From assembly GCF_009914755.1 (NCBI RefSeq), contig NC_060947.1: a stretch of 64,000 bases of DNA; one strand, written 5' to 3'. Position 1 is the stretch's first letter; each line of letters opens with the position of its first letter. The position numbers were made by a program, and so were the translations under genes. This DNA comes from the human T2T-CHM13v2.0 reference genome, Homo sapiens. Shown in pieces: positions 1 to 64,000 of this stretch. Below the pieces are notes generated by a model. The model was given only the letters and a program-made list of their open reading frames with translations. It was not told the origin of the DNA and did no database searches.

Positions 1-5445
<5,445 letters not shown>

Positions 5446-6370
5446 CCTCAATTTTACCATATTCTTAAAATATCACAAACACAAATAACACTCCATGTTA
5501 ACAATAGGAAATCAATGAATAGTTGCAAGAAAGAGTGACTTTATAATGATTTTTGACCTCCCAAGTCACCATAAGATTTCAATATTGGTTTGGTTTAATT
5601 CTTACCAGAGAGAGCCCCTTCCTCCCACCGCCCCCCAGGACCCCCTGTTTCTCTCCCTCTCTTTTTCTCTCTAAACTAGCTTTAGCTTCATGGCTCCCAT
5701 TTATTGTAATAGAAGATACTTAATTAAGCCTATGCATATCACTTAAAAACTCAGTGATTAAATTATTCTGTTTTGTGCTTTCTGATCTACAGGTATTTTT
5801 TGGCTTCAAACCTTCACCAATATATTTCACAACTGCTATATGTGTTTCTAGCCAGATAATTCATGAGTTTATTTTAAAATATAATTATGTTTATGCAGTC
5901 TCCACAAGACATGATAATTGACAACAGTGGCATAAGTTCCATCAAAATGTAGAATCAGGTATAAACATTGTTATATTTGTGTATGCTGTGCATATAAGCA
6001 CGCAAAATACTTCTTTTTTTTCTGAGTGACTAAGCAGTCATCATAGAGGTTCATTCTGAAAATGGACTAAGAGCTGCTGGAATTGTCTTTTTCAGTTCAA
6101 AAGCGATCGTTAAAAACTAAACTAATTTGTATCAGTTCTTACCAGAAAAGAGTTTACCCTCTTGTACACAATACTTTTAATTCTAAATATGTGTGTGTGT
6201 GCTGTAAAATTGCTTGAAATATTGGTTTGAAAATGTAATTGGTCTTTATTTAAACTGAGACAACCCAATATATGCTACAAATAGTTTATTTTAGAAAGTA
6301 TAGTCTTTGATAATTTCAACTAATCTTCTTTAAACTCAGTTTACCTCCTACTTGAAAATTTCTAATGGTT

Positions 6371-6662
6371 GGCCAGGCACAGTGGCTCATGCCTGTAATT
6401 CCAGCAGTTTGGGAGGCTGAGGCAGGTGGATCATGAGGTCAGGAGTTCAAGACCAGCCTGGCCAACATGGTAAAACCCCGTCTCCACTAAAAATACAAAA
6501 ATTATCCAGGCATGGTGGTGGGCGCCTGTAATCCCAGCTACTCAGGAGGCTGAGGCAGAGAATTGCTCGAACCCAGGAGGCAGAGGTTGCAGTGAGCTGA
6601 GATCACACCACTGCACTCCAGCCTGGGTGACAGAGCGAGACTCCATCTCAAAAAACAAAAAA
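6371..6662 (+). mobile_element. AluS (Sg-like)
   Basis: Dimeric Alu starting GGCCAGGCACAGTGGCTC with an A tail; imperfect TSD aaaatttctaatggtt / aaaattccaatggtt. Confidence 0.95.
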
Positions 6663-7011
6663 TTCCAATGGTTTTCTATGCACTTCCTTCTCATAAACCT
6701 CTGAAGATTTTTATGCATGATGAATAAATTTTATATTCTAAACCTAGAATTCAGGCCCTTGCACAGAAATCTCATCCTATTTATCCAAAGTCTTCTCCTC
6801 TACTCTCCAAGATAGAACTTCTCTTATGGCTAGAAAGCCTTCATATGCATCCCGACACACTTGCTCTTTCTACCCTCAATCTTATATCAAAAAATACCTC
6901 CCCTTTCTTTATACTTTGCCTACAAATTTTACTCATAGATGAAGACAAGGTTAAGTTCTGCCTTTTCCATGAAAGTTTAATTGATCTTATTAAGGCCCAA
7001 ACTGAGCAGTT

Positions 7012-8973
7012 CTTTTATTATTATTATTATTATTAATTTTACTTTAGGTTCTGGCATATATGTGCAGAACGTGCAGGTTTTTTACATAGGTATACATGTG
7101 CCATGGTGGTTTGCTGCACCTATCAACCTGTCATCTAAGTTTTAAGCCCCACATGCATTAGGTATTTGTCCTTAATGCGCTCCCTTCCCTTGTCCCCAAC
7201 CCCCGACAGGCCCTGGTGTGATGTTCCCCTCCCTGTGTCCATGTGTTCTCATTGTTCAACTCCCACTTATGAATGAGAACATGTGGTGTTTGGTTTTCTG
7301 TTCCTGTGTTAGTTTGCTGAGAATTATGGCTTCCAGCTTCATCCATGTCCCTGCAAAGGACATGAACTCATCCTTTTTATGGCTGCATAGTATTCCACGC
7401 TGTATATGTGCCACATTTTCTTTATCCAGTCTATCATTGATGGGCATTTGGGTTGGTTCCAAGTCTTTGCTATTGTAAATAGTGCTACAATAAACATACA
7501 TGTGCATGTGCCTTTATAGTAGAATGATTAAATTCCTTTAGGTATATACCCAGTAATGGGACTGCTGGGTCAAATGATATTTCTGATTCTAGATCCTTGA
7601 GGAATTGCTATACTGTCTTTCACAATGGTGTAACTGATTTACACTCTCACCAACAGTGTAAAAGCATTCCTATTTCTCCACAGCCTCGCCAGCATCTGTT
7701 GTTTCCTGACTTTTTAATGATTGCTATTCTAACTGGCATGAGATATCTCATTGTGGTTTTGATTTGCATTTCTCTAATGACCAGTGATGATCAGCTTTTT
7801 TTTCATATTTTTGTTCGCCACATAAATATCTTCTTTGGAGAAGTGTTTGTTCATATCCTTCACCCACTTTTTGATGGTTTTTTTTTCTTGTAAATTTGTT
7901 TAAGTTCCTTGTAGATTCTGGATATTAGCCCTTTGTCAGATGGGTAGATTGCAAAAATTTTCTCCCATTCTGTAGGTTGCTTGTTCACTCTGATGATAGT
8001 TTCTTTTGCTGTGCAGAAGCTCTTTAGTTTGATTAGATCCCATTTGTTAATTTTGGCTTTTGTTGCAGTTGGTTTTGGTGTTTTAGTCATGAAGTCTTTG
8101 CCTATGCCTATGTCCTGAATGGTATTGCCTAGGTTTTCTTCCAGGGTTTTTATGGTTTTGGGTTTTACATTTTAGTCTTTAATCCATCTTGAGTTAATTT
8201 TTGTATAAGGTGTAAGGAAGGGGTCCAGTTTCTGTTTTCTGCATATGGCTAGCCAGTTTTCCCAGCACCATTTATTATATAGGGAATCCTTTCCCCATTG
8301 CTTGTTTTTGTCAGGTTTGTCGAAGATCAGATGGTTGTAGATGTATGATGTTATTTCTGAGGTCTCTGTTCTGTTCCATTGGTCTATATATCTGTTTTGG
8401 TACCAGTACCATGCTGTTTTGATTACTGTAGCCTTGTAGTATAGTTTGAAATCAGGTAGCATGATGTCTCCAGCTTTGTTCTTTTTGCTTAGGATTGTTT
8501 TGGCTATGCAGGCTCTTTTTTGGTTCCACATGAAATTTAAAGTAGTTTTTTTTTTTTAATTCTGCAAAGAAAGTCAATGGTAGCTTGATGGGAATAGCAT
8601 TGAATCTATAAATCACTTTGGGCAGTATGGCCATTTTCATGATATTGATTCTTCCTATCCATGAGCATGAAACTTTTTCCCATTTGTTTGTGTCCTCTCT
8701 TATTTCCTTGAGCAGTAGTTTGTAGTTCTTTTTGAAGAGGTTCTTCACGTCCCTTGTAAGTTGTATTCCTAGGTATTTTATTCTCTTTGTAGCAATTGTG
8801 AATGGGAGTTAACTTATGATTTGGCTGCTTGTCTATTATTGGTGTATAGGAATGCTTGTGATTTTTGCACATTGATTTTGAATCCTGAGACTTTGCTGAA
8901 GTTGCTTATCAGCTTAAGGACTTTTTGGACTGAGACGATGGGGTTTTCTGAATATATAATAATGTTATCTGCA
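7012..8973 (-). mobile_element. 5'-truncated L1PA8-like element
   Basis: L1PA8-type 3'UTR and (TTA)n tail at 7012-7036; ORF2 C-terminal fragments at 7860-8090, 8172-8531 and 8452-8748. Confidence 0.9.
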
Positions 8974-9598
8974 TGAGTTAATTTTTGTATGCAGTGAGAG
9001 ATAGGGAATCTACCTTCATTTTTCTGCATATGGATATTCACTTTTCCCAGCACCATTCACTGAGGATACTGTTCTTTCTCCAATGTATGTTCTTGGTGCT
9101 TTTATTGAAAACTTGTTGTCTGTAAATACATGGACTTATTTCTGGGTTCTTTATTCTGTCCCACTGGTCTACATGTCTGTTTTTATGCCAATAACATGCT
9201 ATTTCAGTTACCATATAGCTTTGTAGTATATTTTGAAGCCAGGTAGTGTGATATCTCCAACTTTGTTCTTTTTGCTCAGTATTGCTTTGATTCTTCACGG
9301 TCCCTTTTTGGTTCCATACAAATTTTTTTTTTCTATTTTTGTGAAGAGTGTCATTGGTATTTTGATAGGGATTATATTGAATCTGTAGATCAGTTTGGTT
9401 ATTATGGTCATTTTAGCAATATTAAATCTTCTGATCCATGAGAATGGAATGTCTTTCCATTTTTTAATGTTCTCTTCAATTTCCTTCATCTGCATTTTAT
9501 AATTTTCACTGTAGAGATCTTTCACCTCCTTGATTAAATTTATTCCTAGGTATTTTGTGGTTTTGGTAGCTATAGTAAATGAGATTGCTTTCTCTATT
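8974..9598 (-). mobile_element. Old L1M(A) ORF2 fragment
   Basis: Diverged ORF2 peptides (MKDLYSENYK...IPFSWI; CYWHKNRHVDQW) in ORFs 9038-9298 and 9295-9525. Confidence 0.8.
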
Positions 9599-10708
9599 CC
9601 TGAGTATGAGTAATTTATAAAAATTTATAAAGAGTAAGTTGTCCATTTTTTTTATTATTTCATTTGAAAAGTGATAGGCCAGAAGAGAACAAAGGCAGGA
9701 AGAAGAAATGGAACCATATATACTATCAAGTCATGTCAATGAAGGATGCCTAAATAAACCACAAATAAACTACATTTTACTTCTGCCATAATGACTTAGG
9801 AAGAAAATGAACACAAGTTCTGACTAACTTGGTGATTATTAATGGCCAGAAGCCCATACTTGAGAGAGTCTGAAATTGAACTGCAAAATAAAATCCCTAG
9901 CTATATAGGAAGATCAAGAAAACCATTTTATCATCAAAATGGATATTCAAAGGACATAATATTGCTTTAGCAAGGCAAGAATAGAGTTATTTGGGTTTTA
10001 CTAAATTTATATATGTAATTATTTCCACAAAATGCTTTCAAAGTTTATCATATGGTAATCCCAAAATACATGCAATATACAGTTACTAAATATTGCTGAA
10101 ATTAATGTACATAACAGTTTTGTTTTATGAAATTGGTGCGTTGTGTTATCTTAATTTTTACATAAATGAAAGAGCAGTTCCAGAAAATTAAAAATGTAAT
10201 TTAGCATTCTAACAAGGACATAACAATCCTTTGAAAACAAACAGCTTTTAACTAAGTAGCATAACTTACCTACTTGGCACGTTAATCAAATAATACACTA
10301 AATAGTTTTCCTTACTACTGAATTTAACTTAAAAATTACAAGTTATCTTTGTACCCATACTTTTAATTAAAATTTCAATACTTTTAAAAAAGTACACTAA
10401 GCCGGTTTGTCTCCTTGAAATATATAAAACTGTTCATAATAATGGCAAATTAACATTAAAATATCTCTGAAAAAACATGTATCATAGGATTTTACAAAGA
10501 GCTGTGGAAAGTAATAGATTATAAGTAAGGGAAGAAATTATATTAAAATGGACTGACTTTTACTTCTTAGGATTATGATTACATCTATGATGAGTCTATA
10601 TAGAGAACATTCAACATAATACAATATTAAATATGCTGCCACCACCTTACTCTCACACTGATTAAAGGGCAAATTAAAGTGTCATGAAGTCATCCTGCTA
10701 ACCTTCAG

Positions 10709-10868
10709 GCTAGTGCTTCTCAGACTGCAATGTGCATGCCAAACACCTATGAATCTTATTAAAATGCCCATTCTGATTCAATAAGTCTCAATGAGAACCG
10801 TGATTCTGCATTTGCAACAAGATGCCAAGTGGTGCTAATGCTACTGGACCACAATTTGAGTAGCAAGG
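10709..10868. mobile_element. MER5-like hAT-Charlie DNA transposon
   Basis: Resembles MER5: tagtgcttctca...cttattaaaatg...attctgattca...gattctgcattt...accacaatttgagtagcaagg. Confidence 0.7.
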
Positions 10869-11114
10869 CTTTAAACTATAAGAAACTTTATTCTGCAAGA
10901 AATTTTTATAACAAATATGTTTTTGACTCTAGTTTTTCATTCATAATTCCAACAATTTCAACAAAAATTAAAAATATTCCTTCTAGGTGGAAATATTCTT
11001 CATTCACATTGCTGCATATTAGATACTGACTTTGGGAACACTAACCCCATATCAAACACAGAGAGGATAATAAATACTTGTTGGCTGATTCCTTAAAATA
11101 ACAGATATATTAAA

Positions 11115-11766
11115 ATATAATTAATATACCATAAAACTCACCCTTTTAAAGTATACAATCCAGTGGTTTTTAGTATATTCAAATTTGTGCAACCATCACC
11201 ATTCTCTAATTTTAGAACATATTCATCATTCCAAAAAGAAATCTAATACTTGTTACTAGTCACTTCCCATTTCCCCCTAAGCCCTCCAGCTCTCAGCAAC
11301 CACCAATCAGTTTTCTGTCCCTAAGGATATAACTGTTTAACATGTAGTCTTTTGTGACTGGCTTCTTTCACATCACATAATGCTTTCAAGGTTCACCTAT
11401 ATTGCAGCATGTATCAGTACTTCCTTCCTTTTTATGGCCAATTATATTTCATTGTATAGATGTATACAATTTGTTTATCCATTCATTAGGTGATGGACAT
11501 TGAGTTGTTTCTACATTTGGCCATTAGGAATAATCCTATTATGAACATTTCTGTATACGTTCTTGGATAGATGTATATTTTTTAGTTCTTTAAAGTATAT
11601 AGCTAGGAGTGGAATTGCTGGATCATATGTTAACTCTATGTTTAACTTTTTGAGGAACCACTTGTTTTCTACAGTGCCTGCACCATTTTATATTCCCACC
11701 AGCAATGGACAAAGGTTCCAATTTGTCAACATCCTGGTCAACACTTGTTACTATTTGTTGTTTTTC
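11115..11766 (-). mobile_element. L1MB/MC 3' end, left part (host of the L1PA5 insertion)
   Basis: Mammalian L1 3'UTR motifs (gtatacaatccagtggtttttagtatattc; ttttgtgactggcttctttca); continues at 17922. Confidence 0.8.
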
Positions 11767-17921
<6,155 letters not shown>

Positions 17922-18045
17922 TGTTGTTTTTCATTATAACCATCCTAGTGGGTGTGAAGTGATATCTCATTTGTGATTTTGATTAGCATTCTCTGATAGC
18001 TAATAATGTTGAGCATCTTTTCATGTGCTTTGGCCATTTGCCTAT
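17922..18045 (-). mobile_element. L1MB/MC, right part of the interrupted host element
   Basis: ccatcctagtgggtgtgaagtgatatctcattt...gagcatcttttcatgtgc joins 11766 seamlessly when the L1PA5 is removed. Confidence 0.8.
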
Positions 18046-18469
18046 CTAATTAGTTTTCCTTACAATCTATATTGCTGTACTTTAATCTCTCCAATCTATA
18101 AGGCAGATGGAGTTGAGAAAAATATTGTAAACATTATTTTTGTTAGTACATACCCCTCTTGAAACAAAGTGAGAAGATACTATGAATCTCCTAGTTGGGC
18201 AAGGTGTCAACTTACCATACAATATGGGGCCCACATGGTTCTCTATTTGGCATGCATACATCAGGATCCTGTTTGAATTTCACAATGAATAGATTAATAA
18301 GTAGGCTTGTTGCAGAAAGGAGACATGTAAGTCAAAAGATAGCAAGAGAAAGAAGGCATGAGTGCTCCCAATCTGCCCATTCTACCACAGAAAAGCATTG
18401 AACTAGACCTACTTTTAAGATGGCCTCTGAGATGCCTGCCTCTTCTTTTACAACCTCCATTTGTGTATG

Positions 18470-19138
18470 GGTGAAGGGCTGTAATTACAATGCAGTGTTG
18501 CTTCAGTGATTAGGTTATGTTATAGGGAAAAGGTGAGGGGATTTTCAGATGTAATTAATGTCCCAAATCAGTTGATTTTTCAGTTAATCAAAAAGGGAAT
18601 TTGAGAGTGGGCCTGACTTAATCAGATGGCATGGACTCTACCTGAGGTGAAAAGCACTTAATGGCTGGGTATGGTGGCTCATATCTGTAATCCCAGCCCT
18701 TTAGGAGGCCGAGGTGAGAGGATCACTTGAGCCCAGAAGTTTGAGACCAGCCTGGGCAAAATAGAAAGACACTGTCTCACAAAAAAAATTAAAATAGAAA
18801 AGGAAGAAAAGCACTTAATTACCTATCTCAAAGAAGCAAATAGCATATTGTAGCATATTGTGAATTACCTATGGAAAGGGTAGTCCCTAGTAGTGGAAGC
18901 ACAAAGAAATGAATGTTTGCAACAATTCCAGGAAGCTTAGAAGTGATCTTTCTCTTTCTCAAGCCTCCAAATGAGAATGCAGTCTAGTCAGCACCTTGGC
19001 ATCAGCTTTGTAAGACCTCGAGCAGAGAATACAGGTAAGCTGTGCTGTCTTTTGACAAATGTAAATGATGAAATAATAAACAGGTATTGTTTTAAGCCAT
19101 TAAGTTTGTGAATCTGTGCAACATAGAAAACAAATACA
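18470..19138 (+). mobile_element. MLT1 (E-like) MaLR LTR, interrupted by an Alu monomer
   Basis: gatgtaattaatgtcccaaatcagttgat ... ttgttttaagccattaagtttg ... atagaaaacaaataca terminus. Confidence 0.7.
18663..18805 (+). mobile_element. FLAM (free left Alu monomer)
   Basis: Single Alu monomer with an A-rich tail; 14-bp TSD gaaaagcacttaat at 18649-18662 and 18806-18819. Confidence 0.9.
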
Positions 19139-19199
19139 AGAATGATGGATTCAGGTTTTCATTGGGTCAATGTAGGGCTGAATTCCTGTAGTGAAACCC

Positions 19200-19503
19200 T
19201 GCTATGGTTTGAATGTTTGCCATCCAAAACTCATGTTGAAATTTAATTACCGTTGTAACAGTATTAAAAGTTGGGACTTTTAAGACGTGATTATACTATG
19301 GAAACTCTGCTTTCATGGGTGTGGATAGTGCCTTTTAAAAGGGGCTTTCAGGAGTGAGTTCTCTCTCTTGGTTCTTCCACTCTTCTGCCATGTGAGTAAC
19401 AATGTTTCCTCACCTCTGGAGAATACAGCAACAAGGCTCTGTCTTGGAAGCAGAAAGCAGCCCTCATCAGACACCAAACCCACTGGTACCTTGATCTTGG
19501 ACT

Positions 19504-19534
<31 letters not shown>

Positions 19535-19925
19535 TTTTTGAGACAGAGTCTCACTCTGTCACCCAGGCTGGAGTACAGTGGCGCGATCTTGGCTCACTGC
19601 AAGCTCCGCCTCCTGGGTTCACGCCATTCTCCTGCCTCAGCCTCGCAAGTAGCTGGGGACTACAGGCTCCCACCATCACGGCTGGTTAATTTTTTTGTAT
19701 TTTTAGTAGAGACGGGGTTTCATCGTGTTAGGATGGTCTCGATCTCTTGATCTTGTGATCCGCCCGCCTCGGCCTCCCAAAGTGCAGGGATTACAGGCGT
19801 GAGCCACTATGCCCGGCCGATCTTGGACTTTAAAGCCTCCAGAACTGTGAGAAATCAATTTCTGTTCTTTATAAAGTACCTAGTCTCAGGTATTCTGTAA
19901 TAGCAGCACAAAATGGACTAAGACA
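19200..19925 (+). mobile_element. MST (B/D-like) MaLR LTR, interrupted by AluY
   Basis: TGCTATGGTTTGAATG...GGACTAAGACA termini; near-TSD aaccc/gaccc. Confidence 0.85.
19507..19818 (-). mobile_element. AluY
   Basis: AluY diagnostics (gcaagctccgcc, ttcacgccatt); (TTTA)n tail; 14-bp TSD gatcttggacttta at 19493-19506 and 19819-19832. Confidence 0.95.
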
Positions 19926-20384
19926 GACCCCCTCCTATTTATGTCTCCTTCTTTTTTAGGATAGGCCTTGTCTGTGGGGAACATAAAGGGCTGCTTGGCA
20001 CTAGGTTGCCTAGAATTGGTGTGGCACCAGTTTAGGCCAGTGGTCTGAAAAAGCCAGCTAACATGAGCCTGCGACCTTGAGAACCATGAGTAGGTGCAGT
20101 TTTCCCTGATGGGGGAAGAACTTCATCAATCTGGTGGGTAACTGAGCTTAGGTGAAGTTCTCCCTCTGGGAAATGGGAAAAGCAAATGCCAGATAAATCA
20201 TTATTCAGAAAAACCTGGATGAGTGCCTGAATGATTTTCAGATAACTTTACTCCGTGCATCTCTTCCCTGCCAATTGTTTTTTTAAGTTACAACTTATTA
20301 AGCACTTACCATATAACAGAGCATTTTTCATTCATCGTTTCAAAAAGCTCTTACCAGCCATTTGAAAAAAATACTATTTTCAAA

Positions 20385-20878
20385 CAACATTTGAAAGATA
20401 TAATTGACATATAATAAACCAGACATATTTAAAGTGTAAATTTGATGATCTTTGACATATGTATGCACGTTTTCACCACATTCAAGATAATTAACATATC
20501 CACCATCCCTAAAAGTTTCCTTGCCCCTCTTTGCAATCCCTCCTTCCTGACCCTTCCCATCCTACCCCTCCCCACACTGCCTCTCCAAGCAACCACATAT
20601 TCTTTTTTGTCTGGCTTCTTTCACTCGCATAATTATTTTGGGATTCATCCGAGTGGTTGCATGTATCAACAGTCCATTTTTAAAATACTTTCATTAAGAG
20701 ATAACTCACATACCATGCCATTCACCCATTTAAAATGTACAATTCAAAGGTTTTTGATATATTACATTTTTTTGAATTGCAGTAAAATGTATATAACATA
20801 AAATTTGCTATTCTAGTCCCTTCCTCTTTATTGATGTATAGTATTCCATTGATATCACAATTTGTTTATCCATTCAGA
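20385..20878 (-). mobile_element. Old L1M (MC/ME) 3' fragments
   Basis: atataattgacatataataaa...tttaaagtgta; tttgtctggcttctttcactc; tttgtttatccattca. Confidence 0.65.
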
Positions 20879-20880
20879 CA

Positions 20881-21037
20881 GGTAATATTATAGTCACAAT
20901 CATTTTACAAATAAAAAAAAGTGAAGCATGGGGAAAAGTTAACTTACTTGTTTGAAATCACGGGCAAATAAGTGATAGCACTGGTTCAAATTCAGGTCTG
21001 TGCAATGCTAGAATCAATATTCTTAACTATTATGCTA
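20881..21037. mobile_element. MIR SINE core
   Basis: cattttacaaat...gttaacttacttg...aagtgatagcactgg...tcttaactattatgcta. Confidence 0.6.
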
Positions 21038-22161
21038 AACTATCTTTCCAAACTGAAAAGACCTAGCTGTACTCTAAACCAAATATGTTTTGCCTTCATG
21101 GCCAACAACATATTAGTTCTTGTCATAGTCTAGCCTTGGAGGCTGATCATGGTCCTTCTCCTCTAATAACCTAAAAGATCCTTTCACAGAAAAATGAAAG
21201 ACAAAGCAAAAGCCATTGGCAGTATAAGCCACAGACATCGAGGTGACCATACTGTAGACAGCAGACAGGGTTTCAGAATTAGGGATCAGACATGGGTCCA
21301 GAGAACTGGACATTAAGCAGGAACAGACAGATTAGTGTCAGAACAATGTGCTTTAACCAGTCATCAGAGAAATAAATTAGCTGTCCTCCTCAGTTTTGTG
21401 CAAAAGTGTTAATTGAATGTGAACAAAGGGAAGAAAAAAGTCATTTGTGTGATAACAGTTCAGTTGGGAGAAGTACCCAGAAGAGTCATTTCAGCCCTCA
21501 AGTGAGTTGATTCACTCATCCTTAGTGGTGCCTCAGATTAGGAGCATGACAAGATATATTATCTACCCTTCCTAGAAAGAAGTTTGAGAGATAATACACT
21601 AAACTACCTTCATAGGACATAAGGGCTACCATGGGAAAAGGCAGTGGCAGCCTCGCCTCTATTTTCACTAATTCAGAGAAAGAGGGAATGAGTTGTCGTA
21701 GAAATGGAAAGGCATTTCTTGAAAATATCATAAAGCACTGTAATATAAACTGTCAAAGGAGGCTGTGGAATATCTTTTCATGGAACTCATTAAGAACAAG
21801 AGAGATACCCACTCAGAATAAATCCAGGAATAGAGTCAGAGGAATGCTACCCAGACATACAGATGAACTAAATAAACATGGTCTGCAGCAAGGGCTGGCT
21901 GTAGCCAAACAACTGGATCCCAGCCAGTTGCATAGGCCAGCCATCCAAATCATCTATAGAGATCACTCAACTCCAGTGTGGCCAGACGGTACCAAGAAGT
22001 GATTCCTAGAGAACTGGGCTGTCTAATTCAGCTTAGTTTTATGTGCTTTTTTCTTCTGTAAGAATATGGCCACAATAGGGCCACTAATATGAAATCTGGA
22101 AATCAGAATATGACTTATTTTAAGCCCCAAGGACCTTGGGTTAAAAAAAAATGTATGACAC

Positions 22162-22784
22162 TTTTACACTGTTGGTGGGACTGTAAACTAGTTCAACTAT
22201 TGTGGAAGTCAGTGTGGCGATTCCTCAGGGATCTAGAACTAGAAATACCATTTGACCCAGCCATCCCATTACTGGGTATATACCCAAAAGATTATAAATC
22301 ATGCTGCTATAAAGACACACGCACATGTATGCTTATTACAGCACTATTCACAATAGCAAAGACTTGGAACCAACCCAAATGTCCACCAATGATAGACTGG
22401 ATTAAGAAAATGTGGCACATATACACCATGGAATACTATGCAGCCATAAAAAAGGATGAGTTCATGTCCTTTGTAGGGACATGGATGAAGCTGGAAACCA
22501 TCATTCTCACCAAAGTATCGCAAGTACAAAAAACCAAACACCGCATGTTCTCACTCATAGATGGGAATTGAACAATGAGAACACATGGACACAGGAAGGG
22601 GAACATCACACTCTGGGGACTGTTGTGGGGTGGGGGGAAGAGGGAGGGATAGCATTAGGAGATATACCTAATGCTAAATGACGAGTTAATGGGTGCAGCA
22701 CACCAACATGGTACATGTATACATATATAACAAACCTGCACTTTGTGCACATGTACCCTAAAACTTAAAGTATAATAAAAAAAA
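22162..22784 (+). mobile_element. 5'-truncated L1PA4 (3' ~620 bp)
   Basis: ORF2 C-terminus (ORF 22089-22571, CWWDCKLVQ...), 3'UTR and polyA; TSD gtatgacac at 22153-22161 and 22785-22793. Confidence 0.92.
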
Positions 22785-23199
22785 GTATGACACAGAAACA
22801 GTAATAGTATTTTGTTTTGTTTTGTTTTTAAAAACTGAAACACATGGACTCCAGTCACTACAGGCAGTATCCATAAAAATTAGGAGAGGGCTGATAGAAT
22901 AGGTACAGCCTGAGACAAATGAAGCCCAATTTTTAACTTGGCTCTAAAATAATTTACAAGGGCCTGATTCCAGTCTCTGTAGGTCTCCTCTCTACCCACA
23001 GCTGAGACAACAATTTGATCTCAATCGCAAGCTCAGTGCTAGTCTCAGACACAACTTTGTCAACAGAATTTTAAGAAGCTCCACTCCAACACTCTAAGAC
23101 TCAACGTCAGCTTGCTACAAGTCCTATCCTTTTGGCCCATTTTTTAAAAAGGAACTCCTCCCTCTCTTTCTCCCTGCTTTTCTTCCTCCCCATCACCCA

Positions 23200-23560
23200 G
23201 CAATTTAACTCCCAGGTTTTTACCCAAGAGAAATATCTTCACAAAAAGACTTGTATATCAATGTTCATAGCCGATTTATTTGTAATAGCTAAAAACTAGA
23301 AACAGTCCAAGTGTCAATCAACAGAAGATTGGATAAACAACCTGTGGTACATCATACAATGGAATACTTGTCAGCAATTAACAGGAAATAATCACAACCA
23401 GTTACGATCTCTTTGTTCCTTTTCCACTCCAACTGCTTCACTTGACTAGCCTTAAAGAATTTAAAAAAGGAAATAAGAATGGATACATGCAACAACATAA
23501 ATGAATCTCAAAACATACTAAGTGAGAGAAGCTAGACACGAAACAGTATAGACTCTATGA
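23200..23560 (+). mobile_element. Old L1M (MC/ME) 3' fragment; further pieces at ~23870-23950 and ~24630-25045
   Basis: aatgttcatagc...tttatttgtaatagctaaaaactagaaaca...atgaatctcaaaa. Confidence 0.65.
23391..23453 (+). pseudogene. 5'-truncated Y3 RNA (RNY3) retropseudogene
   Basis: ATCACAACCAGTTACGATCTCTTTGTTCCTTTTCCACTCCAACTGCTTCACTTGACTAGCCTT matches the 3' two-thirds of hY3. A-rich tail to 23467. TSD aggaaataa at 23383-23391 and 23468-23476. Confidence 0.92.
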
Positions 23561-23562
23561 TA

Positions 23563-23862
23563 GGCCAGTTGCAGTGGCTCATGCTTGTAATCCCAGCACA
23601 TTTGAAGGTCAAGGCAGGAGGATCACTGGAGGCTAGGAGTTCAAGACCAGCCTGGGAAACACAGCAAGACTCTGTCTCTACAAAAATAAAAATCAAATTA
23701 GCCAGGTGTGGTGGTGCATGCCTGGAGTCTTAGCTACTAGGGAGGCTTAGGCAGGAGGATCACTTGAGCCCAGGAGTTTGAGGCTGCAGTGAGCCATGAT
23801 TGCACCACTGCACTCCAGCCTGGGCAACACAGTAAGATCCTGCCTTAAAAATAAATAAATAA
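23563..23862 (+). mobile_element. AluJ
   Basis: Dimeric Alu with J diagnostics (gaggatcacttgagcccaggagtttgaggctgcagtgagccatgat). Confidence 0.92.
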
Positions 23863-23957
23863 GTAAAAGTAAACGACATTATTTTATTTATATAAAATTC
23901 TAGGACATGCAAACATAAGTGGTGTAAAAATCAGAACAGCAGCTGCATCTAGGGGTG

Positions 23958-24626
23958 TGTTATGGGTTAAATTATGTCCCCCCAAAGGAAATGTTGAAAC
24001 CCTAACCCTCAGTATCTGTGAATGTGACCCTATTTGCAAATAGGATCTTTGTACATGACCCTATTTGCAAATAGGATCTTTGAGGATGTCATTAGGGTGG
24101 GCCCTAATTCAATATGACTGAAGAACACATGGACACAGGAAGGGGAACATCACACTCTGGGGACTGTTGTGGGGTGGGGGGAGGTGGGAGGGATAGCTTT
24201 AGGAGATATACCTAATGCTAAATGACAAGTTAATGGGTGCAGCACACCAGCATGGCACATGTATACATATGTAACAAACCTGCACATTGTGCACACGTAC
24301 CCTAAAACTTAAAGTATAATAATAATAATAATAATAAAAAGAAGGGAAGAGACACAGAGAAAGGCACATATGAGAAGAATGCCATTGATGACAGAGACAG
24401 CTTGGAATGGTGTGTCTACAACCCAAGGAGCACCAGAGATTGCCAGCAACACCAGAAGCTAAGAGAAAGGCATGGAACATATTCTTCCCTGGAGCCTTCA
24501 GAGAGAGCATGGCCATGATGACACCTTGATTTGGGGCTTCTAGCCTTCAGAACTATGAGAGAATAAATTTCTGTTAAGACCCCAGTTTGTGGTAATTTGT
24601 TACTGTAGCCCTAGGAAACTAACACA
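23958..24626 (+). mobile_element. MLT1 (B/C-like) LTR, interrupted by an L1 3' fragment
   Basis: tgttatgggttaaattatgtccccc ... gccctaggaaactaacaca. Confidence 0.8.
24123..24340 (+). mobile_element. L1PA3-like 3'UTR fragment
   Basis: gaacacatggacacaggaaggggaacatcacactctgggg...gcacaccagcatggc...; (AAT)n tail. Confidence 0.9.
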
Positions 24627-25171
24627 GGATGGGTGGGTTAGGGATGGCTGGGAAGGAGCATTACAGAACTTTCTGGGGTAAAGGAAATATTCTATATCTT
24701 GATAGGGGTTTGAGTTATATGAATGTATGCATTTTTCTCAACTTATCTAATAGAACACAAGTTTGTGCATGTCACTGTATGTATGTTTTATCTCAAAAAC
24801 AGAAAGCACCATAAATAAATATTGAGTTCTATTTAACACTATGCAGGCTGAAGTGTTTAGGGGTGACGTGACTGATGTCTGCAACTTACTTTGATTGATG
24901 GATGGAGGGACGAATAGATATGTCACAAAGCAAATACAGAAAGATATTAACCACTGTAGAATCTAGATGATGGGTGTATGGTGTTTGCCATACACGTCTT
25001 TCAACTTTTTTATGTATTTGAAAGTTTTTCTAATAAAATGTTACAGAAAAACACAAACTATTTGCTATGTGAAAGCATCTTCAAGACAAGTTCCTTATGC
25101 CACCACACTTCTCCTTCCAACCAGGCAAGAAATTCAGAAGCTGCCACTGCCTCAAAACATTTCACAGTTAA

Positions 25172-25780
25172 GGCCTGAGTTCAGGCTGATGCAGCTGTAG
25201 CTGCTGCCTGGGCAAGGAGGGATAGGGAGACTAGGCCATCCTATGAGTATCCTATGCTGTAGCTTGGGATTCCTCTCACTGGCAGGAGTATGGGTCCTTC
25301 AGGGACTCCAGAATTGTTCTGAAACAACTTTGGTGTTTCATCTTAATATGCTGCACACATTTGTCAGTACTGGCCATATTCACCAAATTAAAAAATTAAT
25401 TTTACATCCTGTGAATATCTTATGCTACAGCTTATCCTATGGATATCTAGAACAATACCCATAGCTCTGCAACAGGCTGCTGTGAGACTGAGATGTGGGT
25501 GAACCACACTCCCAACAGCTCTTTGCCCATGCTGCTTGCCTGGGCAATACCCTGCCCTCCTTGGTCATAGGCCTAAGGTGTCATTTTGAGAATTTAATGC
25601 TGAGCTGTATCCTACCCTCAGCCTGAGTTTGGGCTGACACAACTGCAGCCACTGCCTAGCCAAGGAGGGACAGGGAATCCAGACTCTCCTATGTATACCC
25701 AGGACAATACCCAATGCTCTGCTGTGGGCTACTGTGAGACTGAGACTCAAGTGGCCCACTCTCCCCACATCTTCTCTTGC
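25172..25780. repeat. Degenerate direct repeats, probably old L1 5'UTR monomers
   Basis: cctgagtt..ggctga...caaggaggga.aggga at 25173 and 25622; acaatacc...ctgtgagactgaga at ~25452 and ~25704. Confidence 0.5.
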
Positions 25781-26849
25781 AAGTGAACAAGAGACGGTGT
25801 ATATCCTGCTGATGCAGGGCTGAAGTTTCAAGTGGCTCCCCACCCCCCACCTCTGGAAATCACATCTTATCTCCTATATTCTTGGGGCCTTCAGTGACAG
25901 TAAACTAGCCTGAGATGATGGGTAAAAGTCAAGAGTGACCCCTTTCTTTCCTTATCAATGGCATGCCTTTTAATAGAGTCCTTCTGGAGAGAAAGCTGTT
26001 CCCAAAACCTAGCATCCCCTTCCTGTAGTCTTCTATCTACACCTTTAGGTCTCATTGGTGCTTCAAATGGAAGTAAATGCAGTCTCTCCTTCCATAAACT
26101 GTCCCTAAGAGGGGCACCCCAGTCCCTGGACTTCAGATCAGTACTCCCCTTGGGCCCCATATGTAATCATCATCCCTAGATAATCTCACCTCAAGCCTGC
26201 CTCTGTGTTCCTTTTCCTCATTCTCACTGCCGCCACCCAGGGTCAGGCCCTCCTTTTCCTGAGTTGGTGGATGGGAAATAGGCTATTTGATGGAATGCAT
26301 GTTTCTGGCGATGACATTCTGCTCAAAACCTTCCAAGGACCCTGTAAAACCAGCTTATGTCATCTCCTTATGAAGCCTTCCTTGCCCCCTGCTTCTCAGA
26401 GCAGAATTGACCCTCTCCCCCTTGTGTCTCTCCTGTGCTTCATGTAGACTCGTCTCATACCATCTTTTCCTCTTTACTGCAGTGAATTGTTAGCCAGCTG
26501 CTTCACCTCTAGACTAGCAGGCCTTGAGGGTTGGATCATGTCATTTTTTATGTCCAGTACCTTAAAAAGTACCTGACTTTCATCAACGTATCAATACCTA
26601 TAGTTGGTTCTTATTACTTATCCAAAACAATCCAAGACTCTTGTTCTGTCATTAACAGTCACCAGCATGTCCCTTCATCAGTCCACCATATGTCCCATCC
26701 ACTCCCAGCCAGGCTGAGTGCCCCTGGGTGCCCCTGTTAGCACATGTCTGGGACCACCTAAAGGGTCCTGGAGAAAGGCCTCTAAATGGTAATGTTTAGT
26801 ACATGATGGCAGATTGTACTTAAAATGTTAGATGTTAGAATATAATTAA

Positions 26850-27080
26850 CTGGCGGGTCTAGAGCCAGACCACCTAGCTCAATCTCCCTTCTACCACTTA
26901 CTAACTGTGACTTGGGAAATAATATCACCTTAACCTCTTCATGCCTTAGTTTCTTCCCTGGCAAAAAAAGGTACCAATAATAGTACCTATCTCATAAAGG
27001 TTTTTTGAGGGTTAGATTGATATAGATAAAGCTCTGAAAAAACCTTGTCACATAGTAAGCATTTAGTTAATTCTGATTAT
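26850..27080. mobile_element. MIR SINE
   Basis: ctaccacttactaactgtgacttggg...ttaacctcttcatgccttagtttc...ataatagtacctatctcata. Confidence 0.8.
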
Positions 27081-27134
27081 TATTGAGTGTCTGCTATATG
27101 TCAGCCACAATGCTAGAAACTTGACATATATTAC

Positions 27135-27952
27135 TGAAATGGCAAAAGTTCCCTTGTCCCCCTCATAGGGCGGGCAGTGGAGGAGTGGCTCGCTTCTTCA
27201 GTGCCCCGTTGCTTCAGTGCCCTGCTGCTCAAACCTCTAGGGGGAGCATGCAGATGGGCAGGCTGTGGGGCTCCGACCCCACAGCAGTGTCTAGGGTTGA
27301 ATGTTTACAGCTGAAGCTCCAGTGGGCATGTGTTACAGGGTGTTCTTTTAGTTTAGCCGTCTGTAGGCGGCTTGTGTTAACTCAATTAGACCCCTGCCTT
27401 ATCACAAGGACAGAGGGCTTTCTGTATCCCAGAGTTCTTGCCTTAGTGTACTGGAAGAATCGGATAACATGTGGGCTTGGAGAATGAGTGCAAGGTTTTA
27501 TTGAGTGGAAGTAGCTCTCAGCAGATGGGGGAGCCAGAAGATAGATGGTTTTCCCCTGGAGTTGGGCTGCTTGGCGGCCTAGGCTCTCCTCCAATTGCTG
27601 CCTTGTTCCACCTGTCGATGGCCTGCTGTCCTGCCAGCATCTGTCGTGTGCTCTTCCCCCGGTATGCTCCCCTCGATGTCCTCTCGACGTCCAGCCATTC
27701 ATGTCTTCTTCCACCGATGTATTTCTCTCAACTTCCAGCCGCTTGTGTGCCTGCCTGCTAGGGCCTCGGGGTTTTTATAGGCACAGGATGGGGGCGTGGC
27801 AGGCCAGGGTGGTCTTGGGAAATGCAACATTTGGGCGAGAATGCAGGAGTGTCTGTCCTCACCTAGGTCAGTGGGCACAGGCCGAGGGTGGAGCCCTCAC
27901 CAGGGACCACGACCTTCCCTTCCCAGCACTTCCCTTCCCCCTTTCCATATCA
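27135..27952 (-). mobile_element. ERV1 solo LTR (LTR27/LTR28-like), inserted in a MIR
   Basis: TG...CA termini (TGATATGGAAAGGGGGAAGGGAAGTGCTGGG on the minus strand); 4-bp TSD ttac at 27131-27134 and 27953-27956. Confidence 0.85.
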
Positions 27953-29351
27953 TTACTTCTAATCCTTACAACACTGGAAGCGGGCAGTACTTTCTTCCTT
28001 CAACCAGTGAAAGGGCTGAAGTGCATAGAGATTAAGTACCTGTCTCAAATTCACATGGTCAGGACATTTTGAAGCAAGGATTTGAATCTACTTACGTGGT
28101 TTTTGCCATACCTGTACTATTATTTACTAAATAGCCTTTAATTTGGCTCCTTTTCCTTTAAATAAATATATTAATAAATCTAAACTTCATTTCATTTTCA
28201 CAAACAAGTTTGATGTGTTCACTAATTCTCCATATTCACATTAAAATAAGTTTACAACTGTTAAATGTTTGTCCGTATTTCACCTAAAAATATCAGATAT
28301 TCCACAGTAATTAGTAAAAATATTACATATTCCACAGTACATAGTACTGAGCCACGATGCCTAGCTTGTTTTTATTTATATGCATTTCACAAGAATAAAG
28401 TAATCACTTAACTTATAAATTAAAAGGACTTTAAAAGCAATCTATGCCAGGAATCAGTAGGCTTCAATTTTTATGCCAATTTTGAGGAATTGACAATGGC
28501 TGCCCAGAATAAATACTGTGTTGGACACAATAAGAAATAACACCATGCTCTCTGTGCACTGTAGGCCCAGGAGGCTGGAGTAAGGGGATCGGCCACATAT
28601 TTGCCATTCTTTGTCTAGTCCAATCCACTCAACTTTTCAGAGATGATGCCCCATTAACTCTTCTTCCTCCCACCGCCATTCCTTTACTGGATAACCAGGA
28701 GAGTCATATTTTACCAAGAGACACTAGTAAATAAGCAAGGAAGGAGATGGGCAACTCCCTTGATTCTGCAATGATGGCAGCTTAGGAGACACACAGGGAA
28801 CCTAGGGCCATCAAGAAGACAATTAAAAGGGCTGACAGATGATGTGCTGGATAGTACATCCAGGCAAGGAGAGTAGAAAAACATCAAGGAGCTGTAACAG
28901 CCAGACACAATAGGATTCTGGCAAGTAAATATTGTTTAATGTGATGACTGTGTACTAAACCTGAAGTCAGCATTTAGCCCCTGTTGATAAGCCAGCAGGA
29001 TGCCTCTAAGTGCTTACTGGGAATCTTGCATATATATATTTTCCTGCTCCAACACATACTTAAGGCAGACACTGGGTTGTGGTAAGGGATCTCTTTTATG
29101 GCTATTTACTTGGGCCAAGTAGTTATGCCCATGCAGACAAGCCTCTACTTATTTGGTCTCATTTGAAGTATTAAAAAAAAAATTCTCCTACTGATTCTCC
29201 CTCTATAATTCTTCCTATCCTTTCTGTTGTTAAAAGGAAGGGAAGTTTGTTCAGTGGTTAGGATCTCTCCAAAATCTACAAGAGAAGAGTCAGAGGCCCT
29301 TCTTCTTCTGGCAAGACTAGATCCCTTTTTCAGAAAACATCTAAAAGATCA

Positions 29352-29902
29352 CAGTTCAGAAAAGCGTTAACATAGCCGACTTGAAAACTGCTATCCTTAG
29401 AAAACCCTGCTTAGAAGGTTGGCCTTTGGGCTGACATCTGGAAACTTAGATTTCATAAGACTCTCACCATTCACTGGCAAGAATGACTCACTGTACCTGA
29501 ACTGTGCAAATATGGTTTATGCTGAACACTCACTTTCCTTCTGGGAGTCTGGAATTTGGGTACATGCCAGGCAGAGGCAGGTAGAGAGGGCATACCCCAG
29601 GCCCCAGTAAAAAACCTGGGCACTGAGTCCCTAACGGGCTTTCCTGATGGCAACATTTCACACATGTTGTCACAACTCATTGCTGGGAAATTTAAGAGTG
29701 TCCTTTGCGACAACATTAGGAAAGGACCCCTGGAAATTTGCACCTAACTTACCCTGGACATGCACCTGTTCCCTTTGCTGATTTTTATCTGAATCCTTTC
29801 ACTGTAATAAATAATCGCTGTGAGTGGGACTATACATTGAGTCCTATGAGTCCCTCCAGGGGATCGTGGAACCAGGAGCAGACCAGGGGAATCCACTGAC
29901 AC
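29352..29902 (+). mobile_element. MER21-like LTR
   Basis: gttaacatagc...actgctatccttagaaa...ctgggagtctggaatttgggtac...aataaa...gacaca. Confidence 0.75.
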
Positions 29903-30604
29903 AAACACTTTTGCTTTTCTGTGTTCTGGGAATATAAATAGATGGGTCATGGCCAGAAAACAAACAAAAATTGAGCTAAAAATATTAAATTTAACTCTAA
30001 AGTGTGAACTCCATAATCATCAACTAGAGAGCTGATCTATGTCTTGGACAAGTGGGGAAACATCGTGAATTTCTTGTAGCAATTGGAGAAGGGGTATTTT
30101 GTCCTTGAAAAACATCATTCAATTTATGATCTGATCTTGTACAGAAGGAGAGAAGGTTGCTATATAAATAAATGCTAGTTAACACAAATAACCTCTCTTG
30201 AAGTAGAACCACCTCCAAACTAGAAAACTAAGATTCCTCCCTGCTTTTTTATAAAGGCTCTGCCTTCCATAAAGGCATTTAGAAAACCTTAGACCCGAAA
30301 GGGAGCTCAGAGCTCATCATTCCCTCTCCTCTCAGTATAGAAATCCTCTTTAGAACATTCCTATCAGGTTATCTCTTGAGCACTTCCCGTTCACCCAATG
30401 CTTCTCAAAAATTTTCTCCAAACTACCCTAAGAAAATGACTCTTATTGGCAGAGTAGTTACAGGTATAGTTCAAATCAAATTTGAAAAGATAAATATCTC
30501 TGAACATACCTTGCTTTTCCTTAAAATTTATCTGATTTTTGCTATTTCCTCACATGTCTGTGTTTTGTGGAGATATTCATCACTATTTTAAAAAGCATGC
30601 TTCA

Positions 30605-30897
30605 GGCCAGGCACCGTGGCTCACGCCTGTCATCCCAGCATTTTGGGAGGCCAAAGCAGGAGAATCAATTGAGCCCAGGAGTTGGGGACCAGCCAGGGCA
30701 AAATAGCAAGACCTTGTTTCTACTAAAAGTAATTTTTAAAAAACTTAGCCAGGTGTGGTAGCACATGCCTGTACTCCCACCTACTAGGGAGGCTGAGGTG
30801 GGAGGATAGATTTAGCCTGGGAGATTGAGGCTGCAGTGAGGTTTGAGCTCCATTGCACTCTAGCCTGAGAGACAGAAAAAGAGCTTGTCAAAAAAAG
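30605..30897 (+). mobile_element. AluJ abutting the cryptic repeat
   Basis: Dimeric Alu with J diagnostics and a short A tail; possible degenerate TSD aaaagcatgcttca / aaaagccatgtca. Confidence 0.9.
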
Positions 30898-30898
30898 C

Positions 30899-31863
30899 CA
30901 TGTCACACACATGTGAGACACGTGTCACACAGGTGTCAGTCACGAGTCACACACATCAGTCACATGTCAGTGTAACAAACATGTCAGTCATGAGTCAGAC
31001 ACATCACACGTGTCATCATGTGTCACTTAAGTGTCACAGACATGTCACACACGTGTCAGTCATGTCACTCATGTGCCACACATGTCAGACACATGTCAGT
31101 CATGTATCATGCACATGTCCTCCACGTGTCACACCCGTATCACACATGCCTCAAACGTGTCACTTGTCAGTCACGTGTCACACGTGCCAGTCACATGTCA
31201 GACACGTGTCACACACGCGTCACTCGTGTGACAGGTGAATGACAGGTGACTGACACGTGTTTGGCTGTGACTGACAGGTGTCTGACGTGATTGACAGGTA
31301 TCTGACACGTGTGACACATGACTGACACATGTGTGGTGTGTGTGGCACGTGTGTGGCGTGTGAATGGCATGTATGTGGTGTGTGACTGACAGGTGACTGG
31401 CACGTGACTGACACATGTGACATGTATCTGCCACGTGTGTGATACATGTGACATGTGACTGACACGTGTGTGTGGCACATTACTGCCAGGTGACTGATGT
31501 GTTTGGCTGTGACTGACATGTGACTGACACGTGTGACATGTGTGTGACATGTGACTGGCCCATGTGTGACACGGGTGTGGAGCTTGTGTGGCAGGTGTGT
31601 GGCATGTGAGTGACACCTATGTGATGTGACTGACACGTGTTTTACACGTGACTGATGTGCATGACAGGTGACTGACATATGATTGACGTGTGTGACACGT
31701 GGCTGACAAGTGACTGACACACGACTGACACATGGGTGACACTTGGCTGGCAAGTGTGTGGCACATGACTGATGTGTGTGACACGTGACTGATGTGTGTG
31801 AGCTGTGTGTGACCCATGACTGACCCATGACTGACCCCTGTGTGACCCATGTGTGACCTGTGT
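30899..31863. repeat. Orientation-switching cryptic repeat of CACGTG / TGACTGACA / GTGTGACA words (quasi-palindrome)
   Basis: The left arm has TGTCAGTCA (~5 copies) and TGTCACAC. The right arm has their reverse complements TGACTGACA (~11 copies) and GTGTGACA. The switch is at ~31220. About 18 CACGTG by manual count. Confidence 0.9.
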
Positions 31864-32002
31864 CCAGCTAATTTTTGTATTTTTATTAGAGACAGGGTTT
31901 CACCATGTTGGCCAGGATAGTCTCAATCTCTTGACCTCGTTATCTGCCCATCTCGGCCTCCCAAATTGGTCGGTTTACAGGCGTGAGCCACCACAGCTGG
32001 CC
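31864..32002 (-). mobile_element. Left monomer of an AluSc-like element; right monomer and tail are missing
   Basis: ccagctaatttttgtattttt...caggatagtctcaatctcttgacctcgt...gagccaccacagctggcc. Confidence 0.9.
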
Positions 32003-32384
32003 TCAAATAATATTCTCTTGGAAAGGAGAATGGATGTATAGGTGGATATTCCTCCAAGAAGTGGTAGATACACAAAGTCATAATAGTTTCTCTTGGAGAT
32101 TTCTCCCTACACGGCTTTGGCTCACAGCATGCATTGTTAAGAGGATTCTGGAAACTTGACATTGACCTTCTTGTGTTTTAGAGACATTAAAACAAAGAAG
32201 GCTTCCTTTTTCTACTTTTTACTCAGGAAACTTAGAGTATTTGGTAACATAAAATATTGGGTTCTAGGGACATAACTGTCCCTGGGATAACTGCTCTAGA
32301 GCCTGAGAATTGATTTTTTTTTTAAATTTGATGAAATGGCATAGGATAAGAATATAGACAGCTTCTTGTCTATGTTGCTTACCT

Positions 32385-34627
32385 GAGAGGGGCCCCACCC
32401 TCTCTGGTCACAAAATGGTCCATAGCTAGGACCATTTTGAGAGTTTAGAGACATTGTTTGGTGACCTGGCAGTGGCAACCACAACAGCCATTTTAGTCTT
32501 GCGCCAGAGATTGGAGAGCTTGCTGTGGAGCCAGGGAAGGGCTCTCATAGCCAGAATTGAGTGATGAGTGTGGACAGCGCCTCAGCAGTAGGCACTGGTA
32601 TTAGTCTCTCTCCCATCATAGGACTGGAGTGGGAGGAGAGTTGCTGAAGCTGAGGTTTCTCCCAGATGGTAAGACTTGCAGCCTGGGACATCTTTGCGAC
32701 CTGGAACCAATCTATATGTGTCATTACTAGGCGGCCCAGCCTGCTCCCTTGGTCAGTTGGAAGATGGTCCCCCACCAGTTCTGAGGAGCATGAGGGAGAT
32801 GGACCCCACTCCCCTGGAGATCTAATCCATGGCATGTTCTGACCCAAGGGAGGGTGGGCACAGCCAGCCAAACCCCTCCTTGGGTCAAAGTAAACACAAG
32901 TGCAGCACCAGCTGCTGAAGGCAGCACCACCAAAGCCCGGGAACAAACATGGAAAGGGGGTCATCTCCTGTCCCCTCATTCCCCTCCTCAGTGCACTGTT
33001 GCAGACTCAGCAGTGGCTCTTCGCATCAGGGCCTGGGGAGCATGGGCTAAAAGAAACCCCTTCTTGGGTTTCTCCAGCAGCTCCACCCCCGTGAAGGCAA
33101 ACACACACTGGAGGAGGGTGCTTGTCACACCTCTCCATTGCCTCCATTCCGGCCCCTACTTGCCAGCTCTTACTCTTAAATATCACTTACTGAGTTGCAG
33201 CCTAAATTATACTACCAAACAAAATTACATCACTACAACAAGCAACATCTGAGAAAGCCACAACTGCATGAACCTATCTGTAACTAAGGAACTAGTACAG
33301 AGCCTTGGTACCCTGAAAGCACCCAGAAAAGAAGGCAATAGATCATACACAATATACACCACAGTCATACCTCCAAGGGAGAAAGAATAAAAAATCAAGA
33401 AGCCCTATCCAAACAACAGCAAATTAAAAAAAAAAAAAGTGCCAGCTCTCTCAGATGAGAAGAAACTAGCATGAGTTTCTCCAGTAATAAAACATGCCAG
33501 AGTGTGTTGTCACCTCCAAAGGATCCCACTAGCTCCCAAGCAATGTATCCTGACCAGAATGGAATGTCTGAAATGGCAGATATAGGATTCAGAATATGAA
33601 TCACAAATAAACTCAATGAGATCCAAGAGAAAGTTGAAATCCAACCCTAAGAAGCCAGAAAAATGATCCAAGGTTGGAAGGACAACATAGACATATTAAG
33701 AAACAACCAAACAGAACTTGTGGAATTGAAAAACTCACTACTAAAACTTCAAAATACAGGTAGAAGCCTTAACAACACACTAGACCAAGTAGAAGAAAGA
33801 ATTTCAGAGCTCAAAGATTGGTCCTTCAAATCAACCCAGTCAGACAAAAATAAAGAAAAAAGAATTTTAAAGAAAATGAACAAAGCCTTTGAGAAACATG
33901 GGTTATGTAAAGCAAACAAATCTATGACTTTTTGGCACTTGTAAGAGAGAAGAGAAAGTAAGCAACTTGGAAAACATATTTGAGATATAGTCCAGCAAAA
34001 TTTCCCAAATCTTGCTAGATAGGTCAACATGTAGATACAAGAAATCTAGAGAACTCCTGCAAGATACTATAGAAGATGACCATCTCCAAGACACTTATTC
34101 ATCAGAAGATCCAAGGTCAATGTAAAAGAAAAAAACCCAAAAATCAGTTAGAGAAAAGGGTCATTTTACCTATAAAGGGAAACTCATAAGACTAACAGCA
34201 AACTTCTCAGCAGAAACCTTACAAGCCAGAAGAGATCGGGGGCCCATTTTTAGCATTCTTAAGGAACAGAAATGCCAGCCAAGAATTCCATATCCTGCCA
34301 AACTAAGCTGCATAAATGAAGGAGAGATAAAGTCTTTCCCAAACAAGCAGTCACTAAGGGAATTTTTCATCACCAGACTGGCCCTATGAGAGATGCTTAA
34401 GGAAACGCTAAACATGGAAATGAAAGAATGATACTTGCTATCACAAAAGCACATGCAAGCACGTAGCCCACAGACCCTATAAAGCAACTACATATTAGAG
34501 ACTACAAAGCAACTTAACTAACAACACTCCAACAAGAACAAAACCTCACATATCAGTATTAATCTTGAATGTAAATGGCCTCCAGTTAAAAGACACAGAG
34601 TGGCAAATTGGATTTAAAAAACAGACC
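32385..34627 (+). mobile_element. Old primate L1 (L1PA16/17-like): 5'UTR, ORF1 and ORF2 start; left boundary approximate
   Basis: ORF1-like peptide at 33663-33944 (NQTELVELKNSL...DQVEERISELKD); gccaagaattccatatcctgccaaactaagc; continues at 40751. Confidence 0.8.
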
Positions 34628-44755
<10,128 letters not shown>

Positions 44756-44891
44756 ATTTTACAGTTGAGAAAACGGAGTCACAGGGTGGTTGAGTGACTT
44801 GCCGAAGGTCACACAGCTAGCAATAGCGCTGCAGCCAATTTTATTCCCAAATTTTGCAAATGCTGGGATCATCTGGTGTTAAGTTTCATTG

Positions 44892-45311
44892 TGTATTAGT
44901 GTATTTTTGTATTGCTATAAAGAACTACCTGAGACTGGGTAATTCATAAAGAAAAGAGGTTTAATTGGCTCCTGGTTCTGCAGGCTGTATAGGAATCATG
45001 GTGTTGGCATCTGCTTGGCTTCTGATGAGGCCTCAGGGAGGTTTTACTCATTGTGGAAGGTGAAGCAGAAGCAGGCAGGTTACATAGTGAGAGAGGGAGC
45101 AAAAAGCAGGAGGAGGTGCCACATTCTTTTAAACAGCTAGATTTCATGTGAACTGAGAGCCAGAACCCACTCATTATTGTGAGGATAGCATCAAGCCATT
45201 CATGAAGGATTCACCCCACGGCCCAGACACCTCCCAGCAGGCCCCATCTTCAACACTGACAATTACATTTCAACATGAGATTTGGAGGGGAAAAACGTCT
45301 AAACTATATCA
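44892..45311 (-). mobile_element. MSTA/B MaLR solo LTR
   Basis: tgtattagt...aaactatatca; perfect 5-bp TSD cattg. Confidence 0.9.
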
Positions 45312-46069
45312 CATTGTATATCCAGCACCTAGCCCAGTGCCTGCTGCAGGCACATTATGAAAGTTCAGGGTGAATGAAAGGTTGCAAAGCTGTGTTCTTT
45401 ATCACTCTTCACACACTGTATCCCAAAGCCCAGGCCTTCCTCGTGCCTGATTCTGATCTCACAACACTAGCCTTGCTGGCTCCCCTCCTAGGAATTGAAA
45501 TCTTATTCACATCCAGACTTTGATACCTGTTAACAGATTCCTACTGTCAGCCTTCCTTGATTTCTCACATATCTAACCAGATTCATCATTGCAACATTTA
45601 CCCACCTATTTGGTGTTTCCTCCCATTTCTTTGGGTACACGTACTGAACTTCCCTTTCCCCACACTGACTGCCAATTATTATTACACTTGTGCTGCTGTT
45701 CTGGTCTTTGCATCAGATCTGAAGTAAAGAAAAGCAGACGTCTTCACATCAAACACTTGCAAGTATTACCTGCTGCCTAGTTGTCTCCAGCCCTATCTGA
45801 TCCCAGTGTGATTTCTTCCTGGTGCTCCTCAGACCCTCATATCCCTGGAAAGGTGCCAGCCTACCTAAATTTGAGCTACAGCCTGTGGCTGAGACAATCT
45901 CACAAGTTTGAAAAGAAGGGAGGGATGACAGGGAGAGATGAGAGGGAAGGAACACAATTTTTTTCCCTTTCTCTTCAAAATGTAGGGCAGCATGTAAATA
46001 CTGCAGGCTTAGGGTAGAAAGTGCATTTAATTTTAGGAGGAACAAATCTCCAAAATCACTAACCCAGTT

Positions 46070-46408
<339 letters not shown>

Positions 46409-47089
46409 TGAGGAGAGGGCACAGGAGAGTAAGGGGGAAAAAAACAACATAGAATGGGGAGAAATTAACAAACATTATAGGCACAAATCAACTAAGGTGT
46501 GTGAAGAAGCTGGTGTGAAAAATCTTGATTTCTATCTTTTCATCAACACATTTTGTCCTCCTAAGCTGTACTGTGACTCAGTGGGTACCTTACATAGATG
46601 CTGTTTCTGAAAAATCCCTCTTTAACCCCCAGGCTCCTTCAAGTGAATGCTTATGTTAACAGATGTGCTATAAACTTTGTATATAAATGGTAGACTCATA
46701 GTTTGCAGGTGTCTTGCGTGTGGCCAGCCTGACCAAGGTGGGAAGAAGGGCCAGGAAGGTGACTCCTTCAGCTGGAAGTGACTTGCCAATCAAAGATAAT
46801 TCTACAAAAGAATTATCTTGTTACTTCAATTCACTTCTGATGAAGATAGCCTGTGACTAATACAGGATTGAGCATAATGAATTCCTTTACCTTAGATGTG
46901 CGTAAGAAAAATTAAACAACATCTCCCTCACTCCACACCCCCAGCCCTGTAAAGGCTCTAACTTAGCCGCACTGGAGGAAAACACAAGGAACTGAGTAAG
47001 GGAGAGAGCAAACCATGCCACAGGTGGACAGCGGGGTAAAGAGAACAACCCAGCATTGTTTGCTTGGCATAACGACATGAAGCTGTAGT

Positions 47090-47870
<781 letters not shown>

Positions 47871-47879
47871 CATATATCA

Positions 47880-48134
47880 CAGGCTGTGACACCTGTAGCC
47901 ACCTACACATTTCTTCCACAGCATTTATACTTTTCCCCCAAGATATAAGCCCTGGGTCTGGAGGGTTGTGGTAGATCTGTCTATCTTGCAGCCACCGAAG
48001 ACCATGCTCTGTCCATAAATTCCCCTAATACATCACCCTGTACTGACAAACTGGATTTGTCTGCCTCATCCTTTGGTTTCTTGGCTCCTTCCGGGTTTGA
48101 GGGTCACTTTGAATATATGGCCCTTTCATGGAAC
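47880..48134 (+). mobile_element. 3' part of an LTR (LTR47-like)
   Basis: agatataagccctgggtctgg...acaaactggatttgtctgcctc...ggccctttcatggaaca. Confidence 0.6.
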
Positions 48135-48139
48135 ATATA

Positions 48140-51100
48140 GTTAAAATTAAAGATACTAATGACTCTATTTCCAGTAGTAAAGAGAGCACAGATAGTGCAT
48201 AGCATAGCAGAGTATAACATAGCATGAACTGTTCATAGAGATATGCAAAATATCTGCATTGGATACTTCTAATCAACCATTTGTAAGAAGCAAGGAGCTG
48301 AGTGACTCTGTATATAATCCTTTTCAAAATTCTTTAAAACTAGGAAATATAAAGACAATGGTTGGTTGCTCCTAATGTTGCTCGACAAATTGATGAAAGA
48401 AGAGGATGAGCTCAGGGATTCAAATTCCAAGCTCAAGTGCTGCATAAATGACCTAAGAGCTTCTATTTGTGCCCTGAAGGAGTCCTTTATCTCCTCTAGT
48501 GGTAGGGCTAAAATTGCTGCAAATCAAACACAGAACCTCATCCTATGATTGGCTGGATTACAATACAAGTTAAACTCTCAACCTTGCAGGGTGTCTCCTA
48601 TTAAAGGGAGGACATCAATTGGGAAAGAATAGGATCTTGTAAATTAGAATGGAGATGTGTAGGAAGACCCTGATGAAGCTGAGGACAGTGAGCTCCTAAA
48701 TTCTGAGTCTTCTTTGCCTGTGGAAGAGAACACCCCATCCCAACCAAAAGTGGTCTCCCCAACTTTAGTGCAAGTGGCCTCCCCCAGCTAGTGGCAGCTG
48801 CATCCATGTCCTTGGGGCTGTCAGCCTCTCCACCCATAGTAGTCTTGGTCTTTCCACCTTCCTCTGAGAAGATTAACCCTGCATTGCCTTAATACACTGT
48901 AAAGGCCTCCACTGAGGCAGTTGCCATAAAAGACCATGCTGAGCCTGCCAGGACCCACCCCCACCACCCTTCTTTGCTTCTAGACCTATAACTAGACTCA
49001 AGTCTCAGCAGTTCCCTAAAAGTGAGTTACAATGTGTGACCCATGAGCAGGTCCACTACATTCCAAAAGAACTACTAGAGTTTTCTAATTTATACAGACA
49101 GAAATCCAAGAAGCATGTATGGGAATGGATTGTAAGGCATTGGGGTAATGGCAGAAGGAATATAACATTGGATCAGGCTGAATTTATTGATACAGGCTGA
49201 CTAAGTAGAGATTCTGCATTTAATGTTACAGCTTGGGGAATCATAAAGGGCTCTAAAAGTTTGTTTTATTTGTTGGCTGATGCATGGGCCAAAAGGTGGC
49301 CCACAGTGGGCAAATTGGAAATGCAGAATATGCCTTGGTTTAATGCAGAGGAACAGATTCAAAGGCTTAAGGAGATTGGAACATTAGAGCGGATTTGTCA
49401 TTTAAGATCTACTCATCCACACTGGGAGGGTTCAGAAGACATACCTATTGCCAATACCATGAGAAATATATGTATGAGGGCAACTCCAGGATCCTTGAAG
49501 TGCTCTGTATTCTCTCTTCTCTGTAGACCAAACCTCACACTGGGAATTGCAGTTACTGAACTGGTAAACCTAAATGCAACGGGAGTAATTGGATCATGGA
49601 GTGGAAAAGACCAAGTGGCAGCACTAACCACCAAAGGCAAGGTGAGCATATTTATCATAATGGGCAGCAGAGTCAAAGCAGCAATCAAGATAGTCTTGAC
49701 TCATGCAGACCTATGGCACTGGCTAGTTAGTCATGATGCTTCATTTCCTAGTAGTAAAATAGATAGGAAATCTACTTGATCTGTTATAAGCAGAAAATGT
49801 CTGGGACAAGGGAACAAAAGCCTAACTCAAATCACCAAAATAGAAAGTCATAGCATCTCAATCAATTTCCAGACTTGAGCCAGTTTATAGACCCAGTACT
49901 TTTTTAATGAAAGGGATGTTGTATCACCTCAAGGAAGAACCCTGGTACACTACCAAAAATTTATACTATTAATCTTGCTCTCAGCCTTCCCTAAAGGGAC
50001 CTGCAGCCTTTTACCTGGGTAACTGTACACTGGGGAAAAGGAAATAATCAGAATTTGGGGGCCTACTGGACACTGGTTCTGAACTGACACTACTTCCAGG
50101 AGACCCAAAACATAATGTGGCCTACCAGTCAGAGTAGGGGCTTTCAGAGGTCTGGTGATCAATGGAGTTTTAACTGAGGTCCATTTCACAGTGGGTTGCA
50201 TGAACCCATGTGGTGATTATTTCACCATTGTCAGAATGCATAATTGGAATAGATATACTCAGTAGCTAGCAGAATCTTTAATATTGGTCCTCAGACATGT
50301 AGACTGAGGGATATTATGGTGGGAAAGGCCAAGTGGAAGCCACCAGAATGGCATCTACCTAGGAAAATAGTAAACCAAAGGCAATGCCATGTTCCTCAAG
50401 GGATTTTAGAGATTAATGCCACCATCAAGAACTTCAAAGATGCAGGGGTGGTAATTCCCACTACATCCCCATGCAATTCTCCTCTTTGGTTTGTGCAGAA
50501 GACAGATGGATCTTGGAGAATTACAGTGGGTTATCATAAATTTAACCAGTTGATGACTCAAATTGCAGCTGCTATACCAAATGTGGTTTCATTGCTTGAG
50601 AAAATTAACACATCCTCTGGTATCTGGTATGCAAGCTATTAATCTGTCAAATGCCTTCTTCTCCATTCCTGTCCACAAGGCAACCAGAAGCAGTTTGCTT
50701 TCAGCTGGCAAGGCTAGCAATATACCTTCACTGTCCTACCTCAGGACTATATCAACTTATTAGCCCTGTGTCATAATTTTGTTCACAGGGATCTTAATCA
50801 CCTTTCCCTTCTATAAGATATCACACTGCTTCCTTACATTTATGACATTATGCTGATTGGAGCTAGTAAGCAAGAAGTAGCAACTACTCTAGACTTCATT
50901 GGAAAATATTTATGTGTCAGAGGGTGGGAAATAAATCTAAAATTCAGGGCCTTCTTCCTCAGTGAAATTTCTAGGGATCCAGTGATGTGGGGTATGTCGA
51001 GATATGCTCTCTAAGGTGAAAGATAACTTGTTGCATCAGTCCCTCTTACAACTAAGAAAGAGCCACAGCATTTAGTCGGCCTCTTTGGATTTTAGAGTCA

Positions 51101-54100
51101 ACATAGTTTTCCTTTGCATGTGTTATTCAGACCCATTTAACCGAGTGACCTGAAAAGCTGCTAGTTTTGAGTGGGGCCCAGAGCAAGAGAAGGCTTGGTG
51201 ATAGGTCCAGGCAGCTGTGCAAGCTGCTCTGCTACTTGGGCCATATGATCCAGCAGATCCAGTGGTGCCTTAAGTTTCAATGGCAGATAGGGATGCTGTT
51301 TGGGGCCCTTTTCAGGCCCCTATAGGAAATAGCAGCACAGGACTTTAGGATTTTCTAGCAAGACCCTGCCATCCTCCACAGATAACTACTCTGCTTTTGA
51401 GAAATTGCTCTTGGCATGCTTCTGGACCTGAATAGAGACTGAACACTTGACCATGGGCTACCAAGTTACCATGCAGCCTGAGTTGCCCATCATGAACTAG
51501 GAGTTATCTGACCCACCAAGCCATAAAGTTGGACATGCATGGCAAAGCTCCATCATCAAATGGAAGTGGTATATATGTTATTGGGCTGGAGCAGGACCTG
51601 AAGGCACAAGTAAGTTACATAAGAAAGAGGCCCAAATCCCCATGGTCCCCACTCCTGCTACACTTCTCTCTCCCAGCCTGCACCTATGGCTTCATCAGGG
51701 AGTTACCTACAATAAGTTCACAGAGGAAGAGAAGACTCAGGCCTGGTTTACAGATGGTTCTGCACCATATACAGGCACTGCCCAAAAGTGGAAAGTTGCC
51801 ACACTAAAGGGACATCCCTGAAGGACACTGGTTATGGGAAATCATCCCAATGGGCAGAATACTGGGCAGTGCACCTGGTTGTGCACTTTGCTTGGAAGGA
51901 GAAATAGCCAGACATGTGATCATATACTGATTCAGGGGCTGTAAACAATTGTTTGGCTGTGTGGTCAGGAACTTGGAAGAAAAATGATTGGAAAATTGGT
52001 GACAAAGAAATTTGGGGAAGAGGTATGTGGATATATCTTTGTGAATGAGCCAAAAAGTGAAGATATTTGTGTTCCATGTGAATGCTCACCAAAGTGTGAT
52101 TTCAGCAGAGGAGGATTTGAATAATCAAAAGGATAGGATGACTTCTTCTGTGAATACCACTCAGCTGCCTTCCCTGGCCACCCTTGTCATTGCCCATGGG
52201 CTCATAAACAAAGTGGCCATGGTGACAGGGATGGAGGTTATGCATGGGCTCAGCAACATGGACTTCCATTCACCAAAGCCAACCTGGCTATAGCCACCAC
52301 TGAGTGCCCAATCTGCCATAGCCAAGACCAACACTGGGCCCACAATGTGGCATCATTCCCCAGAGTGATCAGCCGAATACCTGGAGGCAGGTTGATTATA
52401 TTGGACTTCTTCCATCATGGAAGAAGTATTGTTTTGCTTTTTCTGGAATAGACACTCTAGATACAGATTTGCCTTCCCTGCACACAATGCTTCTACCAAA
52501 ACTACCATCTATGGACTTATGGAAAGTGTTGTCCACAATTATGATATTCCATACAGCATTGCTTCTGATCAAGAAACTCACTTTACAGAAAAAGAAGTGC
52601 AACAATGGTGCTCATGCTCCTGAAATACACTGGTCTTACCATGTCCCCTACCATCCTGAAGCAACTGACTTGATAGGCCTCTTGACTGGCCTTTTGAAAA
52701 CTCAGTTACAGTACCAGCTAGGTGGCAATAGCTGAACCCAGACCTGCAAGGTTCTCCAGAAGGCTATATATGTTCTGAATTGGCATCCAATATAAGTTGC
52801 CATTTCTCTGATAGCCAGGATTCACAGGTCCAGGAATCAAGGGGTAGAAATAGGATTGGCACTAGTCACTATTATCCCTAGTGACTCACTAGCCCAACTT
52901 CTGTTTCCTCACCCTGCAATTTTATACTCTTCTGGCTTAGAGATCTGGCCTAGAGATCTGGCTTCAAAGGGAAAAATACTTCCACCAAGAGACATGACAA
53001 TAATTCCATTGCACTGGAATTAAGACTGCAGCCTGGCATTATTCACAATAGCAAAGACTTGGAACCAACCCAAATGTCCATCAATGATAGACTAGATTAA
53101 GAAAATGTGGCAGATATACACCACGGAATACTATGCAGCCATAAAAAAGGATGAGTTCATGTCCTTTGCAGGGACATGGATGAAGCTGAAAACCATCATT
53201 CTCAGCAAACTATCACAAGAACAGAAAATCAAACACTGCATGTTCTCACTCACAAGTGGGAGTTGAACAATGAGAACACATGGACACAGAGAGGGGAAAA
53301 TAACACACCAGGGCCTGTTGGGGGATGGGAGGCTAGAGGAGGGATAACATTAGGAGAAATATCTAATGTAGATGATGGGCTGATGGGTGCAGCAAACCAT
53401 CATGGCATGTGTATACCTATGTAACAAAACTGCATGTTCTGCACATGTAACCCAGAACTTAAAGTAGGAAAAAACAAAACAAAACAGACTGCCGCCTGGC
53501 CACTTTGGGCTCCTCTGAGTCAACAGGCAAAGAAGAGAGTTACTATGCTGGGTGGGGTGATTGGTACTACCAAGGGGAAATTGGACTACTACTTCACAAT
53601 GGAGATAAAAAAGAGTATGCCTGGTATACAGGAGATCCCTTAGGATGCCTCTTAGTATGTGTCCTGTGATTAAGGTCAATGAAAAACGACACCAATCCAA
53701 TCCAGGGAGGATTACTAATGGCGTAGACTCTTCAGAAATGAAGGTTTGGGTCACCCTGCCAGGTTAAGAATTATGACTAGCTGAGGTGCTTGCTGAAGGC
53801 AAAGGGAATGCAGAATGGGTAGTAGGAAAAGGTAGTTATAAATACAAGCTACAGAAACAAGGAATGTAATTGTCATAAATATTTCTTCTTTTTTTAATAA
53901 ATACATCTGTGTGTATCAATCAGTCAATCAATCTATATAAAGCAAATATCTTTATTTTTTTCTCTTATCTCCTTCTCATGTAACATAAGATGTATTGACT
54001 TAATATCCATTTTTAAGTATTGTTAACTTTATACCATAGCATTAAAGTAACAGAGTATCAAAAGAAGGGTCAACATCACTTAAAGACTTTACCTCCTCTT

Positions 54101-54244
54101 CTGGGGAAGGAATTACACGTTTTTGGTTGTATGCAGGATAGTTGTATCATGTTTGGTGGAATTATCACCTTGTTATTGTCTTTATTTAGTGATTACATGT
54201 AGTTTAAGGAATGTGTATGGGTGCCAATTTGACAAGGGTGGACT
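48140..54244 (+). mobile_element. Decayed ERV-L internal region (gag-pro-pol-dUTPase, no env)
   Basis: gag remnants at 48366 and 49261-49779. Protease GLLDTGSEL at ~50060. RT NSPLWFVQKTDGSWR (50316-50642), LPQ and YIYD at ~50836. RNase H FHVNAH, integrase CPIC/QVDYIG and dUTPase-like LPP..T.IPL.W.LRL.PGHFG. PPT gacaagggtggact. Confidence 0.92.
53038..53485 (+). mobile_element. L1PA7-like 3' fragment inserted in the ERV-L dUTPase region
   Basis: L1 3'UTR (gtagatgatgggctgatgggtgcagcaaacc); 15-bp TSD agactgc(a/c)gcctggc at 53023-53037 and 53486-53500. Confidence 0.9.
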
Positions 54245-54777
54245 TATGATGGTTAATTCTATATGTCAACTTGACTAAGCTAAGGGATATCCAGATAGCT
54301 GATAAAACATTATTTCTGGGTGTGTCTGTGAGGACATTTTCAGAACAGATTAGCATTTGAATCAGTAGACTGAGTTAAAAAAAATATGATTGTCCTCACC
54401 TATGTGGGTGGTTATCATCCAACACATTGAGAGCCTGAATAGAATAAAAAGGCAGAGGAGGGGTGAATTCACTCTCTCTGTTTGAATTGGGATATTCGTC
54501 TTCTCCTGCCCTCGGACATGAAAACTTCTGGTTATCAGGCCCTGAGACTCAGATTAGGACTTACACCACTGCCTTCCGCCCCCACCCCCCACCAATTTTC
54601 AGGCCTTCAGACTTGGACTGGAACTACACCACCAGCTTTCCTGGGCCTCCAACTTGCAGACTGCAGATCATAAGACATCTCAGCCTTCATAACCATATGT
54701 GCCAACCCCTTATAATAAATCTCTTTCTGTATATCTATATATTGCCTATTGATTATTTTTCTTAGTAGAACCCTAAT
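54245..54777 (+). mobile_element. MLT2 (B-like) 3' LTR of the ERV-L
   Basis: Follows the PPT; tatgatggttaattctatatgtcaacttgac...ataataaatctc...agaaccctaat. Confidence 0.88.
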
Positions 54778-56753
54778 TTTCCCTGTGGTTTTCCTGAAGT
54801 AATTCTGTAAAAGTTTGTATTTTTTTTCTTCTGTGACCATTAAACTCTCTGCTCAGGTAGCTTAGTGGTTCATTAATGATTGGATGGAAGTTTCCTTAAA
54901 CTCCTGGAATTAATAAGTCTACCAAACTTTGCTGAGGGGCTCTGTGTGTGTATTTGGGCACTCTTTCAATGCTCCAGCATGTAGTTTAAAACTCTTGTGT
55001 TAGCCTTCACATTCTGCTTTTACAGACACTCAAGGTCAGCCAGCGGTGAAAGTTCAGGACCTTCTCAAGTCTTTCCTAAGCACATGCACCACCATGGGCA
55101 TGCACCTGACCTTGTAGAGTCCCAGGAATATGTCAGAGATTCTCAAAGCCTCTAAGGACATTTTATTTCCCAGCTTTTTTTCTTAAAAAAAAGTATTTTG
55201 GTTAGCTTGTTGCTTTCTTCCAACTGTTATCACCTTCTCAGACAGCCAGGATGTTTAACAATTGCCTGAAATTGCTTTTGACAAATACCTCCTGGGGAAA
55301 CACTTTCCACACTGGGCGAGTCCTGTGTCAGACACCTTTGCAAGTAGGTTCTTCCAGAGAACAACTGGACAGGTCAAATAATGACAATTCTTTTGGAATG
55401 AGTGTTTGAAAGAGCTCTAGACTTGTTCTGCCCCCTCTGTTGGTTGCTAAGATAAGAAAGTAGGAAGTAATTTTCAAAGATATTAGGGAGCTGGATAAAG
55501 AGGGATGGGACTAAAGCAAATTAAGAGGACGTTAATCTCATCATTCTTACCTAGTCAGCCATTTTTCTTGATTAAGTGCTCTTTGATTTCTGCAAACTAT
55601 TGGTTAATCTCCAGTGTTCTGAAAAAAGCCAATTCTTACCTTTTTTGATATTTTCCTCATGACTTTTATGGAGGAGAGATCTTTCAGAAATCCCTGGCAG
55701 AGGCTCTGCCATTTTTGGTGACATCATTCTCTTACAGTCACTTTTGTGCCTTTTCTTCACACATTCTTTTCTTTGGGCATAAACTGAACTACAGAAGTCA
55801 TCACGGCCACCGTAAACTTGAGACCTCTAGTTCTATAAAGGGGCTACTGGCAATGTTCTCAAAATGGTAGAGCCATGCATGTTGCTGAGGGATAGCATTA
55901 ACAGGGCCAGAGGCAGAGAGCAGCAAAGGCCAGTGAAGAATGAGAAATGTCACAGGACAGTTCCTCTTCTACCAGTGTTTCTCAAATACTGTGGCCTGAT
56001 AAGCAGAGGTGCCTATCTGGCTCAATCCTCTAAAGGTACCTGCAAATGTCTTTCCAGTACCAAACAAGGCAAGGATCTATCATGATGTGTTCACCTTAAA
56101 ATGGCTACCAGTCCATTTTTTCCTTTTGATATAGAAAATGAATTTCTGGAAAAATGAAAAAGCTAATGGTATTTCCAGTCTCCAGTGTCAGTAAAGGTGG
56201 AAACATAGATGCTCAGTCTTGACCTATCAAAAAGAGAAGAGAAATTGTGTTGTGGAATGAATGATTTCCCCCTGAATTCATGTGTTGAAGTCCTAACCCC
56301 CAAAATGACTATGTTTGCAGATATCGTCTTTATAGAGGAAATTGAGTTTAAGTGAGATCATCAGGATGGGACTCTAATCCAAAAAGACTAGTGTTCTAAT
56401 AAGGAAAGGAAGGGGCAACAGGAGTGCATACACACAGAGAAAAGACATGTGAGGACACAGAGGGAAAATAGCATCTGGAAGCCAAGGAAAGAGGCCTCAG
56501 GAGAAAACACACCTGCTAACACCTTGATCTTGGACTTCCAGCCTCCAGAAGTGTGAGAAAATAAATTTTTGTCGTTTAAGTGACCCAGTCTGTGATACTT
56601 TGTTACAGCAGCCCTAGAAGACTAATACAGATTTTGGTACCAAGAAGTGGGTGCTGCTGTAACAAATGCCTAAAAATGTAGTGGTTTTGGAACTGGGTAA
56701 TGGATACAGGCTGGAAGAGTTTTGAGGTTCATGTTAGAAAATGTTTAGATTGC

Positions 56754-57448
<695 letters not shown>

Positions 57449-57579
57449 ATTGCCTGGAAGAGACTGTTGGTAGGAATATGGATGTTAAAAGTGATTATCA
57501 TGAGGTATCAGACAGAAATGAAGAACATGTTATTGGAAACTGGAGGAAAGATGATCCTTGTTATAAAAGTGATTTTTAA

Positions 57580-57872
57580 GCCGGGCATGGTGGCTCATGC
57601 CTATAATCCCAGAGCTTTGGGAGGCCTGGGAGGGTGGATCACTTGAGCCCAGGAGTTGAAACCAGCCTGGGCAACATAGTGAAGCCCTGTCTCTTTACAA
57701 AAATTTTTAAAATTGGCCGAGCTTGATGGCAAGAGCCTGTGTTCCCAGCTATTTGGGAGGCTGAGGTGGGCAGATGGCTTGAGCCCCAGAGATTGAAGCT
57801 GCAGTCAGCCATTATTGTGCCACTGCACTCCAGCCTAGGCAACAGAATGAGATCCTGTCTCAAATAAATAAA
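57580..57872 (+). mobile_element. AluJ
   Basis: Dimeric Alu; TSD approximately agtgattttt. Confidence 0.9.
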
Positions 57873-58136
57873 TATAGTGATTTTTTAAAACTTGGCTGAA
57901 TTGCATTCTAGTGTTTGTGGAAATTAGAAGTTAAAAGTGATGAACTCAGATATCTGGCTGAAGAGATTTCAAAGCAAAGTGTTGAAGGCATGGTCTGGTT
58001 TCTCCTTACTGTTTATAGTAAAACACAGGAGGAAAAAAGATACATTGAAATAAATTATTAAATCCATCTATATTGCAAAAAACAAGAAAACATGCTGTGG
58101 AGAAAACATGAACACTGTTGCTGGAAAACCATTTGT

Positions 58137-58425
58137 TGGAGGCCATTATCCTCAGCAAACTAATGCAGGGACAGAAAACCAAATACCACGTGTTCTCACT
58201 TATAAGTAGGAGCTAGATGATGGGAACTCATGGACACATAGAGGGGAACAACACACACTGGGGCTTACCAGAGGTTGGAGAGTAGGAGGAGGGAGAGGAG
58301 CAGAAAAATCAACTATTGGGTACTAGGTTTAGTTTCTGGGTGATGAAATAATCTATACATCGAATCCCCATGACACGAGTTTACCTATATAACAAACCTT
58401 CACATGTACTCCTGAACCTAAAAGA
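58137..58425 (+). mobile_element. L1PA13-15-like 3' fragment
   Basis: aactattgggtactagg...gggtgatgaaataatct...ccccatgacacgagtttacctat. Confidence 0.8.
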
Positions 58426-58508
58426 TTTTTTTATAAAATTCATATGTTGAAATCTTAGCTGTCAATGTGACTTTATCTGAAGATAATTTTAAAAGATAAT
58501 TAAAGTTA

Positions 58509-58827
<319 letters not shown>

Positions 58828-58981
58828 TCATAATGGTGGGGCTCCAATTCAATGGAACTATCATCCATCCTCATTAGAAGAGGAAAAGACACCAGGAATG
58901 TACGCACACAGAGAAAAGGCCATGTGAGGACACAGGGATAAAAAAGCCATCTGTAAATCAAAGAGAAAGGCTTTAAGAGAA

Positions 58982-59447
58982 CAATAGCAGACTTGGAATG
59001 AACCCAAATGCCCATCAGTGAAAGGCTGAATAAAGAAAATGTGGCACATATACACATATACACCATGGAATACTATGCAGTGATAAAAAAGGATGAGTTC
59101 ATGTCCTTTGCAGGGACATGGATGAAGCTGGAAATCATCATCCTCAGCAAACTAACACAGGAACAGAAAACCAAATACCGCATGTTCTCACTCATAAGTG
59201 GGAGTTGAACAATGAGAACACATGGACACAGGGAGGGGAACATCACACACTAGGGCCTGTCAGGGGGTCAGGGTAAAGGGTGGGGAGAGCATTAGGACAA
59301 ATACCTAATACATGTGGTGCTTAAAACCTAGATGATGGGTTGATAGGTGCAGCAAACCACCATGGTACATGTATACCTACGTAACAAACCTGCACGTTCA
59401 GCACATGTATCCCAGAATTTAAAGTAAAATAAAATTAAAAAAAAAAA
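58982..59447 (+). mobile_element. L1PA8-like 3' fragment
   Basis: ORF2 end (59008-59208); 3'UTR gcattaggacaaatacctaat...cttaaaacctagatg. Confidence 0.88.
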
Positions 59448-59683
59448 GACAAACTCAACCTGCCAACATCTTGATCTCATATTTCCAGCCTCCAGAAGTG
59501 TGCAAAATTAAATTTCTGTTGCTTGGGCCACCTAGTCTCTAGTATTTTGTTATGGCAGCCTTTACAAACTTTTAACATAGGTGGTGGCATCTTGGATGGG
59601 ATCTTGGAATGGAAAGAGAATCTTTGGGAAAAATCAATGAAATCTGAATATAGTGTATCTAGGAATTCTCTGTGCTATCCTCA

Positions 59684-60050
<367 letters not shown>

Positions 60051-60497
60051 TTAAATGTTTATTTTAACAAAAATTGGGAGAGGAGGGCAGCAGAGGCCTG
60101 TGAACAAGATTCTGGATTTCTCAGGGCAGCAACATTTCCTCTACCACTACTTCCTCTCTCTAGACACATACCAGAGCTCTGGTATGTGGGAGCCCAAATT
60201 CTCCTTTTGGGCTGTCTTCCAGCATATGAAGCAAGGGGTGCAGCACTCTTGATCCATCTCCCTTGCAGTCAGTGCACAAATGTTTCTATTGAAAATAGAT
60301 GGCACTCAAGGAAAATGCAAAATCTGACAGCATTTCCAGTCCCTGATTTCTGTGAAAACACTAAGGCAGCTGCTCTATTTTAGTCTCTCAAAAGGAGAAA
60401 AGGCAAGGTCCTCAAAACTGATGGGCCCAGGGTAGTAGAGGTCTGTGAAGGAGATGCTGGTGTTAACTGGGAAAACTTCAGGGAAAACTTTACAGCT

Positions 60498-61339
60498 TGT
60501 CTGAATCTGTTTGCATTGCTATAAAGGAATACTGGAGACTGCATAATTTATATAGAAAAGAGGTTTATTTGGCTCATGGTTCTGCAGGCTGCACGAGAAG
60601 CATGGCACCAGCATCTGCTTCTGGTGGGGGCTTCAGGCTGCTTCCATTCATAGAAGAAGGTGAAAGGGAGCCTGCATATGCAGAGATCACATGGTCAGGG
60701 AAAAAGCAAGAGAAAGACGGCAGAGGTGCCAGGCTCTTTTTAACACCAACTCTCAAGGAAAGGAACTGAGCAAGAACTCGCTCATTACCACCAGGATGGC
60801 ACCAAGCCATTCATGAGGAATCCACCCCCATGACCCAAACATCTCCCACTAGGCTTCACCTCAAATATTGGAGGTCAGTAATAAAGTTTGGATGTGTGTC
60901 CCTCCTCAAATCCCATGTTGAATTGTAATCCTCAATGTTGGAGGTGGTGCCTAGTGGGAGGTGATTGGACCATGGGGCGAATTTCTCATGAATGGTTAGC
61001 ACCATCCCCACAATGCTGTTCTCATGACAGTGAGTGAGTTCTCACAGTGGTTGTTTAATAGTGTGTGGCACCCCCCACCCTGCTCTCTTGCTCCTGCTTT
61101 CACCATGTGAAGTGCCTGCTTCCACTTTGCCTTGCACCATAAGGAAAAGCTTTCTGAGGCCTCCCTAGAAGCAGATGCCTCTATGCTTCCTGTACAGCCT
61201 GCAGAACCATGAGCCAATTCAACCTCTTTTCTTATAAATTGCCCAGCCTCAGGTATTCCTTTATAGCCATGCAAAAATGGCCTAATACAGTCATATGTCA
61301 ACATGAGATTTAGAGAGAACAAATATCCAAACCACGGCA
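60498..61339 (-). mobile_element. MSTB LTR (minus) with a nested MSTA-like LTR (60879-61289, plus)
   Basis: Outer TSD cagct/cagcc; inner TSD gtcag/gtcat; inner LTR ends ...aatggcctaataca. Confidence 0.85.
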
Positions 61340-62204
61340 CAGCCCAGCTTTCATCTGCTCCAAACCAACATAGATAGAATTACTCTGAATACCTGTCCCA
61401 AGAATTCTCCCTCTGTAAATCTTTCATTCTACCAACTAAGGCAGAATTCAGTCATCCTCAATTTCTCTTTCTATAGATTTTCCTTGCATATAACAAGAGA
61501 AAAAAAGGAAAGAGAAGTCATCAGGAACTTTAGGCCTCTAATTCTGTAAAGGGGCTACCAGAACAATATTTTTAAAACAGAAAAACCAGGTATCAAGTGA
61601 TAAGATATGGTCCCTAGGGCCAGAGGTCTATGAGAAAGAAGTTGGTGTGAACAGGGCAGTTTGGCTTTCATTCCTCATCTGCCACGCTGTGCACCAACGC
61701 CAAGGTCCCCATCAGGGCCCATCTCCCGCCCAACGCTTTCTCACTTTGGACTAACTTCCATCCCAATGAGCAAGCCTGGGGTCTTTGGCCTATTCCTTTA
61801 TGAACCATGACACACTTTCTCCAGAAAGGCAAGACAGGGAAGGAGACATTAGACACCATGAGCCCCCTACCTCTATAGAGGCACTAACACAGCAGTGCTG
61901 ATGAAATGAGAGAGGAAATCCACAGGAACCAGAGGCACAGAGCAGCACTGACCTGTGGAGCAGCAACTACTGTGAACAAGGCTATGAAGTTACCTGTTCC
62001 TTTGTCCCTGCTGCTTTTACTGTGGAGAAAGCTGTTAACTTGTGTCTCAATCAGGGTGCTAGCAGACAACATGTTTGTGAAGAAGTTCTGCTGTGATTAG
62101 ATATTCTGTTTTAAATTTTCTAAATTTTCTGTAATGCGATTTGAGAATATTGTTATCAGTCCTTAGTCTGATAATGGTGATGTATATTGTATTCTTTAGC
62201 AAAC

Positions 62205-62942
62205 TATTATGTTCTTGTATAATATACACAGTGCTTTGCCATCTAATTTGTTAACAAAATAATCCATACTCCATTGTGCCTTAAAAGTGCAACATCAGAA
62301 GTCTGCTTTTCTTGTCTTGTTTTGACATGATTGGTACACACTAGCAAGAGAAAATATCTTACATTCCAGTAAATACTTGCAGCACTCAAAACACTGTCAA
62401 GTTATAGTTATGCCACTGCAATTTGCAGTGTATAAATTATACACTAGTCATGGCAGGAGAAAAACACATGGAACTTATAGCCCTTAGAGGTCATTTTCTA
62501 TTTGTATTATTATTTTGTTGGAGATGGAGTCTCGCTCTGCAATCTCCACCTCCCAGGTTCAAGCGATTCTCCTGCCTCAGCCTCCCAAGTAGCTGGGATT
62601 ACAGGCACGTGCCACCATGCCCAGCTAATTTTTGTATTTTTAGTAGAGACGGGATTTCACCATGTTGGCCAAGATGGTCTCGATCTTCTGACCACGTGAA
62701 TGTTATTATTATTATGTTGTTGCATAGTATACACAGTGTTTTGCCATCTAATTTGTTAACAAAATAATCCATACTCCATTGTGCCTTAAAGGTTCAACAT
62801 CAGAAGTCTGCTTTTCTTGTCTTGTTTTGACATGATTGGTACACACTAGTAAGAGAAAAGATCTTACATTTCAGTAAATACTTGCAGCACTCAAAACACT
62901 GTCAAGTTATAGTTATGCCACTGCAATTTGTGGTGTATAAAT
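62205..62942. repeat. 233-bp direct duplication (62205-62437 and 62710-62942) around a rearranged Alu fragment
   Basis: Both copies read tattatgtt...tatacacagtg.tttgccatctaatttg...ctgcaatttg..gtgtataaat, with about 11 mismatches by eye. Confidence 0.92.
62500..62692 (-). mobile_element. 5'-truncated, internally deleted AluS fragment
   Basis: gagatggagtctcgctctg joins directly to caatctccacctcc (~40 bp missing); the fragment stops at gatcttctgacc. Confidence 0.85.
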
Positions 62943-63243
62943 CAGGAGTGCAAAGCAATGACAGTGCCATATATGGTCTTTGTTGCAACTTCTAAATTCT
63001 GCCACTGCAACACAAAAGCAGCCACAGGCAATGTATAAACTAATGAACATGGCTATGTTCCAGTAAAATTGTATTTATAAACACTGAAATTTCAATTTAT
63101 GTAATTTTTCTCATCATAAAAAATTCTTCTTTTGATTTTTTTTCAACTATTTAAAAACGTAAAAACTATTGTTAGCTCACAGGCCATACAAAAGCAGACC
63201 ATGGACCAGATTTGTCCCATAGGACACAGTCTGCCAACCTCTG
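62943..63243. mobile_element. MER58B-like hAT-Charlie DNA transposon
   Basis: aaaagcagccacaggcaatgtataaactaatgaacatggctatgttccagtaaaatt...ctgccaacctctg. Confidence 0.8.
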
Positions 63244-64000
63244 GTCTGAAGTGTCTAGAGTTGCTATGTTGGCAAACTATTGTCCCACTTTGACCAACTT
63301 ATCCTCCTTCCATATTCATGATTGTTGAGACGATATAACCTTTCAAGGTCTGCCAAGAGATCATCTTTGAGATTAGGTAACATTTGCATAACTTGTGCAC
63401 TCAAGCATGTGGGGTGTGTGAAAGAAGTCTCTGAAACAGTTCATTTCGTTGCACTTGTAGGAAAACTTGTTTCCCTACTCTAAAAGACAAGGAAAATTGG
63501 AAAGCGGTGGTGTCGGGTTGGGGGGGTCTTACTTTGGCAGCCTTTTTCTCATTCCAGCTCTGTTCACCAACTTCAGGTTAATCAAGGGAAGTTTGTACCC
63601 CAACCTCAGGTCTGCGGTGGGCCCCTAGTTACCTAAGGGCCATGAGACTTAGACTGGCACCTAAGTCCACGCAGCCGGCCCAGTAAATAGTGTGGAACAA
63701 GGAACTGCCTCCCTAGCCTCACAGCACTTCAAGGAGCAGGCCTGGCCAATTGATCCAAAGGTGTATCAGAAATACTTGAATGCAAACGGGAGGAAAGATA
63801 GAAAACGTTGGTGTTTTGCTGCATGGAAAGCCATCTCTTGGGTGAGGTTAGCTTTGGAGTGATAAAGGCTGGTCATGCAAGAAACTCCCAGCTTAGTCAT
63901 AGATCTTCCTAACCCTCACCCCTCCATTGATGCCAAGGCAAAGTGCTCCCCACTGGGGATGGAAAGGGGCCAGCTCCCTGGCTTTTACACGTGCTAGGGA

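What the first reader, a model, noticed from the sequence alone, without database searches (positions are those of the whole stretch)
30605..32002. ~960-bp mirror-switching repeat between two inverted Alus forms a ~1.4-kb hairpin-capable module
Seen: 30899-31863 matches no TE I recognise and is not a simple tandem repeat. It is a shuffled mosaic of a few words (approx. GTGACTGACAC, GTGTGACAC, CACGTG) whose polarity flips at ~31220, where tgtcacac (31207-14) and gtgtgaca (31226-33) close an 11-nt loop. Specific rare variants recur inverted across the arms: 31129-31148 vs 31561-31580 (18/20, shared cccg) and 30946-30962 vs 31766-31782 (17/17). The block starts at the A tail of a plus AluJ. It ends inside a minus AluSc-like element that has lost its right monomer, tail and TSD. 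The layout Alu+/arm+/arm-/Alu- is one long imperfect inverted repeat. Inference: the block arose after the AluSc insertion by iterative fold-back, template-switch synthesis (polymerase-theta/MMBIR-like) at a break between inverted Alus. If transcribed, it would fold into long dsRNA, a potential ADAR, Dicer or MDA5 substrate, and it may extrude as a cruciform.
Basis: partly seen in the sequence, partly recalled or inferred. Interest (0 to 1): 0.85.

Follow-up and report, generated by a model that had tools for sequence, protein, structure and literature searches.

The report
Inverted minisatellite scar between two Alus
A worn 11-base tandem repeat on human chromosome X has its left third flipped, most likely when a piece of chromosome 11 was copied into an old LINE-1, which left a hairpin-prone but probably functionless rearrangement scar.

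Summary
Window 30899-31863 is a degenerate 11-nt minisatellite (unit GTGACTGACAC, 8 of 11 bases equal to its own reverse complement). It has one clean polarity switch at about 31220. The left arm has 29 GTCA and 0 TGAC; the right arm has 54 TGAC and 0 GTCA. It lies between a full plus-strand Alu and a minus-strand half Alu, and it is predicted to fold as one long imperfect hairpin.

The proposed origin is only partly right. The block is part of a 6.6-kb piece of chromosome 11 (7.3% substitution divergence, the only other copy in the genome). That piece was inserted, with a roughly 10-bp target duplication, into the 5' part of an old LINE-1 on chrX. The chr11 donor has the same half Alu, cut at the same base, and the same array. 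There the array runs in one polarity only and lies about 6.5 kb from the AluJ.

So the right arm and the Alu truncation were inherited. Only the 324-bp left arm is specific to chrX. It sits exactly where 6.2 kb of donor DNA is missing. I read it as a single fold-back or strand-switch inverted duplication at the array edge, not as iterative synthesis between inverted Alus. No transcript, editing or function is shown. This is a known kind of scar, of low to moderate interest.

The parts
25257..25403 (+). Small second piece of chr11 donor DNA (chr11:102655367-102655519, same strand). It is inserted in the same old LINE-1 in the opposite orientation to the main piece and shares 34 donor bases with the main piece's end.
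   Evidence: 141/147 identical. It is flanked by a roughly 20-bp duplication of the LINE-1 target, with 8/9 microhomology at the entry junction (read from the sequences printed).
25767..25776 (.). Left copy of the roughly 10-bp target-site duplication of the main insertion. The right copy is at 32358-32367.
   Evidence: Both sides align to the same roughly 10 bases of the intact repeat copies.
25778..30604 (+). Mostly unique DNA copied from chr11 (minus strand, 102668166 downwards).
   Evidence: 5146-column alignment at 91.45%, with substitution divergence 348/4786 = 7.3%. It is the only other full copy in the genome.
30605..30898 (+). It came with the chr11 piece, and its A tail is the left breakpoint.
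   Evidence: SRP-model hits for both monomers. The chr11 homologue differs at 23/291 positions. Homology to chr11 ends inside the A tail.
30899..31222 (.). Left arm: 324 bp of the minisatellite in GTCA polarity. It is the inverted, chrX-specific arm.
   Evidence: 29 GTCA and 0 TGAC. It is absent from chr11. Its best hit in the genome is the distal part of the chr11 array up to its edge.
31207..31233 (.). Polarity switch: an 8-bp stem (31207-14 with 31226-33) around an 11-nt loop. An inner GTCAC/GTGAC pair surrounds a loop of 4 nt.
31226..31863 (.). Right arm: 638 bp in TGAC polarity, inherited from the chr11 array. It contains an internal direct duplication with a 244-bp offset (31243-31411 vs 31487-31655, 78%).
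   Evidence: 54 TGAC and 0 GTCA. It is collinear with the whole chr11 array, 382/472 identical.
31864..32002 (-). Left monomer plus linker of an AluS-type element (subfamily from recalled diagnostic positions only). It is cut at the same base in chrX and chr11.
   Evidence: The junction sequence is shared with chr11. There is one SRP-model hit only. It differs from the chr11 copy at 25/138 positions.
32003..32340 (+). Right flank copied from chr11 (down to 102655486).
   Evidence: 25/336 substitutions.
32341..32357 (.). 17-nt filler between the donor DNA and the target duplication. It is not a poly(A) tail.
   Evidence: There is no second copy in the window or in 40 kb of chr11 at up to 3 mismatches.
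32358..33598 (+). Continuation of the old LINE-1 5' region that was split by the insertion. Its other half is 25428-25776.
   Evidence: The two halves are contiguous in 5 of 5 copies fetched from chr12, chr2, chr13, chr4 and chr6. A LINE-1 ORF1 domain remnant lies downstream at 34126-34389.

Best explanation
The block is an old, CpG-decayed minisatellite with a quasi-palindromic 11-nt unit and a single inverted arm. I propose the following sequence of events.

The array, already joined to a 3'-truncated AluS, existed on chromosome 11 in one polarity. About 12.7 kb (today's length) of that locus was copied at the DNA level into the 5' region of an old LINE-1 on chrX. The date is roughly the time of the ape/Old World monkey ancestor.

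In the chrX copy, the 6.2 kb between the AluJ tail and the distal edge of the array is missing. In its place sits an inverted copy of about 300 bp of the distal array.

The most likely mechanism is a single fold-back or strand switch. A 3' end at the edge of the hairpin-prone array annealed back on its own or the sister strand through the self-complementary units, and was extended for about 300 nt. It was then joined to the AluJ A tail. This happened either during the multi-junction copying event itself (template-switching replication) or soon after it.

Shown: the paralogy, the direction chr11 to chrX, the shared Alu/array junction, the absence of the inverted arm and the presence of the 6.2 kb on chr11, and the predicted hairpin.

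Inferred: the fold-back chemistry, the single-event timing and the date.

The module has no demonstrated function. It is best read as a fixed rearrangement scar that happens to place two Alus and two repeat arms in inverted order.
For: (1) The same Alu/array junction and the same flanks occur on chr11. Window 25778-30895 matches chr11:102668166-102663062 at 91.45% over 5146 columns. No third full copy exists.

(2) ChrX is the acceptor. Window 25776 and 32358 are adjacent, with about 10 bases overlapping, in 5 of 5 other copies of the split repeat.

(3) The chr11 array has one polarity only. It abuts unique DNA. That 6.2 kb has no other copy in the genome, apart from two short repeats inside it.

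(4) The left arm's best hit in the genome is chr11:102656207-102656497, which ends at the distal edge of the donor array (151 bits). The chrX right arm scores 134 bits.

(5) The distal 330 nt of the donor array align to the right arm from position 25 (261/323, 80.8%) and to the reverse-complemented left arm from position 12 (231/285, 81.1%). The two arms are 234/301 (77.7%) identical to each other. Both arms therefore seem to start at the centre with the donor's edge, and the three copies are about equally distant.

(6) The insertion as a whole is complex. A second donor piece lies in the opposite orientation, shares 34 bases with the main piece, and has microhomology and small target duplications at its junctions.

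(7) The unit matches its own reverse complement at 8 of 11 bases. Even the one-polarity chr11 array folds at -0.32 to -0.38 kcal/mol per nt, so self-annealing of a resected end is plausible.

(8) Fold-back formation of inverted duplications next to deletions is an established mechanism (PMC3907307, abstract read; PMC11724301, start of abstract in a search listing).
Against: No outgroup genome could be examined, so the order of events rests on two paralogues.

The mapping of the left arm onto a particular part of the array is weak. Its alignment score against the chr11 array (134) lies inside the range of 200 shuffles of 22-nt chunks (mean 119.3, maximum 138). Against the right arm it scores 132, where the shuffle maximum is 128. 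Thirds of the arm map to scattered places.

The central palindromic diagonal is no better than other registers.

The right arm is 100 bp longer than the donor array, and the arms are unequal, so later expansion has to be assumed.

The left arm shares fewer exact 16-mers with either relative (9 and 9) than those two share with each other (39). The set sizes differ (308, 601 and 481 distinct 16-mers), which accounts for part of this. The count would also fit an arm older than the duplication.

The small second piece is 4.1% diverged (6/147) against 7.3% for the main piece. The numbers are too small to decide whether it belongs to the same event.
Confidence: 0.65

Rival explanations
1. The inverted arm already existed in the chr11 donor, which then read AluJ, 6.2 kb, inverted arm, array. 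ChrX later lost the 6.2 kb by a plain deletion. Chr11 later lost the inverted arm, as unstable palindromes often lose one arm.
For: The left arm is no closer to the chrX right arm (77.7%) than to the chr11 array (81.1%). It shares fewer 16-mers with either (9 and 9) than they share with each other (39).
Against: It needs two independent deletions with breakpoints exactly at the arm's two ends. On chr11 the array abuts unique DNA with no remnant of opposite polarity. The left end of the arm on chrX coincides with the deletion junction in the AluJ tail.
Confidence: 0.12
2. Breakage and rejoining without new synthesis. Three double-strand breaks occurred: in the AluJ tail, at the array edge and inside the array. 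The 6.2-kb fragment was lost and the distal array fragment was religated upside down by end joining. Both arms then changed length by slippage.
For: The left arm resembles the distal part of the donor array and has no good match to its Alu-proximal 180 nt (scores 23 and 23.5 against 43 and 44.5 for the right arm). Only 1-2 bases of microhomology are seen at the A-tail junction.
Against: The right arm alone is collinear with the whole donor array, positions 1-527 of 538, so the left arm looks like an extra copy rather than a moved part. The total array length is 962 bp on chrX against 538 bp on chr11. Other junctions of the same insertion carry re-copied donor and target bases, which end joining alone does not give.
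Confidence: 0.12
3. One reading: the whole 960-bp block was built on the spot, after an AluS insertion on chrX, by repeated fold-back or template-switch synthesis at a break between two inverted Alus.
For: The layout Alu+/arm/arm/Alu- and the fold-back-like centre.
Against: The array and the truncated Alu are present in one polarity on chr11, about 6.5 kb from the AluJ. ChrX is the acceptor of a copy. There is one polarity switch, not many. Similar arrays exist on chr7 without flanking inverted Alus.
Confidence: 0.04
4. The inverted arrangement is kept by selection because the locus is transcribed and the long hairpin acts as a source of small RNAs or edited dsRNA.
For: The predicted hairpin is strong (z = -7.6; 271 of 378 pairs join the arms). 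There are weak miRNA-precursor-like hits at the centre (MIR4371, 37.6 bits).
Against: Those hits are far below the gathering score of 110. No gene is annotated in the window (annotation given with the task). The arms have decayed to about 78% identity, there is no helix of 20 bp or more, and 44 of 378 pairs are G-U. I did not look for compensatory change.
Confidence: 0.03

Closest known systems
Fold-back inverted duplications next to deletions (Hermetz et al. 2014, PMC3907307, abstract read; yeast fold-back inversions, PMC7467729, start of abstract in a search listing only)
   Same: An inverted and a non-inverted copy lie side by side with a short unpaired spacer. Short inverted sequences sit at the turn. 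Loss of the adjoining DNA occurred. The intermediate proposed there is intrastrand pairing of a broken end.
   Different: The scale is about 300 bp rather than kilobases to megabases. It is interstitial and fixed in the germ line. It lies inside a tandem repeat whose own unit supplies the self-complementarity. It is about 7% old, so the arms are no longer mirror images.
Templated inverted insertions at double-strand breaks (PMC11724301, start of abstract in search listings) and short-range template switching in ape genomes (PMC7954356, start of abstract in a search listing)
   Same: An inverted copy of nearby sequence is inserted at a junction, with microhomology, by a strand switch of a polymerase.
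   Different: Those events are mostly 5-34 bp or mutation-cluster sized. Here the inverted copy is about 300 bp and is combined with a 6.2-kb loss and an interchromosomal copy.
Motif inversion inside tandem-repeat arrays (VAMPIRE preprint, 10.1101/2025.06.15.659631, passages read)
   Same: [quoted passage not shown]
   Different: The cases described there are mainly megabase satellite and centromere inversions. This one is a sub-kilobase minisatellite with a quasi-palindromic unit.
Palindromic AT-rich repeats (PATRRs) and other fragile palindromes (PMC7999016, search listing only; details recalled)
   Same: A few-hundred-bp inverted repeat with almost no spacer that could form a hairpin or cruciform.
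   Different: It is not AT-rich (51% and 48% A+T in the two arms). The arms are about 78% alike and of unequal length. PMC10164571 (abstract read) states that distance and divergence between inverted repeats lower their instability. In its yeast single-stranded-DNA system, heterology beyond 25% suppressed it. This module is near that limit.
Inverted Alu pairs as dsRNA and A-to-I editing substrates (recalled; no paper read here)
   Same: Two Alus lie in opposite orientation 965 bp apart. Their left monomers are predicted to pair (96 pairs).
   Different: One partner is only a half Alu. No transcript is known to cover them.

Membership tests
Minisatellite / VNTR | Head-to-tail copies of a 10-60 nt unit | tested here: met
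   TRF finds period 11 with 38.7 copies and 63% matches (31382-31792), and 18.6 copies (30899-31098). Periods of 20, 22, 31 and 42 also appear. The spacings of the polarity word peak at 4, 7 and 11.
Minisatellite / VNTR | Copy number varies between individuals | not testable with these tools
   Only one human assembly is held.
Fold-back inverted duplication | Inverted and direct copy adjacent, with a short spacer and short inverted sequence at the turn | tested here: met
   There is one polarity switch, with an 8/8 stem around an 11-nt loop.
Fold-back inverted duplication | Loss of the DNA beyond the break | tested here: met
   6.2 kb of donor DNA (chr11:102656499-102662729) is missing exactly at the outer end of the inverted arm.
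Fold-back inverted duplication | The inverted arm is a copy of the sequence next to the turn | tested here: inconclusive
   The best placements start at the centre and the donor edge. The scores are within or barely above the chunk-shuffle range, and sub-pieces map to scattered places.
Segmental duplication (1 kb or more, 90% identity or more) | Two genomic copies of non-repeat DNA above those thresholds | tested here: met
   5146 columns at 91.45%. Exactly one other full copy exists.
LINE-1-mediated retrocopy | Target-site duplication plus a 3' poly(A) tail | tested here: not met
   A duplication of about 10 bp is present, but neither end has a poly(A) tail. The 17-nt filler has 9 A of 17.
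Known RNA families (Rfam 15), including miRNA precursors | Score at or above the family's gathering score | tested here: not met
   The best non-Alu hit is MIR4371 at 37.6 bits against a gathering score of 110.
PATRR-type fragile palindrome | AT-rich, near-perfect symmetric arms | tested here: not met
   The arms have 51% and 48% A+T, are about 78% identical, and measure 324 and 638 bp.
Inverted Alu pair acting as an editing substrate | Opposite-strand Alus close together | tested here: met
   A plus-strand Alu at 30605-30898 and a minus-strand half Alu at 31864-32002, with 96 predicted inter-Alu pairs.
Inverted Alu pair acting as an editing substrate | Both Alus lie in one transcript and show A-to-I editing | not testable with these tools
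   No expression or editing data are held. No gene is annotated in the window.
Known interspersed repeat or satellite family (Dfam/Repbase) | Match to a library consensus | not testable with these tools
   No repeat library is held. The genome search with the right arm found similar long arrays (hits of about 200 nt or more) only on chr11 and at two chr7 sites, plus one 188-nt match on chr18. The other matches were to a roughly 55-nt stretch.

The most novel reading that the evidence does not exclude
Minisatellites built from this self-complementary, CpG-bearing 11-mer may be recurrent natural hotspots for fold-back strand switching. Two of the four long arrays found in the genome (chrX, and chr7 at 66.64 Mb) carry a short inverted arm at one edge. 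If so, the chrX module would still be unstable or length-polymorphic in people. It could also be a source of hairpin RNA if an unannotated transcript crosses it.
Probability: 0.15. Interest if true: 0.5.

Novelty: new member of a known kind. Interest (0 to 1): 0.3.

Why it matters
The locus is a well-preserved natural example of a sub-kilobase fold-back inverted duplication. It is fixed in the human germ line and can be dated against its donor copy. It lies at the edge of a repeat whose own unit can self-anneal.

It shows that what looks like a repeat built de novo between inverted Alus can be an inherited array plus one strand switch. It is also a reminder that paralogues can stand in for outgroups when breakpoints are read.

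It has little bearing on gene function. Nothing shows that the hairpin is made or used in cells.

Tried and rejected
(1) I looked for one dominant palindromic diagonal between the arms. Ungapped anti-diagonals peak at only 52%. Gapped HSPs scatter over many registers. Sliding placements are flat. The source segment of the inverted arm could therefore not be pinned down.

(2) Marker-based collinearity using the rare word CAYTTAAGTGTCAC, which the left arm and chr11 share, failed. The best alignment does not put the two copies opposite each other.

(3) I compared the array next to the half Alu with the missing Alu right monomer by eye only, using a recalled consensus. I saw no convincing likeness and ran no test.

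(4) A retrocopy with a spliced-out 6.2-kb 'intron' was considered. It was rejected because there is no poly(A) tail and the inverted arm would remain unexplained.

(5) Twin priming was considered. It was rejected because only the arm is inverted, not everything 5' of the junction.

(6) The chr7 array at 66.64 Mb shares no flank with the chrX and chr11 loci. It is therefore not a third copy of the duplication.

(7) The Rfam scan found nothing at gathering score.

(9) A full-text search for the unit and its reverse complement found 87 papers. I saw only the listing of 10; all are unrelated by title, and I assume without checking that the words there are primers or adapters. Searches on inverted minisatellites listed no title or abstract start that describes this locus. 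I saw 15 and 12 listings, and the abstract starts only.
Full report
WHAT IS THERE

Window 30899-31863 is a degenerate tandem repeat. Tandem Repeats Finder reports period 11 (consensus GTGACTGACAC, 38.7 copies, 63% matches) at 31382-31792. It also reports period 11 (18.6 copies) at 30899-31098, with overlapping calls at periods 20, 22, 31 and 42.

The unit is identical to its own reverse complement at 8 of 11 positions. Permissive self-alignments therefore give 62-67% identity in both orientations across the whole block. A reverse-complement diagonal is by itself poor evidence here.

The three positions that differ give a clean signal. GTCA occurs 29 times and TGAC never in 30899-31222. TGAC occurs 54 times and GTCA never in 31226-31863. 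About 1-2 of each would be expected from base composition. There is exactly one switch.

With stricter scoring, left arm against right arm gives 164 inverted and 46 direct HSPs, and all of the top 30 are inverted. The best is 83.6% over 73 nt.

The 17-mer, however, is a common word of the array. It has 5 inverted occurrences in the right arm at up to 2 mismatches.

The right arm contains a direct internal duplication with a 244-bp offset (31243-31411 vs 31487-31655, 78%).

THE ALUS

Partial matches to the SRP RNA model mark two monomers on the plus strand (30606-30722 and 30748-30891). They mark one monomer on the minus strand (31887-32001). All are below the gathering score, as expected for Alus.

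The minus-strand element aligns to the first ~145 bases of full-length Alus. The subfamily names AluJ and AluSc-like rest on recalled diagnostic positions. No repeat library was available.

FOLDING

The array as one strand has an RNA MFE of -495.9 kcal/mol. Forty dinucleotide shuffles gave -427.6 +/- 9.0 (z = -7.6). A control in which the left arm is reverse-complemented, which gives a one-polarity array, gave -404.9. The two arms folded separately sum to -357.4. In the MFE structure 271 of 378 pairs join the arms.

For 30605-32002 the MFE is -681.5 with RNA parameters and -352.3 with DNA parameters. The left arm pairs along the right arm, right-arm-only segments are looped out, and 96 (RNA) or 67 (DNA) pairs join the two Alus.

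Per nucleotide the chrX array reaches -0.514 kcal/mol. The one-polarity chr11 array gives -0.384 and -0.320 for its two strands. The unit alone is thus already strongly self-pairing.

The duplex is poor. The longest uninterrupted helix is 18 bp, 6 of them G-U. Three helices reach 15 bp and none reaches 20 bp. 44 of 378 pairs are G-U. The longest exact inverted match is 17 nt.

THE PARALOGUE ON CHR11

A search of the window's own genome with the right arm found a related array at chr11:102655972-102656498 (70%). It also found arrays on chr7 at 66.64 Mb and 16.53 Mb.

The chr11 locus has the same flank, the same Alu left monomer, and the same Alu/array junction at the same base.

- Window 25778-30895, which includes the plus-strand Alu, aligns to chr11:102668166-102663062 on the minus strand at 91.45% over 5146 columns.
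- Window 31386-32340 aligns to chr11:102656498-102655486.
- The genome holds no third copy of 25778-30604. All other hits are to an embedded repeat of about 820 bp.

Substitution divergence:
- unique DNA: 7.3% (348/4786)
- plus-strand Alu: 7.9% (23/291)
- right flank: 7.4% (25/336)
- half Alu: 18.1% (25/138)
- aligned array: 20.7% (98/474)

My inference is that the half Alu and the array were still CpG-rich when the copy was made and decayed independently afterwards. The older Alu had already lost its CpGs. The non-CpG K of 0.066 is close to the human-macaque neutral divergence as I recall it. The copy is therefore roughly as old as the ape/Old World monkey ancestor. This date is an inference from a recalled rate.

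WHICH COPY IS THE SOURCE

Window 25428-25776 and 32358-33598 are two halves of one old interspersed repeat. In 5 of 5 copies fetched (chr12, chr2, chr13, chr4, chr6) the two halves are adjacent. About 10 bases are represented on both sides of the chrX insert, which makes a target-site duplication.

A LINE-1 ORF1 domain remnant lies downstream at 34126-34389. The split repeat is therefore probably the 5' part of an old LINE-1. ChrX is the acceptor and chr11 the donor.

There is no poly(A) tail at either end, only a 17-nt filler of unknown origin. The copy was therefore made at the DNA level.

A second donor piece sits 374 bp upstream in the same LINE-1 (window 25257-25403 = chr11:102655367-102655519, 141/147 identical). 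It lies in the opposite orientation and shares 34 donor bases with the end of the main piece. It is flanked by a roughly 20-bp target duplication, and its entry junction has 8/9 microhomology. The insertion as a whole therefore has several junctions with re-copied bases. That pattern is expected from template-switching replication, although successive events cannot be excluded.

WHAT DIFFERS INSIDE

On chr11 the array has one polarity only. Its distal edge abuts unique DNA.

Between that edge and the AluJ tail lie 6.2 kb. Apart from two short repeats inside it, this DNA has no other copy in the genome. A younger Alu is also inserted in the AluJ tail.

On chrX the homology stops inside the A tail, the 6.2 kb is absent, and the 324-bp left arm stands in its place.

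It follows that the right arm and the truncation of the AluS were inherited. The two Alus were not neighbours in the donor. Only the left arm is new.

WHERE THE LEFT ARM CAME FROM

Its best hit in the genome is chr11:102656207-102656497, on the strand opposite to the one that matches the right arm. That hit ends at the distal edge of the donor array (151 bits). The chrX right arm comes next at 134 bits.

The distal 330 nt of the donor array align to the right arm from position 25 (80.8%) and to the reverse-complemented left arm from position 12 (81.1%). The arms are 77.7% identical to each other.

Both arms therefore seem to begin, at the centre, with the donor's edge. That is what a fold-back at a break at the array edge would give. 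The three copies are about equally distant, which places the inversion near the time of the copy.

This evidence is suggestive only.
- The left-arm alignment scores lie within or barely above shuffles of 22-nt chunks (134 vs a maximum of 138; 132 vs a maximum of 128).
- Sub-pieces map to scattered places.
- The central diagonal is not privileged.

MECHANISM

The best reading is one fold-back or strand switch. A 3' end at the edge of the self-complementary array annealed back and was extended for about 300 nt. It was then joined to the AluJ A tail, and the intervening 6.2 kb was lost. This happened either as one of the template switches of the complex copying event or shortly afterwards.

This matches the established fold-back model for inverted duplications next to deletions (PMC3907307, abstract). 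It also matches fold-back templated insertions at breaks (PMC11724301, start of abstract). Motif inversion inside tandem arrays is also a recognised feature (VAMPIRE preprint, passages).

They are weighed in their own sections.

CONSEQUENCES

As single-stranded DNA or RNA the module should fold. Extrusion of a cruciform from duplex DNA is unlikely, because the arms are about 78% alike and unequal in length. PMC10164571 (abstract) states that divergence and distance lower the instability of inverted repeats. In its yeast single-stranded-DNA system, heterology beyond 25% suppressed it.

No gene is annotated in the window, and no RNA family reaches its threshold. Roles for ADAR, Dicer or MDA5 remain untested.

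VERDICT

This is a new member of a known kind. Interest is 0.3.

Noticed in passing
L003 1275-2780 (chr7:66,640,117-66,641,622 of the same genome): A 1.5-kb array of the same kind of unit also has one polarity switch. About 125 bp in GTCA polarity lie at its left edge, next to what looks by eye like a LINE-1 3' end, followed by about 1.35 kb in TGAC polarity. A 19-mer of the chrX array occurs, at up to 1 mismatch, only in these two arrays and on both strands of each (6 sites; reversed-pattern control 1).
   Followed up: partly
L007 and L010 (chr7:16,525,857-16,531,042): A further array of similar units, at least 3.5 kb long, almost entirely in one polarity.
   Followed up: no
window 25257-25403 and 25778-32357: Two pieces of one chr11 region lie inside the same old LINE-1, 374 bp apart and in opposite orientation. 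They share 34 donor bases, and each is flanked by a small target duplication. This is a complex interchromosomal insertion.
   Followed up: yes
window 31864-32002 vs chr11: The half Alu is 18.1% diverged between the two copies, while its flanks are 7.4% diverged. This suggests it was young and CpG-rich when the copy was made.
   Followed up: partly
window 27135-27955: An interspersed repeat of about 820 bp lies inside the chr11-derived DNA. It accounts for 38 of the 41 matches listed, at 77-83% identity. It was not named.
   Followed up: no
window 35558-36652 (+): A 364-codon open frame carries all three LINE-1 ORF1 domains (trimerisation, RBD-like, dsRBD-like; E-values 7e-21 to 4e-57). This is a younger LINE-1 next to the old one that received the insertion.
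   Followed up: no
L013 6733-7045 (chr11:102,662,732-102,663,044): A younger Alu is inserted in the A tail of the chr11 AluJ homologue and is absent from chrX.
   Followed up: no
window 31158-31332: The centre of the palindrome gives sub-threshold hits to miRNA-precursor models on both strands (MIR4371, 37.6 and 37.3 bits; gathering score 110). I take these as generic hairpin likeness.
   Followed up: no
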